Assembly (NCBI GenBank): GCA_054600435.1 | Contig: BAAIJX010000027.1 | Coordinates: 1 to 64,000, forward strand | Reading direction: 5' to 3' | From: Neophaeotheca triangularis | Taxonomy: Eukaryota | DNA: 64,000 nucleotides | Shown: piece after piece, positions 1 through 64,000 of the stretch | Numbering within the stretch: the stretch's first letter is position 1 | Layout: every line of letters starts with the position of its first letter | Translations under genes and position numbers: made by a program | Notes under the pieces: model-generated | The model's database searches: none | What the model was told of the DNA's origin: nothing | What the model saw: the letters and a program-made list of their open reading frames with translations, nothing else

Positions 1-78
1 TTTTTTTTTTTTTTTTTTTTAATAAAAAAATATAAATAATTTTGTGTCCCCCCGGGGGCCCCTTTTATTTTTTTTTTT

Positions 79-126
<48 letters not shown>
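1..126. repeat. Poly-T/poly-A/poly-C homopolymer runs at the window start; probable low-quality contig end
   Basis: T20 at 1-20 and ~46 consecutive C at 80-126; no telomeric repeat. Confidence 0.7.
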
Positions 127-127
<1 letters not shown>

Positions 128-687
128 TTCAGGTTGACAGGGGAAACCGACCAAAGCCAGACCACGCGCCAACCACATCAATTTGCTGCGTCGTTGTTAG
201 CGGCGCCGCGAACGGCTACTATTTCCGCCCATTAGCATCAAGGAAAAGGAATAGGATTCGAGGCTCACCCGACATGCTTTGCAACCAAGCTCAACTGGGC
301 CGTGGCGCCAGCGCGCGATTGTCTACTAGCAAGACACGCTATCCCGCCCCGGTGCTCACCGTTGCCCCCCCCTATCCGAGCCATCCATCTCGGACTGTTC
401 GTTCGCATGCACGATAACCTCAGCCTCTCCCTTGACAACAACCCTTTCCCCAGTTTCACCTCTCACCTCGTGCGAAACCGTATCCTTACCCTTACCGCCA
501 AAACACACATACACCCACACCCACACACACACACACACCTTCTTCCTTTTGCTTTCTTGTCCATTTCTCTCGCTCACTACGAATGCCGCTGTTCTAATAA
601 TTCTTTTTATTTTAATATTACCTACTTGCTTCTTCTTCAGGCCGACTGTTGCTCGCGCCCAGTTGGCGACGCCCTCAACCAGACGCC

Positions 688-2582
688 ATGATGTTTTGCT
701 TCTCGCCGCTCGTCGATAATGTCCTCCTCGTCGCAGCTTTCACCTACCTCTTCAGCCCTCTGATTCTTCCACACGCTCAAGCCGCTACTGCCGACCAATG
801 GCGATCAAGATCCATCTATCAGGTCATGACGGACCGCTTCGCCATGAGCGGACAAGGCGGAGAACACACAATAGAACATTGCCAAAACTTCGGACTGTAC
901 TGCGGCGGTACATGGCAAGGATTGATGGACAACTTGGACTACATTCAAGGCATGAATTTCAACGCCATTTGGGTGTCGCCCGTCGTCGCCAACCTACCAC
1001 AACATACCATTGACGGCGAGGCCTACGCTGGATACTGGTCTCAAGACATTTACGGGCTGAATGAAAACTTTGGTTCGGCTTACGAATTGAAAGCGCTGGT
1101 GCAGGCCATGCATGAGAGGGACATGTATTTCATGATGGACGTGGTGCCAAACCACATGGGGTACAACGGGAATGTGACGAATCCCATCGACTACTCGGTC
1201 TTTTCCCCCTTCAACGATGAAAAGTACTACCACCCTTACTGCGAGATGGACTACTCGGGAACCAACGCCACGGCGCTGCAGGAATGCTGGCTTGGTAGCG
1301 AGGAGGTACCTCTCGTCGACTTACGAACCGAAGACGACGAGGTAGCAGACAAATTCGGCGACTGGATCGAATGGATGGTGGAAACTTACGATGTCGACGG
1401 TCTGCGTATTGACGCAGGAGTCAATGTCGGACCAGACTTTCTCGAGAAATTCGTAAAGAGAGCCGGTATCTTCGCTACCGCAGAAGTATACATCGAGGAC
1501 ACTACAATCGCCTGCCAATACCAGGAGGCCATGGGTAGCGTCTTGAACTATCCTCTGCATTGGCCAATGGTTGCTGCGTTCCAGAAAGGCGGCGATGGCT
1601 TCGACGCTCTGGCCGATATGATGAAGCAGCAAGCCGACTCTTGTCCAGATGTGACCACTCTCGCGACTTTTAGCGAGGTAAGTAGTAGATGCGAACGCAG
1701 ATCCAACCCCATTTCTCACGACTAACTCCTCCAATCCAGAACCAAGACGTGCCTCGTTTTGCCAACTACACACAAGACATGGCCCATGCCAAGAACGTGG
1801 CGGCGTACGTCTTGATGGCCGACGGTATTCCTGTCATTTACCAAGGCATTGAGCAACACTTCACGGGCGGCACCGACCCTTTCACCAATCGCGAGCCTGT
1901 CTGGCAGACCGAATTCGATGTCTTCACTCCGATTTACCGTCAAATTGCAGTCCTCAACACTCTGCGCCTGCACATGGCGCGCACTGACGACGACTACATT
2001 ACGACACAGACCAAGGTCCTCTCCACGAGCTCCGACTTCATGGCCATGAGCAAGGGCAAGGGATCCGCATCCGTCGTCAGCGTCTTCACAAACCGAGAAG
2101 CAGACAGCTCATCCTCGTCTCTCGACATCTCCGACAGCCCCTTCGACTCGAACACGGAGCTCACGGAAGTGCTGAGCTGCGACACACTCACCACCGACTC
2201 CGACGGCGGCTTCTCGGCCGAAACCACGGGCGGCGAACCCCTGGTTTTCGTCGCCTCGGACATGCTCAAAAACTCGTCTCTCTGTGGCCACGACGGCAAG
2301 AAGTTCGCCCAACCAAACCTTGAGCAGTCTACCACCCAACGCGTCCAGAGCGCCACCTCCGCCTCTGGCAGCAGTGCGCCAACTTCCACTGCCGTTGCCA
2401 CTATACCCGTGGTGCACTACTCAGAGACCGCTGTTACCGCCAACCCGACCGCCACCGGGAGCGACTCGGCCGCTAGCTCGACAGTCATCTCGAGCTGGAG
2501 CTGGGCCCCTGTCTCTCTGCTCGCCATCATAATATCAAACGGCTTGCTTGGCGCAGGTCTCGTGATGGACAGACGGCGGTAA
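688..2582 (+). CDS. Secreted, probably GPI-anchored GH13 alpha-amylase-like protein (Agt/Aah-like); 2 exons, 688-1677 and 1740-2582
   Basis: Signal peptide; WRSRSIYQVMTDRFA, YCGGTWQG, DVVPNH, DGLRID, AEV; splicing the GT-AG intron 1678-1739 gives FSENQD; Ser/Thr-rich linker and hydrophobic C-terminus. Confidence 0.92.
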
Positions 2583-5500
2583 TCAAACCATGGCGAAATT
2601 TCTGTTTTCAACTGGGTCCAGCAGGCAGGCGTTTTCTAAGAAAAAGGGGGGCCGGGTGCTCCTTACCCACGGGGCGGATGATTTGTACCTTTTGTCTTTC
2701 CCGATTTGTCAATGGCGCGGAGGTTCACATCATCATTGCGGGTTTTTTTGTCCAAACAGTATAGACTTTAGAGGGGGGAGTGGTTTTATTCTTTCAGCGC
2801 CACCGAGGCCGTGGTGGTGGGTGGTTTGTAGTTGGCTACAGTTCTACAGGCTACGGGAGGGAGGACATGTATACGACGACGTCTTGAATACTAGGTACAC
2901 GTTGTACATAGCCTTCTTGCGGCAATTGACGACAAGAAAATAAATAAAAGAATCCGTGCCTTTTGCCTTTTGTTGCGTGCTTTGTTCTGGTGTCTCTATC
3001 GTCGCCTTAGGGAGGGCTGGCTTGTTTAGCTTGCTGAGAACTTCGGTACAGGTAGACGACTGTGATATCGCTGACGATGCGTTCGGCGAGTAGCGAGTGC
3101 CCTTTTCCCTTGATCCCACACGAGCGGAACTCACATAAATCGTCCTCGTTACCATTTTTCCATACATCTTCACAAGCTCTTCTCGTCGTATCAACGAAGC
3201 AATCAATCAGCATCCACGACAACCCGAACTAAGTTTTTTTTTGTCCGTCTGACTACTATATAGTAGGGCTGGGTAGTTATCAGCAATCTCAGCACGCCAT
3301 ATCTATATATATCTAGAACGACAACCCGACCGACCGACCCCTTTGAGCTTTTTTAAAACCATCTCGGAAGTTTACCTAGGCAAGACTCGATGCGCATCTT
3401 CTTGCGATGATTACGCTACGCTGCAAACTCCCTTCGTCCATTGAATTGGAATGCGGTCCCAAGATCCCTCGGAACGCTACCTACAATGTCGTCGGACCAC
3501 TACGGCTTCCTTGCCCTGCCTTACCGTGGGCCTGGCTGGCATTGTGATTTCTCCTGGGCATTGGCTTTTCCCCTACTGCTGCTGGATGCGTCGACTGGAA
3601 CCTCGACAGTCCTTCTCCGGCTTTCTCCCGCTCTCCCCATTGCAAGGTTTCGCGGCCAGCGCAGCGCTATGTTCGATATTGCTTAGATCGACCTTCACCT
3701 TGCTCGCGATAAGCGGGCTCACTGGAGAGTAGATCCAGTGTCGTCTCAGCAAGCGCCGTAATGGTGGACGACGTTGCGGGCTTGATCTTGTTGCACATCA
3801 TGCCGAGTTTGGGGACTGGCTCGGACTTTGACGAAATCAATGTCATTAGGTCTGTGCTTGTGTCGAGCGCCTTCGCCGTCATTGTTCCTCTCATCTGTCT
3901 TTTCATCGCGAGGCCTATTCTATTCTACTGGGCGTGAGGAAGTACATCGAGCGGCCGCAATACGCTCGGTACAGGTCATTGTTCTACTCATCGAAAGCCG
4001 CCTTTTGTGTACCAAGCGAGAGCTTTTTGCTGGCTATGGTTAAGGATGCTACGTATGCGGGTACATCCAACCTCTTCGCTGCACACCTTGCAAGGGCTCC
4101 GGTGACCTGGCTCGGAGAGGAAAGCGCTGTTGCTGCAGGACAATAGCAGCGCTCCGATATTGCGACCACTGTAACCTCAACCCGACCATCAACCTTATCG
4201 CCTTCGAAGAGCTCGTAATCGACAGACTCGAGGCCGATACGGACAGTAGACGGTGTCACATTCCCTAGCACAGCTACCGAAGACCGCGTCACCGAAGACT
4301 CTTCAGGCAAGAAGATCTACGAACCCGTCGTCGAAGCGCTTCTGCGTCCCATTCTTTTTCGCCTCGGTCAGTTTCGCAATCCCCATCACCCGTACGTTCA
4401 CAGGACGTGTAATCTGGCGTGGCGAAGTCTACACGGTTCTCATGGTGTTTGCGAAGATAATTTGCGGCGTGCGACTAGTGCGCTTTCCCTCCATGCCGTA
4501 GTCTGCGAAGAGACTCTCCAACACGATTCCATCGTTTGGTCTGCTGAGAGGAGGCACGACCACCGCAGGCCACGAGGATCCCAACGAGAAGGACACCGGG
4601 TTCAGCGAAAACCAGGCTTTCCCAGCCGCAAGAGAGCCAGTAGACAGCTCAAGCCAGCAACCCTAGAGCGGTCTCCCTCCTACAAGCCCCGAAAATCTCG
4701 AGACCGAGAGCAGCGATAGAATGCCTAGAACGCGGGAAAGAGGCAAAAGAAGACTCGCCCGCATCCTCCCTTTCCTCAAACCAAACCAAGGCCCCTAACA
4801 TTCCCGCAAACGCCTTACCACGAGCACCACTCCCCCTCGCCCCAAATCCCTCTATCCAGCTACTATACTCGGCAGTTCTAATATTTCCGACGAAGTCTCC
4901 CCGTAGGCGATTCTGCTGTGCACTCTTATCCGGCCCATTACGGTAGGGTTGCTGATCAAGCGGGTTCGAAGATTACAGCAGAAGCTGGAAGTTGAGCGGG
5001 ACGGGGGTAGAGAGGCGGCGCTGGGGATCTGGAGGGGTTGGGGGTGCCGTGGGCTCGAGAGTCGCTAGCGGTACTGCTCCTCATGCTGCTGGTGGAGGGC
5101 TTGGATGAGTGGGGGATCTCTAAGTCGAGCGGGTTTGCTGGCAGTGGACTAGACAGTTATCCTCAAAGGATTCGTCGATACCACAGCTACTTGAGCCGGC
5201 CTGCTTCTGCCTAACACTTGCATCCTCGGGGGTCATCGCCGCAAAATTTCGAAATAGCTGACTCTCTTACGGTCAGCGCTAACATACGTAAGGTAGTGGG
5301 GATGCGCTCACCGAGAGTCCAGCGTACACATCGATGCTTCGACTTGTTTAACCACCTCTAGAGGTCGAAAGTTTGCTTCCGCAAAGACACGTAGAAGTGC
5401 GACGAGAAAGCTAAGCGCTCTGATAGAAGTATCCACGATAGCTTGTGACGTGCCCTCCGATCGACGGCGGTCTCAATCTCGCAGATATTGCCGGGGACAT

Positions 5501-5629
5501 TCGCCAAGGGGGCGGGTACGAGAGGTGGAATGGTATAGCGTAGACTAATGTTCCGGAGAGGACGACGCTGTACCGTAGTCTTGATAGTCTTGACATAGAA
5601 TCAGGCTCATGCTTACATTAGTACAGTTA

Positions 5630-5950
5630 CGCTCACGCTCACGCCTCTGCTCACGCCCTACGCTTTCGCTCCCGCTCTACACTTACGCTCCTACTTACAA
5701 TACGTTCTTTCCAACGCTCGACATTCCCGCTCGATGCTCTAGCTCGATACTCCCGCTCCTACTCCTACTCGATACTCCTCTTCAATACTCCTACTCGATA
5801 CTCCTACTCGATACTCACGCTCGCTCGACACATCTACCCCTAATTAAACTCCTACTTCCTTTCGGTGGTACTCCCGCTCGATACTCCTACTCCCGCTCAC
5901 ACTCACACTCCCGCCCCTACTCCCCCTTCTACTCGCGCTCACACCTACAC
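5630..5950. repeat. Degenerate low-complexity tandem repeat (CTCCTACTCGATA / CTCACG units)
   Basis: Repeated ctcctactcgata and gctcac units are directly visible. Confidence 0.7.
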
Positions 5951-6351
5951 CTACAACTTGACAAGAAAGTCACCTACACATCAACCAAAAAAAAAAAAGA
6001 AAAAAAAAAGGAGATAAAAGTGAAACGAGCAAAGGGGAAGAAAGTTCTCGACAGAAACACGACACACGAGACACACAATTGACTCATGGACACACCTAGA
6101 ACGATGAGATAACCCCCTAGCCCGCCACCCCCCCCTACACAGTACCTACCTACCAAAATACCGAGAGATAAACCCACGGCCACGAGAAGAACAAGCCAAG
6201 CCAAGCCAAGACAAGAAGAAGTAGAAAAGACAAAAGCAAAAGCAGAAAGCAAGCATCTAATCATGTTAAAGTCGTAAAAAACCTATAAAAAAAAGCCCCG
6301 CCCACCAATCCCCTTCCCCCCCCTCCCTTTTCTTCCCAAACCCCACACCCC

Positions 6352-7685
6352 TCAAACCCGATGCCCGCCGTTATTGAACTCGTGATGCCGCTCCTTGGAG
6401 CCGTGCGAACTGTCATAAGGCGAAACCATCTTATCTTCACGACCGTGGTCGTGGTGAGCGGCCTGTTGGCAATTCCGGACGAAGACGTTGGCGGTGTCGA
6501 AATCGGCGGCCACTTCTTCTTCCGCCGTTAACCATAGGTACCTAGCGAGAGGAGGGATGGGTTGTTAGTGGAAAGCCGGGGGAGAGACATGGGAAGAAAG
6601 AGAGGGGGGAGGGAAATGGTGATCGATACGCTCGTGCCGTGCGCAGCTAGCACGGATGGAGAAATGAGAGAGCAGAGCCGGTGAGGGTTGGTTGGGAACG
6701 TACCAATACGAGACGCCGACGAATCCGGCACCGCCGATGATGTTGCCCAGGGCGGCGGGGATGAGGGATTTCCAAATGTAGTAGCCGACGCCGAAGGGGG
6801 CGCCGTAGTAGATGCCGATGGGGACGAGGAAGAAGTTTGCGATGACGTGGTTGAAGCCTAGCATGACGAAGATGAAAATCGGCCACCAGATGGCGAAGAT
6901 TTTGCTTATGACTTCGCGCGCGATGGTGCCTTGGTAGACGGCGAGGCAGACGAGCCAGTTGCCTGGGTTGGGGGGTTAGTTTTGTTTTTGTTTTTGGGTT
7001 TGTTTGGCGCTGGGGCTTGGCAGGGGGGGGAGGGGGTAGTTTGTGTGCGGGTTTTGGAGGGGATGTGGTTGGGCTGGCGCTTACAGCCTATTGCGCTCAG
7101 GAAGATTTCGTGCCAGGCGTGGTCTTGGGCTTTGCCGACGGCGTAGTCGACGGTATGGGCCTGGGCGGAAGCAGAGCTGAAGACGCCGCCCCAGATGCAG
7201 ATGGGGAAGCAGAAGAAGAGGATGCCGCCGCAGTTGGCGATGAAGGAGATTGCCCAGGTCTTGAGCACGCCCAAGACAGTGGCGCGGCGTTCGAGTAGGG
7301 CTACGGTCGTATACTGTCGATGAGAAGGAGGAGTCGTCAGTGGGAGCGTTCACGGACGGACGCGGGGGCTCGAAGAGGGCGGTCTTACGAAGACGGTACT
7401 CGTCCACAACTCGGCGCCCGTCAAAGCGATGGTGATCAAACCGACGGGGAAAACAGCACCGGCAAGGACTGAGATGGGGCCTGGTGCATTCTCTTGAAAC
7501 CACGGGGCATCGCCGGCGACGAGGGCGGCCGCGCAGCCAAAACCAATGTATGCTCCTCCGAGAATACTGTTGTAGATGAATTTGTCGAGACGCATCTTGC
7601 ACTTTTTCTCGCCGCTGCGAGCGATCAATTGCATGGCCTGTTGCGGCGTAAAGGCATCTTCTTGCTGTGGGCTAAACTGCGACAT
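6352..7685 (-). CDS. Formate/nitrite transporter (FNT) family channel; 4 exons
   Basis: Spliced product contains FPVGLITIALTGAELWT, AIGCNWLVCLA, GFNHVIAN and LGNIIGG; three canonical introns (7388-7314, 7084-6963, ~6703-6542). Confidence 0.93.
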
Positions 7686-8997
7686 TTTGACCTTTTCGCG
7701 GGGCTGTCTGGTCTGGGAGTTTGGCGAGGACGAGGGCGAGGTGAAAGGGACGGAATGACTGGGGTGAGCGGAAGTCATATTATCGCCTTTTACAAATGCT
7801 GGGGACAGAGTTGAGACTATGCTTGAAGGTTGCGACTAAGAGATGTTACGATGTTTGTTTCTCAGCAGCCGTGGAGGTTGTCCAGAGTACTAGTCCGGAC
7901 GATGGCCAAGTTAGAAGATGCTAGGGAATAACGATTGAATGGGATGAACATGGCATGGGGCAATGTCATTTGCTAGGTAAAGGTACGGGGCGTTCTCAGA
8001 TAGGTACCTTTGACCTCTACCATGTCGTCACTCTTCCGTGCCGTGTGATATGCCTCCCTCCAATTTGGTCTTAGCGCGCATAGGATAGGTAGTCGAGGAG
8101 GGCAATTGGAAGAGAATGAGAGTTTTTGTCAGCCATCCATACCTTAAGGTTACCTTATGCTCCTGACGGATACAACTTGCCGTGCCTGACCGCCAATAAT
8201 AATAATGATAATGTAACGTCGGTAGTTGATAAGGCCGATGCATGTCAAACCCCGTCATGGAGGACGAGTCAAGAAGATTCCATTCCATTCCTCCACTACC
8301 TCTTATTTTGATAAATTTACTCTGCAATACCTCCATCACCCTTCAATCCCGGATCTGGAGAACCCCCTCAAAGATCGCCACCGCTTCCCCATCTTTCAAC
8401 TGCGTCACCAGCAGGGCGGGTTGATGTTATAATTGAAGAGCGCGTCTTCTCCAAAAGCTTCTCGAGGCTTCGCCTTGGTTTCTCGCCGGCAAGTCGGCTG
8501 GGCATCTGGCTTGGCTGGCGTGGAAGTTGTGGAGTTTGTGGACCTTTTGCTCTTCGCTTCCAGCTTAGCTCGGCTGGGGAGGTAGTGCGGAGCAACTTGC
8601 ACCGTTGGTGGAGAAATAATGATCAAGTAGGTAGGTATTCATGTAGCGCTTGTATGTCTCGTGTGCTTGCCATCAAGGTATGGTGTACTGAGTGACGTTG
8701 AGGTAATATTCATCAAGACACTAGCCATCAGCACAATATAGAGCCTTATTATAAGTTGCAGGTGTTCTCAATACAAAGACGATTCAAAGCGCCACCGTCC
8801 AGCCCGTCCGGATTCCTCATTTCATTCCATTTCATCCCAAGTGTTCGAAAAAACCCGCTCATCTTCTTTCCCTTTCCGCACGTCAAGTGCTTCCCTTGCC
8901 CTCCCTCACCATCATCTAGCCAAACACCACATATCCTATCCTCTGTCTCCCTTACTGAGCTCCCCGGCCACCTGGACCTCTCAAATTTCAGCAAACT

Positions 8998-11900
8998 TCA
9001 GTCTTCCCTATACCCACTTTTGGTGAAATAAGTCGAGGTGAAGTTCGCGCCGGCTAGATTTTGTTGTATTCTTTGCTGTTGCTGTTGCTGATGTGGTTGC
9101 GAGTCAAGAGGCTCATCGTACCGCGCCCCGCCGCCGCCGCTGTCCTCGGCGTAGTTCTGCGACTGCTGCTGATTCGAGTTGGAACCGGGGTAGGTGGTCG
9201 TCGAGGATGACGCGGCTGAGTACGTGGGGTGTTGGTCTGGCTGGGAGCTGAAGGTGAAGGGGTCGAAAGCCGCCGCAGTGTGGGCGTAGGAGGTATTGCT
9301 GCTGGTGTTGACATTGTTGCTGGGGTTGTAGGACCCCGTGGTATTATTGCTGTTGTTGGTGTTGCTGGGATTTGGGTTCATGTAATCGTAGCCCTGCGTA
9401 GTGAAAGAGGCGTAGTCGAAGTCGGGGATGTTGAGGTCGCCGGTGTTGGTATCGGGGGAGAAATATTCATTGAATTGGGCCTGCAGGGATTTGTAAAGTC
9501 AGCGGTGTAACGGCAGTGATTTGAGGAGTGGAAGGATTATGAAGCTCACCCAATCGATATCTTCCATCAAACCGCTCATTTGCGAATCGCCTGGTGGTGC
9601 TGAATCTCCAAGAAGCTCACCAGCCCCTGCAATCTCGCCGTCACTCCCGCTTCCAACACCACCGGGAACAGTAGGCGTGAGTGGGCTGTTGAAATTGAGA
9701 GGGGGAAAAGGTCCCGTCTGTCCGCCGACGGGGACCTGGTTCGCAAGCATGTCCATCAACTCAGCACCCTCGCCCTCGGGTGTCGGTTTGCCATTGCCGC
9801 TCTCAGCGGCGTCTCGGAGTCTGACTACGGCGCTCAGACTAAACTGTCTGCCCATGGAACCGATGCGTTGTTCCTGCTCGACAGAAGCCCGCACTTTGCG
9901 CGCTTGCGCGTACTGCTCCATGCGGTCGCGGAGGTCGGTGAGAATGAGCTCGGCTTTTGCTTTTGGCGGGAGATGGGATGGGACGTCAAAGATGTAGTCG
10001 AGGGATCTCCAAATGCGGGGCGCTTCTTTACGCATTGGAAAGGCGTAGACTTCGATCATGAGGAGGAGGCTGGAATGGTATTGATTGAGAGCGCCGCGGT
10101 CTGTATAGAGAGTGGTGGGTTAGTAGGAGTGATTCATTGCTGAGTTGAGAGAGTTTGTACATACACCAGGCGAATGGCTGGAGCATTGGCATTGTATCGA
10201 TATCAATTGCTGCTTCCATATGAAGCGTGCCTGCCTCGAGGAGGATTTGGCGCAAGCGATCGGGCATTCTTTGTGCTGTAGAGAACAAGTAACGGTGCAG
10301 TGCTTGTATGTAATAGCCTTCCAGGTACCCAGTGAGGACTTTACGTGCGAACAAATGCAGCGGTATACTTTCGTCAAGCATAGGCAGGAACTTGTCTGAC
10401 ATTTTTGTGCGGAACTTCTGAATCCTGACGAGCATGGACTGCAGCGTCTTCTTCTTGCGGTCAATCGCTGCGATGTCCCCGTTGAGTGACCGGTTCATCT
10501 CGGGACATTGCATGCGGATTAGCGAGACAGTCATGTCGGTGAAGTGTGGAGAATCTTCTGTTGGTGGGTTTGGCTTGAGAAGGTCAATATCGTCAACGTT
10601 CAGCGGCAGTGCCGTGTCAAACTCGTCCTGTCGAATAGACGGACGAGGTCCTGTCGCCATTGCAGTGCGGAGGTCGAGAAAACATAGCTGATACCATACC
10701 ATGCGGCGAACGTGTGTTTCGACTGGTGATAAGCCGTAGTGAGTGCCGTCCCTGTGCAAGCCCATGCATTCCGCAAGTCGAATGGCAGTCCCAGTCAATG
10801 CTGAATGTGCTCGGGAGACCTCCGCTCGACACAGTGGAATGAGATACATGACAAAAGCCTGCATAGTGTCCACACGCGTTGTGCGGAGGAAGTTGGCTTT
10901 CGAAAGCGCCATTTCGGTTCCGGATCGAAGACTGTCCATTAAAGCGGCTTTCGTAGCACCAAACTGTTGCAGGGCTTGATCTCCAGTCATGCTGACAGAA
11001 GCAGAGAACATGGCTGCAAAGACTATTGCCTGTATTGAGGCAGTTGGCTCGGTTCCCATGGCAATGCGATCCCAGAAAGTTTGGTACTGGGCCTCAAACG
11101 TCGGTCGATGAACGCAGCGGCATATGTAGTGTACAGATGTCCAATACTGGGTCATTAGCTGGTCTGAAGCGTATCGTGAAGGTAGGTAGTCGAGTAGTGA
11201 CGTTTGCACGTTGGTGCCGGGAAAGTAAAAGCTCGAAGCTGGTGCAATATAATCAGGGCCAGGTCCGAGGTAGCCTTTGGGTGTGGCTCGTATACGCTGA
11301 GCGGTGCCGTAGCCTTCCCTTGGATCTTGAGTGCCCGTTGTCGTTGTTTGAGAGCTAGGTCCGCTCGAGCTGTCCTTTGTGACCTCTTTCAGGGTGTCGT
11401 TGAGCTCCTGCACCAGTTGGGGTCTGACCATCCCGCCTACCCTTTCCGTGATGCGCATACGGCCCATTTGGACTCCCAAATCCATCAATTCGTCATCCGC
11501 ATCGTCTCCATGTTGGTAAATTGTGTCGTGTCCCACTAATGGAGTAGGCTCGAGAAAGCCCAGATCATCGGCCTCGCCCGCCTCCTCCTCGCTGCTTTCG
11601 TCCTTGACTTCGCTCAACATTGACGAGCCTCTTGCCACAGCACCAGGAACATAGGGTTTGTTGGAGGGCTTTTTGGCAACGTCTCGCTCAAGTGTCTTTT
11701 CAAGCGTACCCATTCTCTCTTTGATATCTGCAAGCTTCTGCTGGCTGTGCTGATCGAGAGAGGGGGCAAGATACAAGCAGTCCCGCCGGAAGCGGGCACA
11801 GTTACTGCAAGGCGCCGTCTTGTCGCATTTGAGCTTCCTGCGTCTGCACTCCAAACACGAAGCTATGACACGATTCCGCCGCCGTATCCTCGGTGCAGTG

Positions 11901-12037
11901 GAGTGCGTGTCCCGGGGTGCGGTCGAGTTGAGTCTCTCACCACTAGCAGACGCGGCATTGTTTGACGGACTTACCCATTCAGCCGCATCCTCTGATGCAG
12001 TTGACGCCGGCTGGTACATCCACGAGGCGTTGGACAT
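8998..12037 (-). CDS. Zn(II)2Cys6 transcription factor with fungal-specific TF (middle homology) domain; 3 exons
   Basis: CLECRRRKLKCDKTAPCSNCARFRRDC cluster; RLAECMGLHRD and RRMVWYQL motifs; introns ~10164-10101 and ~9550-9481 join the three ORF segments in frame. Confidence 0.93.
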
Positions 12038-12710
12038 TTCGAAGAGAGATGTTCGCTGAGAGCTTCGATTACGGCCGAGAGAGATGGGTCACCGGACTGG
12101 TTTTGCTTTGCTTATGCGCCCCTGGTTTTGGGGAGGAAGCTCAAGGCGAAGAGGCTTTCTTAGTCAAGATGATACGTCGACAAAGGAGTCACCGAATGGC
12201 ACGAAAACAAAAGGCTGAAGCGGATGCGGAAGAGTCGATTTCAAGGAATCCTTGCAGATCTAAGGGAAGCAGCTGCTATGGCCGGGGAGCTTGCTCGATG
12301 GGGAGGGAGAGATAGACAGGTCCGGTGTCATTCAAGCTCTAGGCTGCAGCATATTGGCTTGTCGTGGTTGGCGTGTCAGCTGTATTTATCAGGCGGGAGC
12401 TGTGCCACAGCAAGTCGATTCGATTCAATCAATAATCGAAATAATGAGCCGTCTTGTACTCGATCGGGTACCTCTTTTAACATGTTGTACTTGCGAATGC
12501 GAGACAACCCAAATGCGCTAGCGACGCCAAAAGCTTACATAGCGTGACATGCACGTGAACATGGAATAACCTGCTGAGTCACGCAGGTCTTTTCGGCTCA
12601 GTTTCCGTCCGGGGGCCGCGCTCTCCCGTCTCCTTCACATGCAGTAACACTCCAAACTGACGGGATCAACCTGAGCTCCCAGCATCGACCTCCCTGGGCA
12701 TCTTCAAATC

Positions 12711-15119
12711 ATGCTCAAAGGGAAGAGCCCCTGGACTTGCACCAGGTGTCTTCGCCAACAACAACGGCAGTTACAACGGGAAGCCAAGCGATGCCTGGTG
12801 ACTTCGTCCTCTTCCAAAGGCGCCGCTGCGGCTGCTGCTGTGTCAGACGACGCCCTGCCTGTCTCCAAAGCAAGCCCGAGTCTGGCTCAAGATGACAGGA
12901 CACTACGCCAGATCTTCGACTCCCCTGGCTTCTGGAAGGATTTCTCCTCCAACACCAGGCACCAATACCGCGGCAAGCAGGCTGGCTTGTTCCAGAATCG
13001 TTACCTGACCACGCCGGAGGGCTTCCAAACTTTTGCTGAAGTGACGCTGCAAAAATGTCGGAGGATAGTCGAGAGGGTCGTATCATACTCGAGCGTCGAG
13101 GACTACCAGAGGACTTCTCGAGACCTCGACAGACTGAGCGATTTGCTGTGTCGTGTCATTGACTTGGCCGACTTCACTCGCTCTGTACACCCCGATAGGA
13201 AAATACAAATGGCCGCGACTCAAGCATACGCGATGATGTTTCAATACATGAACGTCCTCAACACCACGCCCGAGCTCAACATGCAATGTAAGCGTGCAAT
13301 GGACATGCCCGAAGTGTACAACTCGTGGACCGAAGAGGAGAAGCTTGTCGTGGCCATCTTGATCAAAGATTTCTCCAAGTCAGCCATCGACATGCCTGAG
13401 CACGAAAGACAAGCGTTTATAGACCTGTCCGACGAGACTTCTGAGCTCGGCCCCGCATTTGTAGAAGGCATGGCGCCGGAAAAGCCATACTTGCAGTTTC
13501 CCAGCAGCAAGCTGAGAGGCATGGATCCGACGGTGGTGAAACAACTGACCCGGTGGGGAGGTGTGACGTTGCCCACTGTAGGCATGCCCGCCCACATGGC
13601 GTTGGGAAGTGTGCAAGATGCGGATACTCGGCGCGAGATATACATGGCAAATCGCACCTCTTCAAGTGACAACATCCACCGCCTTGAGAGGTTATTGAAG
13701 AGACGAGCAGAATTGGCAAAACTGTCTGGGTATGATAGCTATGCGGATATGACTCTCTCAGACAAGATGTCAAAGTCTCCAGAGGCTGTAACGACGTTCC
13801 TCGATGCTCTCAGCAAGGATAACGCACCTACAGCGCAGTCCGAATTACTAGAGCTGCTCGAGCTCAAACGCAGCGAGGCCAATCCTTCAACTGTACCGGA
13901 TGGCATCAGCGCCTGGGACCGCGATTTCTACACACAGCGGCTTATGGCTTCAATGCGCTCCAAAGCTCGGAACCCTGATTTCTTGAGCGCCTACTTCAGT
14001 CTGGGTACAGTGATGCAAGGCCTTTCTCGCCTCTTTCACCGCCTATATGGCATCCGGCTGGTTCCTCGCGAAACTCTGCCAGGTGAAACTTGGAATTCAG
14101 ACGTACGGCGTTTAGACGTCATTGACGACAACGAAGGTCACATAGCAGTAATCTACTGCGACCTCTTTGAACGGTCTGGCAAATCCCCTAATCCTGCACA
14201 CTTTACGCTCCGCTGCTCGCGCCGCATCTCCGACGATGAATTCGCCGAAGCCAGCTCGACCCTTGACTCCTCCCCCTTCACCACCGTCGAAGAAGCCGTC
14301 AATGACGGTCTCGCAGTCGCTCATAACCTACGCGACAACAACAATCTCTACCAACTCCCCACCATAGCCCTCATCTGCGACTTCGCCGTCGCCTCCAACG
14401 CCTCCCGTCCAGCCCTCCTCACCTTCCGCGAAGTCACCACGCTCTTCCACGAAATGGGCCACGCCCTGCACTCCATCTGCGGCCGCACCTCGCTCCAAAA
14501 CGTAAGCGGCACTCGCTGCGCCACCGACTTCGCGGAGCTGCCCTCGGTACTGATGGAAAACTTCGCCGCCGCCCCCGAAGTCCTAGCCCTCTACGCCCGA
14601 CACTGGGAAACCGACGCGCCCCTCGATCCCTCTCGAGTCCAAGAACGCCTGGCAGCGGAAAAGCGCATGCAAGGCCAGGAAATCGAAAGCCAGATCCTGC
14701 TCGCCACTCTGGACCAAGAGTACCACTCCTCAACACCCCTTACCTGGCCGGAAACCGGCACCCCGAGCTCGCAACTCTACCACGACGTGTGGCGGCGCTA
14801 TTCTTCGGTCCCGGAGCCCGCGGGCACCAGTTACCAAGGCTTTTTCGGGCACTTGTTCGGCTACGGCGCCGTCTATTACGCTTACCTCTTCGATCGCGCT
14901 ATTGCGGGCAAGATTTGGCGGGATGTGTTTCAACGGTCTCAAGGGGGTGCGGTGGATCCCATGGCTGGGGAGCGGTTCAGGCGTGAGGTTATTTCTTGGG
15001 GTGGCGGGAGGGATGGTTGGCAGTGTGTGGCAGGAGTTTTGGGGGATGAGGGGGGCACGCTGGCGGAGGGGGGAAAGGGGGCTATGGAGATGGTTGGACG
15101 GTGGGGTGTGCACAACTGA
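12711..15119 (+). CDS. OCT1: Mitochondrial intermediate peptidase (M3A metallopeptidase)
   Basis: Arg-rich presequence; DRLSDLLCRVIDLADF, KSPNPAHFT, HEMGH zinc motif, TRCATDFAELPS, FGHLFGYGA. Confidence 0.96.
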   Translation: MLKGKSPWTCTRCLRQQQRQLQREAKRCLVTSSSSKGAAAAAAVSDDALPVSKASPSLAQDDRTLRQIFDSPGFWKDFSSNTRHQYRGKQAGLFQNRYLTTPEGFQTFAEVTLQKCRRIVERVVSYSSVEDYQRTSRDLDRLSDLLCRVIDLADFTRSVHPDRKIQMAATQAYAMMFQYMNVLNTTPELNMQCKRAMDMPEVYNSWTEEEKLVVAILIKDFSKSAIDMPEHERQAFIDLSDETSELGPAFVEGMAPEKPYLQFPSSKLRGMDPTVVKQLTRWGGVTLPTVGMPAHMALGSVQDADTRREIYMANRTSSSDNIHRLERLLKRRAELAKLSGYDSYADMTLSDKMSKSPEAVTTFLDALSKDNAPTAQSELLELLELKRSEANPSTVPDGISAWDRDFYTQRLMASMRSKARNPDFLSAYFSLGTVMQGLSRLFHRLYGIRLVPRETLPGETWNSDVRRLDVIDDNEGHIAVIYCDLFERSGKSPNPAHFTLRCSRRISDDEFAEASSTLDSSPFTTVEEAVNDGLAVAHNLRDNNNLYQLPTIALICDFAVASNASRPALLTFREVTTLFHEMGHALHSICGRTSLQNVSGTRCATDFAELPSVLMENFAAAPEVLALYARHWETDAPLDPSRVQERLAAEKRMQGQEIESQILLATLDQEYHSSTPLTWPETGTPSSQLYHDVWRRYSSVPEPAGTSYQGFFGHLFGYGAVYYAYLFDRAIAGKIWRDVFQRSQGGAVDPMAGERFRREVISWGGGRDGWQCVAGVLGDEGGTLAEGGKGAMEMVGRWGVHN

Positions 15120-16048
15120 TTAGTTGCTGGGGGCGGAGAGGAGGTGTTGCGCTGGTGTTGACGTACGTAGGAAGCAACAGCCTGTCGGTTGTAACCATGC
15201 TTTCGCACCTCTTAACAACTCTTTCAACTACCCGTCGAGAGTCCTCTTCTACGGCTATAATTGGGTCTAGAGGAAGGATGAGTTGGATGGAATGTGTCGG
15301 GGAGGCACAGAGTCAACCTAATAACCTTGAGTATCTTACCTCGTTCTCCCGGCTGTAGCTAATAAACTCGGGTTCAACGCCGTAGCTGTCCGGTGGGAAG
15401 GAGCGTATAGGGTCGAATGGCATCGTCTACCACCTTTCCTTGAACATTGTGCTTTGAATCTCTGTTGACGAGGTCTCGAGACTTGAGATGAATTCGGTTG
15501 ATCGTCGATCCCGCCTTACGCCCTTGATATGTCGTGTAGGGTTGGCACGACACACGCACGCACGCACGCACGCACGAGCGGCTAGAGGCGGAACTGGAGC
15601 GCTCAAAGCAGGGCAGATGCGTTATTAACGGTACCTTGGCTACCTTACCTGAGCTTACACTTCAGTATCTAGGTAGGTCTTCCAAATGACTAAGACAGAT
15701 TACCTCAAGAAGGTATAGGTAGGTAACTTAACATAACTTAGGTCCACATACCTTAGCTGAGGTATTTCTGCTGACCTCGTCGTGACCTTCCCAATCAATA
15801 GTACCTTAACCTTTATACCTTCGGTTGGTGTCACTCTTTATTATTGCACGTCCCAGACTCTTGAAGACGATGAGGAGTCATCGCTTCATCCTCTGCAGCT
15901 ACAGTATAGTACTAGTATGTATGAACATGCCCACACGTAAGTTGTCGCCGACATCACTGTGCTTCTGCCTCAAGGTATATTTTTCCTTCTACCTCTCCAC
16001 ACCTTTCCCTTTCAGCAACAAACACCTCTCACAGCTCCATCACCCTCA

Positions 16049-17651
16049 ATGGCTCGAACAAGCCTCGAAACACCCATAGCAGCGCCCCTCCAGCTCGGAA
16101 ACGACGGCCACACCCATCAACGGCGAAGCAAAGACTCCGACTATGAGCTTCCGGCCTTCGTCAACGGCCAATGGCAGGGCCCTGTCGCTCCTCAAGCCAG
16201 CTCCTCCCACGAAGACATCGCGCGCCTGCAGCCCTCGGACCCGGCATACCAGACTCTCCCACCCGCCGACGGCGGCAAGCAAGCCTGGCTTTTTCTATTC
16301 GGCTGCTTCATGATGGAAGCGCTGGTCTGGGGTAAGAGAAATAAAACCCCCGCTCATCCTCCTCTGGATGAGGAAATCCACTCGCTTCGGGCTCTTGAAC
16401 TGACGCTCGCCAGGCTTCCCCTTCAGCTTCGGCGTCTTTCAAGACTACTACAGCACGCACCCGCCCTTCGCCGACTCGCCTTCCAGCATCGCCGCCATCG
16501 GCACAACCAGCACGGGACTCATGTACTTCCTCGCGCCCGCCTGCGCGATCCTAACCCAGCGCTACCCCGCCTCCAGACGCCCGGCCATGTTCGTCGGTCT
16601 CGGGGTCGTGGCACTGTCGCTGGTGGCCGCCAGTTTTTGCAATAGTGTCGCGGGCTTGGTGGCGACTCAGGGCGTACTGTATGCGCTGGGAGGCGTGGTG
16701 ATGTATTTCCCGCTCATGCCGTTTGTGGACGAGTGGTTTGTGCGGCGCAAGGGCATGGCTTTTGGGGTTATTTGGGCTGGGACGGGGAGCGCCGGGGTGG
16801 GGGTGCCGTTTCTGCTGCAGTGGTTGTTGGATAGTTATGGCTACCGGACTGCATTGAGGACGTGGGCGATTGTGTTGGTGGGTCGAACAGAATCTTTCCC
16901 TGGCATCTAATGACACCTTACATACGGCCAGCTCGAGCTGACGATAGCACAGGTCCTCCTCGCAACCCCCTCTCTACTAGTGATAAAACCCCGCCTCCCG
17001 ACCCCAACCCACAGCACCTTCCGCCCGACCGACCTCTCCTTCACCACCCACCTACCCTTCTGGTTCTTCCTCACAGGAACTATAGCCCAAGGCCTCGGCT
17101 TCTTCATCCCAGGACTCTACCTCCCGACAATCTCGCGACGCCTCTCACTCCCAGCCTTCGCAGGCCCGCTAAGCCTCTCCCTCTACAACCTAGCCTGCTG
17201 CTTCGGCGCCCTCGCCTTCGGCTTCCTCGTCGACGCTTTCCACGTCACAACGGCAATCCTCATCAGCAGCCTGGGCCTCACAATCGCCGTCCTAGTCTTC
17301 TGGGGCTGTGCTCAAGCGCAACCGATGCTCTACCTCTTCGCCCTGCTCGCGGGCTTCTTCGGCGGCGGCTATAGCACCACGTGGTCTGGCTGCGCCGACG
17401 CCATGAGGGTCAAGGACCGCTCCGGCGCGCGCGTGGATACGGCTATGACTGTTGCGCTCTTGGCGGCGGGCAAGGGCATTGGGGCTGTGGTTTGTGGGCC
17501 TGTCAGTGAGGTTTTGTTGGCGAGGGATCAGTGGGAGGGGAGCCTGGCGTTGGGGTATGGGAGTGGGTTTGGGGTTTTGGTTGTCTTCTCGGGCGTCAGT
17601 GCGCTGCTTGGGGGTGCGGCGTGGGTGGGGAGGGTCTTGAGGGTGGTTTAG
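16049..17651 (+). CDS. MFS transporter, monocarboxylate (MCT/Mch) family; 3 exons
   Basis: PPADGGKQAWLFL, WG/FPFSFGVFQDYY across intron 1, EWFVRRKGMAFG; about 12 hydrophobic segments. Confidence 0.9.
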
Positions 17652-18219
17652 GGCCGGACGTGTTGGGGTGGGTCATGGCGAGTGAGGGTCGTTGGCTCCG
17701 GGACGAGGGTGACGACCTCCTCCCCACTTCGAGCTGTGTGTCTCCCGGCTGTATGCATGGCCTTACTTCGTGCTCGTAAGGTACAATAAAGTCTAGCGGA
17801 AGTATCGAGCGTGAGCGTGAGCAGGAGCATGAGCAGGAGCGTGAGAGGGAGCAGGAGCGGGGGCGTGCCAAAGAGGTCACAAAAGTAGAAAGAGTTGATT
17901 AATTGAAACAATCCACACCCTAGAGCTCCCTCTGTGCTGTTGATTCCCAGAAGTCCCGCTCGCCCGCTGTACACCGTCTCCAAGAACCCATCTTGGTAGT
18001 AGCAAGATACCAATCGCTGGAACGCGAGAACAAACAGAAGCGAAGCTCACGGTGCCACTCGTCTCCAAAAAAAAACAAAACGGCCTCGGGCGGAGCAAAT
18101 GCCGTCGCAAGTCTAGGCATTCACCCCCACACCAGCAGCTCAGACTACAAAGTCGTCACTCCCGCGCCTTCCGGTACCCTTCCAACCTCAATCCCCCGTC
18201 AGAAGCGGGAGCGCCAAGC

Positions 18220-19203
18220 TCACCAACACCTCAGGCCCCGCCAGAACCCCTTCTTCCCCTCGACGGCGTCGCTCTCAAACCCCCCATCCCCCTCCCCAGC
18301 ATCGCCGCGGTCGTTGAAAGACTTCTCCGCGTCCGCGTCGCCGATGATTCCCGAGGGCGAAGCTCGCGACCGCCCGTTCCTGCTTTTGCGCGACGAAGAC
18401 GAAGGGGCGTTTGCGGGCTCGAGTGGTTGGGTGGGGTTCATGATTGGCGAGGAGGGGGGCGGGGGCGAGAGGAGTTGCGAGTGTGAGGGTTTGGAAGCGA
18501 GGGATTGGCCGTTGCTTTGGCGGGAGGAGATGGTGCGGCGGACGAGGACTGCGGTGGTTTCGGTTAGTGAGAGAGCGTGTCTGGGGGAGGTTGCGGTGGG
18601 AGGGGGGTTGGGGGGGTTGGAGGGGAGGGTGCGAAGAAAGTGAGGGTTCGTCTTGGGTGAAAGGCGCAAGGTGGGGGCGTTGGGGTCGGGGGCGTAATTA
18701 CGGGCAAATGTCTCCTCCACGTTCACAACCTCGCGCGCACTCGTCTCCATAAACCCATATCCCCTGCGTCTGGCCCACTCCAAGCCCTCTCGCGCCCCAA
18801 CCTGTCTGTGCGCTTGCAAATCACACTTGTTCCCCGCGACAATGCAAACAGGCGGCGGCACGCCCTTCTCCCTGCGCGTCTCGCTCTCAACCTCAATTAG
18901 CTCGTTGAAATACTCGAGAGCCTCGAGCGACGCGCTGGAAGTGATGTCGTACACGAGCAGGAAAGCGTCCGAGGAGAGGTTCGAGGCGCTCCAGAGGCCG
19001 CGGTATTCTTCTTGCCCGGCGGTGTCAGTGAGCGCGAGGCTGTAGGTCACGCCGTCGATGGTGCGTGTTACGCTGTAGGAGTCTTCGATTGTTGGATCGT
19101 ATTCGTGCGTCCATTGGCTGCGGACTAGGCGTAGGGTGAGGGAGGATTTGCCGCAGCCACCGTCGCCGGCGATTGTGATGGCGATTTTGTGCGCGTCGTT
19201 CAT
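18220..19203 (-). CDS. Ras-family small GTPase with atypical C-terminus; intron 18701-18549
   Basis: GDGGCGKS, YDPTIEDSY, DTAGQEEY, NKCD, ETSA; splicing gives EETFALLVRR; ends KGFWRGLRCW. Confidence 0.92.
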   Translation of the reverse strand: MNDAHKIAITIAGDGGCGKSSLTLRLVRSQWTHEYDPTIEDSYSVTRTIDGVTYSLALTDTAGQEEYRGLWSASNLSSDAFLLVYDITSSASLEALEYFNELIEVESETRREKGVPPPVCIVAGNKCDLQAHRQVGAREGLEWARRRGYGFMETSAREVVNVEETFARNYAPDPNAPTLRLSPKTNPHFLRTLPSNPPNPPPTATSPRHALSLTETTAVLVRRTISSRQSNGQSLASKPSHSQLLSPPPPSSPIMNPTQPLEPANAPSSSSRKSRNGRSRASPSGIIGDADAEKSFNDRGDAGEGDGGFESDAVEGKKGFWRGLRCW

Positions 19204-20968
19204 GATGGGTGGGTGGTGTTTGGAGTAATGCTTGGGTTTCAATCACTCTCAATCGCTGTCTTGCCGGTATGTTGTGCTGCGTCCTTTCAAAGTGGTCTGT
19301 CGACACCCGCAGAACCCCAAGCTCCAACAACACCCGCTTTCTTCACTTCACCCGCAATTACCGCTTATCTCACTCACTCTTCAAAGCCGACGCAAAGCCA
19401 ACTCCTGCTCCTGCTCCGAATCCCACTACCAAATCACCGCGCACACCACCCAGCCCCGCCAATCCCTTCGAGACCCCCCCAAGGAAAACCCACCCTCACT
19501 CAATTACCCTCGGTCCTCTCCCAAGGTCAAGTCCACCTCTAAGCCAGCAAAAGCAACCCAACCCTTTCCAAAATCAATCCAATACCCGAACCCTCTCTTT
19601 CAACGCCACCCCAAAGGACCGACAAGCGTCACGCGCACCCCTCAACAGCGCCAAGCAACACTCCCCAAGCTCCGCGCGCTCGCTGTTGTTTCAGCGGTAG
19701 CAACGGACGGATTTGGAGGTATCGAAAAGCGCGTAGAGCCCAGAAGTCGGCGGCGTGCAGAAGATGAAAGATGGGGAGAGCCAGACAGGCGGGCGCCGTC
19801 AGCGGTCGCGCGCGGGGCGGGGAGACTGGAGAAATTGATGAGAAGCGGTCTCGAAGCTGAGGAAAGGGAAAGGGGTAGGGCTGCCGCAGCTACCGATGCA
19901 ATAATGTCAAGCCCGCTTCACTTGTAGCGACAACATAAGAGAAGAGAAAAGGTGGAAGCGCTCAGATGCAGATGCAGATGCAGGTCGGGTGGCTTTACCT
20001 CGATAATGTTATCGACGGGGGGGCCATTTAGACTTTGGGATTAGAGTTTGGAGCTCTCTACCGCGCTGGCGGGACGACGGAGTCCGGCTGTAGCGCTAGG
20101 GAAAGCTTATTTGGGGTGCCGTGGTTGTTGATGACGGGATCGTGATCTACCAAAAAAGCGCAGGCTTGAGGGTTGAGGTTGGGGTGAAACGGTATCATGT
20201 CAGTAGACAGAGGCCCGGGAAGAATGAAGATCTGTACGAAGAAGAGGGAACAACACGACTGCAAGTGCTTACGCCCTCCCACCTCCATCACTCTCACGTC
20301 TCAACTATTCCATCCTTAATCAAACCGCTTCCCTCCCAAGCTACTAGACCTTAACAACACATCTACATAAACATGTTCTTCAAAATCAACGAACAGATGA
20401 TAATACGCTAAATTCGGGGTTATCTTTTTTCAACCGCCCCATAGGCCACTCCAACCCATCCGTACGCTACGTCCGTATATACACACGACCCCCGACCCTC
20501 TCCTCCCCCTGATCAGCGCCTCTATACAGCAAATTTCCGGCTCAGGGTTCAGTGCCACCGTCGCTCATGCACCCAATAAAAACCCGCGCGCAAAAGTAAA
20601 TTCCTAAACCCCAAAAGCGCCGCGCATGATTTTTTTCGTGCCAGTCCCAGTCGTACATACATAATGAGCCCATACCATTCTTCTTCTTTATCCGGATAGC
20701 CCGCGCTGGGCTTTAGCGCCAAAGGGAAGACTCTCGAACGCCAAAGCCAATGCCAACGCAGTAGCAAGCAGTGGGCGGAGAAAGGGTGGGGGTATAAATC
20801 TCAACTTATCTCGGGTCTCAACTCATCTTGTGACAACCCAACGGGCAGACAACTCCAACAGCCAGCCCAGCCAGCCCAAACAGGCTCCCAAGCAGCGACG
20901 GCGACAAGCACCGCCAGTAGTAGCAAAAGGCCACGACCCCACATCACACAACTAATGCCAACAGCCCA

Positions 20969-21100
20969 TCTTCCTCTTCTTCTCCTTCTTCTTCTTCTTC
21001 TTCTTCTTCTTCTTCTTCTTCTTCTTCTTCTTCTTCTTCTTCTTCTTCTTCTCCTCCTTCTCCTTCTCCTTCTTCTCCTTCCTTTTCTTCTTTATTCTTC
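20969..21100. repeat. (CTT)n / (GAA)n microsatellite immediately downstream of the wc-1 stop codon
   Basis: About 20 perfect CTT units flanked by degenerate CTC/CTT units. Confidence 0.95.
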
Positions 21101-24100
21101 AACCTCCCTCATCCCCCTCATCAATCTTACTCATCCCCCCACTACCAAAGCCAAACCCACTCCCCACCGCCTCCCCACTCCCCGCCCTCTGCGCTTTAGC
21201 ACCCGCGCCCATACCCACGCCGACGCCATTGCTGCTTTCGCGCGACGTATTCAAAACCGGAGAACCCGAAGTCGTGGAATCCCTGCCACCATTACCTTGA
21301 GGAGGATGCTGGGAGCTCTGTGGGCGTAGATGCTGGGTTTGGGCTTGGTATTGTTGCTGTTGTTGGTGCTGTTGCTGCCCTTCCGGCCCCAAGGTAGCAT
21401 TAGCGGGGGATTCGGGTTTCATCTGACCGGGTGTTTTGTCGCCGCCGGCTGCTGTTGGTGTTGAAATTGCTGGGGCAGGGGTTTTGCTGCCGCTGGGGCC
21501 GGTGGCTGATGCGTTGTTGTTGGTGTTGCCGTGGTTGCCGGGTACGGGGGTGTTGTTCGTGGATGAAGCATTCATGATCTGGTGCAGGGGGGAGTGCTTG
21601 CTGTCGCCGGAAGCGCGGGAGGCGGCACTGTGGACGGAGTGCTGGGAGGAAGTCCGAGGGCTGACGCGACCGTTCTGGTGAAGAGATGGTTAGTTTCGGA
21701 AAGCCGGATGTAAAGTGGTGTAGGCGAGGAAGGGAAAGACGACTCACCAGTTTCGCCCACCTCAAGCCGCAACTATTGCACAAATCCCGTTGTCCGCTCG
21801 GCCCACGCCGCCATTCGGGTGTGACCCTTGTATGACAGTTGGCACAGTCTTTTTGGCTGTTACCCGCTCCTTTCCGCCTCTTACGCTTCTTTTTCGCGGC
21901 GATCAGACTCTGCACCTCTTCCGCCAATATTCGGTTGCGCTTCTCCAACTGTCGTATCTCGTACTGCCAGCTACTGGATTTTGTTGTTTTGAGTTCGTCG
22001 AAGAGATTGTCCTCGGAAGCTAGGCTTTGGTCTTGATGACCAATTACTAGCCCGTTTTGGCCGGCGTAGGTGACGGCTGCGCCGTTGGTTCCGAGGTAGT
22101 TGTTGGAAGTGAGGCTGGAGTTGGGGGTTTGTTCGCCGCTGACATTGTTCGCGTTGTTGGCGTTGTCGTTGGTTGGGTTTGGCGTACCGCCGGTAGACAT
22201 TTGTTGGGCCATTGTATTGCCGCTCTGGATGGATTCGGAGGAGCTGCGCTCGTGTTTGGGGTAGATTGATGGTCGCGTTGGTTGGTTGCCACGGCTGAAC
22301 TTGATGAGACGGGTTTGCGCGACGATGAAGGTGGGTTTGAGACCTTCCGTGGCGTCGCCGGGGTAGAGTGTGGTGAAGGCTGACAGCACTTGACCGCGAC
22401 GATTGATCATTTCATGCTTGACCGAGGCTTTCTTGCCGGTACGGGCGTGCTCCAGGATACGGCCAAACTCCGTCTTTGAGTCTGTGCGCATGAGGGATTG
22501 TATACTTACACCGACAAGCTCGTCTGGTTGGCGGTCTAGAAGCTGGCGCACGTTGGACGCGACGAATAGAAACATGCCAGATGTTGACATCTTAGTCCAC
22601 AGCTCGTTTTCGCCAATGCCACCCGCGTTGTCAATGTCCGACTTGGATAATGCGTAGACTGGTCGTTCGCGTCCAACAAGAATTATAGACTTGCGACCCT
22701 TGCCTTGCTCGGTGTGCAAGCTGCCATGACCCTCGAACCACATGTATCCAGAGTGTTTGCGACGTATGCGGAACACAACATTGACGCTGGCGCCGGTGGA
22801 AGTGTCCTTGAGCTCTCGTGTGACGGGGACAATATCCGAAGGATGACATATCGAGCTGAGGGCGGTGCCGATGATCTCAGAGGGCTCGTACTCTAGCACT
22901 CTCAATGCAGACGGCGATACCCATTGGAAGAGTCCTTTAAGCGACAGGACGTGTACGACATCGTCAGTGTTCTCCAGCAACACCTTGTCCCACATGCGTT
23001 TCGCATATTCCGACTCTCCAGACCCAATGGTGGAGAGGATAGTCGAGACATCGTCTTTGGGGACTGTTTGACCCAATTCTGCCTTTGTAACTTGTTCGGG
23101 TGCATTCATGACATAGCGTGGCATGGTCATGCCACGCTGGTAGTTGATAGAGTAGCTGCCATCTGCAGGACAACTGTGTCAGCAAGCCATCACACATGCG
23201 GACACACTATTACACGTTTGTATAGATGCAGGGAGGAAATTATCGGTCATGTAAGGGTTGGTGGTGCATGGCATCCCCAAAAGCCCGGACCAAGCCACAT
23301 CGGGCTTCATCGTGAAGCAGATCGAGCGATGGGAGCGACTCACCAGGATTCTTGTTTGTGACCGCGTTCGGTTGCTCCACCAAATCGACCTGAAAGCCCA
23401 CGAAGAACTTGACCTGATCCGTGTCCCACGTGATCGGGATCATGGTAAGTAGGTTCATAAAAGGCTGGCCACCCCGCCGATAATTGATCAAGCTGATTTG
23501 CGCTTCGCGCCGCATGTTGATCATGTTTTTGAGATACAATACTGAATCATCGTCGACGTATTTCCGCCTTATGCCTGGCTCGACGTTGCCATCGGGAGAC
23601 TGTAGAAAACGACAGTTGCGACCGAGAATCATATGCTTGGTGTAGCCTGTCAGACGTTCAAAGTTATCCGAACAGTATACGATTGGAAAGTCGTCCTTTT
23701 CGGCGTCGCACACAACAAAAGCGCACGACAAATCTACAGAGCCGATATTGATCTCCGGATTCGGCCTGGTGGCCACGCGCATCTATAAAGAGTTAGAGCT
23801 CGTTTTTGGGTAGATTCAGCAGGAGCGAGGGAACACTTACTAAAACGCCGAGCATATCAAAGCCGGTGGAGGAATACGCATTCTTATACGCAGAGTGCAT
23901 GTGCGGCCGGCCAACCATGGTCGAGGGCCAACCGCCTTCAGGCGTGTCCCAAGGAAAGCCCTGGTTGTTCGGGTTGTACTTTGTGGGATCGACGCCGGCA
24001 AGAGGACCGTTGAGACCATCATACTGCTGAGCTTTGTGCATGCCCTTATCCTGCATCGATCCCGGTTGAGGGTACTGTGGCTGGCGCTTAAAGCCACCGT

Positions 24101-24984
24101 GAGCATGCGGGTTTTGCGTCGACTTGGGTTGGACGGATGATCGTTGCTGATGTTGTGGCGTATTACCAGCAGAGCTCGAATCAGGTATGTTCATACTCTG
24201 GCTTCTTGACAGTGCTCTGACAGTGTTTGCAGAACTGCCGGTATTTCCGTACTGGCTGTTCGTGTCGCCACCGCCTCCAGGATCCTGCATAGTGCTTCTC
24301 CCCGCAGATGGGGTGCCATTGCCGGTATTCGGATGCATTGGAGAACTTATCATGCTTTGGTTGAAGTGTGGTTGGTTGTACATATTCATGTTCATGGTGT
24401 CGCTCGCCATTGCGTTGCCCATGGACTGGTCGGTATTGAAATCCATGTTCATGCCCATGGACGGATCAATATACGGGCTCTCCATGCCCATGTCCAGACC
24501 TTGGGCTTGCGCGGGAGATGCATACGCAGGCATGTTGCTGTAACTCTGGGAAACATTGCCGAAATTCGTGTTGATATTGAGATCGGACGAAGTGCGCCGT
24601 ATCTGACCCGGTCTTTGCTGACTCTGAGACTGCGGTGTGTTGCCTCCCATCATACCAGTCGAATCCAGATTGCTACTTGGATCGAACTGATAACTGTCCA
24701 GAGGGCCAGTGGGACTGCCCGCAAATTCCATCATGTCTGACATGCGACCCATGTTCATGTCCGCGCTGCCGCCACCGTTTGCCCCATACTGATTCTGTTG
24801 ATTCTGTTGATGGGGTGGCATGCTCTGCCGCCGTATGACCTTTGCGTTTTGGCTGACAATATCGTCCAGCGATTGCCCACCAACCAAAGGAGGGCGCATG
24901 TTTCCCTCCTGCCTTTGCATCATGATTTGGCCCATATTGTTGCGTTGCGACTGTCCATTTTGCTGCTGCTGCTGCTGCTGCTGC

Positions 24985-25021
<37 letters not shown>

Positions 25022-25082
25022 GCACATTGCCATTCCCGCTGCCATGACCGTTGAAGCCGTCGCCGTAGCCATAGTTGTTCAT
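21099..25082 (-). CDS. wc-1: White collar-1 blue-light photoreceptor (polyQ, LOV, two PAS domains, GATA zinc finger); exons 25082-23841, 23782-23344, 23162-21748, 21674-21099
   Basis: YSSTGFDMLGVL/MRVATRPNP, LOV motif GRNCRFLQ, PAS domains, [43 protein letters not shown]; all three introns are canonical and restore frame. Confidence 0.97.
24960..25022 (-). repeat. (CAA)n(CAG)n repeat encoding a 21-residue polyQ tract in WC-1
   Basis: 63-nt ttg/ctg run on the + strand, in frame in wc-1 exon 1. Confidence 0.95.
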
Positions 25083-25628
25083 GTTGTCACCGGGAGCAAT
25101 GCCCCCGACAATGCACACTACCCGTCGAGGGTGCTGAATGGGGAGATGAGTTCAAGGACTGACTCGTAACGGCGCAGAGCCTGAGGCTGCAATTCGGTCG
25201 AGCATAGAGGTGGAACGGGCTGATACAGTACCCCGTTGTTGCGTACAAAGGAGAAGAGGCGAATGGATGGAGTGGGTGTATCGAAGTCGTAGTCGTAGCC
25301 GTATGTAGAGCGTATGTAGATACGAGGTGGGAGTGGTCGGAATGAGCGTCGCAAGGTAGTCGTCGTCGGTGTCTGGGAGCCGAGATGAGAGAAGGAACGA
25401 CGACCTCATGGTGCGCCGCATTGCCGCGTCACGTGCAGCAACTCGGCAACCTCATCAAACATTAAACGGTACCTTATCTTCAAATTTCCCATGCCATCGA
25501 CACGACATTCCCATCTGCATCTTGGAGGTAAGACGATCAAATTCAGTGGAGATTCCACAAGGACGCTAATCACCTACGACTCCAACGTACATATAAGGTA
25601 GTTCGGGTTTCCTCTCCTCTCCTCCACC

Positions 25629-26831
25629 ATGGCATCCAGCTCTACTACTAGTAGTACCTCCCACGACGCAACAGCATCTGCCCTCCTCAAGGCCTCAACG
25701 CCGCCGAGTAAAGCCTTCTTCGCAACCCTCATCACGGCAAATCACATACTGCACCATCAAAACGTCCTGGATGCCGTACGTATGCCGCTATTCCGTCAAG
25801 GCCTCAACAGCGACATCCTAATCACTCAACCTACTTCAAGTACGGCCACATATCCGTCCGCAACCCGCAAAACCAAGCCACCTTCTTCATCTCAAAGTCT
25901 CTTGCGCCTGCGTTGGTAAGTAGCCGCGACGATATCGAAGAATACTATATCGAGGATGCCACTCCCGTCAACGAGGATGCACCCAAAGGCTATCTCGAGC
26001 GCTTCATCCACAGCGAACTGTACAAAAAGTACAAAGTATGCCAAAACAAACACAGCAGGGCAAGTATATGTTCAAAAGCCAACCGCCTCCCTTGTAGGAC
26101 GTAAACTCCGTAATCCACTCGCACAGCGAAGCCGTCATCCCCTTCGGCATCACCAGCGTGCCCCTCAAGCCCGTCTACCACATGGGCAGCGTGCTAGGTG
26201 CGTCCCTTCCGCCCCTTCCTGCCCCTCCAACCTTCACTCACCCGCCCCAGGCCCCCAAGCCCCCGTCTTCGACATAAGCCACCACTACCCGACAGCCTCA
26301 ACAACGTCCCAACCCCACAACCTCCTGATAACCTCCGCCCCCTTGGGCGCCGCTCTCGCCACAGCTTTTAACCCCTCCACCACCTTTGCGAAAACAACTG
26401 CCTACCTCAAAAATTACTTCACCACCCCTTCCAACACCAACTCACCCTCAAACCCACCCTTTCCCCCTAACCCGGTAGTCCTCATGCGCGGCCACGGCTT
26501 CACAACCCTCGGCACTTCGGTAGAGGAAAGCGTCTACCGCGCCGTCTACACTTGCGCGAACGCTCGCGTGCAAGTGACGGCGATGATGTTGCAGGGTGGT
26601 TTCAATGTTGGCTTGGTGGCGGGGAGGTTCGGGGAGGGGGAGAAAGCGGGGGCGGCGAGGCAGGAGGGAGTGCGGTTTTTGGCTGAGAGGGAGGTTAGGG
26701 ATGCTTGGGAGGGGTTGAGGGGAACGGTGGGCAGGGCTTGGGAGGGTTGGGTTGAGGCTGTTGAGGGCGAGGGTTACGGGAATGAGTTGAGAAAGGGGGT
26801 TGGGGAGGGGGGTGAGGAAGAAGAGGGTTGA
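25629..26831 (+). CDS. Class II aldolase/adducin N-terminal domain protein; 4 exons
   Basis: Spliced product has NHILH..VLDAYGHISVRNP, ERFIHSELY, VIHSHS and VLMRGHG metal-binding motifs. Confidence 0.88.
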
Positions 26832-27479
26832 CTGGCGTGATAGTAGCGCTATTTCGGGGGTTCTCCTCTTGCGCCACCCAGATCACCGTGTGCATGTCTG
26901 TGTCAATCCGATCCATTGACTTTCTTCCCGAGCCGTTGCACGCCTGAGCTCTGACGTTATCTCTCTCTTGAACTTCCGAAAAAGATTTTGGACTGCAAGT
27001 TGATACTCTGGGGCTTTGCAATGGTGGTTATTGCTCTAATTTGATGTGCTGGGAATGAGGGGGCCATAAGGGCGTCTGAGCAACGAGAACATCCCGGGCA
27101 GTATTATTTGCTGACCACTGTATAGTCCGCGATGGTCGAGTCTGCCGTGCTGTTGACTCGACAACTGGCCTTCATGGTCGTGAGGCTGAGTAAATCCAAG
27201 TATTGAAAACGAAGGTTGTGGTAACCAAAGCTGACCATTGGACTGGAATCGGTGGCCTGCTTGTCGAGAGCGGTTAGGGCTCAGGATGCAATTTGAATCC
27301 CTCGATGCATTAGTATCAGGTAGGAGACAGTTCGTCCTTCTTTTCTTCTTTGCTTCTTTCCTCTCACTGTCATGTCTTGAATGTTCACGATTCCCACCTT
27401 TGAATTGGAGAGCCTGCATCAATACGTTAGAAAAGGCCACTGCCACCAGTCCTCTTCACCCTGACAACACCACAAAGAC

Positions 27480-28150
27480 GACCCCCGAGAAACACGCCCT
27501 CTGCAGAATCACCGGCATCCGCTGCCGCGCCACCCACAACAGCAAAACCTCAACTTCCGCTCACGCCGAATGGCAGCCCCTCCTCCTTGGCACCCTCCTG
27601 ACCCTCCTCCCGGGCCTCCTCCTCTTCCTTAGAACCGTCTCCGACGCCTTCGACAACCTCACCAGGCCCAACATAAACGTCCTAATCAACGCACAAACCC
27701 TCGCAGCCGCCATGGCAGGAGAACCCAGAAAACAAATGGGGAATTGGCTCGCCCACGCCACGCACCCTCACTGCGCCTGGTTCTGGCGAGCGATGGCGGG
27801 AGAAATTGTCGCGTTTTAATCCCGAGACGCGGGAAGACTGAGTTCATGAGAACCTTTGTGCGGGAGAGTGGCATCGTACTGTTCATGGCCATGGCCCCTC
27901 TTAACGTTCCTACTGGGTTTGACGATGAAGAGGGGAGTGCGGCGCTGCGTGTTACGCAATGTTGTTTCTTTGCTTTTTTTGTGACGCTTTTGGTGCTATC
28001 CTTCGATTGCATTCTTGGCTTGCGACGTTTGGCGTTTCTACTCTGGGACTAAAGTCTCGCCGGGCGATTGTCTTTGATGAAGATATCGACTGGGCAGAGG
28101 TGGACGACGAGGAGGAAGAGCGGAAGAGAGCTGCACCAATTGGCGTGTAA
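27480..28150 (+). pseudogene. Possible frameshifted small membrane-protein gene or relic
   Basis: Hydrophobic protein-like segments continue across three different frames (ORFs ending at 27819, 28052 and 28150); no clear introns; no recognised family. Confidence 0.25.
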
Positions 28151-28473
28151 ATGCGGTACTCTGGGCAAAAGCGTATGCGATGCTAGTAGGCTGCGTCGGT
28201 GGCAGTTTTATTGGCAAATAGAAGCCAATGGACACTTCAGGGGTACCTGCTGGTCTGGCTCTGCACCATCGGCTTCGCACTCCTCATCACTGGGAGTTTT
28301 TCCCAACGCCAAAACGAAATGGAGAAGACATTTGCCGCAATTGCTAGAATTAGTGGAGGAAGCCGTTGAGGATGTCGCAGTTGGCCTGATCGCATTCCAC
28401 ATCGCAATCCTGTAAATCTGCTCCCTCTTCGTCTTCCTCCCTGGCTTGATCTAAATCTGACAACGGCTACGCA

Positions 28474-28773
28474 ATGTCCGAGCTAAAGACTATGATGAGC
28501 AGGTTGAAGCGGGGCAGAGATGGCGGGGAGGGGCAACTTGACAGTGGTTCCGCCCGGAGGGATGATGAGGAAGTATCTGAGGAGAAAGCTCGTCTCCTCC
28601 GGCCTGATTCGAGCTCTGACGACGACTACGCAAGGCCCGAGCGGAAGGTGGAGAGGAGCAGTGTGAAGCGGGTTTTGTGGAGGGAGGGGAGGGCTAGTCT
28701 GACGGTTATTCCGCCGAGAGGGATGATGGGGTGGTATACGAAGGGAGAAAGGAGAGCGCGAAGGTTGAAGTAG
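28474..28773 (+). CDS. Small hypothetical charged protein (99 aa)
   Basis: ATG in good context (gcaATGt); protein-like composition; no recognised domain. Confidence 0.4.
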   Translation: MSELKTMMSRLKRGRDGGEGQLDSGSARRDDEEVSEEKARLLRPDSSSDDDYARPERKVERSSVKRVLWREGRASLTVIPPRGMMGWYTKGERRARRLK

Positions 28774-29094
28774 GCCGAGTGGGAGTTGGAGGCGAAAGAG
28801 GAGCATGTGGGTGGTGCGGGTAGGCTGCTACGGTTCTGGTATTTTTCCAATCCCTCATTGTTAATCAAGTGTGCGAACCTCACTGACCAATCATCGCCGC
28901 AGTCCCGTTCCTACACAGGATGCGAATGAAGCATTAACAAGGGCGTTTCAATCACGCTACTTCGAATCAGAGTCGCTGCATCTATGCCTCGATGCTACGA
29001 CTTGGGTTACTTTATTTGAGTCTGCTCAACCACGCCAAGGGGAACCAACGAAAATAGACTCAACTATTCCAGACATCCATACTATTTTCATCAA

Positions 29095-30591
29095 CTACAA
29101 AGGGAATCCAGCAAATGTCGCCGGACTCTTCAACCCATCCGTCCCAACCGACCTAACCCCAAAAACCACATTATCCTTGCTCAAATCCACAGTCGCAGTC
29201 CTTAGCCCGTCTCCGGCATCCTCTCCTTGCCCAACGGGAATGGCATGCGTCCAGAAAGGCGCATTCGTCGCCCGCCACACAACCTCATACCCAGCGACCT
29301 CCTCAGGCACCGCCGACCACACAAACGTCGAGTCGTTGGACAAGTCGCTAGTATCGACGTACACGTTGTCCGGGACAGACGGCGCCTCGCTCAGCGACCA
29401 GACGGAGCTAAGCAGGACGCGAGCATTGCGCGCGACGTAGTCGAAATCGACGAATTCGATCAAGTCGCCGTATTGTGTGCCGTCCTCGACGCGGATGTCT
29501 TGGTGCTGGTGGTCGAAGTTCTCGTTGGGCTCCGTGAAGCGGACGGCGTTGAGATATCCATTGTCAATGTATGCCGAGTGGTCGCCGCCGCGCAGGAACC
29601 GGTCGAGTCGGTAGATGAGCGCGATGTTTTGCATGCCTGTGTACATGTTTTGCGAGGTCTCGACGATGAAGCGGCCGAGATTGCGCGCCGGCGAGTCGTT
29701 CTCGCCGCCCACGGTCAGGCGGGTGTTACGGATAGTGGCGTTTTCGGCTTCGAGCGGTGGGATGCCCTGGCAGAAGACGCGGACGCTGTAGGGGTCTTTG
29801 AAACCGTCGTCGCCGGTTGAGCTGCCGACCGTGTCTGCGTTGAGCATACCGGCCATGTTAATGCTGTTGTTGCGGTAGGTGGCGGCTTGGAAGTCGGCGC
29901 CGTAGAGGCCTTGCTCTTCTCCCGCCACGGCAGTTAGGACTATTGTGCTCTTTGGTTCGTACTTGGCGAGAATGCGCGCAAGCTCCATGGCGATTGCTGT
30001 GCCCGAGGCGTCGTCGTTGGCGCCGGGAGCGTCCCCGGTGAAGTCGGTAGCGTTGGTGTTGCGCGAGTCGTAGTGGCCGCTAACCACGTAGTAGCGCTCG
30101 GGCGATTCGCTGCCTGTAATGGTGGCCTCGACGTTGTAAATGTCCACGGGGAACAAGATGCGTGAGCCGTCCGGTTCCTGCGTATAGAAAGGGGTCGTAA
30201 CTTCCATGCGGCCGTCAGATTCCTCTGCAAATCCTCGCATGGTATCGGCGATGTATCTCCTCGCTGCGCCAATACCGAATTCCGGGTCATCTTGCACGGA
30301 GAGCGTGGCACGAGTGCCAAAGGAGACGAGCTTTTCAATGTACTCCTCAATCCGGCCCGCATCGACCTCCTTCATGGCTTGCTTGAGGAGGTCTGAAGGG
30401 TCTTGGGATTGAATGTCATATCCAGGCCCATAGGTCGGCCAGTTCGCTGCCGGGCAGTAATTGTACTCATACCTGAAGCGACCGTGTCCATTGCCGTGGT
30501 CTGGGTTGGGGCTCTTGTGCTTCTGGGGCTGGGCTGTTGACAGAGGTGTCAGCGCAGTCGCCAAGGCAAGCAGTGTCGTTACTCCGTGCAT
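29095..30591 (-). CDS. Secreted M28 zinc metallopeptidase with C-terminal FN3-like extension
   Basis: Signal peptide MHGVTTLLALA; SGHYDS, APGANDDASG, AGEEQGLYG, RGGDH, HQHQD motifs. Confidence 0.93.
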   Translation of the reverse strand: MHGVTTLLALATALTPLSTAQPQKHKSPNPDHGNGHGRFRYEYNYCPAANWPTYGPGYDIQSQDPSDLLKQAMKEVDAGRIEEYIEKLVSFGTRATLSVQDDPEFGIGAARRYIADTMRGFAEESDGRMEVTTPFYTQEPDGSRILFPVDIYNVEATITGSESPERYYVVSGHYDSRNTNATDFTGDAPGANDDASGTAIAMELARILAKYEPKSTIVLTAVAGEEQGLYGADFQAATYRNNSINMAGMLNADTVGSSTGDDGFKDPYSVRVFCQGIPPLEAENATIRNTRLTVGGENDSPARNLGRFIVETSQNMYTGMQNIALIYRLDRFLRGGDHSAYIDNGYLNAVRFTEPNENFDHQHQDIRVEDGTQYGDLIEFVDFDYVARNARVLLSSVWSLSEAPSVPDNVYVDTSDLSNDSTFVWSAVPEEVAGYEVVWRATNAPFWTHAIPVGQGEDAGDGLRTATVDLSKDNVVFGVRSVGTDGLKSPATFAGFPL

Positions 30592-32739
30592 CGTGAAGGC
30601 TATGAAACGTGAAGTTTTTGGGATCGGATTGTGCAGGAGGCAACCATTGGGCTCTTGTATCTCCACCACAGCCATAGATCTACCGTCAGAAAATTATGTC
30701 ATTGTCATTGCTAAACTCTACAGCTGCCCAGGAACGATGCATCAATCGAGCATGTCATGGCCAACAGATGTCTAGTGGGGCGATAGGGAGTACGGCGGAG
30801 TCTCTCAGAGCTTTGGGAGCTCTCCTTACAGGCGTGGCCTACCAATGGAAGCCCCTCCCGTGTCTCGTCCACGGAAGATTGGGATCTTTTCGTTAGGAGT
30901 CACGGCGAAGGAGTGGGGATGGAGGTAAAGCGACCTGCCTGTCCAAGCAAGGTACGCTCCAGAAGGTGGGTGCATCTTTACGATCGATGCAGTTAGCCAG
31001 AGGCCATGGCTCGAGGGTTTGGCTTGTCTATCGCTCTGCTGTATGGATCTTTCCCAATGAGGAAGGTGAAGTTGATCGAAATGCGCCAGCCAAGCTGAAG
31101 TGAGGGGTCCTCTACTTGGCGGTGACAGGCCGGCCTGCTGTGGCGCTTCGGTAATAAGAATAGCCCATGGATAATAAGATACCAGGTCCATGAGGCGGAA
31201 CGTGGTACCTATGAAGAAGTCAACCTCTTGCAAAGTCTACTTGTCCTTGCTCGGCGGGGTTTATTCGTGTCGGCGGTTGGCAGTATCTCGACGTTACAAC
31301 AACAACAACCGAAAAGACCCCGTGCCCGTTCGTTCCTTCACGCCTGAAGATACCACTTGAAGATGGGGAGTGAAGAAGAGTAAGTCAAGGTAAAGAACGA
31401 AGTATTAGGTACGCAGCTAGAGGCAACAATCGATCTTGCGAGGTAGCCCATCAAGGTAGCTTGCGGCCTCTCTACTGCCTCAAACTGTTGCATGTTTACC
31501 ATTGAAGATGCTCATTGATTTTCGCTACTGCCCAGACCATACCTAACGTTACTGACCAGACAACTCTACCAGACAGAGGCTGTAGATTAGAGAAACCCCG
31601 GGCCAAGCCTCCTGGGCACTAGCGTTGCATCCTTGTCCAGACGTCACCTCACATCAACACAGCGCAGCCCGACCTTCACTCCCGTCCTCTTCATCACTGA
31701 GCAGTTCCATGCCCTGCGAAAGGCAAGAGTTCGAGTACATCATACCGCGAAGCCACGACACCTCCAAGACAATTCCAAGACCTCTTCACTGCAGCAACAT
31801 GAGGGGTTGAACACCCTGCCAAGGTACTCTTCACTCCGGGATTCACTTTGCGAATTGCTGCCTCCTATTGGAACGGCTTTACTCGACCCTCCCTTTCCCG
31901 CCCAAGCGAGTGTGCAAGATCGAGGAAGCCGTCGTTAGCCGGTTTGATCTCACTTTGTGAGACCAGGGACTTCGATTAAGAGGCAGTTGTCCGTCCCATG
32001 CACCGTGATCGGTGGATTAGGACATTGGTACAACCTGTGCAACGGTGTGCCATGAGTACATCATCAAGTACGCCCCAGACCGCACAGGAAGCACACCAGT
32101 CTGAACGCTTTCCCTCGACAAAGGTCACGTCCGGCACAGAGGTACTCAAACAGAACGGCCTAAGCGGCTGCAAGATGCAGGCTTTGCGTGCATCATTTCC
32201 AACTTGGTCATCCTGATCAAAAGTCAGGCCCTTCTCGAAGACCCTTTCTGCAGGAACCCCCACAGAGTGGTGCTTCCCGAGAATCAACGGTAGGCGCTAG
32301 TGACGGTGCTTCTGCGACCAATGCAGGCCCGATGCGATGCACGAGTGCCAATACCTCTCGCTTTTGAGCAGCATCGAAGCTGTATGGTCCTTTCATCTGC
32401 TTGCTATCAGGGTGCAAGCTCTTTGAGACCAATGTATGTTGATCTCACTCATTTCAGGTATAACTCACAGCATTTCTATAGCATTACGTGCTGCGCCAAG
32501 TGCTTGGTCCGCATAAACGCTTTTCGAGAAAAGGAAGGTCAGAGTGATTCGCAATGGTCTCAGCTGTGGGCGAATTACTCGCCTCGAGCAGCATGACGAA
32601 AAAGTAGAGGATTGCCTAGACAAGGGTCTCACAAGGAACTGACATTGACCAGCCGGTGTAGAAGCATAAGAAGGGCTGCGACCCGCCGATCCAAGAAGAA
32701 AGAAGAAAGCACGCTTCTTTTCCTCAGCTCATTACCATC

Positions 32740-34128
32740 ATGAAGTACTCTACCATTTTGACGGGCTTTGTGTCCGCCGCAAGCGCCTTCAAGAGCTACG
32801 ATGGCTACAAGACCTACCGCGTGAACGCAAACAACGCCGCCGCAGACGTCAGAGCAGCGCTCAGCTCGATCAACGTGGACGACGTGTGGGAGGACAAGCT
32901 CGACACGCAAGGTGTGGCCGATGTGGTGATTGCACCAGACCAGATTCAGGCTTTCGAAGCTCTCGGTCTCGACTCATCGGTCACACAGGAGGACCTTGGT
33001 GCTGCGATTGCAGAGGAATCCATTCCTCAAGACGTCAACAGTAGGTCATCCAGTTGATGGATTGTCTAGCGCAACAACTAACTGATGATAGAGCGCCAGG
33101 CGCCCGGCTCTGAGTTCGCCCAAGGCTACTTTGAACGCTATCACAACTACTACGACCACCAGCGTTTCCTCACTTCCTTAAACCGCCAGTACCCGAACAA
33201 CTCTGAGATCTTCTCCGCCGGAGGATCGTACGAGGGTCGTCCCATCCAAGGCATTCGCATCTTCGGTGATGGCGATGCCACCCGCCCTGCTATGATCCAC
33301 CACGGTACAATTCATGCTCGCGGTAAGCCTACCCACTCCCCAGCAAGTATCTCAATGGAACAAAAACTAACGAAGTCCTTTAAAGAATGGATAACGACTA
33401 TGGCAGTTGAGTACCTAGCGTATCAGTTGCTTACGCAATACAACAACGACAAAGAGGCGACCGAATATGTCAACGCGGCCGACCACTACATCATTCCCAT
33501 CGCCAACCCCGACGGCTTCGTCTTTTCGCAAACTCAAGACCGTCTCTGGCGCAAGAACCGCCAGCCCTCCGGTACCGACAACCCCTGCGTCGGCACCGAC
33601 AACAACCGCAACTGGCCCTATGAATGGGACGCCCTCGAGGGTGCCGGCAGCTCCACCGACCCCTGCGCTCAAACCTACCGCGGCGCGCGACAAGCCTCGG
33701 CCCCCGAGAACCAAGCCCTCATCGCCCACATGGGCCGCATCCGCGACCAGCAAGGCATCCTCCTCTACATTGACTGGCATTCATTCAGCCAGCTGCTACT
33801 GTGGCCCTTCGGCTACGACTGCGACCGTTTCCCCGACAACAACGACGCATACGAAGCCGTCGGCTCCGCCGCGGCCGAGGCTTTCGAGCGCCCCTACGGC
33901 ACCGCTCTCGAAATCGGCCCCATCTGCAGCACCATCTACCAAGTCGCCGGCGGCTCTCTCGACTGGGCTTCCGAGCGCGGTGATGCGGACTTTGCTTTCA
34001 GCTACGAGCTGAGGGACACGGGTCTCTATGGTTTCGTCCTCCCGCCGAGCCAGATCTACCCCAGTGTTGTCGAGGCTTACCGCGGCACTTCTGCCATGAT
34101 GCGTGAGATCTTCGCGCGCTCTGAGTAG
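32740..34128 (+). CDS. Secreted M14A zinc carboxypeptidase with prodomain; introns 33041-33091 and 33323-33385
   Basis: Signal peptide; KR processing site formed at the exon 1/2 junction; IHAREW, NPDG, WRKNR, DNNRNW, DWHSFSQ, YELRD. Confidence 0.95.
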
Positions 34129-34761
34129 ACACAGTTGTTGACACGGAGAGTGTTGGGGAAAGGTTTTCAATGGATGAATGTAAGCTATGTACGGTAGCTA
34201 CGAATGAAGAAATTGCTCTGAGCTTCCAAGTAAGCCACAGCCAAACAACCGGAGAAGAAAATAAGACCTATGCACATTCTTGTCCATCCCACCCTTGCTG
34301 CTGTCTGGAGAACCTTCCATCGTTCCCATCGTACGATAGATACGAGTTCCAAATGTTAAACGATTAGGCGTAGGCCGTTGGGGCAGTCTCCTCTCAATCT
34401 CTGACTAGTCAGCACCAGGCCTGCTCAAAGTGTACCATCTCTTTTAGGAAGGGTCCTGTGTATTAGCACTGTCAGAACTCCATCTCGTCGCAAACTGTTA
34501 TCTCCAGTCCACCTTGCTCCTCAAAAGCGTATGCAGTTAACAATGAAAAGCTTTGGGAGAAAAGATACGATTCCGAGTAGTGCAGCTAATAAGAGTCCGG
34601 CGAGCTTCGTTAAGAAGTGAAACAGGGCTCGCTGATAATGAACAGAACAAAGGCTTCACAAGTATTCTAGAAGCTAGTATGGACTTTTCAACATCCCTCT
34701 CCTCTCACACCTCACGCGAGTCTACGGTCTCGAAAAATTGCGTCAGAAACCCCTAGCAACC

Positions 34762-35088
34762 TCACATCGCGCAACAACACCCAACATCCCTACCCTCGCC
34801 ATCGCCTTTACTCCCCGCGCCCCTACTTCCGAACCTCACTCCAACGTCCTTGACCTCGCAAAGCCTCTGTACGTTCTTGTCATACCGCTTTCCTCCACCT
34901 CGGCATTTTGGACAGTCTTCGCTACTAGCGGTGAAGCGGTACTTTCGCGGCAACCGCGCGGGCCCGGTGTCTTTGCGGCCGGAGAAGCTGGGGCAAGTGG
35001 TGAGGTTTTTCCCTGGACCGCATGGACGGGTGAGGACGAGCCAGGAATGTTTGCAGGCAGGAGAACGGTGGTAGGTCGTTTGACACAT
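34762..35088 (-). CDS. Small Cys/His-rich hypothetical protein ending in a CAAX-like motif (108 aa)
   Basis: MC..C-x-H..PC..C..CPKC spacing; C-terminus GCCCAM; intronless ORF. Confidence 0.7.
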   Translation of the reverse strand: MCQTTYHRSPACKHSWLVLTRPCGPGKNLTTCPSFSGRKDTGPARLPRKYRFTASSEDCPKCRGGGKRYDKNVQRLCEVKDVGVRFGSRGAGSKGDGEGRDVGCCCAM

Positions 35089-35325
35089 TTCGTTCCGGTT
35101 GCTCGCCGAGAGAGGTCGTGAGGCTGGGTTTTGGAGGCTGAGAATAGTCTGAGAATAGTTGAGGTTTGATTGCAGTGGTGGTAGAGTAATGAAGGCGGTT
35201 TTGTCCAGAAGGGGGGGGCTTTGGCTTGGCGAGTGAAGCTGACGCTAGCTCTTGGCTGTGCTGGCAAAGTGACGAGATGGGGTGGTGTCCGCGTGAGGAT
35301 GGGTGACGTTTTGCAGAGGCAAGTT

Positions 35326-36129
35326 TCAATCTTGCTTTCCAGATGGCGACTCTGGCGGCGTATGCGGGGTATACTCTGGATCGTTTTCGCTGAGTTCTTT
35401 CTCACGGATGGCGTTCATAAGTTCGTAAAGTTGGCCAAGCTGCTGGTCTGCACGTTCTCAAGTGTTAGAACAAACCACTGAAGTGAGCTTTTCCATAGGA
35501 AGGAAGTGAAACATACCACTCATCTTGTCGATCTTGCTCTTATCCATCTTCTCCCCGCGCCATCCTTCTCCCTCGACAGTTTGAGCGTAGTTTTGCCATT
35601 CCGTGAGGAAACCGATCTGCAACACACAATCAAAGTCAGCATCACGTGTTTTGTCTCCGTAACCACTTCACAACCAGGCCATCCACCTCCGCCATCGCCT
35701 TCCTCTACAAAGTCAACCCCCTACGCCAAATATCGACCCCAAACCAACACGGCACACCCAACTCCCACATCCCGACTGCCCGCATCCCATCACATCTCAA
35801 ACCCCTCCCACCCCGCTCCAAATCAAAACCAGTCCACAACAACCCCAACCAGCCCTCCAACCCCCTCCAACCCCCTTCTCCCTCTTCCCCCAAACTTCAC
35901 TTACAATATGCACCGGATTCTCCGTCCCCCGATGCGCGCGAAACTCGCTCTTAACATACTCATCGCCCAGCACCCGCATTTCCGAGGGCAAGCACTTGCG
36001 ATGGCCGCGCAGAATCCTTCGGTACAGCGGAATAGGCGGTAGGAGAGCCGGGGGAACCGAGCGGCCTAGTCCATGAGCTTGGGCGCCGATGCTGCTGGGG
36101 ATAGCGCGGAAGAGCGGGGTGGGGCGCAT
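35326..36129 (-). CDS. ACN9: LYR-motif succinate dehydrogenase assembly factor 3 (Acn9/Sdh7); exons 36129-35905, 35616-35517, 35447-35326
   Basis: [61 protein letters not shown] after splicing. Confidence 0.93.
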
Positions 36130-36741
36130 CCTGGAGCGGTGGTGTCGTGGGCGAGAGATGAGATGAGATTTGAGGTTTTGCGTTGGAGGGTTGGTTGGAG
36201 ATCTCGTTATGCTGGGGATTGGATGGAATGGGGTTCGAGGTCGAAGCGACTAGACCACTTGCAGCAACGTCACCACCGTGCCTCGGCAACGCGGGAGCCG
36301 CCGGCCGGGGTAGAAACATGCATGACTTCCCCTTTGAGAACGGAAAGATGGAGACGTACGTGCAAAATTGAACGACCTCCAAAGCGAATATCCGTGGGAT
36401 TATTTCCGAATCGGCGCTTGGGATCTGCGAGTCTTGCCATAAGAGGAGAACGCCAGTAGACTGATCGCATCGAAAGCTACTACCCAAGACCATTGCCCAA
36501 AGTCTCACCAAAGCAAAGAGCGCGCACATCAACACTAAAATAAAAGTGCCATCAGCACAGGCGATCTCATCCTAGATTCGATCCAGAAGACACAACGGGC
36601 TGGCAAAACCACACCCACCGAAACTTTCGTTCCTCACCCAGCCAAAACATTCATCCATCCCCAAGCACCCGGCCCCTCCCATTCCCCCACCCCCTCCAAT
36701 ACATTAAAAAAGATTTCAAAAAAAAAAGGACAAAAAAAGAA

Positions 36742-37530
36742 ATGCTCCCCACACCCCCCACCCCCTCCCTCCCCCCAAACGTCTACGAACCCTCCGAAGA
36801 CTCCTACCTCCTCCTCGACACCCTCTCGTCGGCAACGGAAAAGCGCTACCTGCAAGCCCACTTCCCGGCCAACACGCCAACGCCACTGATAGTCGAAATC
36901 GGCACCGGCTCGGGAATCGTGCTCGCCTTTCTCAACACGCACGCGGGGGAAATCTTCGGCCAAGACCGGCACGTCTTGACGTTGGGGGTGGAAGTTAGCG
37001 GGGTGGCGTGTGAGACTGGGAAGCGGACGGTTTTGGGGGCTGCTTCATCTTTGGAGGAGGAGGAGGAGGGGGAAGCGGGTAGGGGTAGGGGTAGGAATCG
37101 CAGCTTCCTTGGTATCGCGAACGCCGATTTGACGACCGTGGTCAAGTCGCACTCCGTGGACGTGTTGGTTTTCAACCCGCCGTATGTGCCTACGGAGGAG
37201 TTGCCGGCGCTGCATCAGGAGCGACGTCAGCAGCAGCACTTGTCGGACTCGCAAGCGGCTTTTGAGCATGACTCCTGGTTGCTTTCGCTTACTTATGCGG
37301 GCGGCGCGGATGGCATGGAAGTTACCAACCGGTTGTTGGCGGATGTGCCGAGGGTGTTGAGTGAGAGGGGCGTGGCTTATGTGCTGCTGTGTGCGCAGAA
37401 TAAACCAAGAGAAGTGGCTAGGGCTGTGGGGGAATGGGAGGGGGGTTGGGTGGCGGAGATTGTTGGGTCCAGTGGGAAGAAAGCTGGGTGGGAGAAGTTG
37501 TGTGTTTTGCGGATAGCGAGGACGACGTGA
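36742..37530 (+). CDS. MTQ2: eRF1 glutamine methyltransferase catalytic subunit (HemK2/N6AMT1-like)
   Basis: MLPTP start, VYEPSEDSYLLLD, EIGTGSG, FNPPYVPT, YAGGADG, AGWEKL. Confidence 0.95.
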   Translation: MLPTPPTPSLPPNVYEPSEDSYLLLDTLSSATEKRYLQAHFPANTPTPLIVEIGTGSGIVLAFLNTHAGEIFGQDRHVLTLGVEVSGVACETGKRTVLGAASSLEEEEEGEAGRGRGRNRSFLGIANADLTTVVKSHSVDVLVFNPPYVPTEELPALHQERRQQQHLSDSQAAFEHDSWLLSLTYAGGADGMEVTNRLLADVPRVLSERGVAYVLLCAQNKPREVARAVGEWEGGWVAEIVGSSGKKAGWEKLCVLRIARTT

Positions 37531-37967
37531 GCGGCGCGAGTGGGGGGTGCTGGGGGTTGCTTGGTTGGGATGGCGGGCAGGCGCAACTAGATGGGATTGA
37601 GGTTCGACCATGTTGTGTTTGGCACGATACCTCCTACGGCCGCAATAGTCGTAATCCGCTCTCGTCATCACAGGGCCTCCTTCAAGCTCGCGGCACTTCA
37701 CACTGCTACCAAGTCCAGCTGTCACCGAAAGCTGCAAGAGCATTGCAAGTCGCCGGGAAACAATCGGCGCAGATGTCCAGCCCACAAACCACCTTTCCCA
37801 ACGAGCATTATCGGCAGCTCAAACCCCTCAACACATCAACAGTACTTTCTAGGTCACACTTCCTTGTGAAAGGATAATGCCCCTGCGAGCTCCGCACCAG
37901 CAAGCACTCCAAAATCAGAACCGGACAAACCAGCGGGATAGGAGCCTCCAGCAGTCCAGCATTAGAT

Positions 37968-38489
37968 GAGAGGAATGCAAATCGGAACAGCCCGATGCAG
38001 CGGTAGTAGGCCTCCCAATCGCTAGCGGGCAGCCGGGCGTGTAGCTACTGCTGGGGATACATGACAGCAAAACACGGAACAGGCTTGGCGTAAAGCCCGG
38101 CTGGCAGTTCCGCGTTTCGCTGTCACCACGACCTTTCATTGGGGGTTTTCGGCCGGCCGGGAAACTCGAGTCGGGCGGCAGGAAAAGGACAGAATTCTCA
38201 GGTTTCCGAGTGAATGTCCCGGTCTCTCCAGACTTCCCCGGGTCGGCGTTGGCTGCGCAGCCCTTGCCATTGGCAAAGTCCGTCCGACTTGATGAGCTGC
38301 ACTCCCACACGACGAAAGGTGCACACGAAAGGTGCACCGAGAGAGAGGGACAGGAATCGCCGGAAACCAGGTAGAACCGTCACGCTCGCGTCGCCCGCGA
38401 AGCCAAAAGGGAACGAGCCCGACTATCGCGACGCGGCGGGCGAAAGTCTGCCGCGTCAGAAGAGCCGACAGTAGAGTTGCGGTTTTCTC
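37968..38489 (+). ncRNA. Unidentified multibranched structured RNA element (independent ncRNA or UTR structure)
   Basis: Nested helices found by eye, including 38030-38/38095-103, 38110-24/38467-82, 38169-76/38417-24, 38201-08/38361-68 and a 12-bp C-GAAA-G hairpin at 38430-38457; G-U pairs favour the + strand. Confidence 0.55.
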
Positions 38490-38529
38490 CAAGCAGACTC
38501 AGAAAAACCATCCATCTCCTGTGTCTGCC

Positions 38530-40591
38530 TCAAATCTCCCCCCTATAATCCTCCAACCCCGTATCATAGCGAAAATCACTCAACCCTTCATTCCAATGCG
38601 CCGTATCCTCCCCATCCCCGCCACCACCATCAGCAAAACCGCCAGTATCCCCCTTTCCCCCCTGCAGCTCCCCCGACTCCGCCCTCGCGATCCCAAACCC
38701 CCCAGCCCCCAACCGCCTCAAATTCTCAGAAGTCCGCAGACTCGGCTTCCGCACCTGCTCCCCCGGCAGCAACGGCAAAAGACAAAAATCCCACTCCTCA
38801 TCATCCCTCGCGACCCGATCGACAACAGCACCGGCCCTCCTAGCGACAGCCTCGGGCACAAAACTGCCCCGATGTTCCGCCAAGTGCGCGAGATACTTGT
38901 CCGCGCCGAGACAATTGGCGGGCTTCGCTTCCCCGGCGTAAGCGCACAACAGGCATTGGAAGACATATTTGCCGTCGCGCATGTACTTTTGCGGCACGTG
39001 CGACTTGGCCAGCAGCGGCCAGCGGAATTTGAGCCCGAGCTTGTCCACGGCGTACACTTTTTCCCACACTACCGATGTGTCGATGCGGCCGGCGAAGCAG
39101 CATTTGCTGCTGCTGCAGGCGAGGAAGTGCGTGTCGGACGAGGACCAGGGTTCGTTGAATTCTTTGCGTTTGTGCAGGGCGGAGCGGTCGTGGTTTTGTA
39201 GTTTGATGGCGGATTTGCAGAAGTTGAGGTAATGGTTGTCGCTCGTGGGGTGGGGGAGGGGATTGGAGGGTTTTTTGGTTTGGCTGGAGGGGTTGGAGGT
39301 TGGGGCGTTGGAGTGGTTGTTGGAGGAGGCCGAGGGGTTTTGGGAGGCGAGGTTTGTGGAGGATGGGGCTTGCGAGTGTAGGGTTGAGGAGGAGGCGTGG
39401 CCGCGGACTATGGACGGGGCGTTGGCTAGACTGCTCATTTGCGTTGCTGGGGAGAGGGGACCGTTTGAGGAATGGAGGGTTGTGCCTCCGGGGGAGGTTG
39501 GGCGGCTGTTTTCCTGTTCTGAGAGGTGGTTTTCGGATTCTTTGCTTTCGGCCAGTCCGCCGTGGTCGGGAGCGAAGTTGAAATAGTTGTTGGATCTGTT
39601 GGCGGGTGGTTGTTGGGGTCTTCCTGTGGAGGTTGGTGAGACTTCTCTGCTATCGTCAGGCCGGAACGGCCGCAGCGGCATGCTCGTGGGTGAGACGGGT
39701 TGCGGGCCTTGTTCCGGCGGATCTACTGCTTGTGCTGTCGCGTTGCTACTTCCATTGCTCGATGTGTTGTCCTTACTCGTATTCTTCCGATGTTTGAACA
39801 TGCTCAATAGCGAGCCCGTCCTCTTGGCTCGCTGCTGGTTTTGCTCAGCCCCCGACATGGCATCCTCCTCCCCAGACGTAGCAGTGGATTGAGAAGCGCC
39901 GAAGTCCCGCGTCCACGTCTTGTGCTTCTTGGTGGACATCTTCCTCGGCGGCCCCACCTCCTTCTTCCCCTCTTGCTGCTCCTGCAGTCTAGGGACCTGC
40001 TCAGTCGACCTAGGAGCATCCGCAGGCGCCGCCGCATTCGCCGACTCGGGTGGCACAGTCGTCATAACGGGCAGCGTGGGCATATTATTGACAGGGCCGC
40101 TCGTCAACAACCTCTGCCTCAACTCACACAGCGTGCTAATCGTCCTATCCCTCCCCAAATCCGCCGCATCCACCAGATTTCCAAACTCCTTGATGTCATC
40201 CCCATCGGCGGCGACGTTTAGTTTCTGCAACAGATTCTCGCGCAATTGTATGGCGATTTGCTGCAGCGCGATTACGGCAATATGGTCGCCGTCTTCAAAG
40301 GCTTTTTCGAAACGTTGCAGGCCGCGTTGCTTCTCGCGCACTATGTCGTCCGGGGCTTGGTCTATGGACTCTTCGAGCAGGCGAGGTGGTGGAGGAGCGC
40401 GGTTGTCGGCGCGGCGTTTTTTGAGCTGGTCAATTGTGGCGCCGGCTTCGCGGTAGACGTTGATGACACCTGCGACGCAGGCCTGGGAGGTGGGGGAGAG
40501 GGCTTGTTAGTTTGTGGCTTTTGTGAGATGGCACAAGGTACTAGGCATGACTACTCACGACTATGCCCACGGCTTCACCGACGACGCTCAT
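38530..40591 (-). CDS. Hypothetical protein: N-terminal helical domain, disordered middle, C-terminal Cys/His-rich domain; intron 40558-40483
   Basis: Exon 1 MSVVGEAVGIV splices in frame to the 603-aa ORF; C-terminal FC..CSSSKC..LAKSHV..CLLC..HLAEH. Confidence 0.85.
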
Positions 40592-41769
40592 GTTTGGCTG
40601 GCGTTCACGCTGAGTCTATGGTACTTGACTTTGAGTCTCGGCGCGAGCGAGAGATGGAGATGGGCAGGATGGGAAGAGAGATTATTGTGCGGTGCGATCA
40701 ACTAGGTTGGCTAGTACGAAGCACATGTGGACCTTGATTTGCTTTTGCTTCCTACCTGGCCAACAACACGCTTGCCGGCTGATGAGTAGTCGAGGAGAGA
40801 CAGAGTAGGTAGAGTACTCGGGTAGGTAGCAGTATCTACTTAGGTTAGTTAGTGCTATAGAATAGAGAGGGGGTGCGGGTGACGGGGTGACGGCCCGCAG
40901 CAATGACGGTGGATGGACAGGTGGGAGTAGTCGGGGTGTCAGGTGCAGGTGCAGGTGGTTGGCGGGCGGTGGAGAGTGGAGGTTCATCTCAGCAGGCGGC
41001 GGGGGATGCTGTTAGATTGCTCGTCGTGAATCGTGCGTGATGCATGGAGGGGCAAGTACTATATACCTACTGTAGGTACTATATAGATATAAAGGATACC
41101 TCAGGTACAGTAGAGATACAGTACATATCCAGATCAGTCATCGACCTGTTGGTAGGTAATAACTTAGAAATCACTACCACGTGCGTAATAATGGGGGGAG
41201 TCGATCCCTTCCAAGGTTCTTTTCTATGTAAGTTACCTTATTAAATACAGGTCAGGTATGCCGCCCCACACTCCCTGTTCGTTCCTCGCTTCCAATTTCC
41301 ATTTCATTTGCATCAACGTTACTAGTAACGTTATGTAGTTATACCTAAGGACAACCTAGATGAATTTGATCAATGCCATCAGTTTGTGTATACGACATAA
41401 AGAGGTAAAATCTATATTTGTCCATGACTTGCTTACTTCTAAATATATTATTATCATCATTATTATTATTATACTTAACAGTGTGGGGAGTGAGGATGCC
41501 CACACTTTTTCCCCCTTCCAGGCATTGCAGTAGTGCCACCGCCGCTGTGGGCCTCCTCTCTCTGATACTCCCTCGACATCACCTCGCAGCAGATCTACAC
41601 GCTCCAGCAAGCCTCAACAATTATAGCGAGTAAGTGCGAATGGCCTCTCATTAGCCAGGGAAAGCACGACAGAGTCAAGTACAAGACCACAAACCTCCCT
41701 CCCGCGCCATTTTCCCATCCATCCCATTACCCAACACCATCAACTCTCTCCCCCCCGATCTCACCCAAA

Positions 41770-42776
41770 ATGAAACCCACCACCATACTCCCATTCCTCG
41801 CCAGCACCCTCGTCACTGGCCAAGAAGACTACTCCCCCTTCACCCTCACAACCCTCACCACCCACCAACCCAACGGCTATCCAGGCGGCAACGTAAACTA
41901 CTACCGCATCGGCTTCAACATCGCCTCGACAGACGCCGCCACCAACACCACTTCCCGGGCTTATTGCAACCGGTTCTGGGGCGACAACAACCGCGACGAG
42001 ACGGCCGCTTACTCTCTCGGCGTCCCCACTGGCCAATGGATCCAATGCGACTCTTCGGAGCAAAACCTCGGCGATGGGGCGAGCGATTTTAGTTTTCAGC
42101 TATTCCCTTACTTTTCCATTGGGAATTTCTCGCTCGAAGTCAGAAGGACGATGTAAGTGAGCATAAGCAAGCAACACCCCCACAGTCCCCTCATCCACCG
42201 TGGCCAAAAAAAGAATAAACTAACACCACCCATCCCCCCAGCTCAACCCAAAACCTTCTAACAGCCCACACCCACCTCACCAACACGACCCAGCCGACCC
42301 CAGCACTAACCTGCCAAATAAACCCCCAACAAGTCCCCTCGTCTTCCGTCCACGCCTCAGGCGACTGCAACCTCGTCTCCCCCCACCTCCTCCCGGCAAA
42401 ACCCTCAACCCCTGGCCCTTGCACCCCCCCTTCTTCCCCGAACCACCCCATAACCTTCCCCGTCCAAAAAGCCACCCTTCCCGCCCAATCAATTTACCTA
42501 ACCGGCTCGCACCCGCTGCTGGGCTCCTGGGAGCCCGCGGCCGCCGTGCCGCTAACTGAGACGGGGTCTTGGCAGTCTTATCCCTTGTGGAATGGCACTG
42601 TCGAATTGCCCCGGGGGCAAAGGGTGGAGTATAAGTTTTTGCTCAAGACGGCCGACGGGGCGTGGGAGTGGGAGTGTTGCGAGAATCGGATCTTGGAGGT
42701 GCCGAGGCTGGGGGAGGGTGGTTGTGGGCCGCTAGCGGCTGGGGGGCAAGGGGTGGTGGAGTTTTTTAGGGGGTAG
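41770..42776 (+). CDS. Secreted protein: unknown N-terminal domain plus C-terminal CBM20 starch-binding module; intron 42153-42241
   Basis: Signal peptide; after splicing, IYLTGSHPLLGSW...PLWNGTVELP..VEYKFL..WEWE..NR, which fits the CBM20 pattern. Confidence 0.85.
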
Positions 42777-43026
42777 GGCCGTTAGGCGTAGTGGCGGGGG
42801 ATAGGAGGGAGGGAGGCGGGAGGTGGGAGGGGAAGTTTGTCAAGAGATGAGGAGGGAGTGTTTTCGAGTCGATGTGGTCCCCGCGGCTTTAGGGCAGGAG
42901 ATGGAGACCCTTGCCCTCGTCGCGGCGGAAGCTGTTTGTACTGCGCGTTGCACACACATGCTTGGTAGACGGAGCCGATTAGGGGGTTTTCTTTTTCTAC
43001 CGTTGGTAAGTACAATGAGCAGTTGA

Positions 43027-43112
43027 AGAAGAACAAGAACAAGAACGAAACAAGAACAATAAGAAAAACAAGAAAAATCAAGAAAAATCAAAATCAAAAT
43101 CAAAATCAAAAG
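43027..43112. repeat. A-rich hexamer microsatellites (AAGAAC)n and (AAAATC)n
   Basis: Directly visible. Confidence 0.8.
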
Positions 43113-44329
43113 ACCCCGCCCCCCCCCCCTCACCAAGTATCCCGCGTACCTCACACCTGTATATATACATAAATATATACATACATACAAACAATCCCAC
43201 CGCCATATCAAATTTCATCTTTCCCACGCGCCGCAGGCTACAAGTTTTCTCCCGGGTGGAGACTAGATAGGATATATATAATAAGGTATGCAGGTGCTGT
43301 ACGCATTTAGGGCTTACGTACCGTAGACGGCGGACGTCTGATAAAACGTGCGGTGTGGTTTGTCATGGCGGTGCGGTTGTGGTTTTGCGCGCTTGTTTGG
43401 GCGAGGGGGGGTTGTGTGGACTGTATTCGCTTGGATTGGGTTGGGTTGGATTGGGTTGAGTTGGACTGGCTCTAGACTCGAAGCGTCGATGATGCCCAAG
43501 GACGATCGATGAGTTGGAAGAGTCTCGTTGGGAGAGGGGCTCTTTTTTTTTTTTTTTTTGGGCACTGCAGACTGGTCGTGTGAGACTGCGAGTCTGAGAC
43601 GACTAGCTAGTAGTTCATGCTTCGCTCGCAATGTTGATTTCGGACTCGGGGTACTGCGGAGGCTGTCGATTTTGCACTTTGATCTGTTGGTTGAGAGCTT
43701 TTGTGAAGCGGTAGACCCCTTCTGCGATGAGTGCATGGAAGCGTCGAGGGTGGAGACGGTGGGTGTCGGCGAAAGTGGATGTAGAACACTCTGTTAGGTA
43801 TAGTGAGGCGGTGAGATACCGCGTCGTCTAGGGTAGATGTAGGCAAAGCCGTGTTAGAGGGAGGGAGGATAGGTCGGTCGTATGGCGCAGATTTTCGGTT
43901 CCGGGTGACGCTTGGAAGATCAATCGCTGGCAGAAGTCCCGCTCTGGTTCCTGTTTCACCGGCACTCCTCGTATAGCGTGTTGGGTCTAGCTTCATTGAA
44001 ACGAAACTACAAGCTGGTGGTATCTCCCCTCGTGCCGCAATCGATACACTGGGGCCTGTGTTTACTTCTCGAAATCCCGTCCGCTCGAGTCACCCGCGGA
44101 AGGTTGAAGGGTTGGTGACACAAGATGCAAGTAGTTTCTGCAGAAACAGTGACTTGACCAGCTTCGATAATAGCCGATGCAAATCTCCAGACCTATCCCA
44201 AAGCTACCTGCGCCTCGAATGCAGCAGGCTCGAAGAAAGGAGCGGACTAGGATTCGTAGATCCGTCCTCCACGGTCGTAGGGGCCTCAGAAACAGCAATG
44301 CTCGGCAGAGAGATGGCGGATAGCGATGC

Positions 44330-44857
44330 TCAGACCCGCCCTTGACCACCCATCCCGGGAATCTCAAACGGAAACCCCATCAAATGCCCCCTCCCCTCAA
44401 CCAACTCCACAATCGGCAAAAACAGCTCCCTGCCCTCCTCCCCGGCCTCCCGCTCCCGCTCCAACCTCACCCACTCACAAACCCTCTCCCACTCCACCCA
44501 CTCCCACCCGCCACACTTCTCCGGCTCCATCCTCCTCGGCACAACCTCCCCCCCACCACTGCAATCTCGAACCCCACAAAGCACAAAAAGCGTAACATAA
44601 TGCTTCCCGTCCTTTTCAAAAACAGAATTCACCACCGCCACCAACCGCAACGCTTGCACTTCGAGGCCCGTTTCCTCCAGAGTCTCGCGCGCCGCGCACG
44701 CCAGTATCTCCTCGCCGTGCTCCAGGTGGCCGCCGGGGAATTGAAGCGTTCCGTGCCCGTGGCTGCTGAGGCGTTGGCCTAGGAGGAGTTTGGAAGGGTG
44801 CGAGGGGTGTGGGAGGAGGGCGGCGATGCCTACGCGGACGTCGGGGAGGGGGGGCAT
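44330..44857 (-). CDS. Nudix hydrolase (NUDT15/NUDX1-like)
   Basis: VRVGI start; Nudix box GGHLEHGEEILACAARETLEETGL; HYVTLF, MEPEKCGGWEW, LFLP. Confidence 0.93.
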   Translation of the reverse strand: MPPLPDVRVGIAALLPHPSHPSKLLLGQRLSSHGHGTLQFPGGHLEHGEEILACAARETLEETGLEVQALRLVAVVNSVFEKDGKHYVTLFVLCGVRDCSGGGEVVPRRMEPEKCGGWEWVEWERVCEWVRLEREREAGEEGRELFLPIVELVEGRGHLMGFPFEIPGMGGQGRV

Positions 44858-45420
44858 GGTTTCAGGGGTTTTCTTTCTTGGTTTTTAGGGGTTGGTTACG
44901 GGTTGATGGGACGGTTTGTGGCGGTGGGCTTTGTGCGTTTTGGGTGGTCACTGCTTTCTCTTTCTCTCTCTCTCTCTGAAGTGTGCGGTGGTGACGTCGC
45001 TGCCTGGCTGCTTTATTCGTCCAGCGTGTTGCAGCCAAGATATAGTGAATGCCGCTGTTGACGAGGCTCTCGGTTCGCACACCTGATACGGAAATCTGTT
45101 TATCTGCACAGAAAAGCCCCTCCCGACATCGGCGAGGAAGTGGGATGAAGCCAGGCTTGTCCGTGTCATCAACCGCATACAGCCGAGCTACTACCTAGGT
45201 ATACACATATCGTACTTCTCCTGGCAATACTTGTTTAAGATACCTACAGTAGTAACCGACACGCAGCTGAGACCTTCCTCTTCTCGACCTCCCGACCCGA
45301 TCAAAACACTCCACCACCAACTCTACCAAGCCGACCACGCTCAAGCCCACTCAGCAACCTCCCCAAGCAAGCAGCACGAACCCACAAACCTCGCATCCCG
45401 GCACCCCCCCCCCCCCAACC

Positions 45421-46386
45421 ATGCCAACCCCTGGCGGCAACGTCCTCGCCCACGGCTCCCCAGCCGACCTCCTCCCCCCGAACTGGAAAACGGCAATCCC
45501 CCTCTGGCTAGCCGAAGACACGCCCAGCTTCGACTACGGCGGCTTCGTAGTCGGCTCGACGCCCACAACCGCACACTTGCTAGCCAAAACGCCGGGGATA
45601 CTCGCCGGGGTGCCGTTTTTCGACGAGATCTTCACGTACCTCGGGTGCGCTGTGGAATGGCACCGGTCAGAGGGGGAGGAAGTGTGCAGACAGGGGGGCA
45701 AGGAGAGGGTGGCGACGGTGACGGGGCCGGTCAGGAAAGTGTTATTGGGCGAGCGCGTGGCGTTGAATTTGCTGGCGCGGTGTTCGGGGATCGCGACGAG
45801 GAGCGCGCAGACGTTGGCGTTGTTGCGCGAGGCCGGGTACGGGAATACGCTCGCGGGGACGAGGAAGACGACGCCTGGGTTTCGGTTGGTGGAGAAGTAT
45901 GGCATGTTGGTTGGCGGGTGTGATGGGCATCGGATGGATTTGTCGGCCATGACGATGCTCAAGGATAATCATGTCTGGGCTTGTGGCGGGTCGATAGCGA
46001 GCGCGGTTGCGGCGGCCAAGGCGGCTGGGGGGTTTGCTATCAAGGTTGAGGTTGAGTGTCAGAGTGAGGAGGAGGCGCATACGGCTATTGAGGCTGGGGC
46101 CGATGTGGTCATGTTGGATAATTTTAGTCCCGAGGGTGTTGCGGTTGCGGCGAGGAATTTGAAGGATCGATGGGGGAGGGGGAGGGAGAGTAGGTGTCTT
46201 GTCGAGGTTAGTGGTGGGTTGAATGAGGGCAATGTGGGGAAGTATGGGGTTTGTGAGGATGTGGATGTGATTAGTTCTAGTTCGATTCATCAGGGGGTTG
46301 GATACGTGGATTTTTCGCTCAAGGTTGTGCCAAAGGGAGAGGGGGTGGGAGGGAAAATGGGGAATGGGGAGTCGGCGGAGACGTGA
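45421..46386 (+). CDS. BNA6: Quinolinate phosphoribosyltransferase (nicotinate-nucleotide pyrophosphorylase)
   Basis: WLAEDTPSFDYGG, GERVALN, GTRKTTPGFRLVEKY, MLKDNH, EVEC, MLDNF, SGG, DFSLK. Confidence 0.97.
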   Translation: MPTPGGNVLAHGSPADLLPPNWKTAIPLWLAEDTPSFDYGGFVVGSTPTTAHLLAKTPGILAGVPFFDEIFTYLGCAVEWHRSEGEEVCRQGGKERVATVTGPVRKVLLGERVALNLLARCSGIATRSAQTLALLREAGYGNTLAGTRKTTPGFRLVEKYGMLVGGCDGHRMDLSAMTMLKDNHVWACGGSIASAVAAAKAAGGFAIKVEVECQSEEEAHTAIEAGADVVMLDNFSPEGVAVAARNLKDRWGRGRESRCLVEVSGGLNEGNVGKYGVCEDVDVISSSSIHQGVGYVDFSLKVVPKGEGVGGKMGNGESAET

Positions 46387-47954
46387 GTTGGAAGTAAAAT
46401 ATAGGGTTTTGAGACGTGTTGAATGCGCAAGACAATTCATGTCTCTGGAGAAATAGATCGAAGCGTTTTGAGAGGACTGGCGAATCGAATGGACGAGGAA
46501 GCTGACATGTGCTATTGCCATCATGCCTGGGAAGGGAGATCATTTTATACCTAGGTATCGCATCCCGACGGCGAGTGATTACGGCCGAATCAACACTGCC
46601 TTTTGAAGTCTGGAAACGCTCAACTAGACGATTGTTAGAATTTCAAGACGTGCCGATATCTTCGCGCAGCATAAAGCATCACTGCCGTAATATCTACAAC
46701 CCCAAGAGCGATAAGTAATGCTGTCGGGGTGGACGCATACACACAGCACTTGTTCGGTCTCATACTAGAACGTCTATTTGTGCCGCATGCCTTACCTTAT
46801 TGATGTCACAACTCCATCGAGCTGCGAGAATGCGCGAGAGGCAACCCTTCTTAGACTAGGTAAAGTGTAAGAGTGTAGATTTGAAGGCGGAAAGGGGGAA
46901 AACGGTGGAACAGACCATGCTCCCTCCTGGGCGAGCTTAATAGGGGCGTACCTAGGTGAATTGACCGAAGATTTCAGACGCAATGGAATCGAAGTCTACG
47001 AATGCTCGAGTACATCTCGAGAAAGGTGTAAGGGGATGAAGCAATCGATTGCCTCGATACCAGCGTCGAGGCAATGGTACCTAGGTAAGGTCCCTTCCCA
47101 TTGCGCAGCGCTCTAAGACCAAAACAATTCGGAGACGTCCGCATTTCAGTCATAATCACCAACGCCATCAGAACTGGCCACTCCTGCTAACAAGGGATGT
47201 AATAATAATGAACAATACCCTAAGGTATGCCAAAGACGACAACACGCCCGCCATCCGAATCCATCGCTCCTCCCGACAATGGCGCCGGTAAATTAGAAGT
47301 TAAGACATGCAATGCATCTAGGCGAGAAACCTGCTGGTCTCCCGCACATGTTGCATCTACATACCCAAGGAATCAGCCGTGGCTCGCGCCGAGCCAACCT
47401 TGATATGCATCGAAGAAGTCAGATAGGTGAAAGACCGGCTAGCCGAGCGGGTAGTCTTGGTCTTACCACGGGTAAAAGCACACATCGCCGGGGGATGGAT
47501 GGCGCGATGATGAGGATGATGATGATGATGATGATGATGCTAGGGCGCAGCGTGCAGCGTGCAGCACTGCAGACGGGACCTTGGACGTCTAGAAAACGCC
47601 ATGGACATAGGGAGGTAGGTGACTTAAGCCTGTACTGTACCTATGTAGGTAGCCCGCGGTACAGTAGGCTGTAGGCCGTAGGTCTGCCATCCATACTAGT
47701 AGGTACTATCTTATTATGCTCTCGGCATACGTTCAACCTAGTGCCGCCGACAGCGTGGGCGCAAAGAATTCGCTGCTAATAAACTAAACCTAATCCGCCA
47801 CGCCCTAACTTGTCTAGGGTTTTCTAGACGACTTCTCGCTTCGCTACAGTACTACTGCTTCATGTGGTGAGGTGGTGGTGTGGACTGGCTGGTATTATTT
47901 GTGTTTGAACACCCCCAACTCGGCTCCACCGCCGCCTTCTGCATCTCATCTCAT

Positions 47955-48007
47955 CTCTCATAGTCTCTCATAGTCTCTCATAGTCTCTCATAGTCTCTCA
48001 TAGTCTC
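47955..48007. repeat. Tandem 10-mer (CTCTCATAGT)x5
   Basis: Five perfect copies are visible. Confidence 0.95.
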
Positions 48008-48415
48008 ATGTAGGCTCGTATGGACACGGGTAATTATTGTCCGCCCGGCTAAGGTATACGTCTCCCATACGTCAGTCCATGTCCACTTACAGTTACGACT
48101 GCCAACTGGTGACATTCCCTGCCCATACATGGTCTACGTGTAGGCGAGAACGACACGCCCGCACGGCTTGCCCACATATCAAGAAGCGAAACGTTCGCTT
48201 GATGAGGCTCCAAGTCCGGGGAAAAAGGTTGGTCCCCGTTGATTATCATTTCACCACACACCATCCCGTGTCAGCCTCCATTTTCTTCACATTATTACTC
48301 TTGTCCCCTCCCACATTCCCTCGACACGCTTCGCCCAAAGAAAGGCGAGCGCATAGAACCAGCAAACCACACCCCTCTCACGACGCGAACGCGACCTCCA
48401 TCATCCATCACCCCA

Positions 48416-49553
48416 ATGAGCAAAACCAAACTCTACCGCCCCGTCAGCGGCCCCTGCACAGTCATGCCACCCACCCCACCACGATCCCCAAACACAACAA
48501 CCATCCAAGACCTCCTCGCCACCCACTTCCCCGGCACCATCACAGCCCTCAAACCCCTCCCAAACAGCCTCTACCGCACCCACATCATCACCACGAGCGA
48601 AGGAACCTACTACCTCCTCCGCACAATCCCAGCACCAACAACCCGCCTCCTCCGCCACGAGCAAAACCGCCTAGAAGCCGAAGCGACCCTCCTAACCCAC
48701 CTCCACAGCCACAACCACCATTCCAACAACCATAATCACGCCCACGCCCAAAACAATCCCCTCCCCAAATCCCTCTCCTACAGCCCCCGACACCCCTACC
48801 CCCACAGCCTCTCCGGCCCCTACCTTCATCACCACCACAACAAAAACAACAACAACAACAACAACAACAAGCCCCCCACCCTCCCCCTCCCCCCCAGCCT
48901 CACCAACACCCACCCAAACCCCTTCGGTTTCCTCCTCCCCGTCCTCAAAACCCACGGTTCCGCAACCTGGAGCACCGCCTTCACCGGCATGCTGGAGTCG
49001 CTCCTCGCCGACGGCGAAGACGCCTTGGTCAACCTGCCCTACACCGGGATCCGCTCCGTGGTGCGCGCGAGTCCGGTCAGAAGCGCGCTGGACGCGGCGT
49101 GTGCCGGGGGCGCCGAGTTATTCTTGCTCGAGGGGGGAGGGGGTGATGGTGATGGAGGGTGGGGGGATTTCTCGACGCCGGTTCTGGGGGATCCTGGGTT
49201 GAGTGAGGCTGCTGTTATTGTTGCTGTCGAGGGGGGGTTGGAATGTGGAGGTGGTGGTGGTGGTCGTGGTGGGGATGCGACGACGACGCTGAGGCGGTTG
49301 TGGTGAGGATTCTTTCCTTTCCTTTCCTTTTTTCTTTTTTTTTTTAATTCTTTCCTCCCGCGAGCTGCGCCGCTGACTTTTACGCGTGTCTTCTTCCAGT
49401 TACTCGCTCTATCATTCGCTCCTTGCCATCGTGAGACAGACCTACCGTCCGCAGGCCGAGGACCGCGAGTTGAAATCTCGCAAGGTTTTGACCACTAGTC
49501 TGCGCGAGTTGCAAAGCATTCTCAGTCGCGTTGGCGCGACAAACGGTGGTTGA
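48416..49553 (+). CDS. Degenerate aminoglycoside-phosphotransferase/kinase-like protein (probable pseudokinase); intron 49303-49399
   Basis: RLLRHEQ..LEAEA, TWSTAF..MLESLLADGEDALVNLPY, DF..VLGDP and spliced C-terminus YSLYHSLLAIVRQTYRP..ELKSRKVLT resemble a fungal APH-like family (family call from recall, not searched). Confidence 0.72.
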
Positions 49554-50529
49554 AAGGGCTCGCGCTCTTTTCTCCAGCTTTAGGCGACGTTTCGAGGCGG
49601 CTTCTGGCCTCGTCCTAGTCCGGCGCTGTGCACGAACGATCTTTCTTCTCTACATCTCGGCCGAACGACCACGCCGCCCGCTTTCGATGGGCCCGGCGAG
49701 CAGGCTGTTTCCGCCTCCGCTTGTTCGCCGGTGTCGGAGGCTTTTTTCTTTTTTTTCATCCCCACGAACATACATCTGTACGCCAGAAAAAAGGCGGAAA
49801 AGAGGAGGTGGGGACGCGGGGGAAAAAGGTTTCCCGCGCCACTTGGCACGCACTCAAGGGCTTAGCGAACGGGCTGCGCGGCGTGGATGGCCAATTGGGC
49901 CAATCGCGAGCGAGATGCGAAAAGCGTGCGAGAGCCGGTGAGGGTGATGGTGTTGCTCGGCGACAAAAGGAGAGACGTGAGATGGAGGCATTAGTGTCCG
50001 TGGCCGTTTCCGGCTGGCTGATGAGGGGGTGTTCAATCTGAGCTGGAAACCCCCAGGGGACCTGCCACTAGCCACCGACCGAGACGCGCCCGGTCGTTGT
50101 CGTGGCTGCAGTCGTGGGCATTGTGTGTGCTTCTCGGCACCGTGGGGGTTTTCGCGAGTTGTCTGGTGGGTGATGCGGAGGTTCGGCGACTCTTCGGCTG
50201 GGGAAGAAGCTCTCCTTTTTTTTACTTTTGTTGGCTTTGTTCCTAGTCGTGCCTACCTAAGTATTGGTTCTCATCCAAGAACCTAGCCACGTGTTAGTTT
50301 GCTGGTGTGGTGCGGTTTCGCGGTCTTGTTGAAATCGCTCGGGGGACCCACGGACAAAAGTCTGTGGTAATTTGGTGTGGATAGTAGCTGGTCGTGCCTC
50401 AGCTTGAGGGCGTCGTAGGGATAGGTGGCTAAGCGTTGTCCAAAGCCGCAAATTCCCTCTCCTCGCCCGCCGGTCTTACCATTCACACATGCGGCGAGAA
50501 GGAGACCGTCCACAACTACGACAGCGACC

Positions 50530-51687
50530 TCACGCAACCCCCTCTGCCTCCCTATCCGCGCCACCACCCACACTCCCATTCAACTCCCACCGAACCTGCG
50601 CCCCCAAACTCCCCTCGCGATTCAGTTCCCCCTCGTCACCAGCCCCCTCACCCCTCAAACCCTTCACAACCTTCTCCAACCTCGCCACCCCCTCCCCCAC
50701 CCCCTCCAACCCCTTCTCCAACCGCCCCTCCGCCACCTCCCTCTCCCTCCGACTCTGATCATGAAAATTCGCACTCGAACTCCTCCACTTCTCCTCCCGA
50801 GCCATAGCCTTATCCGCGGCGGCTTTGCGGCAGTTCTCCAGCCAGGGTAGGGTTTTGGTGTTGATGTTGGACAGTTCGGCCATGACGGATGAGTTGGAAG
50901 CGTTGATGCTCTGGCCGAGAATATGCTGCACCGAGTCGAGCTTTTTCGTTACAGTTGCGAGGTTTGTTGTTAGCGTGGTGTTCGTGGTGTTTAGCGTGTC
51001 GTAGAGCCAGGAGGCTTGGGATTGCCATTGCGGTTGGTGGGTGCGGAGGAGCTGGAGGGTTTCCGCGGCGGTGGTGGGGGTCGTTTGGGTTTGGGTTTGC
51101 AGCAGGGTGAGGATTTCGCGGAGCATGCTTTCTGTGCTGCGAGGTGAGGGGCGGGTCGAGGTTATGGTTAAATCTTGGTCTTCATCTGCGGTGATGGAGG
51201 TGCGGGGTCGTTTCCGAGCGGGTTCGTCACTGTAAATATCGTCGTGGGTTGTTTCTCGTGGGGCTCCGGGTCGAATGGAGGAGGTACGCCGGCCGTTGGG
51301 TGCTGTTGCTGTTGCTGCTGCCGCTGTCACTGCTGGGGAGCTCTCGACAGCTGCCATGGCCTTTGCGGCGACGTTTTGCGCCGAGGAAGTTGAGGCATGT
51401 TTTCTTTTCTCCTCGAAGGCGGCGAGGTTGAAGGCACTGTCGCGTACTGTCACGGAATATGTGTGCTCCTTGGCTTGGGGCGCGGCCACGCGAATGCTAA
51501 TGTTGGCAGCCACTTGCATGGGTCCCTCGTTTGGTAGGATCCGGTGCAAATCTTCCTGAAGCCGTGTCATGAGTTTTCTAATCTCGGCGCGACGGTCAAA
51601 GGTTGCGTTTAAGACGTTAGGATCTCCGTCGAAGCTGTGTTGGACGTCAAAGGGGGTTGAGTCGATTGTGGGAGTGGCTGGTGGCAT
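50530..51687 (-). CDS. Hypothetical protein with C-terminal coiled coil (385 aa)
   Basis: Long intronless ATG-initiated ORF; helical C-terminus (LPWLENCRK..REEKWRSSSANFHD). Confidence 0.82.
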   Translation of the reverse strand: MPPATPTIDSTPFDVQHSFDGDPNVLNATFDRRAEIRKLMTRLQEDLHRILPNEGPMQVAANISIRVAAPQAKEHTYSVTVRDSAFNLAAFEEKRKHASTSSAQNVAAKAMAAVESSPAVTAAAATATAPNGRRTSSIRPGAPRETTHDDIYSDEPARKRPRTSITADEDQDLTITSTRPSPRSTESMLREILTLLQTQTQTTPTTAAETLQLLRTHQPQWQSQASWLYDTLNTTNTTLTTNLATVTKKLDSVQHILGQSINASNSSVMAELSNINTKTLPWLENCRKAAADKAMAREEKWRSSSANFHDQSRREREVAEGRLEKGLEGVGEGVARLEKVVKGLRGEGAGDEGELNREGSLGAQVRWELNGSVGGGADREAEGVA

Positions 51688-52200
51688 TTTTGCTTGCCTT
51701 ATGAGTAATGGGGAGAAATCTTGGTCCGTCTCGAGGAGGATGCGAGGGAGTAGGCAGCAAACAAATTGGCGCTTTGCTGTCGCGTACTGTAGGTAGTCGT
51801 GTGATAGAGGTCAAGATTCAGGACGCGTGCCGTGGGGCAATAGCACAGATAGTGGTGGAATCAGCGGATTTGATTAAGATGCTCAGTATTGCTGCTTAAA
51901 GCCGAGGGGAGTCAAGGTAGCTAGGTAAGAGGGAAGTGTGTTGTTAGATGCTCCGTCGTCAGAAGGCGTCGCTGGGAGGGAAGAAAGATGCATGGATGTC
52001 GCGCTGAATGAAGGAATAGGTGGTAATAAGGTGAGAAGAATGATAAGCAAGGTAAAGAATCAAAGTCTCGCTGGATGGGGGTGGATGCGCTCCAATGAGA
52101 GCCTTTAGACTGGCAGCCCACTTCTTGGCGTGATGGGAGCCTGAGGTTGACTTGGGTTGGAGTCGATGTTCGTCCCACCCGTTCGACGGGACACGGCTGT

Positions 52201-52262
52201 AGCCTGAAGCCCGAAGCCTGAAGCCTGACGGGTGCCTGAAACCTGAAGGCCGACCTGACGGG
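52201..52262. repeat. Short degenerate tandem repeat of GCCTGAA/CCTGACGGGT units in a divergent intergenic region
   Basis: agcctgaagcccgaagcctgaagcctgacgggtgcctgaaacctgaagg..cctgacgggt. Confidence 0.7.
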
Positions 52263-52723
52263 TACACCTAGGAGGTACCTCCAACAACCACCATCACTCC
52301 ATACCTACCTGCTATATGTTACTACCATCTACCATCTTTTGCCCGCTTCTTGTTGCCATGTTGCCATGTTGCATGGTCCAAAGCAGACGACAGCAGCATG
52401 CGCCGCCATTCACCACCCAAGACGCACCCCAGGCTTGTCTTGTCTTGTCTGGTCGCAGTCTAGCCACCTGCATCAAGATTCGCTTAGACCAGCCTCGAGG
52501 ACCAAATACCTCAGCCACAACAAAAGAAGCTCGAATCTCTTGCTTTCCCTCTGGAACCGTCCGAGTGTGAGGTGATATCACCCTTCACCTATACCTCCCG
52601 AGCTCCCCTTCCCCTTCTCCACCCCCAGACCTTCACACTTATCGCGCCCATCACAACCATCGACCAGTCGTCTCCGGGATCGTCGGACTAGCTCGCTGCT
52701 CTCTAACTTCCCAGCCACGGCCA

Positions 52724-54877
52724 ATGGCTCTGCGACGGTGCAACGAGAGTGAAGATGAGTATTACTATCGTTCGGCTTCTTCAGGCCACGACCTTCACAA
52801 TGCGCATCGCAGCATCCAAGACGACATCGACCAAGACAGCGACATCGAAGGCCCACCTATCCACCCCGTCTCTGCCATGCAAGACGCCTTTGAAGAGTCA
52901 ATCTTCGAGTCGGCCGAAGACGATTCCAACCACAGGTCAGAGTCTAGCATAGCAGACCGCGACCCCGAGACGAGGCGGCAGAAGCTGCTCCAGACCAAAC
53001 ACTACGACGACTCGTGGACAACAAGGTGGAAACAGGCGCCGGGAGCTCGCCATCATCCGCTGTTGAAGCTGATGGCTCAGATAGTATTTGGAATGCATCT
53101 TCTTCACCAGCAGCAAGCAAAGTCAAATGAGGAAGTCGTCAAAATCCTGCAGAATCACGTCGATGATGTGGATGGCTTCTTGGAGAAGACGACCGAGGAT
53201 TTAAATTTGGCAATATCGGATATCGAGGAGCGTCTGCGCAATCTTAAGCTACCCATGACGCACCTGGACGTCTTTGATATAATGCTGGATGACAAGAAGT
53301 TTCGGACAGAACTGGTCGCTGGTAACGACAAGATTGAGAAAATCATTGATCGCACAGCCAAAGCAATGGGTGCTGCACTGTTGGACGTACAAAAAGGAAT
53401 CGAGGCTGTTGAGCTACTCGGGAGGTATTTGGAGAATGTACGCGATGAGTGGCCGAAAGATAAAGGGGACTTGCGCTCGATATACTCTGCAATGTGCGGG
53501 AATGAGCAAGGCTGGATCAAGGCTTTGAACGTCCTTCAAGCAAAAGGCAAAACCCTCGGCGATCTATTGAGACAACTCGGTACTGTCATTGGAGAATTGT
53601 CGAAGCTTGCAGCTGCAGCAAGTCGCCGTAACAAAGCACAGAGCCAGGCCATCTTAGCAGAAGGCAACGGCCGGGATAGGCAGCTGTCGACCTCGCCACA
53701 ATCAAAGTATTCTCGACGAAAGAAACTCTCACTCGACAAACCCTTACCACTAGAACCCGGCGCGGCTCCCGGAGCTTCTCGCACCCCATCCGCCAAAGCA
53801 CACCCAGTCCCCTACGCCGAGCGCTTCGAAACACCCCGGCAACAGCCCCTGCCCCCAAGAAGCCCCCAATCGATGAAAGCCAAGCAGCCCGACCGTCCAA
53901 CTCACGAATCCTCACCACCCCGCCCCAAAACCGCTCTCGCAATGGCACCTCGAGACCCACAAGTCCAACCCCAAAGCTCCACAGCCGAACTCGCCTCGTT
54001 CCTTAAACACTCCGACCCTCGCGGCGAAAGCCCCTACAAAACACCCCTGCGCTCGCATACCGAACCCACCACAACGACAACGACAACCACCCCGACCGTC
54101 CGCAAACCCACTCAATCCAAAGGCATAACAACCACCTACCTCCACCGCAACTCACGCACGCAAACCCCCAGCCAACGACAACAACACATCGCAACGCCAC
54201 CACCAAGCACGACCCGAACAGCCGCAGACATAAATCAAAACCTCCAACACGCGACCGCGACTGCGATCGCGACCCCCGTGACAACGGGAACAGCAGAACC
54301 CCGCCCCTCAACCCCGACAACCGCTCTCCCGCCCCTCGAAAATAAACCCCCCGAATTACAGCAATCGCCTGCCCGCGCGCCTAGTTTCGCTCGCCGCCGC
54401 ATGTCCTCTATCCGCCGGAAAAAAGTTCCTTCATCCCTACCCGCTGAGGAAGGGAAAGCGGTGGTCAATGCTGCGGATTCTCAATTTCCGAATGAAGGGT
54501 CTGCGGCAAAGGGTTCGGAAGCTGAGGTTGAACGACCGCAACCGCAGCGCTCGGGCTCGAGGTTGGGGTTATTTCCCGCTAGTGGAGGGCCGGGGAGTAC
54601 GGCGGGGAGTGTGAGGAGTTTTGGCGGGGTTAGTGGGGCGGGTGGGAGCGGGACGGGGGAGGGGCAGGCTGGTGAGGAGGGCGATGGAAATGGGAACGGG
54701 AATGGGAATAGTGGTGGCAACGGCAGTGCTAACCGGGGGTCAGGTGCTAGCGCTAAGCCCGCGGACAAAGAAAAGGTGGAAAGTGCGGCGGTTGATTCCG
54801 AACGGAGCAAGAAAGGGATCAAAGGCTTCCGCTGGCTGAGTCGAGGGAAGAGCAAGAAGGGGCTGCAGGCGGCTTGA
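52724..54877 (+). CDS. Hypothetical protein: N-terminal coiled-coil domain and Pro/Ser/Thr-rich disordered tail (717 aa)
   Basis: Long intronless ORF; heptad-rich HPLLKLMAQIVFGMHLL...AAAASRR region. Confidence 0.85.
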   Translation: MALRRCNESEDEYYYRSASSGHDLHNAHRSIQDDIDQDSDIEGPPIHPVSAMQDAFEESIFESAEDDSNHRSESSIADRDPETRRQKLLQTKHYDDSWTTRWKQAPGARHHPLLKLMAQIVFGMHLLHQQQAKSNEEVVKILQNHVDDVDGFLEKTTEDLNLAISDIEERLRNLKLPMTHLDVFDIMLDDKKFRTELVAGNDKIEKIIDRTAKAMGAALLDVQKGIEAVELLGRYLENVRDEWPKDKGDLRSIYSAMCGNEQGWIKALNVLQAKGKTLGDLLRQLGTVIGELSKLAAAASRRNKAQSQAILAEGNGRDRQLSTSPQSKYSRRKKLSLDKPLPLEPGAAPGASRTPSAKAHPVPYAERFETPRQQPLPPRSPQSMKAKQPDRPTHESSPPRPKTALAMAPRDPQVQPQSSTAELASFLKHSDPRGESPYKTPLRSHTEPTTTTTTTTPTVRKPTQSKGITTTYLHRNSRTQTPSQRQQHIATPPPSTTRTAADINQNLQHATATAIATPVTTGTAEPRPSTPTTALPPLENKPPELQQSPARAPSFARRRMSSIRRKKVPSSLPAEEGKAVVNAADSQFPNEGSAAKGSEAEVERPQPQRSGSRLGLFPASGGPGSTAGSVRSFGGVSGAGGSGTGEGQAGEEGDGNGNGNGNSGGNGSANRGSGASAKPADKEKVESAAVDSERSKKGIKGFRWLSRGKSKKGLQAA

Positions 54878-55704
54878 AAGGGCGTGCTAGCCATCTTTTT
54901 TTTTTTCCCCCTCTTCTTGAACGTTTTTGGGCCTCGCGTTCCTTCCCTTCTTTTCTTCCCCGTCCGTGGGTCTTGTCTGCAGTCCTCTTTTCCCTTTTTG
55001 AATCTGGACATCCTATTTACTCCTCGGCGAAAAACATGTTTTATAGCTGCGCGAGTTCTCTGAGGCTCTAGCCGAATGACTGGCTTGGGCTTGTACATGG
55101 GTTTTCTCCATCGCATTGGCGGTGATTGGTGATCTCGATGATTTGGGCGGTTCGTTTTTGGATACGAAGGGTGGAGATTGTGACGGCCTGAGGCGTGATG
55201 ATGGAAACGAGTTTTGCCCTGGTGCTCCTTACGCGCGGGCCTGGCTGCCTTTTTTTTTTTTTTTTAGAGGTAGCTGTTTGTTCCCCGGGGCTTTTTCTGA
55301 TTGATGTGGATTAAGGATTCTGTAGGGTATGTTGTAATGTATAGTAGTTTGTGGCATTTTGTGTAGGGTTGGTTGTGGTTAGGGTAGGGTGCACAGGTCA
55401 TTTAAGGGGTAGTTTCAGTCCACAGGCTTTCTCTTAATTCGGCCGCTTTGCGTGTGTTTGTGTGTCTGTGTACGTGCATGTCTACCTTCTCGTTCAATTG
55501 TGTAGTGTAGGTCACTAAGTTTGATATATGGAAGATTAGGGTTATATAGGAGAAGTTCCCTTCCATTCCCTCAACCCCTGGTTCGACTCGATGGCTCCCA
55601 CCATTTCCCGTTGGCCGGGTAGCAGAACGTCTCATCCGCAGGCGAGTTTCTCGTTTAGAAGCAGGAGCATCACGCAAGCCCAAGATCTATAGAGCCCATC
55701 ATCT

Positions 55705-56923
55705 TCACGACGTATCCATGCCCGTGACCGGGGCCTCGCTTGTTTCCGCCGTCGATGCCTCTGCAGAAGCACCCGTTGCCAGAACCTCCACACCCGCACT
55801 TGCACTTGCACCCGTGCGCGCATCCGCGTCCGTCTCTGCTGGCGGTGCTTCGAGAGCTTCCGCGATCACCTCCTTGGGCGTGGGCTCGAAGATCTCCGCG
55901 AGATTGAAGCGTTTGAGCCGCTCGAAACTGTTGTCTACGACGCTCATGCCGCAGATGTTCTGTGGTGGAGAGGGATTTTGTCAGTTTGCCGTCTCGACGG
56001 CACTTTGAAGGGGCTTTTTGCACGCACCTGGTAAACTTCCACTGTAATCAGGAGGTCGTAGTTATTGAGATCGACCCTGTGACCGGGCCCGACGGCCGTG
56101 GCGACTTGCTTGATGATGGCGTTGCGGTTGAGTTGGTTGGAATTGCGGATGGTGGGGCGGATGGCAAACTACCCACACGATACATCAGTGGTTAGACACG
56201 CCACGTGGACGAGCAAGGAAGCACGAACCGTCCGAGGCGTGACCGGGTCCTGGTGGAAATGAGGCCGGAGCACCTCTTGCGCCACCTTCTCCAGCCCCTC
56301 GGGCGAAGCTCTCCCCATGACCGTCATCGGCGACAGTCTCTTGACGAACCGCGTCCGCTTGCGTGAAGCATTGCCGAGAGCGTCTTCGCAAATCTTCTGG
56401 ACCAGGGAGACCGGTTCCACGGGCGCGACGGTCCGGAAGAAGACGACGCACTGCACGTCGATTCGCACGGGGGTGAAGAGCTGCGCCGTCACGGGCTTCT
56501 TGATGCCGGCGATCTCGGCTTGGATCTCGTCTTCGATGCTCTCTTCGCCTGCGGCTTCGGTTGCTTCGTCGGTGCCGGGTAGTTCGGGGCCGTAGATGGT
56601 GTCGGCGTATTCGGCGAAGAGGTCGCGGAGCTCGCCAATGGCTTTGGCTTCTTTGCCTTTATTGCACGTCGCCCAGATGCCGCTGTCGCCTGGTTGAATC
56701 ACTTTGGCTTGGACGGCGCCGCGGTGGTTGCGGTTGTTGCTCTTCCAGGGGTTTTTGTTGCCCTGGATAAGTTGGTTAGAGGTGAGTCCTGGCTCTTCAC
56801 TGCTGCTTGTTGTTTCCAGGCAGGTGAGGCCACGATACGGCTGTCCTGCTGACTTACTTTCGCGCGCTTATCTTGGTTCCCCGATGCATCGTCGTCTGCT
56901 TTGCGCTTTGATCCGGCTTCCAT
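55705..56923 (-). CDS. TAN1: THUMP-domain tRNA-binding protein (tRNA acetylation adaptor); 4 exons
   Basis: IQPGDSGIWATC..GKE, RTRFVKRLSP, FAIRPTIRN, HRVDL.NYD..I.VEVYQ/NICGMSVV, LKRFNLAEI after splicing. Confidence 0.9.
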
Positions 56924-57420
56924 GGTGAGGATTTCAGGAGATCGATGTGGTGTCGGGATATACTTCCAAAAGTTGCAAGTGGCTGCCGTTTGGCGGGAAA
57001 GAGTGGCAACCAAATTCGTCAGCGCACGTACCTGAAAGGGAAAACGTCCACAAATTGGTACAACGACTATGAAGTTGAATACTTACATTGGTACGTAACT
57101 TGATTTGCAGTCTGGACGGCGATATGGCTCCTTTGCAATTTCGCTCCAACCACAACACTCACCCTAAGGTATGGGGCCCCGACATCCGACATCGCTACGC
57201 CCTAAAGCAGCGTAGGTGGGGGCGAGGATTCCACCGAGTCCACTTCCAAGAAGACACGTCACACGACATACGTAGTTCTGACGGCTATAAATGATATGAC
57301 TGGAAGGGATACAGTCAGATAGTGAGTCAAGCATTATCAACAGGTGAAATATGGAAAGGAGCAAAGTCGCCCGTCGAGAACTTCATCAAAATCAATCCGC
57401 AACTCTGCATAATACACCCA

Positions 57421-58942
57421 ATGGCTTCCACCGCCCCCTTACCAGCACCTTTGCTATACCCAACGCCCTCAGAAGCCGCCCTCAAAGCACACTACGTCGG
57501 TCAGAACATCCAGAATGTCCAAGCGCCAGCCGTCATCCTCGATCAAGCGGTTATACGCCGTAACTGCAACTTGATGCTCGAAACGACCTCAAGACTAGGC
57601 CTAGGCTTCCGCGCGCACGTCAAAACCCATAAAGTCCGTTCGCCACCCTTTTCCCCTTTTTGAGACAATTTCGCAATCCCAACTAACCTCATATGTTCCC
57701 CAGACGACCGAATTGACCAAACTCCAACTCGGCCCCTCCCCCAAAGCTGTAAACCTCATAGTCTCCACCGTCGCCGAAGCGGAAAACCTACTCCCCCTCC
57801 TCCTATCCACCCGGACCCAAAACCCTCACACTCCCATCTCCCTGCTCTACGGACTCCCCGCAACACCCTCCAGCCTACCACGCCTCGCGAACATCGCGTC
57901 CAAACTCGGCCCCAACAGCCTCGCCCTCTTCGTCGACCACCCGGCCCACATCAAGCACCTGGAAACCAGTTTCGCCGACCCCTCGCACCCTTGGCCAGGA
58001 GACTCGATCCCCGTCTTCGTCAAAATCGACACGGGATACCATCGCGCCGGCGTCACCGCCGGCTCGGGCCAACTCGCCGACGTGGCTTACGCGCTCGCCG
58101 CCAGCGAGGTCACGCATGTCAAGGGCTTTTACGCGCACATGGGACACTCGTACGGGGCCGGGAGTGTGGAGGAAGCGGTGGCGATGCTCGGGCAGGAGCT
58201 GCGTGGGGTCGAGGAGGCCGCCGTGGCGTTCCTGAAATGCGGGGGCGAGAGAATCGGGAAGCGCGCACAGGGGAAGGTGTGTTTGAGTCTGGGTGCCACG
58301 CCGACGGCTACGGCTGCGCAGAATTTCCTCACCGAGGAGGGGGGTGGGCCTGTTGGGGCTCAGGTTAGGGAGGTGCGGGAGCTGGTTGAGCATGTCAATA
58401 GGTCGTTTGAGGTCGAGTTGCATGCCGGTGTCTATCCGGTTATGGATATGCAGCAGATGGCTACGCGAGCCAGGCCGAGGCATGTGAGTGGCCAGCCGGG
58501 CGAGACGCGTTTGGACTATGCGGATCTTGGGTTGCGGACGCTGGTCGAGGTGGCGAGTGTGTACGAGGAGCGCGGGAAGCCGGAAGCGGTGGTGGCTGCA
58601 GGATCGATTGTGTTGGGCAGGGAGCCTTGTAAGAGCTACCCTGGGTTTGGTGTCGTGACGCCTTTCCCTCAGGCTTTGAAGGGGGGAACTTTCTACGATC
58701 CAGAGGCAGAGGGAGAGAGGGAGGGCTGGATCGTGAACAGAGTGAGCCAGGAGCATGGAATTTTGAGTTGGGAGGGCTCACCAGAGCGGAAAAGGGAGCT
58801 GGCTATTGGGGATAAGTTGTTAATTTGGCCGAACCACGCTTGTATTGCTGGGGTCAACTTTGGGTGGTATTTGGTTGTGGATTCCGAGTCGGAGGATCCA
58901 TTGTGTGTGAGGGATGTGTGGGTTCGATGGCGGGGATGGTAG
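57421..58942 (+). CDS. DSD1: D-serine dehydratase-like PLP fold-type III enzyme; 2 exons
   Basis: FRAHVKTHK (PLP lysine), KIDTGYHRAG, YAHMGHSY, ELHAGVY, SQEHG, PNHAC. Confidence 0.88.
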
Positions 58943-59796
58943 GGTTTGATGGGATTGGCTTGATGTCTAGTGCGTACAGATGCTCTCTTTTTCCTGCCGT
59001 TGCCCTGCCTTTTTACTTCTGTTGGCGTGGGCTTTGGCGGATTACATACATGTTATTAGGCTTGAGCGACGAGAAGATACGTTGACGCTCATCAAAGCAA
59101 GGAGATGCTGTTGAATGCGTGGACTATATTTCTGCCGGAGACCCTTGCCGTTATACCACTGGTCAACTTAAGCAATCCACATCTAGATCGCCTGTTTCGC
59201 CTCGTTTGACAGCATAGGCAGATTATGGTATGATGGCTTCATCGTCGGCGACTCGAAGTCTCACAGCGGCGGAAACAGCTCTTAACATCATTGGAGACAT
59301 GACATCCCATCAAGAGGAGCTAGAGAGCCTCCAAGGGAGGCCACGCTGCTTATTTAGAAGGCCCTACTGATATGAAGCTGTTGATGATTGACTAGTCAAG
59401 CGAGTGAGACGGCTGCAAATACTGCTTCGAGAGGCGATCACGTCGACGTATTAGTTTTCGTGGAGTTGGAGTCTAGTAGACACGAGCGTGCACGAGGTGA
59501 GGTTGGTAAAGTCAAAGCCACGTGTAGTAGGGAGTGAAGCTTAGAAAGAACCCTAGGTATATAGCTATGTAGTGATACAAGTAGTGAAGTTGACCACCTA
59601 TTTCACACATAATAGTTGATGGGGGGAATAATTTGCCTGAGCACACGTATACTGTATATATAGACAGGTACAAGTGATAATAACCACGATTCTTTGTTGG
59701 TCGACACGAAATAGGAGGTAGTAAGGGGAGGGTAAGTAACGTTAGGTAGTAATAATTCATATTACTACTTGTATGTATTCCCTCGAGGATCAAAAG

Positions 59797-59807
59797 AGGA
59801 CACGTTG
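59797..59807 (+). promoter_or_regulatory. Possible UPR element (GGACACGT) upstream of PDI1
   Basis: aggacacgttg about 190 nt upstream of the ATG; a second CACGT core (gccacgtgt) at ~59517; resembles Hac1/XBP1 ACGT-core sites. The motif is short and could be chance. Confidence 0.3.
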
Positions 59808-59990
59808 GATTGGACCCTGAATTGACTGACACTTTCCGAGCTTCGCCCCTCGCACGCTCTCGCCCGCGGCGCATTGAACAAGAACACCTTTACCTACAAC
59901 CTTTACCTGAATTACTTGAAACTACAACTCTCCCTTCCTTCCCTACCTCCATTGACCCTCTTCAACACCACTGTTAAGAGTTTACCCATC

Positions 59991-61749
59991 ATGAAATACT
60001 CCCTCGGACTTATGGGTCTGTCCGCCCTGGCGGCGGCCAGCGATGTTCACGAGCTCGGCAAGGACACCTTTGAGCCTTTCGTCAAGGAGCACGATCTCGT
60101 CCTGGCAGAGTGTACGTATCATCTCTCCCACATGCTCAAGAGTATCCTCACACCTCCCCCACTAACACGTCCTGCCCTCGACAGTCTTCGCCCCCTGGTG
60201 CGGCCACTGCAAAGCTCTCGCCCCCGAGTACGAAGAAGCGGCCACCAGCCTCAAGGAGAAGGACATTGCTCTCGCAAAGGTCGACTGCACCGAGCACCAG
60301 GACCTGTGCATGGAATATGGCGTCGAGGGCTACCCAACCCTCAAGGTCTTCCGCGGCCCCGAGAACATCTCTCCCTACACTGGCCAGCGCAAGGCCCCCG
60401 CCATCGTCTCCTACATGACCAAGCAATCGATGCCCTCGGTATCGCTGCTCGAGAATGGGGACCAACTCGAGGAGTTCAAGACTGCCGACAAGGTTGTCCT
60501 TGTTGGCTTCTTTGGCGCCGACGACAAGAGCAGCAACACCACTTTCGGCGAGGTTGCCGATGATCTTAGGGACACTTTCCTCTTTGGCGCGACTTCTGAT
60601 GAGGCTCTCGCAAAGGCTGAGGGTGTTAGCCAGCCGGCCATTGTTCTTTACAAGAGCTTCGATGAGGGCAAGAACACTTTCGCGGAGAGCTTCACCAAGG
60701 ACAGCATCACGGAGTTTGCTGCCACCGCGGCCACCCCCTTGATTGGTGAGGTCGGTCCTGAGACCTACGCTGGCTACATGGCGGTAAGTTGAAGACAAAA
60801 CTCATGATTAGGATAAAATTTACTCGGAATGTCCGTTGACGCCCTACAGGCCGGCATCCCCCTCGCCTACATCTTCGCCGACACCCCTGAAGAGCGCGCT
60901 TCCCTCTCGGAAGAGCTCAAGCCCGTCGCTGAAGCGCAAAAGGGCAAGATCAACTTCGCTACCATCGACGCCAAAGCCTTTGGCCAACACGCCGGCAACT
61001 TGAACCTCGAAGTCGGCAAGTGGCCCGCCTTTGGCATCCAAGACACCGCCAAGAACCAAAAGTTCCCCTACCCAGCCGCCGGCTCTGCCTCCAACTTGAG
61101 CGCCAAGAAGATCACTTCCTTCGTCGAGGACTTTGTCGCCGGCAAGATTGAACCCAGCATCAAGAGCGAGCCCATTCCCGAGAAGCAAGAAGGCCCTGTC
61201 ACCGTCGTCGTAGCCAAGAACTACCAAGACATCGTCATGGACGACAACAAGGACGTGCTCCTCGAATTCTACGCCCCATGGTGCGGCCACTGCAAAGCCC
61301 TAGCCCCCAAGTACGACGAGCTCGCAGGTCTTTACTCTGGCTCCCACTCCGACAAGATCGTCGTCGCCAAAGTCGACGCCACGGCCAATGACGTCCCGGA
61401 CGAAATCCAGGGCTTCCCAACCATCAAACTCTACAAAGCCGGTGAGAAGGACGAGCCCGTCGACTACAGCGGCTCCCGCACCGTCGAGGACCTGGCCAAC
61501 TTCATCCGCGACAACGGCTCCCACCACATCGACGCTTATGGCGACAAGGCCGATGAGACCGAGGGTGTTGAAACCGACGATATGCCTCACCAGGCTCCCG
61601 CTGCTACCGAGAAGGCCGAGGAGGCTAAAGAGGAGGCAGAGGGGGCCGGCGAGAAGGTCAAGTCGGCTGCTAGTGCTGCTGCCGAGGCCGCGAAGACTGC
61701 TATGGTTGATATTGATGATGAGGAGACTGGCGAGCACGATGAGTTGTAA
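59991..61749 (+). CDS. PDI1: Protein disulfide-isomerase; 3 exons
   Basis: Signal peptide; two APWCGHCK thioredoxin sites; acidic tail ending HDEL. Confidence 0.98.
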
Positions 61750-63014
61750 GCAAGCCTTTTTACGTACGTCATCGAGAGGTTTTATGAGCTGCAGTGGCCG
61801 AGACATGTACGTTAGGCGCGGAGGCGAGGCGGTTGGAAAATGATTACGATTAGGTAGTTAGTGCGAGCGCTATCATAACCTGCTGTTGTGGCTTATGGCC
61901 TTTTATCTTGTGCGTGCGAGCTTTGTTCCTCAAGGTTTTGCAACGTGGAAATGCAATGCTTGTCATGACTTCGCTACCGCTCTCTCCTTCCTTTTCCTTA
62001 ACTCTGTACTGATTCAAGATAATAACGACGATTAGTCGCAAGGAATCTTCAACTCCCTAAGCCCCCCCGGCTATAGTCTCTAAGCTTCGCGGCCCCATCA
62101 GTAGCTTTTCCCATGTCGCGTCGCGCGGGACATCCTTCCCACTGCTGCCGTCCCTTGCCACGTAGGCACCTCTACAGTCATAATGGGACTGGCCTTGGTC
62201 ACCGAGAGCAGTGTAGCGAAGGCATCTCTCCAGAGCTAGTATGCTTGTCCCGGCCTCGATTCCAAGCAAGATTGCCTTGCCTTCTGTCTCTGAGAAACAT
62301 ACAAGAGCAGTAGCGTGTAACGCTCGTAGGCTGGTGGACACGCGAGCCGAGCGAGCAATTTCCCTTGAAGCAGCAATTGTTGTCGGCTATCAATGCTGTT
62401 GCGCGCAAGACCGTATCCTACAGTCCCCCCAGTCTATGCACGTGCGAGCCTCCAGAAGCTTTGGCGAGTACAGCGTTATAACGACGCCAGACTAGTGACG
62501 CGATCACCAGCCGGCGAGAGTAGACTCAAGGGGCTTTAAGAAGAAGAAGAAGAAAAAGAAGAAGAAACCCTGCAGAGGGGGCGACGTTTGTTTTTGGAGA
62601 CTGTTTAAGGGTCCTGTTAGTACTGCGTACAGCAGCCAGCATTTGCCGGGATGTGAAGAACGCGAGCCAGCGGTGGTTGCGGGTTGCGCTCACAGTAGCG
62701 GTGCGGTGTGCTGTGAGGTCTAGCAGGACTGAGAGTGTCGCTTTTGCCAGCAGCTTTGTCATCACAAGATGAAAGGACTAGGTAGCGTTCGAGGGACCAG
62801 TGTCGTGGGCACAAGTCTTTACAGTCGGAGGGTGGCCAGCTGGAAAGAGGAAAGAGGAAAGGAGGAAATGGTAGAAAGGTGCCTACGACCAACTACATTC
62901 CGTACTTTGATTTTTACAATCTTCGTCATAATCGTCATCGGTACCAAAATCTTCGATATCTTGATGCCTCTGCTTTATCCAGTCTCCGTGGATGAAGACC
63001 AAGCGACCGCAATC

Positions 63015-64000
63015 CTACGCCGGCACCCTACCATCACACATCGCCTCCATATCAGCCAAACTCACAATGCCCGTAGGCACACCACCCGGATCATCCCCAA
63101 ACTTCCTCACCTGCTCAGCACCAAGGCGTTCGTAGACCGGCCAATGCTGGCCTGCTAGTCCATTCTGCGGATCCTTGACAAAAGCCAAATAAGCATCCTG
63201 AAAAGCCTCGCTAGTCCTGTACTCCAGCTCGGAGCTCTCGCCCCTGAAATTCGGGTGCGTGCCGTGCAGCATCGGCAGCTCGGCGGAGTGGTAAGCGCCC
63301 ATCCACGGCTTGGGGCTGATGTTCGTGAAATTTCCCGCATAGAGGTAGCGGTGAGTGATCAGACCTGTTTCCTGGCGTAGATGGATGGTTTCGGTCGCCG
63401 GGCAGAAGAAGGTTTGGAGCAGTGCTTGCTGCGCGAGTTCCGGGTCGGGGCCGGAGGGCGAGTAGGGCGCAAAGGGCACGCCGTCTTCGGTGTTAGTGCC
63501 TATAATGGCCGGGAGGCGGGAAGACTGGTCTGCCAGGGCGCGAGCAGTGTAGTTGCTGAAAACGACTTTGTTGTCGGCGATGGGGTTGAAAGTTAGGGAG
63601 ATTTGGGAGGAGGGGTCGTCGGCTGTATCGGCGAGGTAGTTTTCGATGGTTGAAGCTGGGAGTGCGCGCATGCAGGTGAGTTGCGCAGAAGCATCACCCG
63701 GGCAGCCAAGGGCGTTGGCTACGCTGGTAAAGTTGGAGGTATCGGATGCGTACTCGCGGGCGTTTGCCGTGCCGGAGTCCATGATGAGTCCCTTGACAAT
63801 GGGATCTTCAGGGTACGCAAAGTTGTCTGTGGGAGTGACTGTTAGTTGCGTGTTGCTAGAAAGAGCGGCTTTTTCTTGATCGTCGGACGCAGCGAGTCAG
63901 GCAGCGTCTGCGGCGAGAACTCAAGTAAAGAGTCCAGGCTGGCAACCTGGGTGCTCTCGGCGTATAAGCCTGAGTTCATGGTTCATGAGGACTTACAGTA
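63015..64000 (-). CDS. Type-B carboxylesterase/lipase, 3' part only (5' end beyond the window; intron ~63996-63827)
   Basis: YNFAYPEDPIVKGLIMDSG, LTCMR, IIGTNTEDG, FFCP, GAYHSAEL (catalytic His region). Confidence 0.9.

Follow-up and report, generated by a model that had tools for sequence, protein, structure and literature searches.

An island of inverted repeats of about 480 nt (38053-38528) lies between the 3' ends of two conserved convergent genes, and we tentatively propose that the minus-strand gene carries it in a long 3' UTR. The position of the island, its local folding excess, the absence of a match to a known RNA family and the absence of a coding signal were observed directly. Coordinates refer to the window, the whole stretch of 64,000 nt that was analysed, which is nuclear DNA of a filamentous-type ascomycete.

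Position between two convergent genes

An earlier note on this DNA had described a compact multibranched RNA of about 520 nt at 37968-38528 (here called the block), between MTQ2 and a convergent gene. Its placement was borne out, and the block is structure-rich and non-coding. The features referred to below are as follows.

36742-37530, plus strand: coding ORF of MTQ2 (eRF1 glutamine methyltransferase), 262 aa; the upstream neighbour, named by its homologues
37531-38052: spacer without excess structure, holding the first 85 nt of the block (37968-38052) and the lowest-GC stretch (37800-37919)
38053-38134, both strands: hairpin module 1, an inverted repeat with 19-20-nt arms (38061-80 / 38107-26)
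38159-38170: CR-I-like motif GGGAAACTCGAG
38201-38368, both strands: hairpin module 2, a long arm of 168 nt whose tip is branched
38312-38337: tandem duplication of the 13-mer ACGAAAGGTGCAC, inside module 2
38430-38457: hairpin module 3, with a GAAA loop on the plus strand and a 12-bp stem (p 1.0)
38458-38528, both strands: module 4 (z -2.5 on each), including the hairpin 38493-38528
38530-40341, minus strand: convergent neighbour, 3' part of the gene, a 603-aa ORF conserved in Dothideomycete fungi, function unassigned

The MTQ2 ORF has 2627 homologues at E<=1e-10, several of those from Dothideomycetes being named MTQ2, and its top non-self matches are 56-57% identical and chiefly from Dothideomycetes. 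For the convergent neighbour 12 homologues were found, and a Pfam search of its ORF returned no family. Six aligned homologues show conservation up to the very end of its C-terminus, and the stop codon at 38530-32 is therefore taken as genuine. A public protein identical to this neighbour, whose NCBI species label belongs to the order Neophaeothecales, is 661 aa long, while the open frame read here starts at an internal GTG and yields 603 aa; the 58 residues that precede it must derive from farther upstream on the minus strand (about 40341-40600), probably across an intron.

The 3' ends of the two genes face each other across a spacer of about 1 kb. In Friedmanniomyces simplex, the orthologues of MTQ2 and of the convergent gene carry adjacent locus tags (B0A55_03532 and 03531), and the two genes appear to be conserved neighbours across Dothideomycete orders. 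The pair is a ready synteny anchor for comparison of the spacer.

No coding signal was detected in the block. Pfam searches with four ORFs in or beside it returned no family, and none of the 17 candidates obtained for a 118-aa minus-strand ORF lying over it reached E<=0.001. A single match of a 140-aa ORF, to a tandem-repeat protein (E 1.7e-4), was judged spurious.

Folding of the island

The 561 nt of the block fold far better than dinucleotide shuffles (n=100 per strand). On the plus strand the MFE was -247.6 kcal/mol against -209.3 +/- 8.0 for the shuffles (z -4.81), on the minus strand z was -4.39, and on neither strand was any of the 100 shuffles as good. The 522-nt stretch 37968-38489 gave a z of -5.37 with a separate shuffle set (mean -200.5 kcal/mol) and had the lowest GC-regressed MFE of all 365 overlapping windows of the 64 kb, with a residual of -42.8 kcal/mol compared with -34.3 for the next window. 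For comparison, z ranged from -0.91 to +2.34 in nine evenly spaced non-overlapping windows and from -0.77 to -3.5 in six windows chosen as the next-best ranked. At the 100-nt scale, strong folds were enriched only mildly: windows below z -2 numbered 2/24 (plus) and 3/24 (minus) in the region and 83/3172 (plus) and 81/3172 (minus) in the rest of the 64 kb. When the 100-nt windows of the 64 kb were ranked by folding, 38041-38580 held five of the best 25 on the minus strand and none of the best 25 on the plus strand. The runner-up among the 522-nt windows, 47503-48024 (shuffle z -3.5), is probably intergenic, and an Rfam search of 46500-48100 around it gave nothing at E<=1.

The folding excess is local, is present on both strands and is carried by the four hairpin modules. 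The plus-strand flanks of the block had z values of +1.4 and -0.2, and the pieces of the upstream spacer gave +1.4 (plus) and +1.7 (minus) for 37600-37967 and +0.09 and +0.63 for 37968-38052. Together with the linkers 38135-38200 and 38369-38429, the first 85 nt of the block (37968-38052) ranged from -1.2 to +0.6. The island with its four local inverted repeats is G/C-balanced, with a GC skew of about 0 compared with -0.2 to -0.6 in the flanks; the lowest GC content (0.44-0.50) is found beyond it, at 37800-37919.

In module 1, the inverted repeat is 89% complementary over 19 nt, with z values of -4.1 (plus) and -5.3 (minus). On the minus strand it forms 20 contiguous pairs (p 0.99), the two A-C mismatches of the plus strand being G-U pairs there. 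The base helices of module 2 have probabilities of 0.95-1.0 on both strands, and the module as a whole gave z values of -4.4 (plus) and -4.2 (minus) and energies of -72.9 (plus) versus -79.3 (minus). Inside it, the tandem 13-mer folds into a GTGCAC / GTGCAC hairpin with a CGAAAG loop (ensemble p about 1). Module 3 is stronger on the plus strand, with z -7.0 versus -3.6 and an energy of -23.7 versus -15.0 kcal/mol. The helices 38493-98 / 38523-28 of module 4 have probabilities of 0.98 (plus) and 0.90 (minus), and on the minus strand this hairpin (38528-38493) begins one base past the stop codon of the convergent gene.

All the strings from which the multibranched fold had been assembled are present in place. 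This holds for the letters of the closing stem (GAGAGGA 37968-74 and TTTTCTC 38483-89), for CAGCCGGGC (38030-38) and GCCCGGCTG (38095-103), for the pairs AGTCGGGC / GCCCGACT, GGTTTCCG / CGGAAACC and GGGTCGG / CCGACTT, for GTGCAC / GTGCAC and the 12-bp GAAA hairpin 38430-57, for the tandem 13-mer at 38312-37 (two copies, 100% identical) and for GGGAAACTCG at 38159. The 12-mer common to the block and 50143-54 is a real match at chance level, as had been suspected: a 1-kb query had 11 exact 12-mers and three 13-mers in common with the window (E 0.78-3.1 for each).

The fold itself did not hold up. Five of its 11 helix segments had probabilities of at least 0.95, and five had 0.04 or less, namely the 9-bp stem 38030/38095, both halves of the 14-bp stem, AGTCGGGC / GCCCGACT and GGGTCGG / CCGACTT. 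The closing stem reached at most 0.46, and in wider context 37970-73 favours pairing with 37945-48 (p 0.83), which leaves the boundary at 37968 unsupported. With all helices enforced, the energy was -204.6 kcal/mol compared with -235.0 for the free fold; the multibranched model is thus 30 kcal/mol above the MFE and near the shuffle mean. A very strong folding score, together with long-range stems picked by hand, can come from a few local inverted repeats.

A functional plus-strand RNA had further been suggested from a G-U bias and from GNRA loops. Counted by strand in three framings, the G-U pairs were 21 vs 13, 20 vs 26 and 15 vs 16 (p 0.23, 0.46 and 1.0), so the bias is not significant. Both GAAA hairpins are present, and the one at 38318-38 follows necessarily from the tandem 13-mer, because the repeated unit contains the palindrome GTGCAC. 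The more stable strand changes with the stretch that is folded, being the plus strand for 37968-38489 (-235.0 vs -221.7 kcal/mol, a gap of 13 kcal/mol) and the minus strand for 37900-38560 (-283.2 vs -264.7 kcal/mol). By module, 1 and 2 fold better on the minus strand and 3 on the plus strand.

Transcription and origin of the island

As to transcription of the island, its strand and any function, we infer the following. The RNA of the island would belong to the 3' ends of the neighbours and would mostly come from a long 3' UTR on the minus-strand gene. Inside this UTR would lie the first hairpin, one base after the stop codon of that gene, and the minus-strand transcript would run on to the first low-GC stretch, at about 37920-37800. 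Low-GC stretches are usual around fungal poly(A) sites; the island itself has none. The hairpins would be ordinary structure of a UTR or termination zone, and they might stabilise the 3' end, bind proteins or hinder convergent read-through. Folding on both strands and an insignificant G-U split fit inverted repeats at the DNA level or UTR structure, and not a strand-selected ribozyme. On the other hand, a 3' UTR of at least 570 nt is long for a fungus, and this counts against the 3' UTR reading. So does the greater stability of the plus strand in 37968-38489, along with the preference of module 3 for that strand. The z of about -5 for the 522 nt also uses long-range pairs that a cluster of hairpins does not need, which counts against it as well.

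The nearest precedents are the conserved structures in fungal 3' UTRs, which are much smaller and backed by covariation (PMC8216456, PMC5640933). Those of Pezizomycotina lie in the 3' UTRs of genes for thioredoxin, a RING-finger protein and a thioesterase (Gao, Jones and Rivas 2021, PMC8216456, in the part available). Like the island, they are structured, stand just downstream of a conserved fungal coding sequence and have no known function. Unlike it, they measure 85-170 nt and show covariation in hundreds of genomes, according to the same sections of PMC8216456, while the island is about 480 nt long with four modules, is represented by a single sequence and follows another host gene. The available parts of PMC8216456 and PMC5640933 do not mention MTQ2.

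Relatives of the island and traces of its RNA were sought in environmental sequences. In a marine metatranscriptome run kept as contigs, 7% of the sampled words were present, and a single contig of 162 nt covers 37500-37613 only, with one difference in 114 nt; it spans the end of MTQ2 and 83 nt past its stop codon. The library holds Neophaeotheca triangularis or a near relative at low depth. A metagenome scan with MTQ2 confirmed six loci out of 586 pattern matches, of which one was the only fungal-type relative (51% identity), with 622 nt downstream. By eye, no look-alike of the block was seen in those 622 nt, Rfam searches of four of the six loci gave no match, and no homologue of the convergent gene was found in the six (best E 2.6). 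Among prokaryote genome contigs, the 12 loci obtained were all archaeal MAGs, and two words of 20-22 nt from the block had no match among viral contigs.

Rather less probable is that the island is a relic at the DNA level with no RNA function, left by small foldback or MITE-like insertions, or by local inverted and tandem duplications, and tolerated between the 3' ends. It is separate inverted repeats that carry the excess, their wobble-compatible mismatches are found on both strands without bias, and random transitions in inverted repeats of DNA would produce such a mixed strand pattern. The perfect tandem 13-mer shows recent slippage, and self-complementary words are enriched about twofold, with 19 7-mers compared with 9.7 expected and seven perfect 8-bp complements compared with 2.7 +/- 1.9 (9 of 300 shuffles reach seven). 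The block also lacks a known family, a promoter signal and a terminator signal, as such a relic would. Its separate imperfect inverted repeats with arms of 10-28 nt, its folding on both strands and its place in a gene-free zone resemble foldback or MITE-like DNA. However, no second copy of any module occurs elsewhere in the 64-kb window, the longest common word being 13 nt. Inspection of module 2 by eye did not reveal the signature of terminal repeats with a target duplication, and no target-site duplication was recognisable.

That the MTQ2 spacer holds a stand-alone gene for a structured non-coding RNA of about 0.5 kb, on the plus strand, of an undescribed class and specific to this Dothideomycete lineage, seems unlikely. 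This reading draws on the strongest folding signal in the window, on the plus-strand advantage in 37968-38489 in both energy and G-U count (21 vs 13), on the two GAAA loops of that strand, on a spacer of about 1 kb although both neighbours end there, and on the lack of an Rfam match. Against it, the boundaries and the closing stem are unsupported, shuffled sequence folds about as well as the proposed model does, the arguments for the plus strand lack significance and one of the GAAA hairpins is a duplication artefact. No promoter-type or Pol III terminator signal was detected; the plus strand has two T4 runs, one of them internal (38146).

Published screens of fungal genomes also weigh against a stand-alone RNA. 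In the sections available of one large report (PMC8216456), a search through over 63,000 intergenic windows and over 62,000 UTRs yielded small structures only, some of them in Pezizomycotina 3' UTRs; the average lengths were 48-343 nt and 17 regions were novel. Novel conserved structures are rare in such screens (17 in more than 125,000 regions, all shorter than 350 nt), and large structured RNAs beyond the classical set are very rare in fungi. A genuine structured RNA of 0.5 kb would therefore be notable, if true, and a paralogue of the RNase P or MRP type even more so.

Known RNA families and the RNase P and MRP comparison

That the block is unidentified, as the earlier note had it, agrees with the Rfam searches. 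With Rfam 15 at gathering score, the whole 64 kb gave no matches. Three nested searches at E<=10, covering 37500-38900 (1401 nt), 37960-38495 (536 nt) and 38105-38495 (391 nt), found no RNase P, MRP, SRP or ribozyme model. RF00009 (RNase P) was absent both at gathering score in the 64 kb and at E<=10 in the nested searches, and RF00030 (RNase MRP) was absent in the same four. The echoes of eiav_FSE, sR7, sR3, Xist_exon1 and UPD-PK2 (E 4.9-9.1) were taken as chance. The sole echo at module 3, the terminator-type hairpin of rliI (E 0.41, 13.2 bits), covers the hairpin alone and was likewise taken as chance.

The block could not be assigned to the C/D or H/ACA snoRNAs, telomerase RNA or tRNA-derived elements. 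In 37900-38800 the snoRNA box RTGATGA was on neither strand and CTGA was not on the plus strand, the telomere template (CCCTAA / TTAGGG) was not found in 37531-38529, and a tRNA search of the window gave 0. GGTTCGA, which corresponds to the start (seven bases) of a Pol III B-box-like motif, occurs at 37611-37617, about 350 nt upstream of the block; this is probably chance, with no accompanying A box or tRNA fold.

The partial resemblance to RNase P RNA that had been pointed out does not survive model-based or consensus-based tests, failing on RF00009, P4, CR-IV, P3 and P8/P9. The CR-I-like motif at 38159, GGGAAACTC, fits only the first eight positions of what we take to be the CR-I consensus, and by eye two later conserved G positions are unmatched. 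Two registers of a candidate P4 were considered. In the first, ACAGTA is followed by GAGTT, able by eye to pair with AACTC, which gives 5 bp with the upper half of P4 missing and an ensemble probability of 0. The second pairs 38161-68 with 38480-86; here CR-V lacks its AC...A part and the pairing overlaps the closing stem. The octamer AG....AT, presumably the CR-IV motif, was not seen by eye between the hairpin 38430-57 and 38472. The strings AGAATT (38194-99) and TAGAAC (38372-77) flank the long arm, by eye like CR-II and CR-III around P12, and are short purine strings. As for P3, there is no stable hairpin in 38125-58 that could form its helix-loop-helix (38135-38200 has a z of -1.2). P8/P9 are not on the 5' side, where the gap between the stem and the AGAA run is only 14 nt, and the only small hairpin near the P-like core is on the 3' side, at about 38384-38404. 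The helices that define this core have an ensemble probability of 0.

Nuclear RNase P RNA (RF00009) is similar to the block in a size near that of its large fungal examples, in a GGGAAA-type motif followed by a stem, in purine runs of the AGAA type on either side of a long arm and in 5' and 3' ends that can pair. It differs in that the block has no acceptable P4, CR-IV, CR-V, P3 or P8/P9 and no covariance-model match. According to the available part of PMC13184271, RNase P has a CR-IV of eight nucleotides and, several nucleotides 3' of CR-I, the P7 stem, and RNase MRP has a 3-bp P5 beside CR-I and a GARAR pentaloop in P8. The 8-bp stem AGTCGGGC directly abuts the CR-I-like motif and is neither this P5 nor the distant P7. 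The fungal searches reported in the sections available of PMC2996960 recovered 19 of 21 known P RNAs and predicted one in no more than 32 of the 49 genomes that lacked an annotated P RNA gene, so that P RNAs are missed in some genomes.

With RNase MRP RNA (RF00030) of the Pezizomycotina type, which has a very long P10, the block shares a length of about 500 nt and one arm of 168 nt; one helix of these RNAs exceeds 200 nt in the part available of PMC1796607. The GAAAG in two loops of the block (38442-46 and 38327-31) recalls the GARAR loop of P8. These loops are outside the P8 position, and neither hairpin follows the CR-I-like motif. The block also lacks the P4 consensus and the CR-IV motif given in the available text of PMC1796607, besides having no model match. 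In that text, the strongly conserved 5' strand of P4, gaaAGuCCCC, pairs with the 3' strand acnnnanGGGGCUnannnu, and CR-IV (AnAGUnA) sits 0-3 nt before the 3' strand of P2. No P4 pair within two mismatches and in the correct order was found in the region. The 5' motif has two-mismatch matches only, at 38212-21 and 38442-51 (plus) and 38141-50 (minus), and the nearest matches of the 3' motif, 37586-604 (plus) and 39026-44 (minus), lie upstream of it, which is the wrong order. CR-IV has no exact match on the plus strand in 37900-38800, ACAGTAG at 38468-74 lacking the final A.

Given also that RF00009 and RF00030 are absent even at E<=10 and that the prior for such a single-copy gene is about 0.2% per 64-kb window by our own estimate, we consider it very improbable that the block is a highly divergent nuclear RNase P or MRP RNA or a paralogue of one. 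The boldest form of the idea, in which the block would be a divergent third relative of these ribozymes, its P4 shortened, is no more probable.

On the minus strand, 38529-38540, which comprises the last codons and the stop codon of the convergent gene, is predicted to pair with 38159-38170, the complement of the CR-I-like motif (p 0.95, 12 bp, 3 G-U). About 360 nt of the structured block would lie inside this pairing. By our own estimate, this helix is within chance, at about 0.01 for that exact 12-mer but 0.2-0.4 when free choice of site is allowed, and no weight is placed on it.
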